From the NCBI GenBank assembly GCA_051047955.1, contig JBPGPT010000012.1, forward strand, positions 434,001 to 498,000: a stretch of 64,000 bases of DNA, written 5' to 3'. The translations under genes were made by a program, and so were the position numbers. Below the pieces are notes generated by a model. It did not search any database, was not told the origin of the DNA, and saw nothing but the letters and a program-made list of their open reading frames with translations. Of this stretch, positions 1-64,000 are shown piece after piece; within the stretch, counting starts at the first letter, position 1, and the number at the start of each line of letters is the position of its first letter. Source of the DNA: Cystobasidiomycetes sp. EMM_F5 (lineage: Eukaryota).

Positions 1-2240
1 AAGGCGGAACGGGAACAGCTAGGCGACCGGAGTCGTTCGCGTGCTTCAGAAAGGCAGCACAGCGAATGCGTTGATGGCTCTCGCATGCACAGCGCCATGT
101 CCGCTCGGTCGAAGGTACGCCGAGGGCCGTCAATAGCTTGTCTGCTGAAATAGGTATGTATGGCTGTAGTAGAATCGTAGAACGAATGATACCATCCACG
201 AGTAAAGGCAGGAATGATGCCAGTGCATGGCCATCTGTCATCTTCCATGGCTCTTTTGCCGCCAGCAATTGGTTCATCTATACCAGTGTCAGCTTGCTCA
301 AGAGGTAACAGTTGGCGACCTCAACAAGTCGCTACTCACATCACCAAAGAACTCCAATACCAGCTCTAATGCTCCAGATATATCGAATCTAGCCATAGCT
401 TTATCGAAGTCATCTGTCAAGCATCCAAATGAATTTTGACGACGAGAATGCAGACTACGTGAAGCTACCTGTAAGCCGTTCCAGCTTGTGATCGAGTTCA
501 GAGAGCGAGGTATCCAGCCCGATATCGCCCTCGTAAGCCAAAGCAGTCTCAAATTTGCGCAAGATTGCTTTTGACCTCAGTCGCGTGACGAGATTGCCGC
601 ACTGGCCTGCCAGATACTTTCGATAATCTCGCTTGACTCCCTCAGGGGTATAGTCTGGCGGATGATAATCAGTATGAAATTGAATTTGGCTACACCAACA
701 CTTACCAGAATCAGAATCAAGTCGGCCTCGCAATGTCAGGTACAGCCTGATGCCATCGCTAGAGAAGGTTTTCAACGCTTCAAAGGGGTTGACTACGTTT
801 CCTAGCGATTTCGACATCTTGACGTTGTTCATCGTCCAGTGAGAGTGAGCCAGTATGGTGCCAGGTAGTGGCAAGTCGAGGGCCATCAGCATAGCTGGCC
901 AGTATATGGAGTGAAAGCTACGCAAAAGGTATGTGAGCGTGTCGTAATGGACGGAAGGCAGCCGCGCGTACCGCAGGATATCTTTGCCAACGAGGTGGAC
1001 GTCGGCTGGCCAGATCGACAACTGCTGCGGTTTAGGATAACCTGTTGCCGACAGATAGTTTGCTAAGGCATCAAACCAGACGTATATTGTATGATTAGGG
1101 TCGTCTGGTACTGGGATACCCCATTGCAGTCGGGCTTGTGGTCTCGAGATGGACAAATCGCCTAGAGGGCCAGCCTCCAAGCTCGACATGATTTCATTGT
1201 AGCGAACTTCTGGGACGATACCTAGCGAGTCACAGCCGTCAGCAAACATCGAGAGGTAATCGACAGTGACTCACATGTGGGACTATTTTTCAAGCGATCT
1301 TTCAGCTGTTGTTGGAAAGAGGACAGCTTAAACATGTAGTTCTCCTCCTCCATCCATTCCACAGGGTGGCCTGAATCGACAGAGCACTACATAGAACACA
1401 CTTCAGCATCACGGCGATCTTGTAAGATAAGTCTGTTCGAACACCTTTCTGACCATGCCGTTTGCATCTGGTCTATCTTCGACCTGTTTCTCTGTCAAGT
1501 ACGTCTCGTCGGATACAGAATACCAGCCGGCGTAAGTCGCCTTGTAAATCAGGTCTTTCTTAACCAGTTCTCGCTATTGATTTCGTTCACAATCAGATTC
1601 GCAGGCTGCCTATCAGTGTGCAAAACTCTCACCCATATGCGCTGTACTGCCAGTTTATGGCCGGCAGCAGTCGTGCGAAAGAAGATATCGTAGTCTACAC
1701 CAGCAGCGTTCGCCAATTCCTGTGAGGCGAACTTCGGGCGTCAAGCTTGCATAGTACAGCGTGATACGACAGCTACATACAGAGAATCTCGTGCTGACTG
1801 TATCGCAAAGCTGTATCGGCGACATGTTTCTCGCTTCTGCTGCTCGCTGTATTTTCATGCCATGCTCATCCGTACCCGTGAGCATGACGGGCGCGCCTCT
1901 TGCATCCCCATCCCTCAGTGCATGGAAACGCTTCAGCACATCAGCTAGGACGAGCGAGTGTAAATGTCCAATGTGGGGATCTGAGTGACGGTGATGGCTG
2001 TTAGATAAATTTCTACGGTATCGTTGCCCACCATATTTTAACAGCGTGAGTATGAGCCCACTTACCTGCGTTGACATAGAAGATGGGCGTGGTAATGTAG
2101 AATGGCTTTGTTGCAGAAACCTGGGAAGAATGTGTTCGAATTGCATGAGGCAGACGCGGGTTGAGCGAGACTAGACGGGCACGACAGAGCGGGGGGAAGA
2201 AAGGCGGAGGAAGCCAAGGCCGCAGATACAGTCGTAACAT
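1..2240 (-). CDS. MSM1: Mitochondrial methionyl-tRNA synthetase (multi-exon; 3' end runs off the window)
   Basis: Arg/Leu-rich N-terminal presequence, then KPFYITTPIFYVN, PHIGH, TGTDEHG, WGIPVP..YVWFDAL, GKDIL and KMSKS class-I aaRS motifs across spliced ORFs. The last frame stays open to base 1. Confidence 0.93.
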
Positions 2241-2815
2241 AGTGTGGCAGGATTCCTACAGACCGTTACGTTAAAAGCTGGCCAGCTTCTGTCATCGTCG
2301 CGCGTATAGCATGATCGAGTTTCGTGTCTCGACGAAATTCAGCAGCGTCCTGGCTTGTCTCATTGCGTTTCCATCAACATGTTTTTAACGCCTTGCGACT
2401 GCTGCCATCCGCTGTTGTCGCCGCAATACTTCGCCTAACTGGATCTATCAAAATTTTTGCAAAATACGTCTACTCTTTGAGAACTCGCAGAGCTCTCAAG
2501 TCTATCCAAATCGCGCACATGTCGAAAAGCTACTCATAGGACGGTCGAACATTCAAAGCAACTCGACACGTCCCAACAAGCATTTCGAAGACTACAGTAC
2601 ATCTGTGTCTCGACATTTGGTTTCGTTTCTTTCGTACGATACTCGACCAGAGTACAAGACGGGACACTGTGCAGAGCAGTGTCGTGGATTTCGAAATCAC
2701 TCTATCGGGTCTACATCGTTGCAGCAAGCTGGCGTTCCACAGAACCTGCCGTTGTACCAGATCGCTGCGCACGCGCCGATTACCGAAACCTCGTAGTGAA
2801 ACCTTGTAGTCGTAG

Positions 2816-5800
2816 CTAGTCAAAGCTGAAGTCAACCTTTCCATCATTGATGGCGCTCTTCTGCTGAACAGCCTCGTTAGGCTTGTGTCCGTCGCTTTGC
2901 CTCCGATAGGCTTCTGCGAGATCCTCTGGCGTGGCTGCAGACGAGATGTGTCAGACGCTTCCGCTTTGCCTTGCAAGCGGGACACCACTTGCTCGCTTGC
3001 TCCACTGATTTATCACTGCGAACTTTGATGAAACGAGGGAAGCGGAGACTCAGACCCCGTTCAGTAGAAACGAGGCCGAGCGCTGCAGTATATACGGGAG
3101 ACAAGGTCAAGTCCGCCCCGCGAATCTCCCAAACCTGGACAATAGACAATGTGATACAATGCCACAATGCACTTGAAGACGGGCCTACCTCTGACGGCTC
3201 CCACCAGACGTCTGGTCGTAGACCCGAGTCCACATAGGTCTTGAGTGAACTCGAGCATGTCTCGCTGCCCTCTGGGTACCGCACATTGAGGTCCCTGTTG
3301 CTTTGTTACACGCGTGCTGCAACAGCAGGTCCAAACGACGTACTTGTAAAATGCGTCGGTGAAACCAGATATGCACTGCAGATTCCCGATCAGCTGGGCA
3401 ACGTATGCCGCAGGCAAAGCACTTACCTTGCACAGGGCTTGATAGCCACCCGTTTCTGGGCAGTACAGAGCCAACAATATCGGGCTCCACCAGCCAGCTT
3501 TGTGCTATAGCACATCAGATTAGCCTATATTCGGTTAGCCAGAGCACGAAGACTTATTCTTCCTTGGCCATGCCATGCACCAACGGGAACCACATCGAGA
3601 CTATCGCCAAGATCGCCATAGTCGCGCTTGACTTTGAGCTGAGCGAATGATCGAGGTATTAGCCGTGTCTAACGCTTCTTAGCACAATCAAGGAAGGCAC
3701 CCACCCAACTCTCGACCCTTTTATCTGCAGGCAGTAATGGAGTCAGATGTCACACATGCATGATCTATCAAGAGCCACCGACCAGGTTCGTACGTCGCAA
3801 GAAGCGCCTTCCTTCGAGTTTTCTTCTTCGGCTTGTCATCTGCATCCTCTTCGTCTTTCACGTCAGCAGCAGCGTCCTCTTCTTCGTCCTCCGCTTCGTC
3901 TTGCAACACTTCTTCGTCCGTTTCCTCGGACTTCACTTCGCCTCCGGTAGGCTGCATAATCGAGTCGAGCAACTTGAGCATAAGACCTTCGCATTTTTGC
4001 GAAATGGCTTCCAACATAAACTGCCGTATCGGCTCAAGGTTATTAGGATAGCCTTCCATACATTTGACGTGGTCCCATCGGGCGATTGTAGGCTCGGAGG
4101 ATTCGCGTGGTGGAAAACTTGTCTTGAGCAACGCTCGCCTATCGCGAAAACTGCTGTTGATCAATGTCTACTGTATCATCAGCTTTCTTCCCACGTTCGC
4201 GTTGGGAACACAGCCTACCTTTCCGTTCAAGTACATCAAGTCAAAAGCGTATATGCCGACTTTGACCTTAACTTCGTGTATACTGACGTCTTTCCTCGCT
4301 CGATTGGCCAGGGTCTGGAAGGTAAGCAGGGTTGGTGGTGACGTTGTAGGGTCTATCGCTACAATTTCTGCATCAATGATGAATGATTGTACACCTTGTT
4401 CTGTCCCGTCCGCATCGATGGTGATTGGTGAAAGCAATTGCGGCATCAGCGCCAGTATGTCGGGATATTTGGCAGTCATGTCCTGTATCATTGTCAGTAA
4501 TAGGCGTAACAGCAACCGCTGAAAGAGACACACCTCGAGATGCCGACTAAATAATCGGACGTATACATCGCCGTCGACCCACTGCCCTCCGCCTTTCTTT
4601 GACGAAATCTGGGTCTCGCCCATAGGCATTTCTCCCCTTTTCCGCCTCTCACAGTCTGTTTCGATCGGTTAGCAAGTTCATCTGTCCCTAATTCCGAAAC
4701 GCGGCTTACGTATTTGTACCCTCTGTCCATCATACTTCCACTCTGCCGCAAACTCGCTACCACTTTCCAAACGCGTAGCAACATCGCCTAAATCTCTCGT
4801 GATCTGGCCAAGCATTGGCGAAAGCGGTGTTCCTACACTCAGAGGGATAGCTTCAGACAGCCCTCTCAGCCCTACGCGAAGCAAGGCGGGAACAATGGAA
4901 TCGTAGTTTGGGTGCCGGACATAGACTTCTCGGACTAGGCTCTCCGCAGCAGCCAGACGTTGTGTTAGTACTAGGCGGCGTGGATCATCTTTGCCTTCCT
5001 TGACGGTCTTTGCTACTGCTTTCACACCACTCCGTTCTTCTGGCGATATATAGAAGGCATTCTCCTTCCCGTCGTCGACGGCTTGAATCAGGCAAAATGC
5101 GCGAGCCAGGCTTGCAGTGACTGTCAAGCGGACAGCTCTGGAGGATAAAAGTCAGCGATCGAGCTCTCGGTGCGTGTATTCTAGGTATCTTACCCTATCC
5201 GAAGGTGGCTCACGAGCGTCCGGCCAAGATATCGGACTTCTTCTCCTTTGGCTGCAACCAGCATTCGCTGAACGATATCAGCTTTCTTGTTGACTGTGCC
5301 CGTCCCTTTCAAGGTGGTCAAAGTGACCAGGTTGTTGTATACCGTGAATATAGTCAATGGCTGCGCACGAAATAACGTGCGAACGCTAACAAACGCGTTC
5401 AGATGACGCATCAGGCAATGGAGAAAGGCGACTTACTTTGCTTTCGCCTCAAAGGCCACGTCTCCAACATCGCCGTGCTTGTTCCATAGCTGCTTCAATT
5501 CTTTGCCAGTGACGCTGCTGACAGCTTTGAGCGCTTTGCCCAGCACTTGGCTACCGATACCCAGCTCGACACCTTCGTATGCCGGGGCAACGTGATTTGT
5601 AATCTGTACGCTCGACCTCAGTCCTGGCGCCGGTTGGCGATATTCTAAACTTACTAGATATACCGTTTCGCGAAGTACTTCCGGTTGATAATGGACGACT
5701 GTCCGCAATGTGTTGGTGAGAACAGTCGTGATGATCAGTCTCGCTCGAGTAGCAGAGATCAGGACAAATGCAGCAGTAAGAAAGCTGTAAGGAATGACCA

Positions 5801-6350
5801 GTTTCCCGGCCGTATTTCGAGGCCAGCTTGAAGTGTCTACATCTACGTCTGGTTCGAATACAAAGATGTCTTTGTCTAGGGGGTAGATGATAGGAGAGTC
5901 CGAAGCATTTTCAGGCAGAACCAGCTTTGTTGGGGAATCTATTGCCTTTCCTTTGCCTTTCAGAGATCCGTTCCCATTCGCCTGTATTGCTGGCTTGACG
6001 TCGTTGTTTTCGTCTTTAACGCGCTTTTGCTGAAATAGGGAGTGGAAGGAAGTACTGGGCTTTACGTCTTTCTTATCCTCGTCCGAACTGTCAACCTCGT
6101 CCAGGTCGATGACAGCATTATCATTCTGTGGCGGCTTTGCACCGGAAGTCGATGCTACGGGTTCTGTGCCAGTAGCGGTAATCTCATCTGCATCAGAGTC
6201 TGAAAGCAAGTCGACTACTTGTTTGCTGGAACGGGCAGCTTTGCTAGGTGTTGTGAAGAACGTCCCGATAGTAGACTGCTCGACATCAGCTTTCGGTCGC
6301 TTCTTGGGCGGACCTTTCGGCGATGATGGGGCTTGCTTCCTGGGCGGCAT
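2816..6350 (-). CDS. ATP-dependent DNA ligase, ligase I-like paralog (fungal Adl1/Lig3 type), multi-exon
   Basis: DNA-binding domain (ELGIGSQVL, GDVGDVAF, LRIG), SPMLG, EWKYDGQR adenylation motif, IDAEIVA, FDLMYLNG, CEGLMLK, VWEIRGAD, SLRFPRFI. Last exon ATTPEDLAEAY...FSFD* stops at 2816-2818. The KYDGQR variant suggests the second LigI-like paralog rather than Cdc9. Confidence 0.88.
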
Positions 6351-6860
6351 TGCATAACATCAGAACTGCTTTGCAGACATATATCGCATGGCTCATTGCA
6401 CAAACGCAGTACAACTCATAAACAGCCAGGTCGTGATCACGGCAGGATCACGTGCAAATCGTTCAAATGCATTGAAGCGCGTCTGTTGCAGCACACTGCT
6501 CATCCGCAACAGGTCCTGTGCGGGCAAGTTTTGGTATGGCAAAAGGCGATGCTGGCACAGTAAAAAGGCTGCAAGACTCTTTGCTTCTTTTTGCGAGATC
6601 AGTGCAAATCAACTTCCAGTCCACAGAGCAAACATGAACGCATAGTCCGGAGCCCGTGATCAGACAGATGCACGTCATGGCCATGCCACATCGCACGCGC
6701 TTGCTTGCTGGCTAGATTAGCGAAAAGAGAGGTCGCTCCGGGAAAAACTCCGCATAAAATCGAAGTCATAGAGCCGAATGGAGTTATTGCATTGCAGATT
6801 TCGCTATACAGCAAGCACGACAACACGATGTGAAGATGAGAGTGGTGAGAGGGTGCGCAT

Positions 6861-7326
6861 TTAATCGAAGAGACCGAAGCCCATGTCGTCGTCGCTCTGG
6901 ATTTGGAAAGCAGAACAAAGTCAGCAAATCGTTCAACAGCAACGGACAGAGGAAGCTGCCCGCCTCTTCCTTCTCTTCCTCCTTCTTTTCCTCAGGTTTG
7001 GCCTCTTCCGCGGCAGCGCCTGCGGCAGCCGCTGGAGCAGCACTTCCAGCTGCGGGTGCGGCACCTCCACCGCCAACGTTCGAGAGCAGGTCCTTTACGT
7101 CCTTGCCAGCGAGAGCCTGTGTATGACAGGTAGATACGTAAGCTTTCTGAGGTAGCAATTACTTTCATTGCCTTCAGCCGACCTTGGCGAGCAGGGAAGC
7201 CCAGACGGGTTCGACTTCGACCTTGGCAGCGGAAGTGATGGCGAGGATCTTCTCCGACGTAATTTCAACACCGTCATCGGCCAGGATGAGTGCGGCGTAG
7301 GTGGATGCTAGCTCTGCGGATGCCAT
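6861..7326 (-). CDS. RPP1: 60S acidic ribosomal protein P1 (3 exons)
   Basis: [27 protein letters not shown]...[15 protein letters not shown], Ala-rich hinge, [17 protein letters not shown]. Introns 7117-7182 and 6897-6963. Confidence 0.96.
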
Positions 7327-7650
7327 TTTTTGATATATAGGAGGGGTGGGTAGGTTTGATCGGGTAGCTTCAGCAACAATTTCTGCAGGAATTCACTTCA
7401 GAGTCAGCGGTTGTCCAGCATTCATAATGACAGACGCACAAGCCGGCAGGCAGTCAGAGAAGTCTATCCCAGGTGTGGTTGTGAGCGAGTGTCGTGCCTC
7501 GAAATGGCCCGGCTCAGACAATTTTCGGTTTCTTCCGAAAGCAATCGAAAATTTCGCGAATACAAAGACCCCGCGAGAGTCGGGTAACTGAGAGCTTGCG
7601 CTGACTGTACTAGGCATGTATGCTTGTATTTGGATTACGACACGGATCTA

Positions 7651-9858
7651 CTACAATGCGAATCCTCTCACTGACTGCAGTCCCGGAGACGGCGCCGGAC
7701 CTGATTGCGTAAACCTCGAAGTTGCTGACGATTTCGTCTGTCTTTGCAATCTCCACGGCTGCGGCGAACTGCTTCCATCGCTGCCCGGCCCTAGATCTAG
7801 CTGACCCATGACACTGTCGAGTCTCCGCATTACGCTCGTCAAGCTGGATTTTGAGTCTCTTGACTGCAAGTCTGAAGATTTTGTAGTGTAAGCGAGAGAG
7901 GCTCGTCCTCTCCCTTCCTCATCCTCATCTCGCATATTCACCTCCTCTACTGCTTCCAATTGAGAGGGGCGTCGACTCGGTGGCCGAGTGTCAGCACTGC
8001 GTTCGCTCACGTCGCTGATGGCAACAGACGGCACTCTGCTCCACGTCGTACCGTCCTGCTGCTCGGCTTCCGACTCGCTCCAGCGGCTTACTTTGGCTGT
8101 ATGACTCTTCACTCTTGTTTTACGTGGATCGCCCGCACCCGGGACCATGAGGCTGTTCTGTTTCATTGGCGGAGAAGTGTGGGTCGACTGCTTGCTGTTT
8201 TGTGATTGTGGTGATACCTCGCTCGGAAGTACGCTCGACATTGATCCAATAGATCCGGGCACGCTGTGCTGTCGCAACGGTGCTTCTCGCAATGTTCCTG
8301 CGACAGCATGTTCAGCGTTGATAGAGCCAGTAACGACAGTTTCGTTCGATGACGAGCGAAGAGATGCAGCTCGCGAGAGTGCTGTCTCGGTCATTCTAGA
8401 TGCGTTAGACTTCGTTCGCTCAGGCTGTCGAGGTAGCTGCAGACCAGCCTGCGAAGCAGATCTACCACGGCCAGCAATCTACATCAGCTAAGCCTGCTCC
8501 TAGTGCATCAAATCTGCTTACGAAATTGGCTGGGAGTTCTTCAGCCCAACTTTTCTTGGCGGAGGAGGCGCATTCAAGGACGTCACAGAGGTGTTCATGT
8601 TCAGAGTGCCCTTGTCCGAATCGGTCTGCATTGTCGAGTTCGACGAGGCGCGATTCCGCTTTGGGGAGAAGACATCGCCAAATGTGAATTTTGGGAAGCG
8701 GGCAGTTTTAGGGGTAGCGACTTGGCCGAATACTGCGGTTTTTGGAGTCTTTACGTTAAAGGTAGGTGTCTTTGGCGTCTTGGGTGGAAACATTGGCGTT
8801 TTCGGAAAGGCGGTCATTGTGAGGCGATCCATGACGCGTTTGAATGTCATCTTACGAGGACTCCTGTCTCTCTTTTCGGATTTGCGCTTTCGTGCAATCT
8901 CCACTGTATCGAATGCATTATCACTAAACTCCTTCCTGCGCCGCTCTTTTCGTTTCCGCAGGCATAGACTCCAGAGGTAGAATGAAAATATGATGGCCAC
9001 GATACCAGCTGCGGCAGAGCAGGCGATGACTGCTGCTTTGACGGGCGTAGAAAGACTTCCTTGACTTGACGTCGCTTTAGGGGTCGATGAGCTTGATCCA
9101 CGCGAGTTGCTGTCACTCGCAGCAGAAGAGTCTTTAGAGGCTGTCGAAGCCGGGGCTGATGTACTTCCAAATGGTTTGAGGGTAGTTCTATCACCTCCAC
9201 TACTACCTGCTGCTCTTCTCGCTGAAGCTTCGATGAAGGTGCCCGCTGACGAATTGGAGTAGGCCCATGCTGGAATAGCGACGCTGAAGCTGTTAGGCGT
9301 GACAGAGTTTGGAAACCCGATAGCGACCTGCGCTTTACATGGTCCCGGTTGGATGCCCGTTTCGGAATAGCATGTCGTGCATGGGGATGCATACGCCTGC
9401 CAACTAAGTATGCTGCTGCTGTCTCCACCTTGGCATGCCTGGCATGCAGAGAGGAGGTTGTACATGACTACGTTGCATGAACAGATGTTGGCTCGTATGC
9501 CGGTTGTAGATGTACTAGCACTACTCCCGATCAGAGAGTAGACACCGCCGGCGGGTAGCATGAATGCGTTGGAGCACAACGAGAGCAGTTGAGCAGCAAC
9601 CAGACATGGTGACGCTCCAGCTTCATTGTTGGCCCACGACCATGACGTCGGACATACGGCCTGACTCTTTTGTGCGGAGACTAAAGAGCTCGCTAGCCAT
9701 ATCGACCAGAGGAACGGCAGGAGGGACACTGGATTTCGATGACGTCGAATGCGGAGGGGCTTATCAGGGCGCCGTATCTTGTCGTATATGTATCGTATAT
9801 CGAGTCCTTTCGGATCTAATGCACGCCTGTCATAATTTGACAAGACGAAAGGCAGCAT
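7651..9858 (-). CDS. Single-pass membrane protein: Cys-rich ectodomain, Ser/Thr stalk, TM helix, long Ser-rich cytoplasmic tail
   Basis: Signal-like VSLLPFLWSIWLASSLVSAQ; Cys pattern CPTSWSWANN..SPCLVA..LC..CSCN..YNLLSACQACQ; TM AAVIACSAAAGIVAIIFSFYLW followed by RKRKERRRK. An intron at ~8462-8522 joins ORFs 8518-9858 and 7651-8394 in frame. Confidence 0.75.
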
Positions 9859-10276
9859 TGAGCATCTGAGAGTCGGGGCTTTCTAAAAAGGTCCAATTCG
9901 GTTGATTTGATCGTTTCAGTCGGTGGATGTTTTGGCGGCTTGGCAGTTCGCGTCAGCTTGCGTTATCGACTTTAACAGCTTAGCTTGCCAGATGGGCCCT
10001 TTGAACCAGCAACGGCGACGACCCGGATACCTGCCGGACACAGACTCTGCACTGCCTAGGGATCGCAGTAGCGTGAAAGTGTGTGTTATGTGTTGTTAGG
10101 CAGGCCAGCGCGGAACGTGGTCAATCGAAGTGTTAGCTGCTTGTAGTGCATTAGAATTCTCGATTGAGGATAACCATCGCAGAACCGAGACACTCTTTAC
10201 GATGATTGAGTCCTACAGGATACTCACAGGAATGATATGCTACATAGTTACTCTGTACTCCCAGTACGTCAGCCCT

Positions 10277-11302
10277 TCACGACATCGACTGCCTCTTCCG
10301 ATGAGTATGTCTAGTTGAGCTCGGTGAGACGGGCACCGGGATAGCAGAATGAAGAATTCTCTCTGGCGTCTTTCGCAAGTCCGCCTTACTGTCTTTTGAG
10401 GTGATCAACGCTTCGTGGGCTGAGGGCCGCTGCCGTGACACCCGTGGGCCTATTCTTGAATGCCGCAATGGATGCGTAAAATCGCTTCCCACTTCGATAC
10501 TAGTCGTTCCCTCTTCCTCTGGATGTCCTTGTGCATGCCGGTGGTGTTCGACAGGCAAGAGAGCTGCATTCGCTTGTGCGATGAGACCTTGCACCCTTTC
10601 TGTGATGGCTGCCACTACGTCGACTCGGTCACAGTAGTCGAGGTCTTCATCACACTGAGACCCAAACTTTGCAAATTTTCCAGAGTGCGCTCTTGACAGT
10701 ACTGCGGCCGTCTGCGTCTTGTATAATTTATCTGTTTGTATGCCAATCTGACGTTCCTTCCCTCTTATTGCCTCGATGTACGGCGGAGGAGCATCAGCGG
10801 GTACGGCGGGCGTAGATGAGGATGGTCGAGTCGTGGTGGCAGATCTGTCATTCGTGGCCCGCGCGATCGCTACCTCTCTGTCGCTATCGTCTTCGTCGTC
10901 TCTGTCTCTGTAGAGCTTATAGGTTGCCAGACTTAGGAGAGTCACAAGCTGCGTACGACGGCAGGAAGAGAGAGATATCGCAATGCGTATGCCCGTCAGT
11001 AGAATCCTGCATTCACCACAGCTGCTCTTCCTCACCATTGCTGCTTGTGCCATCGTGAGTAGCACCTTTGCCGCTACGCCTGTCAGTATGCTTGCGTATG
11101 TATGAGTCCTCGACTGAACTCTGGCGTTATGCCCGTCGAGTGTGCTCCGCTTCCGCTTCTTGTGCTCCCGCATCTCACCCAGCGATGACGAGACTGCAAT
11201 GTCGTCTGCTCCACAGGATGGCTTGGAAGCTGGATATGCTTCGCTTATTGTACTACTCGACGCCTGATCATGGTCGATACGCTGTCTTTTGCGAGTAGTC
11301 AT
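10277..11302 (-). CDS. Hypothetical protein with one hydrophobic segment and a PPPY motif
   Basis: Long ORF; likely ATG at 11302 (MTTRKRQR). Removing an in-frame GTGAGG...CAG intron gives a hydrophobic stretch LLTMAQAAMLVTLLSLATYKLYRDR, then DAPPPY and ITERVQGLIAQANAAL. Confidence 0.6.
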   Translation of the reverse strand: MTTRKRQRIDHDQASSSTISEAYPASKPSCGADDIAVSSSLGEMREHKKRKRSTLDGHNARVQSRTHTYASILTGVAAKVLLTMAQAAMVRKSSCGECRILLTGIRIAISLSSCRRTQLVTLLSLATYKLYRDRDDEDDSDREVAIARATNDRSATTTRPSSSTPAVPADAPPPYIEAIRGKERQIGIQTDKLYKTQTAAVLSRAHSGKFAKFGSQCDEDLDYCDRVDVVAAITERVQGLIAQANAALLPVEHHRHAQGHPEEEGTTSIEVGSDFTHPLRHSRIGPRVSRQRPSAHEALITSKDSKADLRKTPERILHSAIPVPVSPSSTRHTHRKRQSMS

Positions 11303-11627
11303 TGCAGTGTCTGCGGGTAATTCAAAGGAGACATCAGTGACGCTCAGCTCTGGCGATAAGGCACAAATCAAGTAAAAGTCGGACAAACAGCAGAAATGAG
11401 CGCAGTATGCAAGCAATTAATATATACCACAGCGTAGTTATACAAGCCATTCTATGCAAAGCTATTTGGAAACCTGCCCATCCCGGTGGCGACTCATCCG
11501 AGCCTGCGTGAAATTCCTGAACAGCCAACAGAAATATCGACGAGGGAGGACCCTTTCAAATTTCAACCAACACCGTTTTCATTCAAAGAACAGCAACACC
11601 CACACAACTACAACACTACAACAGAAG

Positions 11628-13966
<2,339 letters not shown>

Positions 13967-14055
13967 TCCATTCGAACGTATTTCACTACTGGACTTTGCT
14001 TGTTCCTGCTCAACTTACACCTCTCCAACGGCACCGCGCGCCAGTCCTCCTCTCT

Positions 14056-14083
14056 TCCGCGTCATTTTCTCCGCGTCATTTTC
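14056..14083. repeat. 14-bp tandem duplication in the DED1 3' UTR
   Basis: TCCGCGTCATTTTC occurs twice back to back. Confidence 0.8.
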
Positions 14084-15362
14084 TTTTCCTTCACCGCTAC
14101 GTACCAAAATCTAGACTGCAGTACTTGCATGGCATATAAATACGTAAAAAATACCTCTTCAGCAAATCAAGCTCCGTACATGCACGTATCGCAATCTAGA
14201 TCTCGTTCCACCTCCTTCTTTCGCGGAAATGAGCACGAACATCTCACTCTCTCTCGGTTCAATTCCTGAGTTTTATCTCCTTTGTAACGAGAATGGCTTC
14301 CTCGACAGCCGTGCACGCAAATTTTATCACAGAGTACCGCGGAGAAGGAAGTTTCAGTCACTTGTACCATCAGTTTCTTTCACGACAAGCAAGGCGCAAA
14401 CAAAGAAGTTTTAGAATGGGGCGATTTTACACCGAAATCTCGAGGGGAAAATTTACATCAAGGGCAAAAGCAAGCGACTGGCGTCGTGCACAAATTCGTA
14501 ATAGAGTCACATCAATGACAAGACAAGACGCTATGCTTGCAAGAACTTACTAGATGTAACATCAATAATTTTGAATCTAAGGGAAAGGACAAGGGTCGGA
14601 TTCCGCTACTACTAGGAATTCACGGCACCATACCAGCCTTTTTCGGGTTCAGATAGCCCATACCATCATAGTCTCCTCATTTCATCCACATTCTGCACTT
14701 CTCGCTCCTTTTACTTCTCCTTTACGCGTCTCGGTCCTCGTGTCCTCTGCTAGAGGATGTCTTCTCCGCACAGACTGCAGATGCACCTGAGACAGTGTCT
14801 TGTGTTGTACTATTAAGTTGTTTGATGCTACAATTCCTACTGGCGCGTAATGCACTGACCACTGCACGGTTTGAGATTGACTATCCTGTCGCTTCAGACA
14901 TACTGGGCTCGTGGAGGTCCTTACACGTCTTTGAGTGGCGAAAACCCAGCCTGTTAACCGCTATTCACAGCATCATTGCTCGACAATCAACTGCGCAAAT
15001 GGTTGCACTCTCTACAACTCACAAATGCGCGCATAGTCTAGTATAATTATTACCAACTCCATCGCTCATACACGCCCAAACTGTCGACTTCGGGCGAGAC
15101 CTCAGCTTCCGCAAGGCCTGTCGGGGCGTCGACGAGTGAGGCTACGGCGAGAAGTGACGGCGCAGACCTCAGCATCAGCAGCGATACCGCAAACCTGGTC
15201 ATTTCTGTTCATATCGCTACCCCAAATCCACGTCGCCGGACTCACGCTCAGCTCGTCGGTGATAGTGACGATAGCAGCTCTGCACCAACTTCTGCCCAAT
15301 CTGCCAGCCTAACTCTGCCTGAGACTGGACAACGGCCGATAAAGCGCCGTCGTCGTCGTCAA

Positions 15363-17959
15363 ATGCATCCTCCGGCTCCGTCGTCCTCAAACGGTGGTCA
15401 TGCCTTGGATGGCAATGGTATGAGCACTACAAACGGCGCCAGTACTTCTGCAACGGCATCATCCTCCAGGATCCATACCAATGGTCATGGTGGATTGACA
15501 GGCTTGAACTCCGGCGCTCTGGGCGATGGAAACGCCTCCAGCTCAAGCTCCAGCAGTCAGTACGGCTCGACGCTGGCTGGCCCATCCCGGTCAGGATTCA
15601 TCTATCCTGGAAGCCAGATTGACCGCGAAGAGCTCGTACGCCTGACTCTGCAGTGCTTGAATGATATTGGCTATTCGTAAGTTTCCGCTGTATTAAGCTT
15701 GTTGGCTCGGGCGGATGTCGGCTTCCGATCGTCACTTCGATACTGCAAGACCTTGTGAGAGACGAGGCGAACTGACTGAAATACTTGCATTGTATATATA
15801 TTCGCAGACATGCGGCCTCCGCTCTGAGCAAAGAGTCGGGCTATAGCTTAGAACCGCCAGCAATCACCGCATTTCGGAATGGCATACTCGAAGGCAAATG
15901 GGAGACAGTATCGCGTTTACTACACGACGAGGATATCGTTCAGGGCGATGCGCTATCCGTACGCACTCTCTAGCATGAATCTTAAGCTATCCTTGACTTG
16001 ATGCACCATCAGACCGTCCGCTTCTTGATTGCTGAACAGAGATTCTTGGAAAATCTAGAAGCGAGATCTACGAAGAAGGCTCTGACGATACTGCGCAACG
16101 AGCTTGCGGTTCTCAATCGTGATCCTGAGCGATTACATCAGTTGTCAAGGTGAGTGGCGCCGATGTATACGGAACACGAAATAGTCATCTGATCAATTTC
16201 AATGGATTTCAGCTTTATGATGTGCGCTGGGCCAGCGGAGTTGCGTGAGCGTTCAGGATGGTCTGGAGCGGGCGATGCATCTCGGAGGTCGCTCTTACAG
16301 GCACTACAACGTTAGTCCCTGATGTTCTTCCAGACAAAGTTTCCGCTTCTGTACCTGATCCGTCCATCCACAGAACACATCCCGTCTGGTGTCATGATAC
16401 CTCAACGCCGTTTAGAGGCACTGCTCGAACAAGCGAAGGAACTGCAACGTACGAAGTGCCGTTATCACGCTTCCGATCCTCCGATATCGCTGTATGCAGA
16501 TCACGTTTGCGACAAGAGTGTGTTTCCTAGTCAGACTACACATATCCTAGGTGGGCACGAAGACCAGGTGTGGCGTGTACAATTCTCGCATAGTGGGCGG
16601 TATCTCGCAACCACGAGTAAAGATGGGACGGCCCTCGTTTGGCAGGTCGTGGTGAGCGATACTCCCAAGCGGTATCTCGCCCAAGCTGATTTGATTTTTC
16701 TTGTATGACAGAATGGCTTCACTCTGCTACATACCCTGCACCCAGCTGAACATATGGAGCAAATATGCGCGATATCCTGGTCGCCGGATGACACGACCCT
16801 TCTCTTTGGAGTGGAACATGCTATCAAGATTTACGATATTGCGGTAAGTATTGCGCTGCAATAACTGTGTACATCGATACTGAGATGCATCCTTTTGACA
16901 CCGTATAGTCTGGGCTTTGCAAGCTCAGCACTATAGGACACTCTAACCACGCCGTAGGAGGTCTAGCGTGGCAACCGGACTCCAAAGGCTTCTTCTCTGC
17001 CGGTCTTGACGGCCAAATACTATGCTGGGTGAGTTGAAATACCTTGGACAACAATAGATGCCGTTAGCTAACGCAAATGCAATTTTCAGGATCTGGAAGG
17101 GAATGCTGTGTACGGCTTCAAGACGTACCCGTATCGCCTGGTGGATTTAGCGATTGCGGCCGATGGATCGCGGATCGTTGCATTAGGCGAGCAGACGGAA
17201 GTGCATCGTTCACCAAGTTCGGTGACGCCGGCCAATGGTACTCATGACACACGGCATGGCATTTTTGAAGTCAAAGAACGCCGAGTGATCATTTTCAACC
17301 TTCATGAACGCCGACAAGAAAGGTGCGACGGTCGTCTCAGCTTGAGCGCAGTAGATGGCTGACATGATAAATCCAATGCAGGAGCTTGCCCCACACGGCG
17401 CAGTTAACAAGTGTCATGTTTGCTCCCGGAGATTCTCGCTACGTTATCATTAACCAGGCGCCAAATGTGAGTTAGTCATATGTTTGTGTACCAAATTGCT
17501 GAAGAGTCATGTCGGTCTCAGGAGGTTCTCCTATACGATATAATAGAAGGCGTGGTCGTGAAGCGGTATAGAGGCCAGCAGCAAGGAGTCGACTTCATCC
17601 GTAGCACTTTTGGAGGTCCTTCTAGAGGTTTCATCATCAGTGGCAGTGAAGGTTAGTGTTGATCATTCTTGGTTTGAGTATCACCATGCTGACCCATGCC
17701 CACAATGAATTGTAGACTCGACTATCTATGTCTGGCACAAGGACCATACAGAGCCCTTAGAGTGTCTTCAAGGCCATGCTGGAGGTAGTGTCAATGATAT
17801 CTCGTGGAATACTGCGCATCCGGGCATGTTTGCGAGTGCTGGAGGTAGGCGGTGTGCATTGGCGACAACAAACGTCTAGACTGATAAGCTTCTGCAACAG
17901 ATGACAAGACGGTCCGCATATGGCAAGCGCCAGCAACGTCCGGCCAGCCTGCAGAATGA
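15363..17959 (+). CDS. GID7: LisH/CTLH-WD40 protein, GID/CTLH E3 ligase subunit Gid7/WDR26 (start may be CUG at 15081)
   Basis: DREELVRLTLQCLNDIGY (LisH), FRNGILEGKW (CTLH), IPQRRLEALLEQA, SLYADHVCDKSVFPSQTTHILGGHEDQVW, several WD repeats, FIRSTFGG, MFASAG.DKTVRIW. Stop 17957-17959. Confidence 0.9.
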
Positions 17960-18059
17960 TTTTTCGCTTTTCCACTCTATTCAAGCAAGTCGTCCATCAA
18001 CCTGAATTATGTCAGCAATGTCATGTCGTTGTCCTATTCGTGTAGCCCTATAAATCCTC

Positions 18060-18500
18060 CTGGATGCCGAAACGCTAACCCTTATTCTCGAAAAGAGTCG
18101 ACCCTTGATACGCGACTTGCACAAGACAAGATTCGCAGAAAAGATATTGTATCTCCGCAGCAGAACGTCATTTCATTAGCATTGATGTGGCCATTATATA
18201 CAACGCATGACTCGACCGAAAGTAACATGAGCGCGCGGTCTAAACTACTCATACCGCGACTAGACCGCCTGCCCAGGGAGATGACGCAATGCGATTCGCA
18301 ATAACCCCTCGGAACCCCTATCTCTGCCCTAAACATCTTAGTATACTTGCACTATTGACTCTGCGTCAGTACGAGGTAGCGCCTTTGAGAAATGTTACTC
18401 ACTTCCGCCCCATTCCAGCACGCGGTAATTGCTTTCGTCGAAAGCCTGGTGCCGGAGGCCTACAATCGATGGCCATGACAACGCTGCCTCGCCCATGTCA
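18060..18500. repeat. Diverged direct repeat, copy 1 (partner ~19855-20300, offset ~1797 nt)
   Basis: Identical 19-mer ATCTTAGTATACTTGCACT at 18335 and 20132, with colinear shared blocks (GAAAAGAG, ACAAGAT.CGCA.AAAA, TGTATCTCC.CAGCA.AAC, CGAAAGTAAC, ACCGCCTG). Ends are approximate. Confidence 0.85.
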
Positions 18501-19840
18501 TCCCACTTCTCCCAGTCATCTGAAGCGATGCCCTTAAACAGCAGAAAGATGCGAGTAATGACGTCCGGCTGAGGTGCAATGTTCAATGCCGCAACAGCTT
18601 CCAGCTCGGATTGTGGAACGAATCGCATCGCAATTCTCTGTCCCTTCTCGTGCAATGCGGTGAAAGACGGCACCCAGTACTGCATCATGTCGGTAGCTGC
18701 TGTGTCGGAGAGCGAGAGATGGCGGAGAGCCACTTCGAGATACGGGAGCAGTCGGTCGTATGACAACAGAATGGAATTTGCTGGACTCATAGTAGACCCA
18801 CGAGGATCGAATCGCTCATCTGCAGCCCTCGGAAGGGTGGAATCTACATTTGAAGTAGCTTCCCAAAACAGCGAAGACACGCGCAATCCAGTATCGACCA
18901 TAGTCAACATTCCTCCCTTGAACGTTGAGGCAACATCTGCTGTCCAGGAGATGGCTTGACCTGCAGATGGAAGATTCAGGATCGCAGACGAAGGATAAAT
19001 GCCCGAGAATGACCAGCTCGACGCCAGTTCCAAGTTTATAGAAGCATTTTTGATCTGATGAGGAGAATAGAATAGAATGACTGGCTTTCCCCCGACCACC
19101 TTGACTATGCAATCTAGTTGGTCGTTATTGCTGATCTGCAATTAGTACGTCAGCAAAGGAGTCGGCTCTCCACCCAAAAAACATCGGGCATACACCATAA
19201 GACTCGATTTTACGGTCAGGGAGTAGACGTTGTCCATCGTATAGCAAGCCAAAACTCTCAGGGCAGAACCCTGCTCTGGCTGCTAGCGCATTGTAGATGT
19301 TTTGGACATGGCTGTCGGGATTCACAAGAAAATGTATTTCTGAAACGATATACAGATCGTGCTCAATGGATGTCATGAGTTCATCTTATCACGAGACGTA
19401 CCCTGCATGTCGTGCATCCTAACTTTCAAACCGATCTTCCCATCCGGAATAGCGCGCTCTGCAAGAGTAGGAGTAACTTCGGAGACCATCGGCAGAGGAG
19501 CCTCTTGTTGCATCCAGACAGAGTCGCGGTGCTGTATTTCCTCCCACGCTGCATCGTCTAATATGGCTAAGCGACCGATGGTCGGATCATCGAAAGACAA
19601 CCGCACTTTGGTTGCGCCATCCAGTCTATATGTCTTCCTGAACAAGTCATGAGCTTCAAGTAGGCTTTCAGGCTTTGTGGCTAGAGCTTTCATGTCATCT
19701 CCAGCAGAGCGAAGAACAATCAGAGTACGTTTCACAGCTTTCGTGCCGCTGACGCTACTGCCAGAAGATGAAGACGCTCTGTCAGCTGCATCAGGATACG
19801 GAGCATCCCGCGACCCTGCAGATCTGCGAGCAGGCGGCAT
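18338..19840 (-). CDS. SUMO-like domain (ends VGG) fused to an uncharacterised KPVI...EWGG domain; 4 exons
   Basis: ATG 19840; introns 19340-19401, 19136-19193, 18352-18402. Spliced product reads KIGLKVRMHDMQEIHFLV...LLYDGQRL...NNDQLDCIVKVVGG|KPVILFYSP...SLFWEA...DMMQYWVPSF...PQPDVITRIFLLFKG...RVLEWGGMQVY*. Confidence 0.8.
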
Positions 19841-20134
19841 GCTTGTCGGCGGCAGCCTGGAGTCCCTAAACCAGATGGTGTACCGGAAAAGAGGCAACCC
19901 CTGAAACGCGACTGCTACGAAACAAGATCCGCAAAAAAATTACTGTATCTCCACAGCAAAACACGATTTCCCGTGTATTGATGTAGCCATCTGCTTACAA
20001 TGCGTCGCACAGTCGAAAGTAACGTGATGGTCGAGTGTAGATTACTGATACCTGCACGCCTAAACCGCCTGTTGGACGAGACGCGCTGTAACAATCCCAT
20101 AGAACCCGAATTCCCCATCTCTGACATCAAGATC

Positions 20135-20295
20135 TTAGTATACTTGCACTTTGTGTCTGAGTCGTATGAGGTAAGGCCTGCGAAGAGTCTTACTCGTTTC
20201 CGCCCAATACCAGGACACGGTATACGCTTTCATAGAGAGCCTGGCGCCAGAGGCTCACCCTTGATGGCCAGGACATCGCTGTCTCGTCTGATACA
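20135..20295 (-). pseudogene. 3'-end relic of a further copy of the SUMO-like/KPVI-EWGG gene
   Basis: Translates AMSWPSRVSLWRQALYESVYRVLVLGG versus ALSWPSIVGLRHQAFDESNYRVLEWGG in the intact copy. EW is lost, the last-intron donor GTGAGT has become ACGAGT, and no upstream exons remain before the Fpg stop. Confidence 0.8.
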
Positions 20296-20351
20296 GGAGC
20301 CTTCGCTGCCTGTCTGAAGTTCCCGGCTCAAAAGCTTGCTTTCCTGTACCA

Positions 20352-21984
20352 TCAATTCGACCCTTCCACCTTTACAGTCGAGCGTCGCGATCTTCCCGAT
20401 GGCGATTCTGTCACTGACTCCGCCGGGGGGTCTTGAACCTCTTCAGCCTCTCCACCTTTTGCCTTTCTTGCAGACTTTCTCGGCGTTGTCTTTGTGGCTC
20501 TGCGCTTCTTGGCCGGCTTTTCGTCTTCCTCACTGTCATCTACCGGGGTCGAGACGCTCTCGTTATCAGACTCGGACTCTTCCTTCTTGTTACTCTTCTT
20601 GCGACTTGTAGATGCGCGTTTTGCCGGCGTAGCTCTTTTCGCTTTTGGCTTTATATTGCTTGAGCCAGGAGTGATGTCTTCCTGTTTGCGGTACCGCTTT
20701 TTTGGTGTCTCCGCTTCTAGCTCCTCTTCGCCTTCTTCGTCATCAACCGCGCTCGCTCCTTCTTCTCCATCACTCGCAGCTTCGCCTTGCAGTTGCTGCA
20801 CGATATCGACAATGGCGCTCGTCCTGCCTCCTACAGTCTGATGAGTCACTGTCGCTTCTCGTCCGTCCGGCAGTGTAAAAGTTCTCGGGTGCTGTCGACG
20901 CCCCTTGCCCCACCTGTAGTGGAAGAGCCAGGTCGCCGGAAACAGCTTATGTTCTGCGTTGACAGCCACTGCAGTGTTGACGATTGTCTTGATTTGCGTA
21001 TGGAGCGTGAGAAGCTGAGTCGCAGTAAGGGTATTTGACCGTTGTGCTGGATGAATGGCAGCTTGGAATAGCATCTCATCGACTAACCAATTCCCAATGC
21101 CGCATAATGGGCCATTCTGGTCCAGTAGAACTGCTTTTATGGGGGCTTTCCGCTTGTTGAGAGGTACGGACAGCTCCTCCAGCGTGGGCATGTCGAGGTA
21201 TCTGCAAAAGCGCTACATGAGCTTGTTGCACTGAACGGAGAGGCGCAAGCAGGCTTACGGATCTCTCCCGAGTTTGCTGAGCGGCTCAACTTCGGTTATA
21301 TCCTTGTCGCCGGATTGTACCAAACGTATGCGACCTAGCCGTCGCGAATCGCAAAAGCACCATTGTTCTCCGTCATCCATTGTCAGAGCAAACTTCCAGT
21401 ATCGCAGAGGCCAGGTGGAGCCATCATCGTTGGCCCAATTCTTTGCTTTCTTGCGGTAGAATAGTGGTTCTTTGCCTTTTGTAGAGACAAATCCAGCCAT
21501 GCCTGCATATTACCCGTCAGCTGGCGCGTATATACTCGACAAGTATTATAGTGAACATGTACCCAGGTGCAGGAGGATATGAGGAGAACTCTGCATGACA
21601 AGCTGAGGTCATCACTAGAATATCAGTGTACGATGAATGAAGGAGTATCGCTGAGCTCACATAAAAATATTTCCCTAGTCGGCCAACCCTTTGCACCCTC
21701 CTGCCTTTGATCGCTTTGGCGAAGTCATCATGCTCGACGCCGAGATACACAATCTTATCCTCGCGAGTGATGATATCCTTTACAATCTTGCCTTCGGTCG
21801 CCCTGCATTTCACGATGTCCAAATTAGTGTTGATGTCATCGGAGAAAGGCAGCAAGGCAAGCGCGACCAACGCGGCACAATCAAGTCTTGCTCGCTCGAC
21901 CTCTGTGTTTCAAGGTAAGTGGCAGGGTTTCATTAGTGCTAACGGAATCGTAAAGAATATGCACACACCAGCGAGTTCTGGCAT
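20352..21984 (-). CDS. FPG1: Formamidopyrimidine-DNA glycosylase (plant/fungal Fpg/MutM type) with a charged tail
   Basis: MPELA/EVERAR catalytic N-terminus, GRLGKYFY, DSRRLGRIRL, LGRDP, PIKAVLLDQ..GIGNWLVDEMLFQAAIHP (H2TH), WLFHYRWGK, TVGGRTSA. Confidence 0.93.
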
Positions 21985-22780
21985 CGTGTGTCGAATCGGG
22001 CGACTGAAGCAGTGCTGGAGGTAGCTTGTCAAACGGGCAGATACAAGACAGTGTTGTGTATCTTCAAGTCGTCAGCTGTACAGTAGTATTAAATGAAAAA
22101 CAACCACTTTCGATGCCAATCTTGTTTTGCAGCAGTCATGTCGCCACCCAAATCCTCTATTAAACCGCCTGGGAGCTCATTAAACCGTGCTTTATTTCAG
22201 TTGAGATACAAGCAATTCAGTGCCCGCCTTGAAGCTTCGCAGCCTGCTGTTGTGCTAGCCATAATTCTACATGTCTCACGTTGCCCGTCGGCGATAAAGC
22301 CATGCAACTGCCCGGTGTTCCCTTTTCTGGACTGCAACTTATGCTCCAGACCAATTCTGCGAGCCATATTCTGTCAAAGTAGAGGGCGTCAAAGGCCTCT
22401 GGGAAAGTGAGACGGCCAGTGCTGGCTGGGTGCCGCTCGAGCCGGGTTCATACATGCCTTGAGGTCTGGAACGGACAGCGGCAATCCTCGACCGAGAACA
22501 GCTTGGAACTTAGACAGAATACATACGAGAGACTCAACCTGGAAAGCCATCCTGGCTTCGAATCATCACCGCTTCTGCACCGCCAATTGAGCCGGTTCAA
22601 CGTCAGCTTCCTTGTTGCGGTAAACGGACAAGACCGACGGGCAGGACTGGAATAAATCGAGACGCATTGAACTTCGGTTGATGCGTCGTAAACACTTATC
22701 TTGCATCTCAAAGCTCGGCGTACTCCGTATCTGCTCGTACTGCGCGTGACAACCAGATCGTACGTGCAAACAAACAGACA

Positions 22781-24195
22781 ATGCCGACGCAGTTGCAGCC
22801 TTTGGAGATTACTGGTAGCGCGCGATCTCCGGCCAACTCTGCACTCGGTCTCGGATCATCGCACCCTCTACGAAGTCCATACTACAAGTTTGACTATACG
22901 ACCTATGGTCAGCTTGCGGATGGTGGTGGTGCTCGAAGCGGTAGCAGCTCTGCAGCGGGAGACAGGCAACGCAAGTCTGCGCCCAGGAGGACCGTTGAGA
23001 GGGTAGTACACGAGCGCGCCCCTGCTCTTGCGACCCTCGTAGCTGGGCATGGTGACGGTGGATTGAAGCAGGCAGCCAAAGACGTCAGAGACCGGGCTAT
23101 CAATGCTGCTGCAAAAGGCAAAGCCAACAGAAACGGCAAGCGTTACTCTACACAAGAGATTAATCACCTCGTGCCAGACGAGACGGGCGTACTGCACGAT
23201 CCCGAATACGAAAGCTTTCGCATCATCCAGCCATCGGCACAAAACTCGCAATATTCTGGATCTGTGAATGGTCATGCCGATGACGACGAGCACAGTCAAA
23301 GTGCGAGTAGCAGCGATACGGAAGAAGACGAGGAAGCAGCGACTGCGAGACAACGCCAAGCTGAACTCATGAATGGCAAAACGTCATTGCCAGCGTCACA
23401 GCTCGCAAAACGGCCAGGGGTAGGAAGCCGGCATGGGACAGACCCCACTTCACCGCGGCCTAGCAGGTCATACAGAGTTACTACAGCATCGAACGGCACA
23501 TCGTTCAGGAATACCCCATCCCATCCCCACACCTCCGGATTGGGAGCACTTGTCTCCGCTAATCGATCTACGACACCGTCGATACGAAGTCAATCCTCGG
23601 GCTCAGATCAAGCGAGTAGGCTTGGACCTAGGTCAGGTAATGGGGTGACATACCTCGCGCCATCTATCACTATGCCTCCTGCAGCATCATCATACCAAAG
23701 TATTGCGACAATTCAAGCGCAGGCATACAATCCCGTACGTGACGATCATACCTCATTCGAGTCTAGATTGGCGGTTACTAATGTACTATCTGACAGTACA
23801 CATACGTCCCTACCACATCTACCGCTGCAGAAGCATACTCGCATTCTACAAAATTGCCATTTGTAGGCTCTCACGCTTCCCGAAGGCATGTTGCATTCGC
23901 TGCTCCCATGCCGGGCTCGCGGCCTGTAGCGCACACACAAACGCAATCGTCTGCCGCATCGCTTTATCCGGCCAGTACGACAACTGCTGGAACTCTGGGT
24001 TCCATGACGGAAGGATCGGACGTTGCACCACCGATAGCTTGGAAATCCGGCTTCACTCCCTCGGCCGAACATCCCGAACGGCATCGGACGCGCCAGCACG
24101 AGGAAGGTGCCGCAATGGCCATCAAGCGATCGTTCCAGGCGGCCAAACTTGACGTGTCATTCGGTCTCTTGCGACTCGGTAACAAGAAGCGATAA
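22781..24195 (+). CDS. Hypothetical low-complexity Ser/Arg-rich protein (2 exons)
   Basis: A 361-aa ORF with DETGVLHDPEY plus a second ORF to 24195, joinable through an intron at ~23783-23867. No family recognised. Confidence 0.55.
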
Positions 24196-24626
24196 AAAGG
24201 CCGCATACGGAATGTGGCATATACACGAGATGATACCCCCACTTTGCATCGTCTGGCATACCCTCATTACGTACGTGCAGCATCGGTTGTTGTGTCCATA
24301 TTCAGAAGCAGTCCGCTAGTTTGGTTAACCAGTAGCCAGGCCGCCTTCTCAGGTCGAGGCGTTGTAGGGGAATGTAGCCATATCGTGTAGAGAATGCTTT
24401 GCCAGTCTGACGTGGCACATACATTTGTCGTTTTGGCTTTGATCGCTTCTACATCGCCATATGTCGGATGTATGGCTTGCGGATTTCATTTGCTGAGGAC
24501 GCGGGATGTTGTGGGCGAAGGACGCTGTAGAGCCGGGATGTCCGCCGATGGTCGGCCTGAATTACGGACGCAATTTGACTCTGATGCGCGCAATGACATG
24601 GAGCACGCTGCTCTGCACTGGCCTTT

Positions 24627-26803
<2,177 letters not shown>

Positions 26804-27022
26804 TGTGGCAGACTATATTGATGTTAGATATATGCTGGATCTTGTAGCACTCTAGCAGAACAGCCTGGGCGACAGCAGCCAAGCAGGATATTGTCTTTGA
26901 ACCAGAATGAACAGTTCAGGATGCAATTTGCAGCGTTGTGATGGTCAAAAATAAAGCACGGCCAAGTCAAATGTGCCAGCTGATGATGCCAGCTGCTTTA
27001 CGCCAACGCTCAGCAAACCGTC

Positions 27023-27555
27023 ATGGCCAAACCTGCGCCCGGTTCTGTTCTCAATCTGCTCATCATCAACAAGGCTGGCGGTCTCATTTATCAAAAGACG
27101 TTCAATGGCAAGTCGTTACTTGAGCGCTGCCGAGTTGGGCTGAGTGCCGCAATTCTCTCAGAAGGACTGGCTCAGCTGTCGCAGAATGAATACCTCGTCC
27201 TTGCAGGAACCTTTCACGGCGTCCACGCAATCGCAAGTCGACTCAGTCCTACAGACCGTTCGTCCGGACTCGAGGTCTTTGAGGCCGAATCATTCAAGAT
27301 GAACTGTCTGCAGACGCTAACGGGTAAGCTATCCTCGTTATGTAGAAATGTTATGCAGATAGCTGAGCGCCTGCTTCAGGCGTAAAGTTTGTGCTCATAA
27401 CGCTGCCTGCGTACGCCCTCTCGGATAACGTTCTCAAAAACGTGTATGAGATCTACGCCGAACAGCTACGAGACCCGTTCTACGCTGCAGAAATGCCGAT
27501 ACGCAGTGAAACATTCGACAAGAAGATTGCCGCGTGCATACGAAGCTTCAGCTGA
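27023..27555 (+). CDS. TRS23: TRAPP complex subunit Trs23/TRAPPC4 (sybindin family)
   Basis: LLIINKAGGLIY, LSQNEYLVLAGTFHGVHAI, CLQTLTG/VKFVLI, VYEIYAE..RDPFYAAEMPIRSETFD. Stop 27553-27555. Confidence 0.92.
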
Positions 27556-27768
27556 CTGGCGTTCCACGCTGTGTCGATACATTCAGGCGGTGCTGCGATT
27601 GACCGTCACCGCGGCAAGACAGGTCGATCGTTCAAAGCCAGATCCAGGGTGACTGACACAGGTTGCTCTCACGCTGCAAACGTCACCACTTTACTTTCAC
27701 CTTACTGCTTACCTTCAACTGTCTCGAGCACCGAATCCTACCAACGCATAAACAGAGAACCGCCAGCC

Positions 27769-29395
27769 ATGATCAACACAACCAATCAAGGGGGAGATCA
27801 AACACACGCCGATGCTGCTGCAGGCTCATCGCAATCGCAAGCGATCGGTCCCCTTATCCGTCTCAAACGTTACAGACAGTCTTGCGATGCTGTGTGGATC
27901 ACAAAGCCGAACAGTGTGCATCAGCTAGCACTGATTCATGCTGCATACTTTGAAACGTCATCGGAAAAAATGCACAATTCGTGTATGTTATGGACACTGG
28001 GATCGAACGGGAGTGCTGCAACGATTGGCCTGAAGTCTTGAACGTTGCGACTGTTTTCGCCGTCCCGTCACCAAGGGTCTCCTGGGGTCAAACATCTCCC
28101 GTTTCAGAGGAATTACCCCACCCTCAAAGCTCCTTGTTGTACTTTCGTACCGGTTCAGGTTCGGGTTCGGAAACAGCTTCAGCCTCACACGTCAGTGCAA
28201 GACGTCAACCTACGTCAATGGATGTACCCGTTGTCCTGCAAGGTGAGCTACACTTGTGGGGCGTAATTAAGGAACCCTGCTCACAGATCGATGTCCATCA
28301 GCCGGCGTGAGGGTCACGATCCCCCTCCCGCAGACAGCTACTGCAGACACGCTCCTCAGAGCGTTATTCGAGCGTGGGATAGTCATTTCACCCGATCGAA
28401 TGTACCTGCGCGGATCGCCTTTGCCTGTCGAGCCCTCGTTGAGTTTGGCCAATCTTCGTGTAAGCAATGCATGTAGATTGCTTGAGCAACTTTCTAACCT
28501 TACACGGTAGATCTGGGAGGTAATCGAAGTCAGCCCTGGTAGCGTCCTGACACCGGTATCCAACTTTGCGTCTACCTCAGCCACCGTTCCAATCGTTCCC
28601 ACACAGCCTCAGCAGCCCTCAAGGCCGCCTCGAACTTCTCGGGTACCGCCTGGGACCAGGAAGCCAGTCATCTTATTCTATTCCCCCTGGCTGTCCCAGA
28701 CGTTGTGCTGAAGCTCACAACACTGCCTAGCGACAGATTCACCGTAATCTATCCGAAGCCTGACGTACTGGCAGTTCTGGCAACGGATCAGCAGGGGCTT
28801 GTATGGCAGTGCAATGTGCTGCCCGTCTCGCAGGGAGGCCTCCTCGGTGTTGCAGGTACAAAGGTCTCTTCGCTGTTTTGGGAGAGCGAGTCTGTCACTT
28901 CCGCCATTAGCTTGCCAGATGCAGTCAACGCAAGCAATTCTGTCCTACTTTCGTTCGAAAACGTGCTCCCTTATCTGGAGCGGGTACTGCGCTCACTTTC
29001 GATGACGGATACCGCCGCAACAGACTTTATGCAATACTGGATACCAAACTTCGTTCGTATTGCCGAAAAGGGACAGAAGATTGCTTTGCGATTTGTATCG
29101 CAGGATGAGATGGACAAGCACGTCTCGTTGGATATCTCGCCAGCTCCAGACGTCGTGAACCGCGTGTTCATGCTGTTCAGAGGCGTATCCGATACCGAAG
29201 CCCCCGCTTGGTCGACATCAAAGCGCATTGCAGAGCACGAGTGGCTCGATATCGCTGGAGTCAATAGTCTGGCCTTTGACAACAGCAAATATCGCGTGCT
29301 GGAGTGGGGTGGTTGTGAGTCGAAATCTGCAGAGGGCTGATTAACAGACAATCTGCTGATAAGGTTAACACCTTACAGCTCAAATTGATGAATGA
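27769..29395 (+). CDS. Paralog of the 18.3-19.8 kb gene: KPVI...EWGG domain with a degenerate Ubl-like segment and no di-Gly
   Basis: RKPVILFYSP...SSLFWES...ASNSVLLSFENVLPYLERVLRSLSMTDTAATDFMQYWIPNF..KGQKIALRFV..PAPDVVNRVFMLFRG..YRVLEWGG, closely matching the other copy. Introns 28243-28301, ~28460-28510, probably 29314-29378. The 5' frame join near 27960-28040 is uncertain. Confidence 0.75.
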
Positions 29396-29574
29396 GCATC
29401 GCTTCGATGTAGCCCGTATTAAGGTCGAGACCCAAGACCTTGAAAGAATGCCATGATATCAGGAGGTCAGCATGCAGTGCAACGGGGTTCAGTATGTTGT
29501 TCGAGTCGTCCAGCAAATCAGAATTATCGAGCGTTACATGGGTCTGCAGGGTGGTTGTGACAATGACTGATGGT

Positions 29575-31355
29575 CTAATTGTACTGCTGATACATGCCAG
29601 ACGAAGAAAATTTGCTACCTTGCCTAATGACTTTTTCGACTGAATCTAAAAAGTCCTTCTCGCTCGCGACCTTTCTCCGGCTTCGGATTGCGTACATTCC
29701 CGCTTCTGTGCATACAGATCGTAATTCTGCACCGGTTGAGTTCGGGCACAACCGTGCGATTAGGTCGAAGCGGATATTCCGCTCCACTGACATGGAACGA
29801 GCGTGAATGCGGAGGATATGAGCTCGGCCATCCTGGTCTGGTAGTGCAAACTCGACGCGTCGATCGATACGACCTGGCCTTAAGAGAGCAGGATCCAGTG
29901 TATCTGGCCTGTTTGTCGCCATGAGGACCTTGATATTGCCGCGCGCATCGAAACCGTCAAGTTGGTTGATGAGTTCCAACATTGTCCTTTGCACTTCATT
30001 GTCTCCGCCTGCACCATCATCGAATCGCGCACCTCCGATAGCATCGACCTCATCGAAAAAGATGATGCATGCCTTTTTCGCACGAGCCATCTCGAACAGT
30101 TCTCTGACCATTCTTGCTCCCTCTCCGACATACTTCTGCACGAGTTCTGAGCCAATGACTCGGATGAATGTTGCATCTGTCCGGTTTGCGACTGCTCGTG
30201 CGCAGAGTGTCTTACCTGTACCAGGTGGGCCGAAGAGGAGGACACCCTTCGGAGGATCGATACCGAGTTTGACGAACCGTTCGGGATGCAGTAATGGCGT
30301 CTCGACTACCTCTCGTAGCTTTTCAATCTGCTCTTTGCAACCGCCTACGTCGGAATAGGTTACGTCTGGCTTCTCCTCGACTTGCATCATTGTAACGGAT
30401 GCGTCAATCTTGGGTGGTAAAGGAATCTTGATGGAGTACTTTTCTCTGACGACGCTGTAGTATGGAACGGTCATTAGTGGAACACGAATGAGAGTATTGT
30501 GAGGAGAAACTCACCCGACTCGCATGCCTTCTTCGATATCGGTACTCGCGACTTTATCGCTCAAACCTACGACATACTTTGCGACTTGTTTGATGTTGAT
30601 GACATACTTGTCCTCCTCGTCTGCGTTTGGTCTCCGTTCACCACCTCCGAGTGCGCCAGCCAGACCTCCCGGCAACCCTCCAGATCCCATTCCCGGAAAT
30701 CCGCCTGGTGGCCCACTTGCCCCGCTACCTCCACTCCCTCCTGCAGCTCCATTCTGCTCCGTTGCAGATCCATTAGTCGCAGACGGCGGCCCAGCGGCTC
30801 TAGCTGCTTCTGCCGCCTCTGCCGCAAGGGTGATGCTGCCCTTGATAATCTTTGTACATCGTGCTACGTGCAGAGGATGTTCTTCGCCCATGCGTTGTTT
30901 ATCTGCAGGAATGTCCCACTGTGTTGCGTTTCAAATTGTAGACATACGTCGAAAGCCGCGTCAGTCAGGTCCAGAATATGTATACAACCCAAATGAAAGC
31001 AATTCACGAACCAGATTCGGAGGAGCGAGGCCAGTATCAGATTCCTTTACGCCCATCTGCTCGTTGACGCGTTTGCGAATCTCTTCAATCTCCTTTTCGA
31101 TGCGTTTCAACTGGCCAGCGTAGGGACCTTGCCCGTACGTCTTGAGCAGCTGGATATCGCCGGCATCGAGGACTTTGATCTTTTCGTCCTTTTGGTCGAC
31201 ATCGGGTTTGGTGTCTGTATAGATTACTCAGTTGATGCTTGAAATGCCAGTATGTCGCCCTCACACTTCTCCCAGTCTCTGTAATCACATCGCCCGACTT
31301 AGCTGTTTGCCGGCGTCAACCTGGAGCAATACTTCGCTCACGCTTTCGGAGGCAT
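29575..31355 (-). CDS. RPT1: 26S proteasome AAA ATPase Rpt1/PSMC2
   Basis: [77 protein letters not shown], end [10 protein letters not shown]. Confidence 0.97.
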
Positions 31356-31521
31356 ACTTGCAAATATTGACAGTCTTCGTTGCCGTTTGGTCGAGTTTGT
31401 CCAATTCCAAGCTGGTCCTTGGGACTTTGAGACGTCAGCCCTCAGTTTCCGACCAAACAGCCCAAAAGTTCTCATATTCTGCTAGTGACACCACTGCCAG
31501 CTCAGGTGAACACTTGCAAAG

Positions 31522-33944
31522 ATGGTGAGGCTGAATCCTGGACTCGGTTGTTTGCATTTTGGCGCTGAGTTGCCGTATCGTTTCATAGGCTGGCGCAATG
31601 CAGAACGCAAAGAAGACGATTCGGATGGACGGTGAGCTGGAAAGCGAGGCGGATTGTGGGCAGTGGATGCTGAGACTTCAACGCAGACGAGGACCGCGAA
31701 TCAAAGTACGGCAAGGTCTTCTCAGTCTCCGGGCCAGTCGTAGTTGCGGAGGATATGGTGGGTACAGATGATGGGTCTGCTGTCGAATGTGAATGCTGAT
31801 GCGGTACTGCAGATTGGTGCAGCAATGTACGAGCTGGTGAGTCCAGACTGCGATGCTGGCTTGCGAAGGCCATTCTGACCCTTTGTCGCAATTCAGGTGC
31901 GAGTCGGACACGATAATCTGGTCGGAGGCGAGTAGTCTCACTGTACACGTTATGTGATGCATATCTGACTGAAAGCTTCCTACAGAAATCATTCGTATTG
32001 ATGGTGCGGGCGATATGCTAGATCTTCTGATAGCGACTTGGCTGATGAGCGCACACCGCGATAGCCGACAAAGTAACAATCCAAGTATATGAGGAAACTG
32101 TATGTCCAATGTCGGATATTCACCAGCATACAAACTGATGCACAATCTTAGTCGGGCATGACAGTCGGCGACCCAGTCCTGAGAACAGGAAAACCACTCT
32201 CAGTCGAATTAGGCCCAGGTATGTCGCAATGCGCTCGTCTACTGGAAATACGCTAAAATGCCGTGTTTAGGATTGATGGGCAACATTTTTGTGAGATTCG
32301 GCCCCCGCCATTATTCATAGCCCGCTGACCCGCCTCTTTCGCAGGACGGAATTCAAAGACCCCTCAAATCCATAGCTGATCTATCCAAGTCCATTTATAT
32401 TCCCCGAGGTATCGACACGGATGCCCTCAGCCGCGACCAGCAGTGGGACTTCACACCAAGCGACTACAAGGTCGGCGACCACATCTCCGGCGGTGATATC
32501 TACGGAACAGTCTATGAGAGTTCTCTGCTCAACTCGCATGCCATCATGTTGGGTCCCAGAGCGAGAGGCACTATTACACATATCGCCGACAAGGGGTCAT
32601 ACACCGTCGATGATGTCGTGCTGGAGACTGAATTTGAGGGCAAGAAGACGGAACACACCATGGCTCAATTGTGGCCTGTTCGTGCGCCGCGACCAATCAA
32701 GGAGAAATTGACGGCAGACTACCCGCTTCTTACTGGTCAACGTGTACTCGATTCGCTTTTCCCTTGCGTCCAAGGTGGTACAACTGCCATCCCAGGCGCG
32801 TTCGGTTGTGGCAAGACTGTCATTTCGCAAGCTGTCTCCAAGTTCTCCAACTCTGACATTATCATTTACGTTGGCTGCGGTGAAAGAGGAAATGAAATGG
32901 CCGAGGTACGGCACCAGCACCGTTTATGTGCGTCAAATCGGACTCGCTAATTGCCGTCGTATCTAGGTACTCATGGACTTCCCACAATTAACGATTGACC
33001 TGAACGGCAAGGAGGAGCCCATTATGAATCGAACTGCTCTCGTAGCCAATACCTCCAATATGCCCGTAGCTGCTCGCGAAGCTTCCATCTACACCGGTAT
33101 CACACTAGCAGAGTACTTCCGTGATCAGGGCAAAAACGTTGCCATGATGGCCGACTCTACCTCGCGATGGGCCGAGGCGTTGCGTGAGATTTCTGGTCGT
33201 CTGGCAGAGATGCCAGCAGATTCTGGATACCCAGCCTACCTCGGTGCCAAGCTTGCGTCCTTTTACGAGCGAGCGGGTAAAGCTGCGTGTATCGGCTCAC
33301 CGACCAGAGATGGCAGTGTGACGATTGTCGGAGCCGTATCGCCACCAGGAGGTGACTTTTCAGATCCAGTCACGACTGCCACTTTGGGTATTGTGCAAGT
33401 CTTCTGGGGTCTTGATAAGAAGCTTGCACAGCGCAAACACTTCCCGTCTGTGAATTGGAATCTGTCATACTCGAAGTACATGAACATCCTAGCGCCGTAC
33501 TATCAAAAGACGGAGCCGACCTTTATTGAAGCGCGTAGCAAGTGCAGTGAGATTCTACAGAAGGAAGACGAGCTGGCCGAGATTGTACAATTGGTCGGTA
33601 AATCTGCCCTGTCCGAGGGAGACAAGGTAACTCTGGATGTCGCGCGGCTCATCAAGGACGATTACTTGCAACAGAACGGTATCTCACTGTACGACCGATA
33701 CTGCCCCTTCTACAAGACGCACGGCATGTTGCGAAATCTGATGGCCTACTACAACTTGGCACAAGCGGCAGTCGAGAATGGGGATATCACTTGGGCAAAG
33801 GCAAGAGAAGCTACCCAACAGCAGTGGAATGAGCTGCAACGCATGAAGTTTGAGGATCCAGCGCAGGGCGAGGAGGATATCAAGCAGAAGTACAAGGCGC
33901 TCTACGATTCTATAGAGCAAGCCTTCAGGACCTTGACAGATTAG
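31522..33944 (+). CDS. VMA1: V-type proton ATPase catalytic subunit A, intein-free
   Basis: ATG-only first exon, then [88 protein letters not shown]. Confidence 0.97.
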
Positions 33945-34142
33945 ATGGACCCGAGGAACGCAGTTACATTCGCATACTCGAGCGACAATTAGTCTTGTCC
34001 AAGATCATTCGCTGTGTTGTAGCATCAATAGACTCTCGTATACTGGCTGGCGTTGCTGCCGGATTCGATCACCTCTTTGCGCGTTGTTTATGACAGCTCG
34101 CGTGCCGCTTCAGCGTTGCATTATCGAGCAAATCAGACAGCC

Positions 34143-37100
34143 ATGCCGTTCAGGAAGCTGCCTCCAGGCAATCCAGAATGGATCGGCATCCTCGAGGTGA
34201 GCCGTAAAGTGCTGCACAAATGGCTAATGGACGCGTTTCAACATTCGGAAAACAAAACAGGAGGAGGTGGAAAAGCTGCTGGCGAAAGATCCAGAGAGCA
34301 AGGTTGTCTACTCGTACAAGAGGGTCAGGATTGGTGCGGTACAGCCATTAGTTGGAATATGCTGAGAATTTGCCTTGCCAGGCTATTGCTGCACTCAAGG
34401 ATATCCATGATCCCATACCGTTCCCTGGAGCAATTAAAGTCTCTTATCTTGGACCTAAGGTGATTCACAGCATTTCTCGGAGGCACATGTCTAGGCTTAC
34501 CTGAATAATGCCGTGACAGATGACTCAACTGATAGCCAAGCGCTTGCAAGCAGGCTATACCCTTACTCCATCCAGCTCGCAAGGTAGCGAAGACATGTAC
34601 GAACATCATAGTAATGGTAAGTTAGCGTATTTTATTGGCGAACTCCGTCTGAGGTGCGGTTTGATATAGCGTTCGGCATCGACTTGAATGCGGGGTTGGA
34701 TGCATCATTCAAATTCAAGACAGGCGTGCCTCGCTCAAAGGCCGCAAATGGCAAAGAACCTGCAGGTCCGCGCCAGAAGAAGCGCAAGAGTCGATCGTCC
34801 GACAGCGAGAACGAAACAGCAGCTCTGGTTGATACTCGATGGAAGCCAGCCGACGGCTCGAACGCACACTCGCTGCTCGTTGCATTCTATGCGCAATGCG
34901 TACCGCAAACGCAGAGGATATGGATGGAAGCAGATTTACTCTACGCCCTCGCGCAGCAATGGGGTCACAAGGCTATGGTGCCCAGACAGGTCTGGCCGGC
35001 CAACACGTCTTTGCGTCATTCGGGACGAGTGTTGATCAACTGGTTGTGAAAGGCTACGTCTACAAGAACTCGACCTTGAGGCCAGAGCAATTTGCTCTTA
35101 CCGGTCCTGGCTATATTGTGGCCGAACGATGCGCTATCGAGAAAGGCTGTCCTAGGAACATTATTGTGACTAATGATGTGAACGTGCCGTGGCATGCACC
35201 ACGAATTGTGCCACCGCCCATTCCGGAACCTGCTGGTCTCGCTAATACCAGCTCGGGTGCCCCTTTGGAATCAGATCGCTATTCCATGCTATTCTCTTCA
35301 GCGGCAGCACCATCGTCGAGCTTACCAGACGATGTACTGCCTCCCGTGGTTGCACCGGTCAAGCCGCTAGCGAAAAAGTATGCCACCGGTCAATTTGCCA
35401 GCGTGTACAAGCCTGCACAGACTACCGTGACAGCTCCGGCCGCAGATCGTATGTGTGCTGAGTTTTGAGACTTGGAGTCCAGCTTCTAACGCTTGAAGCA
35501 ACAGAGCTACCTTTTTCATTTGCTTACCTTACAGCTGGTGAGTTGTGACAATGCCGGTCTGGCAGAGAACGAGCTGATCCACCTCCCGTGTTCAAAGGCA
35601 ATGTACGAGTAAAGACACAGGGCGAAGCAGATTATAAACAGGATCAAGCGACCTGTGCGTTTTGCAGCCGTTAGCTCGCAAACCTGACTGCTGATCTGAT
35701 CTGTATGTAAAAAAACAGTCGACATGATGTACAAAGTTGAGTTTCGCTCGAAGCAAGCTCGACATCCGCTTGCCCGGCTTGTTCAAGAAACGGCCGTCCT
35801 GCGGAGGGACCCACCTGATCCTCACGGCGCCACCGAGATGGGATGGTTACCAGCGAGTAAAGCTGTGAAGAAATGTCCTGGTCTCGATGTCGCCGCGGCT
35901 GCTGTGCAGAAACCAAATGCAACAACCAAGTTTGGCGATCTGTTGGCGGGCGCTAAAAAGCAAGCTGCCGACGATAAAAGGGCCATGTACAAATTGCCGC
36001 CATCATCCGCACCTGTTCCATCTAGTAGCCATGCCTCCACGTCATCTTCTCCCGCCATTCACGCTACGAGCTCTTCACTATTTCCTGAGAGAAAGCATGA
36101 GCAGCTACATGTCAAGGACACTCCTGTACCGCCTACAGCACCAATAAAGGCATTATCCCAAAGGAAAGAAGGGCCAAGCGTTTATAGCACAGCAGATCGT
36201 GAACGACAAGCTGCTGTCGACATGGAATCACGCCAGGGCGCTGCACCTGCCGTGCTGCCATCCGGTCTTACTTCAAACGCGGATGTGAAGCCGAATTTTG
36301 CCGCAAAGAACAATGAAGGCAATCATCCTCAGCTGCATCCGGTCGACACGACCCAGATAGGCCCTGTCGCCTTCACGCGACCACCTATGGCACATACTTT
36401 GATGATGCCGGTCGCACTGAAGCAAGTAATGAGACGTGAAATGCCTGCAGGATTCAGGTAAGCCTCGAGCCAATCCAATGTGCAGACCGACCACTAACTA
36501 TATATTTGCAGATCAAAAAGGATAGAGCCCGATAATTACACCGTAGAGGTGCTCATCGATGAGCGAGAGAAGCTCATCTTCGCTGCGTTGCAAAAGAAAT
36601 TGGCTCAATTCGGGATTCCAAGCACGAAACAAGTGCTCAAACTGGGAGACTATGTATGGATTGCTACACGAAACATTCCGCTTGGAGACAAATGTACGCA
36701 TGACGTTGATCACGATGGGAATGCAGCTGACTGCTTTCGTAGATGATACGATTATACTGGCTATCTGTGAGCGCAAACGCCGGGATGACTTCGTCAACTG
36801 TATCAAAGTGCGGGTGTATGTTTCTGGAGATTGTCGCAAAGCTGATTTGTTATGCACAGAGCGAAACGTATAAGAACCAGAAGGTAGATTGGCTGGGTCA
36901 AAGCCCGACCTTCCGATACTGACTGTCCTCGAACAGCAACGCATCATAGAGTCTGGTATTCGCAAAGCTTTCTATATGGTGGAAGATTACAATATTGCAG
37001 ACACTGCGCACAAGACGACTTTCATGAAGGCCATGGCAACCTCAATGGCACAAAGCCTGATCGTAGAGTCAGTGTCTACTCCGAAAACTACGTAGTAAGA

Positions 37101-37810
37101 GCTGATTGTCTTGTCAAATGTAAGTGATTTCAAGGTCAACCTGGTCTCATCCGAACGCGACGCTGTCAACTTCCTTACGGGGGTTACTGTCGCTCTCAAA
37201 TCGGATCTCGCTGTACGAAGCTTTGTTAGGGATGCTCCATTACTGTTTACTCACCGCTTTATCATGCCAGGGGAAAAGCCTAGATGTTATTCCGAATGAT
37301 TGGCCACATCAAGGAAATCTAAGCGGCTTGCAGGCCCTGTTGCAAGAAGCCGATCCTCAACGAACGTATTATATATCTCTGGATATGTATGAAGTCCTCG
37401 GCGGCAAAAAGCGGAGTATACGCTCCACTTGGTCGAAGATGATACGCTGCGTCAATGGTGAGTACCCATGACTGTCCGATCACTCAGTGCTGATGTCCCG
37501 CGTTGACTGGGTCGTAGGTTTCAGCGAGGAAATGACAATCGACTTTCTTGAGCATTATCCAACGCCAAACAGGGCCATTGAGGCAGTCGCTCGACGCTGT
37601 CAATACGGGCAAATCATCGACGAAGAGCAACAGCATGCGGAACGACCAGCAAAGCGCTCCAAAGTTCCGGAGCTTGGTTCTCGGGAGTTGATGTTTAAGC
37701 ATAAATTGGATAGACCAGGTCAAGCGCGACAATTAACGATCCCTGCTTCCACGAGAATGTGGAATCTCTTCGCACAGGACGACTATCCTGCGACGGATGT
37801 ATCCGCATAG
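34143..37810 (+). CDS. MUS81: Crossover junction endonuclease Mus81 (divergent; apparent frameshift near 34980)
   Basis: N-terminal HhH-like region, winged helix (WKPADGSNAHSLLVAF...LVVKGYVYK), ERCC4 domain (VLIDERE, LKLGDYVWIA, ICERKRRDDF, YKNQK, FYMVEDY), C-terminal HhH (WSKMIRCVNGFSEE..LEHYPTP). Confidence 0.8.
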
Positions 37811-38062
37811 CAGTTAACGCGTTGTATATTCGCACGGTGATATTCGAACGCGACGCTCGAACGCACCGCTGAACTTGTTTACGGTACCGGTGTAATCCGT
37901 CACGTGACCGTAACGCGCGGGACCGCGGGACGCGAGCCGACAGTGGCAAACGTCATTTGGAGCAAGGCTGACAGAAAATCGCGACAAAGTAATGATCCGC
38001 TGCTTTTCTGCGCAAGGCTCTGCTCTTCTCTGTCACAACAAACTCTCACTGAGCATTCAATC

Positions 38063-39578
38063 ATGGACGTAGTCGGACAGAAGATAACATTCTCCAATGG
38101 CGTCGAAGCCATCAACAGGACTCTCAAATCAGCAATGACGGAGCGTCTCTGCACATGGGGCATAGAATTGAATACTCGTGGTCATCCTACCGACGAATAC
38201 ACGCATCTGTACAAATTGGTGAGCAAGAAGCTCGGACCGGAGAAGCATATTCTCCCACTGATTATCTGTTTCTGCTGTAGTGGGGCGAAGGACAAGTCGG
38301 AGTGTGTGTATTTGGAAACGTTCCCTGTGATGTCAGATATCCGGAAGCAGCGGGCAACATGTGTTTGGACCCGGAAGCCAGTCCAAAGGATATTGCAGAA
38401 AAGTTCAAGCCAGCAGTTCAGGCCGCTAAGGCACATGGCTCGCTGGCCATCATTCAGCTCACGCATGCAGGGTACGTGTCGCTTTCAAATCAGCGCGCTT
38501 TGCTTACGGAATCGTCATTGCAGGCGCCAAACACCCGACTTTATCGCTCCAACACCAGTGTCCGCCTCGGAAACGCAATCTCCATCGCTAGGGGGCATGA
38601 CTTTTGGCCACGCTCGGGCTCTTACTATTGAAGAGATAGAAGACATTGTTCGCCGTTTCGCTTGGGCGGCCAAAAAGTCCCAAGAGGCAGGAGCAGATGG
38701 TGTACAGGTGATTGCCCTCGCACCACAGATACCCTTCAAAATGTATGCTGACATCAGACCCAGCTCCATTGTGCTCATGGTTATCTCTGTAGTCAGTTCT
38801 GCTCGCCAAAAATCAACAAGCGCACTGACCGATATGGCGGGTCTCTCGAAAACCGTACCCGGATTTTGTTCGAGATCTTTGATGCCATCAAGGCAGAGAT
38901 CAACGACCCGAAGTTCCTGCTGAGCATAAAGATCAACTCTCAGGATGTGAGTTTCGACGGCGTCTAGGTAATGATGTATGCTGACATATGATATACCCCC
39001 AGTTCATCGAGGGCGGCTTCAACGAGGATGAGAGTCGCGAGACTTGTCAAAAGCTAGAGGAGGCGGGTGTGCATCTTATCGAGCTTTCGGGAGGTACATA
39101 CGAGAGCATGGCATTCTCTCACAAGAAGGACTCTACCAAGAAGAGGGAGGCATTCTTCATTGAGTTTGCTGAGAGACTTCGACCGCACATCAAGACGGCC
39201 AAACTCGCCGTTACCGGTGGTTTCCGCTCCGTGGAAGCCATGTCGCAAGCCATCAGGGAGGGAAGCTGCGATATCGTTGGCCTAGCCAGGCCATTGACGT
39301 TAGAGACGGATCTACCAAGGAACATAGTGTCTGGTCAAAGCAAGGGCGCGAAACTAAATCTCACAAATGAGTCCACCCAGACCGCGTCGTCCTACTATGC
39401 TCTTGGTGAAATTGGACACGGCAAACCTGCACCCGACTTTTCAAACGAAGAGACTGCCAAATTAGTGGATGCAGCCATTCAAAAAGATCCCGCAGGGGCC
39501 TTCAAATTCAGACCGCAGCTGGGTGACAATCCCACCAACGAGCTTCACTTTGTATCGCCTCCTGCAGTCAAGGCATAA
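38063..39578 (+). CDS. NADH:flavin oxidoreductase / old yellow enzyme family
   Basis: [86 protein letters not shown]. Confidence 0.92.
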
Positions 39579-39870
39579 AAGCATGACCATCATCGGATAA
39601 AATCTTGTAGCCAAATGATATTTACAACCACAGAATCCTAGACATGCACAATGACGTCGCTACGATGCATTGCGTGGGGTTACTTTGACAGAACAGCCTC
39701 CACTCGATAAAACGGATTCGTGCCTCGTTGGCCTGCCGCATTTGCCACCTTCTTGCCGGGGCACACGATGATTGCCGATTACACATCAGGGGCTGCTCGC
39801 TACTTTGCGCCTTTGAACCACATACAATGTTAGATTGCTGCTGAAGCATCTGAGATTTCAAGATCTTGCC

Positions 39871-41855
39871 ATGGACTCGTCAAGAAGCAGCGTCACGCTG
39901 GCAGAATCGGCGATGGACTCTTGTCATGGTATCTCTGGCGACATCGCTAATGGGCTGGCTCTGCACGGGGTAACGCAGAACAAGACTTTGAGCGCGCAAA
40001 AGCCGGTGCAAGAAGCTGCGGCCTGTGCTGCTTGTATGTCGCCAGAAGTTACCGAAGCTTTCGAAAAATTGGCCTTGAAAGGCGAGGGGCGTCCCCTGCT
40101 TCAAGCGAGAAGGGTCACCCAGCAAGAACAATCCTTCTCTCCATTTACACGCCTCGAAAAGGTCGTTACGCCGAAAGGCGAATTGATCTACGTCGGATGG
40201 GATGGCGATTCTGACCCGGAAAACCCGCGCAATTGGCCATCTCGTCGTAAATGGTTCCTCTCGATTCTGGGCTTCACCTTCACAGCGTAGGTTCCCGTTC
40301 TGTGTTTGAATCGTCGCGCTGACGCCTGCTATGCGCGTAGCTTTGTGTCAATAACAGTATCCGGCTACAGTATTACCGTCGGTTCGATAACCGAAGAGCT
40401 ACATACATCTCGCGAGCTGGCATTGCTTGGGATCACGACATTTACGTTGACTTTCGGAATTGCGCCCCTAATCCTGGCGCCGCTGTCCGAAGTTTGGGGC
40501 AGGAGGTGGATCACCATTGGCTCTGCGTTTGTCTTTTTCATCTTTCATCTACCGCAAGCTTTAGCACCGAATATATCCTGCATGGTCATTGCTAGATTCC
40601 TTGCAGGAATAGGTGGCTCGACCGCAATCTCCCTGGTCGGAGGTATGCTCAGCGATTTGTTCAGCAACGAAGACCGAGGAATACCAATGGCGGCTTTCAG
40701 GTAACGGCACGATTTACGGATTTTCCCCATCGATTCTGACATGCTACGACCTTGACCAGCTTCGCAGCATTCGCCCCTACAGGTTGCGGACCGATTTTGG
40801 GCGGATATATTGCTCAAGAAAGAGGATTTCGACTGTTCTTTTGGATCATTTTTGCCCTTACTGGGGTTTTCACAATCTTTCTGCTGTTCTTGATGAAGGA
40901 GACGCGCGAAAGTGTGCTTTTATCAGCCAAAGCCAAGCGTCTACGGCTCAAGTCAGGCGATAAACGCTTTGTTGCTCAAGCAGACGAAGAACGTGCATCA
41001 TTGGCAGTGATAATGAAGGTCGCACTCACACGACCTGTCAGACTCTTCTTCACGGAGCCTGTTCTGCAGGCCTTTACGATATGGCTCAGCTTCGCCTGTA
41101 AGCTCAAGCAGATATTGCAATATATTGCGACGCTTATATGTCTCGCATACGCAGGGGCTGTTTTATATCTACTGCTTGTATCTATTCCTATCATCTTTAC
41201 CGAAGTGTATGCATTCAGTATAGGCCAAGTCGGCCTCGTTTACATCACCCAAATTGTCGGCTCAGTTGCGGGAACAGTGATATGCCTATGGGGCGACAAG
41301 ATGTACCATCGGCATTTCGACACCCATGGGCCCGAAGCGCGGATGTGGACGGGGATGTCTGGCGGTATCCTATTTCCACTAGGATGCTGGATATTTACAT
41401 GGACGAGCTGGAAGTTCGTTCACTGGATTGTGCCATGTATCGGCGTAACCATCCTCTATGCTGGCCTTCTGTTGATATACCTGACCGCTTTCAACTACAT
41501 CAGCGACTGCTGGACGATGTACGCTGCATCAGCTTTAGCTGCCAGTACGTCATAGCCGATTTGACCATACGATACCACGCTGACATGGGTGCTGTGAACA
41601 GTGAATGTGTGGCGAAACGTTGTTGGAGCGGTCTTTCCGCTCTTTGGGGTTCAGACATATGACGCATTAGGCATCCACGGAGCAGGCTCTCTCGTGGCAG
41701 GGATCGCGACTTTGCTGGCATTGGTTCCAATCGTGGCATACAAGTACGGGGGACGACTGCGAGCTCAATCTCGCTACGCAAAAGAGTTGCTCGCTCGTGA
41801 GAACGAAGCCAAGAATGTAAAATCTGAGCAGAATCAAACAGTTGGACAAGTTTGA
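39871..41855 (+). CDS. MFS transporter, DHA1 drug:H+ antiporter family
   Basis: VGWDGDSDPENPRNWPSRRKW, APLSEVWGRR, GGMLSDLF..EDRG, MKET, RP..LFFTEP, PEAR, YISDCW.MYAASALAA, YGGRLRAQS. Confidence 0.93.
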
Positions 41856-42088
41856 TGGATTCGCATGTAGAAAAACGAGATTGTTTCGCCCATCCTTGAA
41901 GACGGTAGACGCATAAGAAGTAGTCCAGTCATTTAGCAAATAGCAGTATACTGTAGCCGTACTCTGTAACAATATGCACAACGCACAGCTTATCTCCGCC
42001 TTTGCGCTAATTTTCACAGTAACGTAATGAAGGCTTCCCTACGGAACGGCTCATCTTGCTCTAACCAGCTCCAGTACGCTGCGCTAGC

Positions 42089-42602
42089 ATGACGATAAAG
42101 GAGACAATCAAGCATGTCGCTGCCAAGGTAGACAAGGTGGTATCTGGATTCGACGATGAGAAGGAGAAGAAGTCAGTCGCCTCATGCACGCACCGATAAG
42201 CCGCTATCGAGCACCGTCTAACCTGCCGGATACACAGGAACCCAGGCGAGCTCGAAGTCAATCCTCACGTCAAGGCAGTCAACAATGAGCTACCGACTAT
42301 TGACCATTCTCGGGTAAAAGCCTTGTTTTGTGATATTCGAGCCAACTCTCGACTGACAACGATCACGTGACCAGGACGCTGCCCTAAACCAGGTTATTAA
42401 TCCTGCTGTAAGACAGTTTCGTGGTGAAAAGACTTGATTTCCAGCTTACGCAACGATCTCATCACAGGGAGATCAAGTCCATCAGCCCCCCGGTCACAAA
42501 GTCAGTTTCGTGCCTAGGATGTTCGGAGCGACATGCGAGACTGATTGCCATACTTCATTGCAGCAATCTCGGGATCATCCCATTGCAGATCCCAACGTTT
42601 AG
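42089..42602 (+). CDS. Small hydrophilic hypothetical protein, 87 aa, 5 exons (absent from the ORF track)
   Basis: Four short introns with donors GTCAGT, GTAAAA, GTAAGA, GTCAGT, branch-like CTAAC/CTGAC/CTCAT/CTGAT and CAG acceptors splice into one open frame MTIKETIKHV...PIADPNV*. Confidence 0.72.
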
Positions 42603-42684
42603 CAATAATATAACACCGCCAGTACATTTTGTGGCTGAAGCCATGATGACCTTCTTCGATTTGGCTAGCATTGGATTATCGCAA

Positions 42685-45600
42685 TTATTCGTCGTCGAAA
42701 ATATCCCCTGTCCATAACAGCATCAGATTCATTCTGCCACCATTGCATGCATACCATCACGCACCAAGCTCATAAGCGCCTGCTCTACTGGACCTCGCAG
42801 CTGACTGTGCTTCTTCCAGAGCCTTCACGACTTGCGGGTAAGCGTTCCGTAGAGGGCTCTTCTTGTCTATGCGCGCCAGACCATTTCGCACAATCTCGAC
42901 ATTGATTGAGTTGGTAAATGAAGGGGACTGCTGAGCGTCCGCATCGAAAAGCGTCAAGGAAACGCTATTGGCATCGCGCCGATCGATATTAGCGACTAGC
43001 GGCCGCCCTTCGCAAAGATGTCGGAAAAGTTCGATGGCCTCAACGCCGTACTCTGAGTCTGCACCAAGTAAGGTGATAAAAGACAGAGTAGCCTCCTTAG
43101 CTTGTGGAGGTAATGGCTTGAATCGCGCATCGAGCGGTCGCAACCGGTCGAAAGAGAGTGTTTCGACATTGCCGTAGCTACAAGAAAGGCATCAAACGTG
43201 TCGAGGGTGAGATGGTATATGTCGTGATAACTCACTCATAAAACACAACTTCCGCTTGCTTTTTGGCAGGGTTAGACTTGCGTACTTTGGCGCGGTACCA
43301 TTGATCATCGATACTGAACTTGGCAGACACCTGATCTCCAGCTCGAGGGGTCACCGGAGCACCCGAGTTGGAGCGGTGGTACAGTGAAAAGTCAGACATG
43401 AGCTTCTCCAGCTCGGGGAGTTTACCGCCGGGTTGCAGGACTTGTACCGCAAAGGAAAAAGAAGGTTCCGTCCGGATATCGGAAACAATAACATCGACAT
43501 ATTCCTTCCTAGCGGGCGCGTCGCCATTTGCGTTTCCGTTTGTTTGACTCGCAACGTTTTCTGCCTCGTCGTCATAGTCGTGCCAGATATTCTTCTTTTC
43601 GCGCTTCGCTTGCGCTTCTGCATCCTTCAGTTCTGTTGTCGGGTTGTACTCATCGACGCGAGCCAAACCTTCACGGACGAGCATGGCCGCAACGTTCTCC
43701 TTATTGACGTACAGGGAGCCGATAAAGCCACCCACTTTGTCGGTTGTCTCTACCTGGGCCTCAGCATCGCGTTGCAAGCATCGCTTAGCCACAAAATCCT
43801 GCGCTTCCTGACCGAATGGCTCGGCCTTTTCGCCAGGGTTACGTGCTGTACGCGGAGCTCTGATGCCACTCAGCACGAGTGTGATCTTGACATCGTGCTT
43901 GGGCAGGAACAGCTTGAAGCGAGACCCGCTGGGAACATAGTCTACAACAGCTGGGAAGCGTCCGCCGCGTTTTAGGGATGGAAGGAAGGAATTCGCTTTG
44001 GTTGAAGTCTAGTGTGCAGATGATCAGCGCAAAGAAAAGGAGGAGTTCTCATTATTCAACTCACCTCGGAAGCGTCACCGATTCGAGGAAGAGGGAACTG
44101 TTTGTCGGAATGCAGTCCCTTCTTTTCTTCAAGCGCTCTGAACAGCGAAGTGTAAGTCAGGTCCTCATTGGCATACATACCTGACTCACTTCGCCTCGAC
44201 CTCCATTAGCTTATCAATCTCGGAACTCTTGTCTTCGTCGCCTTGTCGATGTCTGATTACTGTGGCATAGCCTCGCTCTACGAGGGCTTCCGCTAGGTTG
44301 GAACCGTTAGCCAATTTAACAGTAGCCATCTCCTTGGCTTCGAATCTGCCCAAGAAAATGATTGCATCAGCCAGCATGCTTGATCATAAGGGGAAATTTC
44401 TACCCTACTGCTCTTGTTTAGGCTGAGAGTACTCGATGACGACATTGACGTGCTTTCCAATCGCCCTCTTTCGCAAAAACTCCTGCGCCTCGGCTCTTAG
44501 ACCCGCCAGACGCGCATCTGCCGCTCGTGGCTGTCTGATGGACGCAAAGAAGACTTTGACCTCTTTTCCGTCTCCTTGCTTCCCCAGCCTTACAGAGATA
44601 CTTTCCGCCGTCCAGATTCTACTCACGATTCCTTCAAATTCCTTTTCGGCGCCATTGGCAGTCGTAGTACTGGGGCCCGCGACTGACGACCCGTTTGTAG
44701 CAGATTTCGAGGGTGCTGACGGAGCAGGTAGGGAAGACCAGATGCCGGCTCTTGCATTCTTGGCATTCTTTTCGGCGTTGCGAAACCCGCTCATGGCGGC
44801 TGCTCCGATGAGTGCGGCATGCTGGTCTGCGCAACGAGCTAGCCCGTTCTGGACGAGTAGCTGTGCGATATTTCCTGCTGGATGGAGAATGTGACCGATA
44901 ATGAAGGTTGGAGAAGAGGACGTGTTGGAGAGTGATGTCGGAGGAAGGGCAACGAGCTGTATTTGCACATTTCGTTGTAGTAAACGGGCTTCGCTGAATG
45001 CACGAGCTTCATCGCCAAAAGGTTCGCTAGAGTCTGTCGTGTTTGAAGACTCTGCTGCATTGTTGTTTACGAATTTGGCTCGCGGTGCTCTGCAGCCAGC
45101 CATGCTGAGAGGAGAGATAGCGTCAGGCTGGGTGAAAATCAGAAGAGTGAATGGTCACTCACGCAACGTTCACAATCTGATAAGAGTGGGGACCAGTCTG
45201 TAGTCGTGCACGTACGGTTGATCCGTTGTTGACTGCTTCGACGACCGCATCGAGCTTTTTGCCCTTTCCGTGCTCTGCAAGGAACGCGTCTGGGTCGTCT
45301 GGCATATTGTAGTTTACTTCGACACGCGTCACTTCGTCTGCCCACAGTCCTCTTGCAGCAGATTTCGCGTCATCCTCTGCCTGTCGCAGTTGGGCCTTTC
45401 TCGACTGCTCTGCTGCACCCTCCATGTCGGCATTTCTGCTCTCTCTGACTTTTGAAGCGCCTGCCTGTACAGAAGCCAGAGCGCAGTCTATGATTTCAGT
45501 ACTACCGGTCCCATCGGTAATTTGTTTTTGGACGACGACGTCTCCAAATTCTAGGGGAGCGGAAGTGGATGAGGGGACGGTGTAGGATATCTCAAACGAC

Positions 45601-45857
45601 ACCTCCTTGCCGACGACGAGTGAGCGTAAAAAGTCTCTGGCTTGGACGGCGTACAGCTCGTCGTTGCGGTCTCTGCTGCCCACTCTGGGTGCCTGGATGT
45701 GGGCGAGGTGGATTACCCGCTCTGCTCCGCTGTTCTTGTTTCGCAGGATAACAGTGTCTCCAGACTGGACGCTCTTGCAGATGGCACGCAATGCCAGCAT
45801 CTTTGGAGCGGCGGACACGGGGCTGGCTGTGTTTTGTGGTGGTGCTTGCTCAGACAT
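42685..45857 (-). CDS. SND1: Tudor staphylococcal nuclease (Tudor-SN/p100)
   Basis: Repeated SNase domains (KSVQSGDT..LAHIQAPR, MAGCRAPR, FFASIRQPR, LSGIRAPR), Tudor domain AKFSIDDQWYRAKV..FYDYGNVE, end AYELGDIFDDE*. Confidence 0.95.
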
Positions 45858-46349
45858 GGCTGGAGAATCTTGAAAGGCTGTAGATGCGGTGAGCTGCGTG
45901 TGGATGCGAATACTTTGCTGAGGATGTGTGATTCCAAGAGACGGTTTGGAGCAGAACAATAAATATCAATTTGGCAAAGGTAACAGCTTGTTTACAGTCC
46001 AACAGCTACAATCTTGGATGATTGTGGAGCATAATGCTGGCACAATGCTCGAGAAGCAAGTACGAATTCTCGCAAGCTACCGAGCTGCACAAGTCTACTC
46101 CCACCCGACATAATGCCTTACGCGATTCTGTTTGTTGGGATGAGCTGGCCAGAATGTCTCTACCAAATGACCTGTAATTGCCAAATTTGCGTCGTAGCCA
46201 TTGTACATTTGCACAAACCCTCCCTTCTCTCTGCTATTTGCTTGTCATTCCCAGTCCATCTACGCGTGTCCAGCTTGGTTTTCGGACATTCCTGCAGAAA
46301 CCAACTGCAACTCGGCTGGACACTGACTGCTGGCGATATACAGACTGCG

Positions 46350-46368
46350 CTCACTCACTCACTCACTC
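46350..46368. repeat. (CTCA)n microsatellite upstream of MOB2
   Basis: CTCACTCACTCACTCACTC. Confidence 0.8.
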
Positions 46369-46518
46369 GCATTACAGCACTCATTTCAGCCTGCCATCGT
46401 CAGTCTGCCCCGCGACAGATCAAACAAAGAACGCCCAAACTAGCAATCCATCGGCAGACCGGATAGTCAGACTTGGAGTGCACCAGTCTGCAGCATAGTA
46501 TACTCATCCACAACAGTA

Positions 46519-47907
46519 ATGCAGGCCCAGCAACGTCCGCGGACGACTCCGACGACGCCCCAGTTTCCAGGACAGGGATACGGGGGTCACCAACAGCAGA
46601 TGATGCAGCAGCCTCTGCCTGGAGTTCCAGCTGGAGTACACGACTGCCAGCAGCTAAACGGCGGGAAAGCGCTCTATCTGTGTCAGCCGTGAGTGGTTGT
46701 AATGTCGCTCTATGCGCTGGCGGGCTCCGGTCATGCTGGACCTGAAGCGCGTTAATCTGCACCAGACTGACAAGCCGACCCATCTGCGCCGTCACACCCT
46801 CTCCAATACTGACAGATTCGTAAAAGCCGCACTCGCCAAAGGCTCCTTCAAGACCATCACAGTCTGTCCGGCGTACGTCGATGGTATGGAATGGGTGGCA
46901 GTCAATTGTGAGTCGTAGGCGAATGGCAGTGTATGTGCGAGATGGCCTGACACCATATACACACCTACAGTGGTCGACTTCTTTCACAAGTCAGTACTTG
47001 CAAGCAGCCTTACTTATCGCATCCCTTTGTTGAGACTTGTCAAACAGCATCAACCTTTTTCTAGGGATAATCAGCGAACACTGCACGCGTGAAAACTGTC
47101 CAACCATGTCGGCTGGTCCAGGGTGAGTGTATACGTTAGTCTCTGCCAAGATATGCCTACTGAGGAGGATCTGGGCGAATCATCTAGCATGGTACGGTAC
47201 TCCTCCTACAGTATATGCATGCCTTTTACGTATTGAAACATATTGCGCACATGCAGGACTATACATGGACGTCCGGTCCTACCAAGAAGCAAGTCAAAGT
47301 ACCCGCGCCGGAATACACCGATTACGTTTTGACTGTACGTCTTAATGTTCACTGAAGGAGAGGGTAGAAATGTGATCACGCAGCTCACTGACATGATTCT
47401 CTGCCTTCTCTCATGAACAGTGGGCTGAAAAACTCATTGGCGACGAAACGATGTTTCCCACAAAATCCGGTCGAGAGTTTCCCTCTGCCTTTCCCAAAAC
47501 CGCAGTCCACCTGTACACGCAGTTTCTACGCATCTTTGCTCACCTCTACCACGCTCACTTTAGGGATATACTCCACCTCAGCCTCGAGGCGCATCTGAAT
47601 GTACGTCTTGTACTCTCTTTGTTTGCGAAAGTGAACTGGAAGTGATTCTGACTACGTAACCACACAGAGTTTGTTTGCACACTTTCTCAGCTTTGGTCTG
47701 GAGTTTGAGCTGCTGGATCCGAAAGAGTGTCGCGCACCAAAGGAAGGCTTGGGCTTCGTCATTGGTGACTTGATGGATGTAAGAATATCCTGTCAAAATG
47801 CGGTATCGCAATGCGAGTGACGTGCTGAACGTGAACTGTATGGACAGGCTTGGTTTGCGTCGGAGACACTGCAATTACCCGCGCGACAGCAGCAGATGCA
47901 ACAACAA

Positions 47908-47967
<60 letters not shown>

Positions 47968-48027
47968 ATCCAGATGCAACAACAGATGGCTCAGCAACAG
48001 ACGCCAAGGCAGGCTGATTATCGGTGA
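46519..48027 (+). CDS. MOB2: MOB kinase activator Mob2 (Cbk1/NDR cofactor) with a polyQ tail
   Basis: KALYLCQP/FVKAALAKGSFKTI..PAYVDGMEWVAVN, CTRENCPTMSAGPG, DYTW, PAPEYTDYV, FPTKSGREFP, RIFAHLYHAHF, HLNSLFAHF. Confidence 0.92.
47899..47967 (+). repeat. (CAA)4(CAG)18CAA coding trinucleotide repeat, 23 uninterrupted Gln
   Basis: Counted directly; pure CAG run 47911-47964 in the last MOB2 exon. Confidence 0.95.
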
Positions 48028-48398
48028 ATCTTGTCTGTTCTGAAGCATCATCGTGTAGCTGTGGTCAAGCGACCTCAAGATCCTAGTTGCGTTACATCCT
48101 TTCTGTATTGTTAGCCATTATTTCTTTTATCTGCTTTCTGCGATGCACAGTGTACAGCACCGATGCCGATTTTATCGTCAGCCGTGAAAGCCGCGGGTTT
48201 TGCATATTCGCAATAGTCGTTGCTGGAGTGAGGCAGTACGGACAAGGACGGAATGTCGAGACGGCTTTGACAGAGACTGATGGTGGCTCAACAATCAAGG
48301 TCGACACAACAAGCTGAGTCCCGCGTCCGGCTATCGAAACTGAACGGAGCACAAGACATTGCGAAGTTTTAAATGTGTGACTGCAACACTACGTGCAT

Positions 48399-48901
48399 CT
48401 ACTTGGCATAGGTCCAGGTGTTCTTGAGGACTGCTTGGAGAGTGATCAGCCTAGATGCCGCAATGACCGCACGGGGAAGGACCCACCGCCCTCTTCAGAC
48501 GCTAGTCTGTTGATCGAGTCATCCGCCTCTCCTAAACTCCGCACGTAGCCAGAAAGAGCGAACGCGACAGTCTTTCCCCGAATCATCTTGCCAGACTCGT
48601 CAACCTCGGCAATGTTGATCTGCACGGAAGCATGGTCCTTGGCGGTAATGAGACGGTTGGTCGCGTTGCCTATGGTGTTTATGTGACGGAATCATAGTGT
48701 CATAGTGTCAGTCGTGTCCGTTTTGACAATCCTCCAGGCGACTGTCGCAGGGAAATCCACTTTGCGATCTGTAAGGGCTCGAGACTCACACTTGCGTGGA
48801 ACGTAGAGGTCGACAACTACTCCCTACGTTGATAGAATGCGTCAGCCAAGCGAACACGAATCTCCACGACAAGGACGGTAACCCACCTGATCGTTCTCCA
48901 T
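48399..48901 (-). CDS. RPS21: 40S ribosomal protein S21 (eS21), 4 exons (absent from the ORF track)
   Basis: [43 protein letters not shown]...[31 protein letters not shown]. Confidence 0.96.
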
Positions 48902-49775
48902 TTGGAATTATAGCGTGTAAACTGTCAGAAGCAATCCGACGGCGTCAGTCTTTCCGGCTGTAGCTTCTACACTGATTCCATGCAGCGCTGCCGTCGCTCA
49001 TGCAGCTGCCACGCCGGTCATGCTGTCCGTTCTCTGATTTTTCCTATTTGACAGCCGCCAAATTTCCTGCAAGTCCACCCCCGGCGATGGTACGGCTCCC
49101 CTCCCACTGGCGAGACTGCATGAGCGACAAGCATGTTTATACTCACATTGACGATGAGTGGACAGATGTGCAGTAGATTGGCAGCGGTAATTCAGTAGTG
49201 GATGAGCACTGCCAGATTTCAGTGGAAGACGCAGGCTGATCGAGAATTTCGAGAGGGGCGGAAAGGCAGGACCTTTGCACGTAGGTTTCAGCCAATGCAA
49301 CCCGTATTCCAACAAACACTCGCCTTACACTCGCGTCATGTTCTTTGCCCGCCGCGAGCCTTGGCTTTCTTTCGAATACCGTACTGAGGCTAACTCAAAC
49401 TTGTTGAAAAGATCCTTTCGTTATGAACACTGATACTAACGATTTACGGACTCTTTTACGGCGAAGGGCTACGAGTTGACGGAGGCTGACGGAGACTGAA
49501 CAGAAGCGGGGCGCGGGGCACCTCGTCAATTCCTTTGTGCATGATGAAACGGCACCTGTCCGGTCTAACCCTCAGGAGAAGTAGCGAGCTGCCGTGAGAG
49601 CCCGCCAGACCTCAGATTTAAGGGTGCACGATTGCCGGAAGAGATCCTGTCTCCGTATTCTGAGCCACACTACGGTCACCCGATCCCATTTTGCGCGACA
49701 CGCTAGCACGACACACCAAAACAGCGGCATTGGGGTCCGCAACACTGCGACAGCCGATTACAACACACTCTATTC

Positions 49776-51446
49776 ATGGCGAGACACAGGCCCAGCTTAC
49801 ATCAATCTGCGATATTGCTTGCCGCAACGCTATACTCGCTGCGCAGTGTACAGGCGGAGCATAACGTGACAGTCTGGCCATCAGACCCATCGGTAGTCTA
49901 TCTACCTCAAGATCAATGGTTGCGAGCGACGAGCGATGGCGATGGACAACAGGCTGCAATGACTGCCAAGACTAGCGGTGCGAAAGCATCGTTTAGCTTT
50001 GTCGGTAAGTCGGGCTTGCCGTGGTCTACCTGTAATGAGTGCTCAGAACATAGTTGCCTGCAGGCACTGCGATTTTTATGCAGGTTGAGCAAGGTCCCAA
50101 CAACGCAATGGCCGTTGTCAACTTGGATGGCACGGCTTTCTCATTCGACACAAAAAGCGCAGATGGCGACAAGGCGAGCTCTGTATGGGGTATAGGTATG
50201 CTCGGCTCCATCTGTTCGAGACACAGGTGCCTTAAGGCTGATAGTTTATCGGCCCGTTCGGCACACTTCCAGTATCATTGCCAGACGAACAGCACCTACT
50301 TAGTGTTTCTCATAACGGCGACACTGATTCTGAATTAGTAATCAGTGCATTTGTGTATGGCACCTATCTCATCTAGTGCAGTACGCAAAACTGATTAGAT
50401 ACGCCCATCCAGGTATACATCATCGAACGATGATAACGTTCAAGATGCAGATTCGGCCTTGGAACAATCACGATACCATCGTTATATAGCAGCCGTCACA
50501 TGCTTGAGTGTCTTTGGAACCATCCTGGCAGGACTAGCGGCTTTCTTCATCTGGCGGAGATGGAGACGTCGCCGTATTGCAAAAGAGCAACGCTCCATAC
50601 AGCTAGATATCACGCCGGTCACCCCGACTTCCATGCGAACCATCAAAAGCTTCAGAAGTCCAAGTAAACGGGAGACCTGGACGGACGGCTATCGCAGTCC
50701 TCGCATCAGCGGCACGTCTCATCAGCCTTCCAAACCCTCCATGGACGGTGAGGCAGAGTCTCGAGATGTTGTTATGAGCTGGGCTTCAGCACCTGGTGGC
50801 TCCGAAATCAGATTCTCCAGTGCAACGACACCATCGGGCACGGCCCGCGCATCTTATGCTTCTACGCTATATGCCCGCGACGGCAGAAGAGATACCGTGG
50901 AGAGTCGAATAAGCGACGGAGAGTCGAGCAAGCGAGCCAGGCTTCTGCGACCGCTCGTCACGTCAGCCTCGGCCCCTAGCCCACCGTCTGGTTGCCCAAC
51001 ATCTGACGAGCAGAATGGTCATCTGGTGTCTGTACTTGACGAAAGCTACCCTTCGCGAGAAGTAGCTTGGCATAGCGCTGAGACCAGCTCAAACGAAACT
51101 CAGAGACGACAGCAAGTCTCGTCAATGGCGAAACCACCCGTACTCGAAGACCGCCGATCAACTTCCCGACCACAGCCACAGCAGACCTTTGGAAACTTTG
51201 GACTGCCATGGGTGTTCTCTGTCTCCTCTTCGATCATGCCTGCTGGATTTAGTAAGTTGGCAGCTTTGGAATGCTATCTCATGCACACAAATCTGAGTGT
51301 TCTGTCCAGATGTGATATCAGGCGATCGTCGACCTACAGACAATGCAGAAGATGCGTATGGTAGAGAGTCGTGTCCGCCGCCCGCCTACATGTCGGGAAT
51401 GGGTGAGGGGCAGCCCCGCGACTCGATGCGAAAGGGTGATTCCTGA
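49776..51446 (+). CDS. Single-pass membrane protein: signal peptide, small beta-rich ectodomain, TM helix, Ser-rich tail with PPAY
   Basis: Signal ILLAATLYSLRSVQA; NVTV..SDPSVVYLP..W..ASFSF.GTAI; TM YIAAVTCLSVFGTILAGLAAFFIW followed by RRWRRRR; last exon CPPPAYMSG..GDS*. Confidence 0.7.
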
Positions 51447-51595
51447 TTACTCTGTCGATTGTACGCCGTTTGGCGTGTTGTGAAAGCGTATCAAATCAAT
51501 GGAGTTATAATGAGGAAGGTGTATGACAGGCTGGTTGTCTTTGGATTTCGTTGATTTAGGGATGTCTTGCTTTTGACGTGACCCCAGTGGTGCCC

Positions 51596-52910
51596 ATGCC
51601 TGGAAGAGCCATGTCGTCCGAAGATGGTCAGTCGTTAGTTGAAGAGACGCAGCCACAGTCCAGCATGGGCCCATCAATGCCGCCTTTGACCAGGCAAGCA
51701 GTCGACGACTGTGCATTTGAAAACTGGTTTCCAAACTTCAAGCGGGTGTCGCCCAAGGCCACAATAATACAGCTAACGCAGGAGTTCATTGATTATTTAC
51801 GTGCTGATGGTGTATTCCTGCCTGGGGACTGCGATTCGTGGGTTCGCTGTGTCGAGTCTGCGCAAAGCTGGCTGACGGTCTTTTCAGAGAACCGGATGAT
51901 GCTTCGGCCAATGGAGATTCAGACGACGAAGATCCGGAGCCGCGCAGGAACTTCAACATTGGGGACATCACGCAGCGAATTGATCAAGTGATTCAAGATT
52001 ATGAGGCAGTCTTTCCGAAACTGAGCTGGTCAAGCCCACAGGTGCGGCTTCTGTGCATTCATCAATTAAACAGTTGGCTCATTGCCGCACCAGGACGCAG
52101 CTTGGATGAATGTTGGACCTCCTCTCAAATGTACATCATCAGACGATGTATTGCTTCTCCTGAAGTCTTCAGATTTCGTCGCGCATGATCTGGACTTTGC
52201 ATACGACGGATGTGTGGACATCGATCCAGCACACTGTGCAAAGCCTGCGCTGCACCTTATACTCAAGAAGTGGTTCGATATGCCACCGTCTCACGAGTTC
52301 CGTTGTTTTGTCCGAGCCAAGCGGCTAATTGGTACGTACATGAGTCCGACAGAATCACTGATCAAGTCTGAGAATGAGCCATTGGTCTGCCAGCCATCAG
52401 CCAACGAGATACAAACTTCTACGATTTCCTGCAGGAACCATCTCGCCAAACCAGTTTCTTGGGCAAAATACAAAGCTTTTTCGATACTAAGATACAGGCC
52501 ATATTCCCGCAGGACAATTGTTTGTGCATATGCTTACACCACATACTACACGGCTAATATTTCCAGTAGACATTTTCGACGTCTACATCACGCGGGATGA
52601 AGCAAGAGTCTTCTTAATAGACTTTAACCCGTTCGCCGAGCGGACTGACAGTCTCCTGTTTGAATGGGACGAGATCACTGGGCTTCAATCATCAGAATCC
52701 CTCGGGATCAGAGTCATTGAATCACATGAGCAGGCCTCGCAGACAATGCCGATATTCAGCCACAACAGATATCCTCAGGATGTGGTCGGTCTCAGCGATG
52801 GAGCAAGCATAGCAGAGTTTGCTGCAAAGTGGCGTGATACTCTTGCTGTGAGTGTCAGCGACCGGCTCGATCAAAGCGGCCAGCGCTTTACAGAGATACC
52901 AGGGAGATGA
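51596..52910 (+). CDS. CDC123: Cdc123/D123 eIF2 assembly factor
   Basis: CAFENWFPNF, FIDYLRADG, VFPKLSWSSPQDAAW, LLLKSSDF, LILKKW..EFRCFV, ISQRDTN, FLIDFNPF..TDSLLFEWDE. Confidence 0.94.
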
Positions 52911-52967
52911 GCATGTTGGCAAGCTGTGAATCGTGTACTATGCTACAACAACAACGTCGACAGCAGG

Positions 52968-55967
52968 CTACGCTGCAGTCGCAACGCGCTTACTATCGTT
53001 GACGGCAGTCCATCCTGACTTCGATTGAGCCGGAGCTAGAGGCGTGATCGTGCGGAGAGCTACTCGCATGACCGATTCTAGTCGATGCCGCAATGGCTCG
53101 TGATCCGTGTTTATGGTCTAGGCGGTTGAGTGAGTCTTTGAATCACAAATGGCGTAAACAATGTACTCACAAAGTCCTCCAAGGATATCTCGGCAACATG
53201 CGAATCTAGCCGGACGCGGAGTGCGGGTCCATCAGCTTTGGAACGGTCCGCTACATCTGGTTTCATGTCTTCTTCCTCCTTCGCCGGCGTTGCTTCGCTC
53301 ATCGATGGTTCCTCCTTCTCCTCTTTCACCATAACATCTGGATTCGGGCTGGGGTCCGGCAGTGGGAGTACATCCACTTCGCCAAAGTGCGACTGCAGGA
53401 AGGAGATCAGGCGGTCAAGGTGCACTGATGCCTCCATATCTGCATTGTGCACGTGGAGTCTGCCTTCTACATGATCTGCATGCGGGTGTGCGTGGGAATG
53501 CGTAGTTTCTGTACAGTGCAACATGCTCTTCTGTCAGACTGTCATCGTAATTGAAGAACAAAGGGATAAATTGCCCACTTTTGACAGAAGCAGGCGATGT
53601 ATCGATACCCATAAGCAAAGCCAAGACAGAGTCGGCTACCATGTCATTCGATGATCCGCCCATCCATTCGATGCACATTTCGTGTTCCCCAGTATATTTC
53701 AGATCGACCGTCCGCATTACTCTCATGGTCGGTATGCCTTCGTTGTCTACCCCAGATTCGACACTGCCATACATGCCCTCGACATGCCATCGAACTAGCT
53801 CCCAACCTACATCTAGATTTAGTCGTTGACGCTGACGAATGGTAGTCGTCGAGAGTCCAGTGTATTCATGAAGATCCGACGGCGCTAGAAGGGTGTACGA
53901 GCCATCCTTGGCTACCAGTAGGCCTGACACCACGCTGCCATCTTTCGGACGATGTTCTGCCAGCGATCCAATGGCCTGTTCCTCAATTGCATCAGTTTGT
54001 TGTTGAGGGATACACCTAATGTCACTCACCTTGGCAATGCGCGTGCCGCTCAGTTGTATTCTCAGGCGGTCGCGTACGTTACTTGGCGTGTATATCTGCA
54101 CATCTTGCTGCTTCTCCTTGTATTTCGCTTTCAGAGCATCGCGCAATCTAAACATGTTATCTCTTGATCCGTGCACAAGTACAAGATGACTTGGTTGCAC
54201 TTGGTCAATGAAAGTGGAGTTTGCTTGGAAATCCACGTGCGCCGAGAAACTGATGTAGTGCACGGACATTCGCCTTGCTATCTTCTTGTTACCGAGCAGA
54301 GCGTCAAATTCTCTCGGTTCGTTTTGCATATCCTGCCCATAGAGGTGGTTCAGTAGAGAAGACTGATTTTAGTGGCTGGACGTACCTTCGCCAAAGTGCC
54401 CTCGACGGAATACCCGCATAGCATCAAGCCATTTTTGGGGTCCGGTGCCCAGCTTTCCAATAACTTCCTGCTGACACCGCTTTGCAACATGCCGGGACTG
54501 GCGAGCACGATGCAAGGTTTCGAATCATCGAATCGATCCTGTCGTCGAATGCCCTTCACTTCACGAATGTAGCCATTCTTGCGGAAATCAAATGGATTAT
54601 CTCCGCGAGCGACTCTTGCTTGAATGTTGGCGTTGAGGGAGTTTGAGTGCTGTCGATAGACTTGCATACACTTGGTTGCTAGACCTCCGACGTAGAAGAT
54701 GGGATACTGTTGCAGATCCGGTCGCGCCGACCAATATTCGTCCAGAATTAAGAGGAGCTCCTGAGTGGTACCTACTGCAAAGACCGGCATCAGGACTTTG
54801 CCTCCTCCCTTTAGAATTTTTGTAATGCTCGTCAAGAACAGTTCCTCTTTCTCCGGACGCGGCATGATGTTCTGTACACCGAAGGTAGACTCGCAGATCA
54901 TGACATCTGGCGGGCGTCCCCAGTTGGGTACAGTCGCCGTCATGAGATGTCTATCCTCTTCAGTAGAGTAGTCGCCGGTGTAGAGAATGCGCGCGCCAGC
55001 TATCTCGATTAAGAACATTGCTGCACCGAGCACATGGCCGGCGTGGTAGGATGTGAATCGAATGGAAGTGGAGGAGTTTGCAGTAGATGGGACAGTCACT
55101 TCCTCGAGGAAATTGATGGCTTCGATGGAGTCGTAGGATCGACGAAGTTCCTCCTCGTCAAACATTCTTTCGCGTTCAGGCATACCTTCCTCTTCCGATG
55201 CCGTATTCAAGCTGGAGGCGGCCTTGGGCTTCAGTCGTGAAAACTGGACTCGCTGGCCGTTTCGCACTCACCTGATCTTGACAAAGTCTCGCATGAGGAA
55301 ATTGTAGATGCCTTTGGTAGCTCGGGTCATGTATACTTTCCCATTGCCTTCTTTGAAGTTGGTCTGCGCGAGCATGTATCAAGCTGAGTAAGTGGTGCAA
55401 GAGCTCGGTAGGAGAGTATACCTTTTCCATGATGTACGGCAGTGCAGCGGCGTGATCGATGTGAAAGCTGATAGGCAGCCATGTAAGCCCACTGTCTATG
55501 CTGGAATCACAAATTAACTTACTGTGTAATCAGAAGGGCGTCAACGGTGCTCCAGTCAACTTCGTCAACGTAGGGCAGGGCCGTCAGCCCTGAGTTTCCT
55601 GGATGACTTCCTGCATCGCACACGATGGTCCTGCCACGGAAGCGGATCAGGCAGCACGACCGTCCAACCTCCTGGCCTGCGACAGCCAGTGCCAGACATT
55701 GGTAGTAGATTTCGAAAGGGAGTCAGGAAGTCATGCAGAGGACAGGGAAGGCAGAGAAATGACGGGAAGCAGCAAGTCTCAGCATCAGCTCGTCGTCCGT
55801 AGCGCAGTCAAAGCCGCAAGCAGCCCAGCAAGCCAGAATTAAAATTGACCTGAACCGAGCATTGTGATTTGAATCTCATCGTCGAGCTTGCCTTGCACAC
55901 CGCTAGGCGTAACTACAGCGTCAACGTTGCCTCGCGCAGCGCTGGCTGTCCGTTTGTGCGAGGCCAT
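52968..55967 (-). CDS. YSH1: mRNA 3'-end processing endonuclease Ysh1/CPSF73
   Basis: MLGSG/QEVGRSC, LITH/FHIDHAAALPY, HAGHVLGAAMF, YTGDYSTEEDRHL, ESTFG, ASPGMLQSGVSR, GYSVEGT, YISFSAHVDF, LVHG, NDMVADSV. Confidence 0.96.
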
Positions 55968-56062
55968 TGCTGGCGAGTTGATCAGGAGCAGACCTTTACG
56001 CCCAGCAGAATATCAGACTTTTGAATCCTGACTTGCACTTTCTGAAACCGATATCAGCTGCC

Positions 56063-57251
56063 ATGGCTGCTACAGCGTCACTCTCTGTCCCGCAGGCTGC
56101 CCCGTCTGGCTTGTCCCACATGCAGCCTGGTCCATCTGCCAAACGCACAAAGCTCGCTCGAGGACCCCCGAGGGTCAGCATTGGGGAAATGTCAGTCTGC
56201 TAACAGCGTTGCACTCGATATTGAAGACGTATACTGCGAATGGCTGCTAACGTAATTCAATGGTACTGCCGGATTATCCGTTTTCAGCAATCCAAATAAT
56301 ATTGGAACACTCCGCAAACTACAGTAAGATGCTCCTGGTCATTTGTTGACATTACTCTTGCACATATTTTCTCACTCATGTCTCTGCCAATCCCGCACCA
56401 TGAAGCGCGGTCCTCTTCCCCGTTGCCTACTCTGACAGATTCTACAAAGAAGTCCTGGCTCCAGAGGTGAGACGAATCAGTACGTCGGACAGTGCTGCGT
56501 ACTGACCCATCATGATCATGAACAGCTTGAAGACTACTGCAAGCTTGGTGAGTGGGCTATTGTACCGATCAACGCAAACAGGCCAATTGATATGGCCTCT
56601 TCAGTCTACTACAACGACATTCCCGTCGGGGCAATCTGCTGTCGTATTGAGCGGGATCCCGTAGCAAGCGGCAGCGGCAGCCGCGATGATTCGAATGCTC
56701 CATCTACTGGGAGGCTGTACCTAATGACCCTGGGTGTCTTGGCTCGTGAGCGATTCCCCAGTGCGCTTGGACTGGTGCAACGATCTGATCTCATTACAGC
56801 ATATCGCCGTCGTGGCCTCGCGAGCAAGCTGTTGACGCATGTCATCGAGAAAGCTACCGAGAACTCGCTTGCAGCCTCGCTCACTCCAAGTCATCAAACC
56901 CCCATACAAGCACCAACGGCGCCCGCTCCAAGCAAACCTGTTGCAAAAACAGCAAAGGGCAAGAACAAAGCCGCCGCAATACCGTCTGTACCCAGCATCA
57001 AGGGCAAAGAGACTGAAAAGAACAAGGATGCAGATAAAGAGCCAGAAGCTGAGAAGAAGGAGACGCCTCCTGCTCCGCCTTTGCCGGTGCTCAAGAAGAT
57101 TTTTGTGCACGTCCAAACTTCAAACGACGATGCCAAGTTATTTTGGGAGACAAAAGGCTTTGTAGAGGCGCAAACAATCAAAGACTACTATAAACCAAAC
57201 ATCGTAGGCCCTCGGGACGCCTGGTTGCTGGAGAAGGAGCTAGACATGTAG
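56063..57251 (+). CDS. NAT5: N-terminal acetyltransferase Naa50/Nat5 (GNAT)
   Basis: INPNNIGTLRKLH.VLFPVAYSDRFYK, LVYYNDIPVGAICCR, LYLMTLGVLA.YRRRGLAS, FVHVQTSNDDAK..GF..IKDYY. Confidence 0.9.
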
Positions 57252-57551
57252 AATGGTGTCTGCTGGGAATTAATGCGTAATGAGAGGGCAGTCACAATGG
57301 TTAGATAACATCGCAAAAGTGTCACGACACGTTTGATGACGGTGTCGAGGTAATCACATGCTACTGCTACAGACTTCGTGAAAACAACTATGATCTATAT
57401 ACTGTGTGATGATTGTCCGTTTCAACTGCTAAGAATGTGCAAAGCTATACATGAGTGACACCTAATATGGCTACCCACAGCAGCCTCACCCAGGGCAATC
57501 TGAATTGGGAAAGTCCCCAATTGGCGGTCGTTATGATTGGATGATGACGAC

Positions 57552-60500
57552 TCAATAGTAAAAGTCTTCTGAGATAAATTCGATATGCCCGCGGGCATCG
57601 CCCTTGGCGACACGTCTCGGGTCGATGCGTCTGCCGGCGACGCGTCTGACCAAGTCGTTCAGTGAAGGCGGACCACAAGACGTGACTGCCACTTTGCCTT
57701 GCGAGCGCTCAATCTCGGACCCAATGATGGCGTCTAAATCTGGCTTGCCACCTCGTGCTAGCTCAGCAATAATGTTCAGATCGTCTCGGTCGTAATCATC
57801 CATGTCGAGAGCGGCACTTTCATTTTCGGTAAGAAGAGGGGTACCGACGGAGGACTTGCGCCTGTACTGTTTGTTGTTGGAGGGATGTTCGTAATCTGTA
57901 TGCTTGTGATACAGGAAGTCAGTGTCTATCCCTGATTGCGGCCGAGATTGCACGCCATCGTGTGGAGGATACTGATGTGGGTAAACGGCAGGTTCGGCAG
58001 AATAGGGGACCTTTGTGGGCGTAGGGGATGGCGTATGCGCGGGTGTCTCGTCTGCAGAATACTCCTGCAAATCTTCAGCAAATCTGCTACCTTGTCGAGT
58101 ATGTGTAGGTTTGGCAACCGGTTGTGCAGCCTTTTGCGATCTCCCTCTCATCTTTCGGGACAGCGCTCGTCTGACTTTACCCTCTTTTCGAACAGTCTTG
58201 CTAATTTCTTGGTCGACAGGTGAAGGCTCCTCGGCTTCGCCATCAAAAAGTATCATGTCTGTTACTGAAAAGTCTGCCGAAGCATTCCCTTGCGTCTCGC
58301 CAGATGCGGCTGCATGGCCTTCTCGAGTATTCGTCGTATCGAGGCTGATAGCAGAGTAGACGGAACCGCCTCCGACAACGGTATCAGAAGACATGCTGTC
58401 AAAACTTTCGCCTCTGGTATGTCGAGCGAATCCAGGTCGAGGCGGTTGGAAGACATCACTCTCGTCAGCGCTGGCTGGCATCAGCGCCGTTTGTCCGTAT
58501 GGCGACTTTGATGGCAGCGCGTTGCCCAGTGCCGGCTGTTGCAGTTCGCTCGTGACGAAGAGGTCAATGCGGAGCCTTGATGGGTCTGAGATATCCATAC
58601 ACTTTCGTAATGCTGGAGCAATCCAAGCAAGATGTGCTGTACGTGACATGGCTGGCAATCAGATATTGCATTTGTATCAAGCCATACTGACTTACCGTAT
58701 TCTCGTAGGATCCATACAAAGCGCACTCTGCCGACACTAGTCGGCTTTGTCTTGCGCGATTTACCCGTCGGCGCATCACCACGGCGCAGAGCGTCCTTTT
58801 CAGCCATGGTATGGCACAGGTGTTCCAGCACGCACATGGCATACGTAACACCTGTACCGGCCGCTACAATTACGACGGACGAAAAGTCGTCCCACCTAAC
58901 ACGGGATGCAGACCCGTTTGGCAAGTACGTCTGCGCGCGAATGAGTACTCCTGGGGCGGGTTGGCTTTCCTGACCGTTCTTTGGGTCGAAATTGAATGAT
59001 GTCGGTGATGAAGCGTTTGTGAGCCGTTTTCGTTTATTATTGATAGATTGGTATAAATGCTTCGTGAATCCCTTTCTGGCAGAAATGAGTAGTACAATCT
59101 CGCTACCTCCACCTTGAACTGGCATGCGGGCTTCGCTAAAGTCTTGGGCGTTTACAATCGAGTACGGATGCCCCTGCCACCATCGTACACTCGGTATCGT
59201 AAGCATGACGTGCTGTCCCGGTTTCCATGAAACATGTCGTAATGTATGAATTGTTAGACGTATCACTCTGCCCGGCAGTACTTGGGCAAGAGCGTAGCCC
59301 TTTGGAATATTGAGAGAAGAGTAGATTGGTCGCGAGATGGCATTCTCTGTCTGGTATGACGGCAGGGGTGTCATGTGAGGTGGCCGAGGAGGATACGCAG
59401 CGTTGTTCTGCTGGTATGATGAGAGTTCATTCGACATACTAGGTCGCGAGCGGTGGCCTCTGCGCACGTCGTCATTGCCAGGTCCGTACGCATAGACTGG
59501 CTGGGGATACCGAGCAGACTCGGAAGACTGCAGCGCTACGTCTTGTAGATTGTGCGTGCTAGCTGAAGCTGCTGACCACTCTTCCGCCCCATATGGATTG
59601 TTGACCGTCGGAGCGTGGCGAGTATTGGCAGTGAATCTCTGCGAGTCTGCAGAGATTCGCTTTTCGACATTGTGCACGCGAAAGCCTGTAGACGAGGCAT
59701 CGCGGGAAGTGAATTGTGCTTTGCCCACGCGTCCTTCGCCAAATATCGGTATACCCTTTCCGTAGTTGAGAAACAGAAAGACGCAGAATCGTACAAGACG
59801 CTCGAGACCCCACAAGCACGCTGCGAGGAGACTCCACCCTTGCAGAGCTTGGTAGTGTATGGTAATGGTGACAAGAAAACCGAGGACGAGAACGACGTGG
59901 GAGTAGTAGAATATTTCATAGTAGCGATTTCGGAGTGGTTTGAAGGAGAATGCGACCATTGCTGTGAGTAAGCCATACGCGATACCTCCTGCCAGAAGAC
60001 GATGCCAGGCCCAAGACGTGTTCCACGTTGGCTCGTTGAAGGGATTAATGTCGATAAAGAGCTGCTTTGTCCAGAGGCCAGTGTGTACCGTACTCATGGC
60101 CCATATCAACCTCCCTACCCATCTGTGCCAGATGGCAGTCCGGTCAATACTGAGGTTGGTCAGGAAAGGTGTCGCAAATAGGTTCATTGGCCATTGCTTT
60201 AGTGCTAGTGCGACGCTGAGCGGAAGCAGTGCGTAGGCAATCAGGCCAACGCGAGATGACGATGTCCAGAAGCTCTTGTCGATTTCGTAGTTTGGACCAG
60301 CCAGGAGTGGGTCTGTGAGTGGAGACCATCCATAGCGCGCTGGTCTGCGTTTCGACAGAGTGTGTAGCACGCCTGCTGAAGTGTCGGATAGAGCTCGTGC
60401 AAACTTGCGCGAGAATTGATTTGTGGCATTGTCGCCGTTGACTGGGACGTAGCCGCAGTAGTTGTTGCTAAAGAGACAGTTTGTGGGGTAGACGTAGTCT

Positions 60501-61090
60501 GGACCAATGTAGCACAGACAAAAGGTGAGTACGAGAAGGCAGACTAGGCCAACGAGCTGCGACACGGTAGGCGTAGTCCAACCCCATTTCCGGATAGTTA
60601 GACGCGAGCCTTTCTGTAGTGCGGTAGTAGCCCCCTGCCTAGCTGGGGTGTGCGATCCAAACGACCACTTTTGCATGCCAAGCTTTCGCAGCCACAGACC
60701 TGGTGCGCCTACACGCCACCTAGTCTGGTGAGCCAGTGTCCATACGACAAAGATTGCTGCGAGTGCGAACCAGAGGTAGTACGAGTAGCGGAAGGAGGGG
60801 TACGACAGGGTGTGCGCGTCGAGGTAGGGTTTAGTGAATACGTGCTGGATATTGCGTGGAAGAAAGGGAGCAGACAAAAGGAAACAGAGACCGTCAGCAG
60901 TGCGGCATGGCACAGAAGACGGGCACCAGCCAGATCTCACCAGCAGATTGTAGTCTGACACATCCTGGCCTGTCAGAGTCCCGCTCGCTGGAGTGCCAGT
61001 GATTGTTGGCTGGGGAGTGTAGGCAGAGTAGGCGTTGGTCCCGGCGAGGGTGGTGGTGCCAGAGGCGACACGGGCAAACGAGATGGACAT
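57552..61090 (-). CDS. Ferric/metalloreductase (FRE/NOX-like) membrane protein with large low-complexity insertions
   Basis: Heme His pairs (WHRWVGRLIWAMSTVH; YSHVVLVLGFLVTITIH), WKPGQHVML..HPYSI FAD motif, VAAGTGVT, RFVWILR, GKPDL..CGPPSL..ISEDFYY*. Confidence 0.9.
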
Positions 61091-61701
61091 GGTGCCTCGC
61101 AGCTATGGCAGCGGTGTGATTGAGTGTGCTGTTTTGATGGCTGTCGTTTCTTTGAGTGTCCCGATCAGCTGTCGAGCGCTTCCGTTTATTGACAGGTGTG
61201 ACCCGATAGCCACCTTGTCTCCTGCCAGCTGCAGCAGTCCTGGCGCTGCCGTGTGACCGTCTAATGTACAGTCGAGCTCAGCAATGTCAGAGTTTTCAGC
61301 AGTCGGTCACTGGTTGGGAGTGTGCGGTCTTTTGGATAGTGCTGCGCGTCTTGATGAAAGGCGGTGTCAGTCGGACTATGGTGAATCGAAGCAAGTGGTG
61401 TCTGGCGGGTACTCACTTCTGATACTCAGACAGTATTTACATTAACATTAAATGAAGACTCCTCAACGTCGGCTGGTAGTGCAATTGACGCGGTCATTTG
61501 TTAATGGAATTTCAGGCTAATGGATGCATCGCAGGCAGGTAGGGTATATTCCACGATTGTAGAGTCAAGAGGTGTGCAATAGTCGGAATGTGTGCCGTTG
61601 ACCTCGAAGCTGTATATGTAACCAACGCAATTACTGTCAAAGTAGTGGATCCAACTGCTTCTCTTCATTGCCCGTCTATAACCCTCAAGACTTTGACAGC
61701 C

Positions 61702-61713
61702 ATGGCTACCTGA
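61702..61713 (+). promoter_or_regulatory. Minimal uORF (Met-Ala-Thr-stop) upstream of ATM1
   Basis: GCCATGGCTACCTGA in strong Kozak context, ending 29 nt before the ATM1 ATG at 61743. Whether it lies inside the transcript is unknown. Confidence 0.4.
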
Positions 61714-61742
61714 CCAGCTGCGCCCATACTCTGACTGCCGCC

Positions 61743-64000
61743 ATGCACCGCGTACAGTCTGCAGTCTACGCAGCAGCGGCAGCCTCGCACCAGGCACCGC
61801 TGTCCTCGCTGGCGGCGACCTCGTCATCGCGGTGGCCGACTCGACGCAACAGAGCTGCGACTGGCATACCTCGAGAGGTTGCCCCGTCATCGTCTAGGGC
61901 GTGTAGCAGCATACCTTATCGAACCGCAATTCACGCAAACGTAAAAAGCACCCTTCCGTGCCACTTGTGCTCTCCGAGGCATCCCTTACGTCGAACACCC
62001 CTCCATGGCTTACTACTCCCAGTACACCCAAAGTCCCACTTCTCTCATCTAGCAGACCGTCGCAATCAGGAAAACAAGAAGAACGATGAACCGGCGGCTT
62101 CTGTCCAAGCTACTACTTCACAAACACCACCTAATCCTGATTCAACTTCACCCACCACAACTCCCAGTATCAAGCCCAAAGATGCTGCAGTCGTAAAGAG
62201 CGCAGCAGTCGACACCACACCAGGATCAGCTGCAAAAGCGACCGGAGAACAGCGTATGCAGGATGTACAGATCATCAAGCGTTTGCTCCCAAACATATGG
62301 CCAAAGGGCGATGTGCAGACAAAAACGAGGGTCGTCGTAGCCCTGACTTTGCTGGTTGGTGGAAAGGTGAGTTTGGGTGGAAGTTGGAGAAGCTAAAAGG
62401 CGGGAACGAATGCTGATTGTGGCTGTCTCTTCTGCGACCGTGCATTCCGTCTGTGTCTGCATTTGTATCTGCATCGTATCTCGGATCCCGTGTCTTTCGT
62501 CTGTTCCTAATTTATGTTTTCGTTCTATTTCGTTGCCCTCGTGTTCTGCCTGGTGCTCCATCTCAACTCTATTCTTTCCTTCTGTTCCGCGTACGTCGTA
62601 TTCTGTCTCGTTTTTCTATCTCGAATCTATTCTTTCATTCTGTCCCACGTACCTCGTGTTCTGTCTCGTCTTTTATCTCCACATTCCGTCTCCTTTGCGT
62701 CCCTGTGTTTTAAATAGCTACTCAACGTCCAAGTCCCCTTCTTCTTCAAGAGCATCGTTGACTCCCTCAATATACCCTTGTCCGAACTATCCACAGATCA
62801 AACCGTATGGACACTCGCAGGGAGTGTCATTATAGGCTGTAAGTCACGCTTGCGTGAATTCTATGATTGAAACAGTTAGGTAGCTTAAAACGTCTCCATG
62901 ATTCTACTGCAGACGGCCTCGCAAGAGTCTTTTCAAACCTATTCTCCGAACTTCGCAACGCAGTCTTTGCAAATGTCGCACAGGGAGCAATCCGCAGAGT
63001 GGCACGAAACGTATTTACGCATCTCTTGAATCTAGATACGAGTTTCCATCTTGCTCGAAATACTGGTGGTCTTACGAGGGCCATTGATAGGGGGACAAAG
63101 TGGGTTTCTTCATACTCATTCTGAATGAGAGGCTAAACCAACATTTGGTCATCCGATAGAGGTATCTCTTTTCTTCTGACCTCTGTCCTCTTCCACGTCG
63201 TCCCTACGGCACTCGAAATTACAATGGTCTGCGGGATACTCGCAAGTCTAGCTGGTTCCACAAGGATCGTAATCTAGTCGCTGATTCCCCGAAATGACAG
63301 AGCTACAATTTTGGTGTAAACTTTGCCAGCGTGACTGTCATGACTATGATTGCCTACACGTGGTTCACTGTGCGAACCACAACCTGGAGGTAACTCCGGC
63401 ATTGCTCATGGTTACGGCTCGGCCCCTTTACTGACAACCTACTTCCGACAGGATACGATTCCGAAAAGAAGCGAATCAAGCAGATAATCGAGCTGCAACT
63501 GTATCAGTCGATTCGCTAATCAACTATGAAGCTGTCAAAGTCAGTCGCTCGTTACATTTGATCTGTCCTCCTGAATCACTGATCTGTCCATGGCCTGAAT
63601 CTGATCAGAACTTCAACAATGAAAAATTCGAGATTCAACAGTATGACAAAGCTATGAAGGATTATGAAAAGTCGTCCGTCAAGATTGCGACATCCCTGGC
63701 ATTCCTCAACACAGGACAAGGGGCTATCTTCTCGAGTGCGCTTACCTTGATGATGTACCTGGCGGCAAAGGGCGTTATGAGCGGTATGGTATACTCATTC
63801 GGCACCCAGCAGGTGAGGCTGACCTGATGCAAAATCCTGCAGGTACAATGACAGTAGGGGACCTCGTTATGGTGAACCAGCTGGTCTTCCAATTGTCTCT
63901 CCCCCTCAACTTCCTCGGGACCGTATATCGAGAGTTACGGCAATCTCTCATTGACATGGACGCGCTCTTCAGCTTGCAAAACGTACAATTGGCGATTTCG
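61743..64000 (+). CDS. ATM1: Mitochondrial ABC transporter Atm1/ABCB7 (partial, continues beyond the window)
   Basis: Arg/Ser-rich presequence, [92 protein letters not shown]. Confidence 0.96.
62511..62700. repeat. Degenerate ~58-bp T/C-rich tandem repeat inside ATM1 intron 1
   Basis: Units 62561-62618 and 62619-62675 share TCTC.A.TCTATTCTTTC.TTCTGT.CC.CGTAC.TCGT.TTCTGTCTCGT; more degenerate copies flank them. Confidence 0.75.

Follow-up and report, generated by a model that had tools for sequence, protein, structure and literature searches.

Natural linear fusions of ubiquitin-like domains (Ubls) to other proteins are few, comprising those with ribosomal proteins, polyubiquitin, FUBI-eS30, and, in plants, ubiquitin-NEDD8; each is informative on protease specificity and protein maturation. 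Known SUMO precursors have tails of only 2-11 residues, whereas the Ubls built into Rad23, parkin, and Rad60/Esc2/NIP45 have no boundary Gly-Gly and are not known to be processed; built-in Ubl domains normally lose the motif. Deubiquitinases recognise the tail Leu-Arg-Gly-Gly and SUMO proteases the tail Gln-Val-Gly-Gly, and Gln-x-Gly-Gly is the mark of SUMO. Pro is the one residue after Gly-Gly that blocks such proteases, and ubiquitin G76A is poorly cut. In FUBI-eS30 (FAU), a diverged Ubl with Gly-Gly stands before a functional protein and is removed by USP36 (PMC8354635, PMC10611586).

The protein described here is like FUBI-eS30, as portrayed in those accounts, in that a diverged Ubl ending in Gly-Gly is fused ahead of another protein; FUBI-eS30 is kept across holozoans and has its role in the maturation of ribosomes, whereas the present family is multi-copy, fast-evolving, patchy, and mainly found in Basidiomycota. 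With ubiquitin-eL40, ubiquitin-eS31, and polyubiquitin it shares a ubiquitin-fold unit whose Gly-Gly directly precedes another protein with no linker. Unlike in the ubiquitin-ribosomal fusions, however, the partner is an unannotated bacterial-type domain of 230 amino acids (here called X), an extra N-terminal domain lies ahead of a Ubl that has diverged strongly across the family, the Gly-Gly is absent in ~30% of members, and cleavage is predicted. The likeness to the SUMO/Smt3 precursors processed by Ulp/SENP lies in a homologue, P0008, whose Ubl is nearest to Smt3/SUMO, and in 15 relatives that end in Gln-Val-Gly-Gly, but the "tail" is in this case a folded domain of 230 amino acids, and the Ubl of the gene itself ties SUMO with ubiquitin.

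The gene lies in a window (the whole stretch of DNA that was analysed) of 64,000 nucleotides from Cystobasidiomycetes sp. EMM_F5. Its parts, together with two related sequences nearby, are as follows.

18395..19840, minus strand: whole coding region, three exons and two introns, stop included; 441 amino acids
19402..19840, minus strand: exon 1, which opens with the start codon and carries the N-terminal domain, the linker, and the initial strands of the Ubl
19340..19401, minus strand: intron 1, 62 nt, GTACGT...TTTCAG, backed by homology only
19194..19339, minus strand: exon 2, coding for the ubiquitin-fold core, with the Pfam and solved-structure sequence matches
19136..19193, minus strand: intron 2, 58 nt, GTATGC...TACTAAT..TGCAG, in which TACTAAT is a branch-like site
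18398..19135, minus strand: exon 3; the stop codon is at 18395-18397
19505..19735, minus strand: N-terminal conserved domain, about amino acids 36-112, by conservation with homologues
19088..19438, minus strand: ubiquitin/SUMO-like domain, amino acids 135-211, introns within the span, Gly-Gly at its end
19085..19093, minus strand: junction codons Gly-Gly-Lys, candidate cleavage site after the second Gly
18398..19087, minus strand: domain X, 230 amino acids, opening with Lys-Pro-Val-Ile and closing two residues after EWGG
28219..29340, plus strand: paralogue, with a Ubl-like exon, a Pro-rich linker of ~40 amino acids, and X (tblastn, 41.6% identity over 231 amino acids)
19880..20285, minus strand: decayed 3' relic that repeats the final ~70 coding bases of the gene and the flank downstream of them, aligning with 18080-18480

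The spliced coding sequence is 1326 nt with the stop, the frame is open across all three exons, and the splice sites are canonical. The predicted two-intron model is backed solely by alignment with full-length homologues, which is colinear and gap-free at both exon junctions; the Met-Pro start is common to the window protein and its homologues. The fusion itself is independent of the intron calls because its junction lies inside exon 3, where the Gly-Gly (19088-19093) and the Lys directly after it (19085-19087; linker length zero) place Ubl and X side by side in one reading frame, and the idea that the two are separate genes was ruled out for the same reason. In the alignment with homologues, the Gly-Gly falls five residues past the last Ubl strand. 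An earlier note on this DNA had described a Ubl with an intact Gly-Gly fused without a linker to an uncharacterised domain, and the spliced 441-amino-acid product confirmed it; the two canonical introns and the Ubl peptide quoted there were recovered in the spliced model, and the motifs named for the C-terminal KPVI...EWGG domain of ~230 amino acids are all present and correspond to the conserved alignment columns of a genuine family. The architecture is an N-terminal domain, a disordered linker, a ubiquitin-fold domain ending in Gly-Gly, and domain X, in an unannotated eukaryotic family.

The family turns over close to the gene. The paralogue, 9 kb away, has no Gly-Gly, and its reading frame is broken just past the Lys-Pro-Val-Ile start; the decayed copy adjoins the gene on its upstream side (tblastn, 61% identity over 31 amino acids) and was seen in gapped alignment only, a gapless repeat search of positions 16000-23000 having returned no repeat. 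Such turnover speaks for a locus that is itself non-functional or mis-modelled, i.e., a paralogue in decay or a by-product of intron guessing, encoding nothing meaningful, but we judge this extremely improbable, given the frame open through three exons, the canonical splice sites, the colinear homologues, the presence of every family-invariant residue in the window X, and the AlphaFold2 model of that domain (pLDDT 93.1, pTM 0.89). The window gene is an intact three-exon basidiomycete gene, its source probably belonging to Pucciniomycotina.

The product of exon 2 matched both Pfam Rad60-SLD (PF11976; 30.5 bits, E 3.2e-7, cut-off 23.8) and Pfam ubiquitin (PF00240; 29.6 bits, E 5.7e-7, cut-off 25.4), and scores above the curated thresholds place the window Ubl, by sequence, in the ubiquitin-fold superfamily. 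Compared with sequences of solved structures, it matched ubiquitin at E 0.03-0.04 and SUMO1 at E 0.07-0.3. Its tail, Lys-Val-Val-Gly-Gly, fits the type of neither ubiquitin nor SUMO, Gln-x-Gly-Gly being absent, and its closest family members are mostly of the Rad60-SLD type, at no more than 35% identity. In the structure model of the P0008 homologue, the Ubl is a true beta-grasp whose best matches are Smt3/SUMO (Z 13.4-13.9, 29-35% identity), the top ones having an rmsd of 1.0-1.1 over 73-76 residues; the match to 1euv_B, the Ulp1-Smt3 entry, has Z 13.4 and an rmsd of 2.1 over 79 residues. The "SUMO-like" of the earlier note thus holds for P0008 and is only partly supported for the window copy, in which SUMO and ubiquitin tie in Pfam and the tail is Val-Val-Gly-Gly.

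Among 76 relatives, the Ubl was best matched by Pfam ubiquitin in 33 and by Rad60-SLD in 15, and the remaining 28 had no match; the range runs from near-canonical ubiquitin (90.8 bits) through SUMO-like to sequences unrecognisable to Pfam. Some relatives have near-canonical ubiquitin with a Leu-Arg-Leu-Arg-Gly-Gly tail, the P0014 homologue has three ubiquitin stretches ahead of X, and Gln-Val-Gly-Gly tails are also found on Ubls best matched by ubiquitin. Separate fusions of X to ubiquitin and to SUMO were considered from 7-8 label changes on the X tree, but Pfam labels are noisy for diverged Ubls and the idea was rejected.

The Gly-Gly and the junction outlast this drift of Ubl sequence. Gly-Gly is found directly before Lys-Pro in 72/103 eukaryotic X domains, a count that covers only listed family members and a sampling tilted to Ubl-bearing proteins because the search profile included Ubl columns. 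In an alignment of 86 rows, the junction residues are conserved at 68/86 (Gly), 62/86 (Gly), and 83/86 (Lys); the two Gly rank first and fourth among Ubl columns, structural glycines stand at 67/86 and 63/86, and the other Ubl columns are poorly conserved. The canonical tail length was found in 53/57 rows with Gly-Gly versus 16/29 without, and tail indels in 4/57 versus 13/29; constraint on the tail thus seems to lapse once Gly-Gly is lost. Leu-Arg-Gly-Gly and Gln-Val-Gly-Gly tails each occur 15 times.

With moderate confidence, we favor the window protein being a linear Ubl-fusion precursor. It would be made as one chain and cut after Gly-Gly by a deubiquitinase or a protease of the Ulp/SENP type, in the way known for ubiquitin-ribosomal fusions, FUBI-eS30, and SUMO precursors. 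The products would be the N-terminal domain plus Ubl with a Gly-Gly end, and a free X with Lys as its first residue; the Ubl would be a removable N-terminal module that aids the folding or expression of X or sets its half-life. Arguing for this are the prevalence of Gly-Gly before X, its columns being among the best kept in an otherwise poorly conserved Ubl, the persistence of the junction through Ubl drift, the steadier tail length of rows with Gly-Gly, the protease-type tails, the three ubiquitins before X in P0014, the true beta-grasp of P0008 nearest to Smt3/SUMO, and the residue after Gly-Gly, which is Lys and not Pro. Arguing against it, Gly-Gly is far less well kept than the Lys-Pro start of X (108/109), at least 18 independent Gly-Gly losses were counted on an X-domain tree of 87 rows (58 with Gly-Gly and 29 without), and five relatives have Gly-Ala in its place, which, if it behaves like ubiquitin G76A, would be a poor protease substrate.

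Those losses, and the 31/103 members (~30%) that have no Gly-Gly and nonetheless retain a Ubl and an intact X, also speak for the main rival, namely that the Ubl is built in and stays uncut, acting in cis. The Ubl could partner X structurally, or be a docking point by which, for example, the proteasome, a shuttle factor, or a SUMO-interacting motif takes hold of the protein; the Gly-Gly would then survive because a tight junction requires its geometry, or because gene conversion by ubiquitin genes restores it. As in Rad23, parkin, and Rad60/Esc2/NIP45, a ubiquitin- or SUMO-like fold lies inside a larger protein, and the Rad60-SLD model matches it. The exact tail length of 16 of the 29 rows without Gly-Gly is in keeping with a built-in Ubl, and close X sisters (e.g., P0196 and P0184) differ in Ubl flavour, which fits exchange with ubiquitin genes. 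The junction of P0008 is confidently modelled (block pLDDT 86-91), with residues 189-190 in a beta-bridge, and on that model could be rigid and built-in. Unlike in Rad23, parkin, and Rad60, however, Gly-Gly sits exactly at the domain boundary in 72/103 members; it is also among the best-kept Ubl columns even though 28/76 Ubls escape Pfam, tail indels are concentrated in the rows that have lost it, and many of the tails are exact protease-recognition tails. We therefore regard a built-in, uncut Ubl as possible but somewhat doubtful. The earlier note had staked its proposal on conservation of Gly-Gly in orthologs, and the outcome is divided: the motif is kept in most of the family, but of the four closest copies only the window gene and P0056 have it, whereas P0057 (Ser-Gly) and the in-window paralogue do not. 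X evidently persists without a cleavable junction.

Cleavage of the favored precursor would free a Gly-Gly terminus, and the N-terminal domain plus Ubl might then be activated and conjugated to targets, like ISG15 or FAT10, as a large tandem modifier, with X as only the precursor tail or a co-released partner. In the structure model of P0008, the elements of the N-terminal domain are ordered strand-strand-helix-strand-helix-strand, which is beta-grasp-like, and linear di- and tri-ubiquitin chains align across both domains from model residues 15/16 to 185/187 (139-143 residues, at high rmsd); the domain is possibly a second beta-grasp. It has no match in Pfam, however, and hhalign of the domain against the Ubl gave a probability of 0.4%, i.e., no sequence link. 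In addition, the Ubls of the family differ too much in sequence for a single activating enzyme to serve them all, the strongly conserved part of the protein is X and not the Ubl, and the window tail lacks both the Arg seen in ubiquitin and the Gln seen in SUMO. A new modifier is consequently very unlikely.

Domain X, whether from the window or from its bacterial and fungal relatives, had no match in Pfam, NCBIfam, PADLOC, or PHROGs. It is confidently predicted from the model to be a folded beta-sandwich with inserted helices, of bacterial type. Foldseek against the PDB gave no match at E <= 0.001 (best E 0.16), the C-terminal half being barely probed by fold searches, and VIA-align placed 0/48161 chains at Z >= 5, the best being YcnI (Z 3.9, rmsd 3.0, 94 residues). 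The best ESM Atlas matches were unnamed bacterial clusters of 180-197 amino acids (score 0.92); when the search was confined to named clusters, the top one was from Basidiomycota (265 amino acids, score 0.86) and may consist of X-only or truncated gene models. At its conserved positions X has mainly aromatic or hydrophobic residues, together with Lys1, Glu76, Arg179, and Glu225, and the family alignment contains no conserved Cys, His, or Ser; this favors, weakly, X being a binding module rather than a hydrolase. A pilin-like intramolecular link between Lys1 and Glu225 was considered and rejected, pilin matches reaching only Z ~3.

For the C-terminal domain, 54 longer homologues were identified, the strongest at E 5e-47. 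The eukaryotic X family is mostly from Basidiomycota, the named matches outside that phylum being a single ascomycete and a single green alga, and it is tandemly duplicated; a wide search with a profile of 451 positions that included the Ubl returned 43568 matches swamped by polyubiquitins and is no measure of the spread of X. In bacteria, X was found at 28 loci, in Flavobacteriales, Saprospiraceae, Myxococcota, Bdellovibrionales, candidate-phyla bacteria, and Spirochaetes. The statement in the earlier note that similar domains occur in bacterial proteins and in ubiquitin-fused basidiomycete proteins was therefore correct. Bacterial X starts at the same Lys-Pro, ends at the same EWGG, and shares its conserved columns with eukaryotic X. 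Judged by eye, it usually lies behind signal-peptide or lipoprotein-like N-termini; the domains upstream vary, with one weak CarboxypepD_reg-like match and, again by eye, ankyrin repeats. Tandem X arrays of 2-7 copies are present at 16/28 loci, including in Bacteroidota, and Pfam annotation of 52 neighbouring ORFs revealed no recurrent partner except paralogues.

None of the 28 bacterial loci has a Gly-Gly or a Ubl before the Lys of X, yet the Lys-Pro start is kept and the Lys is invariant. The Lys is thus a feature of X itself, not one selected as an N-degron, and its invariance provides no evidence for a neo-N-terminus, contrary to the significance that the earlier note had attached to it. 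This bears on a more elaborate proposal, in which a cut by a deubiquitinase or Ulp would expose Lys as a type-1 Arg/N-degron, X would be constitutively short-lived and build up only under perturbation of the ubiquitin system, X would have been acquired from secreted bacterial proteins, paralogues without Gly-Gly would use ubiquitin-fusion degradation, and the N-terminal beta-grasp plus Ubl-Gly-Gly would form a conjugatable tandem modifier. As a whole, we consider that proposal unlikely. If its N-degron part were true, this would be the first natural family with an N-degron made by Ubl removal, resembling the laboratory ubiquitin-fusion technique, and would link fast-evolving, tandemly duplicated genes to proteolysis sensing.

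A search of the full-text literature, whose coverage excludes most subscription journals, found no paper on the family. If the precursor reading is true, the family would be a different kind of natural Ubl fusion, multi-copy and fast-evolving, with a Ubl that ranges from ubiquitin- to SUMO-like, and with a partner that is well folded, comes from an unnamed family with no convincing solved relative, and has a bacterial extracytoplasmic counterpart. Should the cut occur, the product would start with Lys, and control of a natural substrate by N-degron or ubiquitin-fusion degradation would be directly testable; even without a cut, X, which occurs in many Basidiomycota and as tandem arrays in Bacteroidota, lends itself well to being defined as a family and solved structurally. 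One homologue, P0059, has the appearance of a three-unit polyprotein, but a Met-Pro start-like motif reopens each unit, and it is more likely to be three tandem genes merged by gene prediction.

The window carries a gene of an established kind, a ubiquitin-fold (Ubl) fusion, in which the partner domain, here called X, and the three-part architecture are without description in the open-access papers and preprints searched. The region 18300-19960 was read in reverse and its exons were joined by script, yielding a spliced product of 441 amino acids:

19840-19402, minus: exon 1
19401-19340, minus: intron 1, 62 nt, GTACGT...TTTCAG
19339-19194, minus: exon 2
19193-19136, minus: intron 2, 58 nt, GTATGC...TACTAAT..TGCAG
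19135-18398, minus: exon 3, with the stop codon at 18397-18395
about aa 36-112, minus: N-terminal domain, conserved in the family
aa 135-211, minus: Ubl, ending in Gly-Gly
aa 212-441 (18398-19087), minus: domain X, starting at the Lys after Gly-Gly

The peptide quoted in the earlier note is found exactly within this product, and the note's observation is confirmed; the sequence shows a gene built of three parts with a precise Gly-Gly/Lys junction. The Gly-Gly codons lie at 19093-19088, and Lys-Pro-Val-Ile follows directly from 19087. Because this junction is inside exon 3, the Ubl-X fusion is independent of the intron calls. The introns are putative and have homology as their support: when the spliced protein is aligned to full-length homologues, no gap falls at either exon junction, and a Met-Pro start is common to both.

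The window Ubl is, judged by its matches, a genuine but very diverged ubiquitin-fold domain. The exon-2 core alone exceeds the Pfam curated thresholds for both Rad60-SLD (30.5 bits) and ubiquitin (29.6 bits), and most of the nearest Ubls within the family, which share 35% identity at most, belong to the Rad60-SLD type. Against sequences of solved structures, mono-ubiquitin scores E 0.03-0.04 and SUMO1 E 0.07-0.3. The earlier interpretation stands in part: the gene model, the Ubl, the zero-linker junction, and the bacterial and basidiomycete relatives hold. "SUMO-like" is partly supported; it is not established for the window copy, which ubiquitin and Rad60-SLD both match. Across 76 family members, Pfam gives ubiquitin as best match in 33 and Rad60-SLD in 15, with 28 lacking any match.

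Since the window Ubl is split over three exons, the fold evidence comes from a full-length homologue, P0008 (Mycena belliarum, 435 aa), which was modeled in place of the window protein using an 86-row alignment (pLDDT 89.5, pTM 0.70). Residues 116-186 are predicted to form a textbook beta-grasp. Compared with 48161 representative chains, this domain matches Smt3/SUMO best (Z 13.5-13.9, rmsd 1.0-1.1, 73-76 residues, and 29-35% identity in the top rows); 1euv_B, from the Ulp1-Smt3 complex, is among these matches (Z 13.4, rmsd 2.1, 79 residues). Ubiquitin ranks next (Z about 11.8-12.5, 9-12% identity). The N-terminal domain is kept across the family but matches no Pfam model. Its elements, as predicted in P0008, run strand-strand-helix-strand-helix-strand, and linear di- and tri-ubiquitin chains align 139-143 residues across model residues 15/16 to 185/187; these hint that it may be a second beta-grasp, although profile-profile comparison with the Ubl gave a probability of only 0.4%.

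Domain X has no curated family and no convincing solved relative. Neither Pfam, NCBIfam, PADLOC, nor PHROGs gave a match. AlphaFold2 with a 55-row alignment (pLDDT 93.1, pTM 0.89) predicts an N-terminal half folded as a beta-sandwich, a pair of long helices, and then more strands, the last being the EWGG strand. Foldseek returned no solved structure at E <= 0.001, and in an exhaustive VIA-align pass 0 of 48161 chains attained Z 5; its best matches were generic sandwiches, led by YcnI (Z 3.9), with cohesins, pilins, and GPI-transamidase subunit T after it. Columns invariant in both eukaryotes and bacteria are Lys1, Pro2, Pro32, Trp48, Leu73, Leu117, Trp138, Pro140, Pro174, Arg179, Glu225, Trp226, and Gly227, with Glu76 and several aromatic residues near-invariant. 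No Cys, His, or Ser is conserved, which weakly suggests a binding module rather than a hydrolase.

X belongs to a family spread largely through Basidiomycota, and it has a bacterial counterpart. Searching for longer relatives of the exon-3 product gave 54 proteins (E 5e-47 to 1.8e-8), of which the named ones are almost all basidiomycete (Mycena, Suillus, Ganoderma, Rhodotorula, Phenoliferia, Tulasnella, Rhizoctonia, and others); the exceptions are one ascomycete, Apiospora arundinis, and one green alga, Edaphochlamys debaryana. Auricularia, Amanita, Tetrapyrgos, and Moniliophthora hold more members, and paralogues are frequently on one contig or have adjacent locus tags. Three database gene models join family members with each other or with neighboring genes: P0059 (1276 aa, three units), P0018 (1057 aa, with an eIF4A-like helicase), and P0024 (466 aa, with endonuclease V). 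They probably arose when gene prediction ran tandem or adjacent genes together. The eukaryotic samples are skewed to Ubl-bearing proteins, and the wide-search profile took in Ubl columns; a cluster in the ESM Atlas, made up of Basidiomycota proteins of 265 aa (score 0.86), may represent X without a Ubl, or truncated gene models.

Twenty-eight bacterial loci encode X, from Flavobacteriales/Crocinitomicaceae, Aureispira/Saprospiraceae, Myxococcota, Bdellovibrionales, candidate-phyla bacteria, and single MAGs labelled Clostridiales and Gammaproteobacteria. The Lys-Pro-Val/Ile start is kept in all 28, preceded by Asp, Glu, Arg, Lys, Gly, Phe, or Tyr; Gly-Gly precedes it in none (0/28). By eye, nearly all bacterial copies open with a putative signal peptide or lipoprotein signal. 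Tandem copies, 2-7 each, occur in 16 of the 28 loci; in Flavobacteriales-type MAGs (L002, L003, L008, L009, L010, and 11 more loci), X genes of ~330 aa stand head-to-tail as 2-7 paralogues, each with an N-terminus resembling a signal peptide. In a quick maximum-likelihood X tree, all 87 eukaryotic rows fall in a single clade, with nine chosen bacterial rows outside it (SH-aLRT 100), and the window X groups with P0056 and P0057, its nearest relatives (SH-aLRT 100). Ankyrin repeats and X appear to co-occur in two kingdoms: in the Edaphochlamys protein (P0054, 888 aa), ankyrin repeats confirmed by Pfam are followed by ubiquitin-Gly-Gly and then by X, and a spirochaete MAG protein (P0172, 1120 aa) has three X domains, each after a region that looks ankyrin-like by eye.

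Conservation of Gly-Gly was counted over 103 eukaryotic X domains matching from profile position 1, with seven partial matches set aside. Gly-Gly stands right before Lys in 72 of these, and Lys-Pro opens 108 of 109 X domains. In the 86-row alignment the two columns are Gly in 68 and 62 rows, ranking first and fourth within the Ubl and equalling its structural glycines (67 and 63), whereas in most of the Ubl columns no residue reaches a majority. Gly-Gly thus outlives the rest of the Ubl, as 28 of 76 Ubls escape Pfam while it persists. Tail length is canonical in 53/57 rows with Gly-Gly versus 16/29 without; Leu-Arg-Gly-Gly and Gln-Val-Gly-Gly tails number 15 each.

The best reading, which we put at about an even chance, is that the protein would be made as a linear Ubl-X precursor and cut after Gly-Gly by a deubiquitinase or an Ulp/SENP-type protease. 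Such proteases generally accept any residue after Gly-Gly except Pro; in the window gene it is Lys. Parallels are ubiquitin-ribosomal fusions, SUMO precursors, and FUBI-eS30 (PMC8354635, PMC10611586). The main rival, possible but somewhat doubtful, is a built-in Ubl that stays uncut. It accords with the 31/103 members lacking Gly-Gly (substitutes include Gly-Ala, 5; Phe-Ala, 4; Gly-Lys, 3; Gly-Asp, 3) and with at least 18 changes of state on the X tree (58 with, 29 without); one Suillus clade lost Gly-Gly as a block, and next to the window gene on the tree P0056 has Gly-Gly and P0057 Ser-Gly. The P0008 junction is also modeled confidently, with a beta-bridge at residues 189-190, and could be rigid and built-in. 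The high rank of the Gly-Gly columns and the mostly canonical tail length of rows that keep Gly-Gly argue for the cut precursor.

The Lys start is invariant in bacteria too and so was not selected as an N-degron, although it could have been co-opted as one. Ubiquitin fusions that cannot be cleaved are broken down through the ubiquitin-fusion-degradation route (PMC3507821), so junctions with or without Gly-Gly might both make X unstable, by N-degron or by that route; we consider this unlikely. That a released Ubl would be conjugated to targets as a modifier is very improbable.

Turnover of the family is evident in the neighborhood:

about 28219-29340, plus: second copy (paralogue), 41.6% identity over 231 aa
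19880-20285: decayed duplicate of the final ~70 coding bases of the gene and its downstream flank, resembling 18080-18480

In the paralogue a Ubl-like exon and an intron are followed by a ~40-residue Pro-rich linker where the Gly-Gly tail would be, and the frame is broken at a five-C run just past the Lys-Pro-Val-Ile start, which marks either a pseudogene or a mistake in the assembly. The decayed copy, roughly 70% identical with indels, looks like the relic of a lost tandem copy and lies between the window gene and an upstream minus-strand ORF (20352-21212) with a formamidopyrimidine-DNA glycosylase H2TH domain (Pfam E 2.3e-17) and a long Lys/Glu/Ser-rich tail. At 12017-13963, plus strand, is an intron-free 649-aa DED1/DDX3-type DEAD-box helicase that places the source among the basidiomycetes, probably as a yeast of the Pucciniomycotina: its top named relative is from Cystobasidium minutum (74% identity), followed by other Pucciniomycotina and Agaricomycotina.
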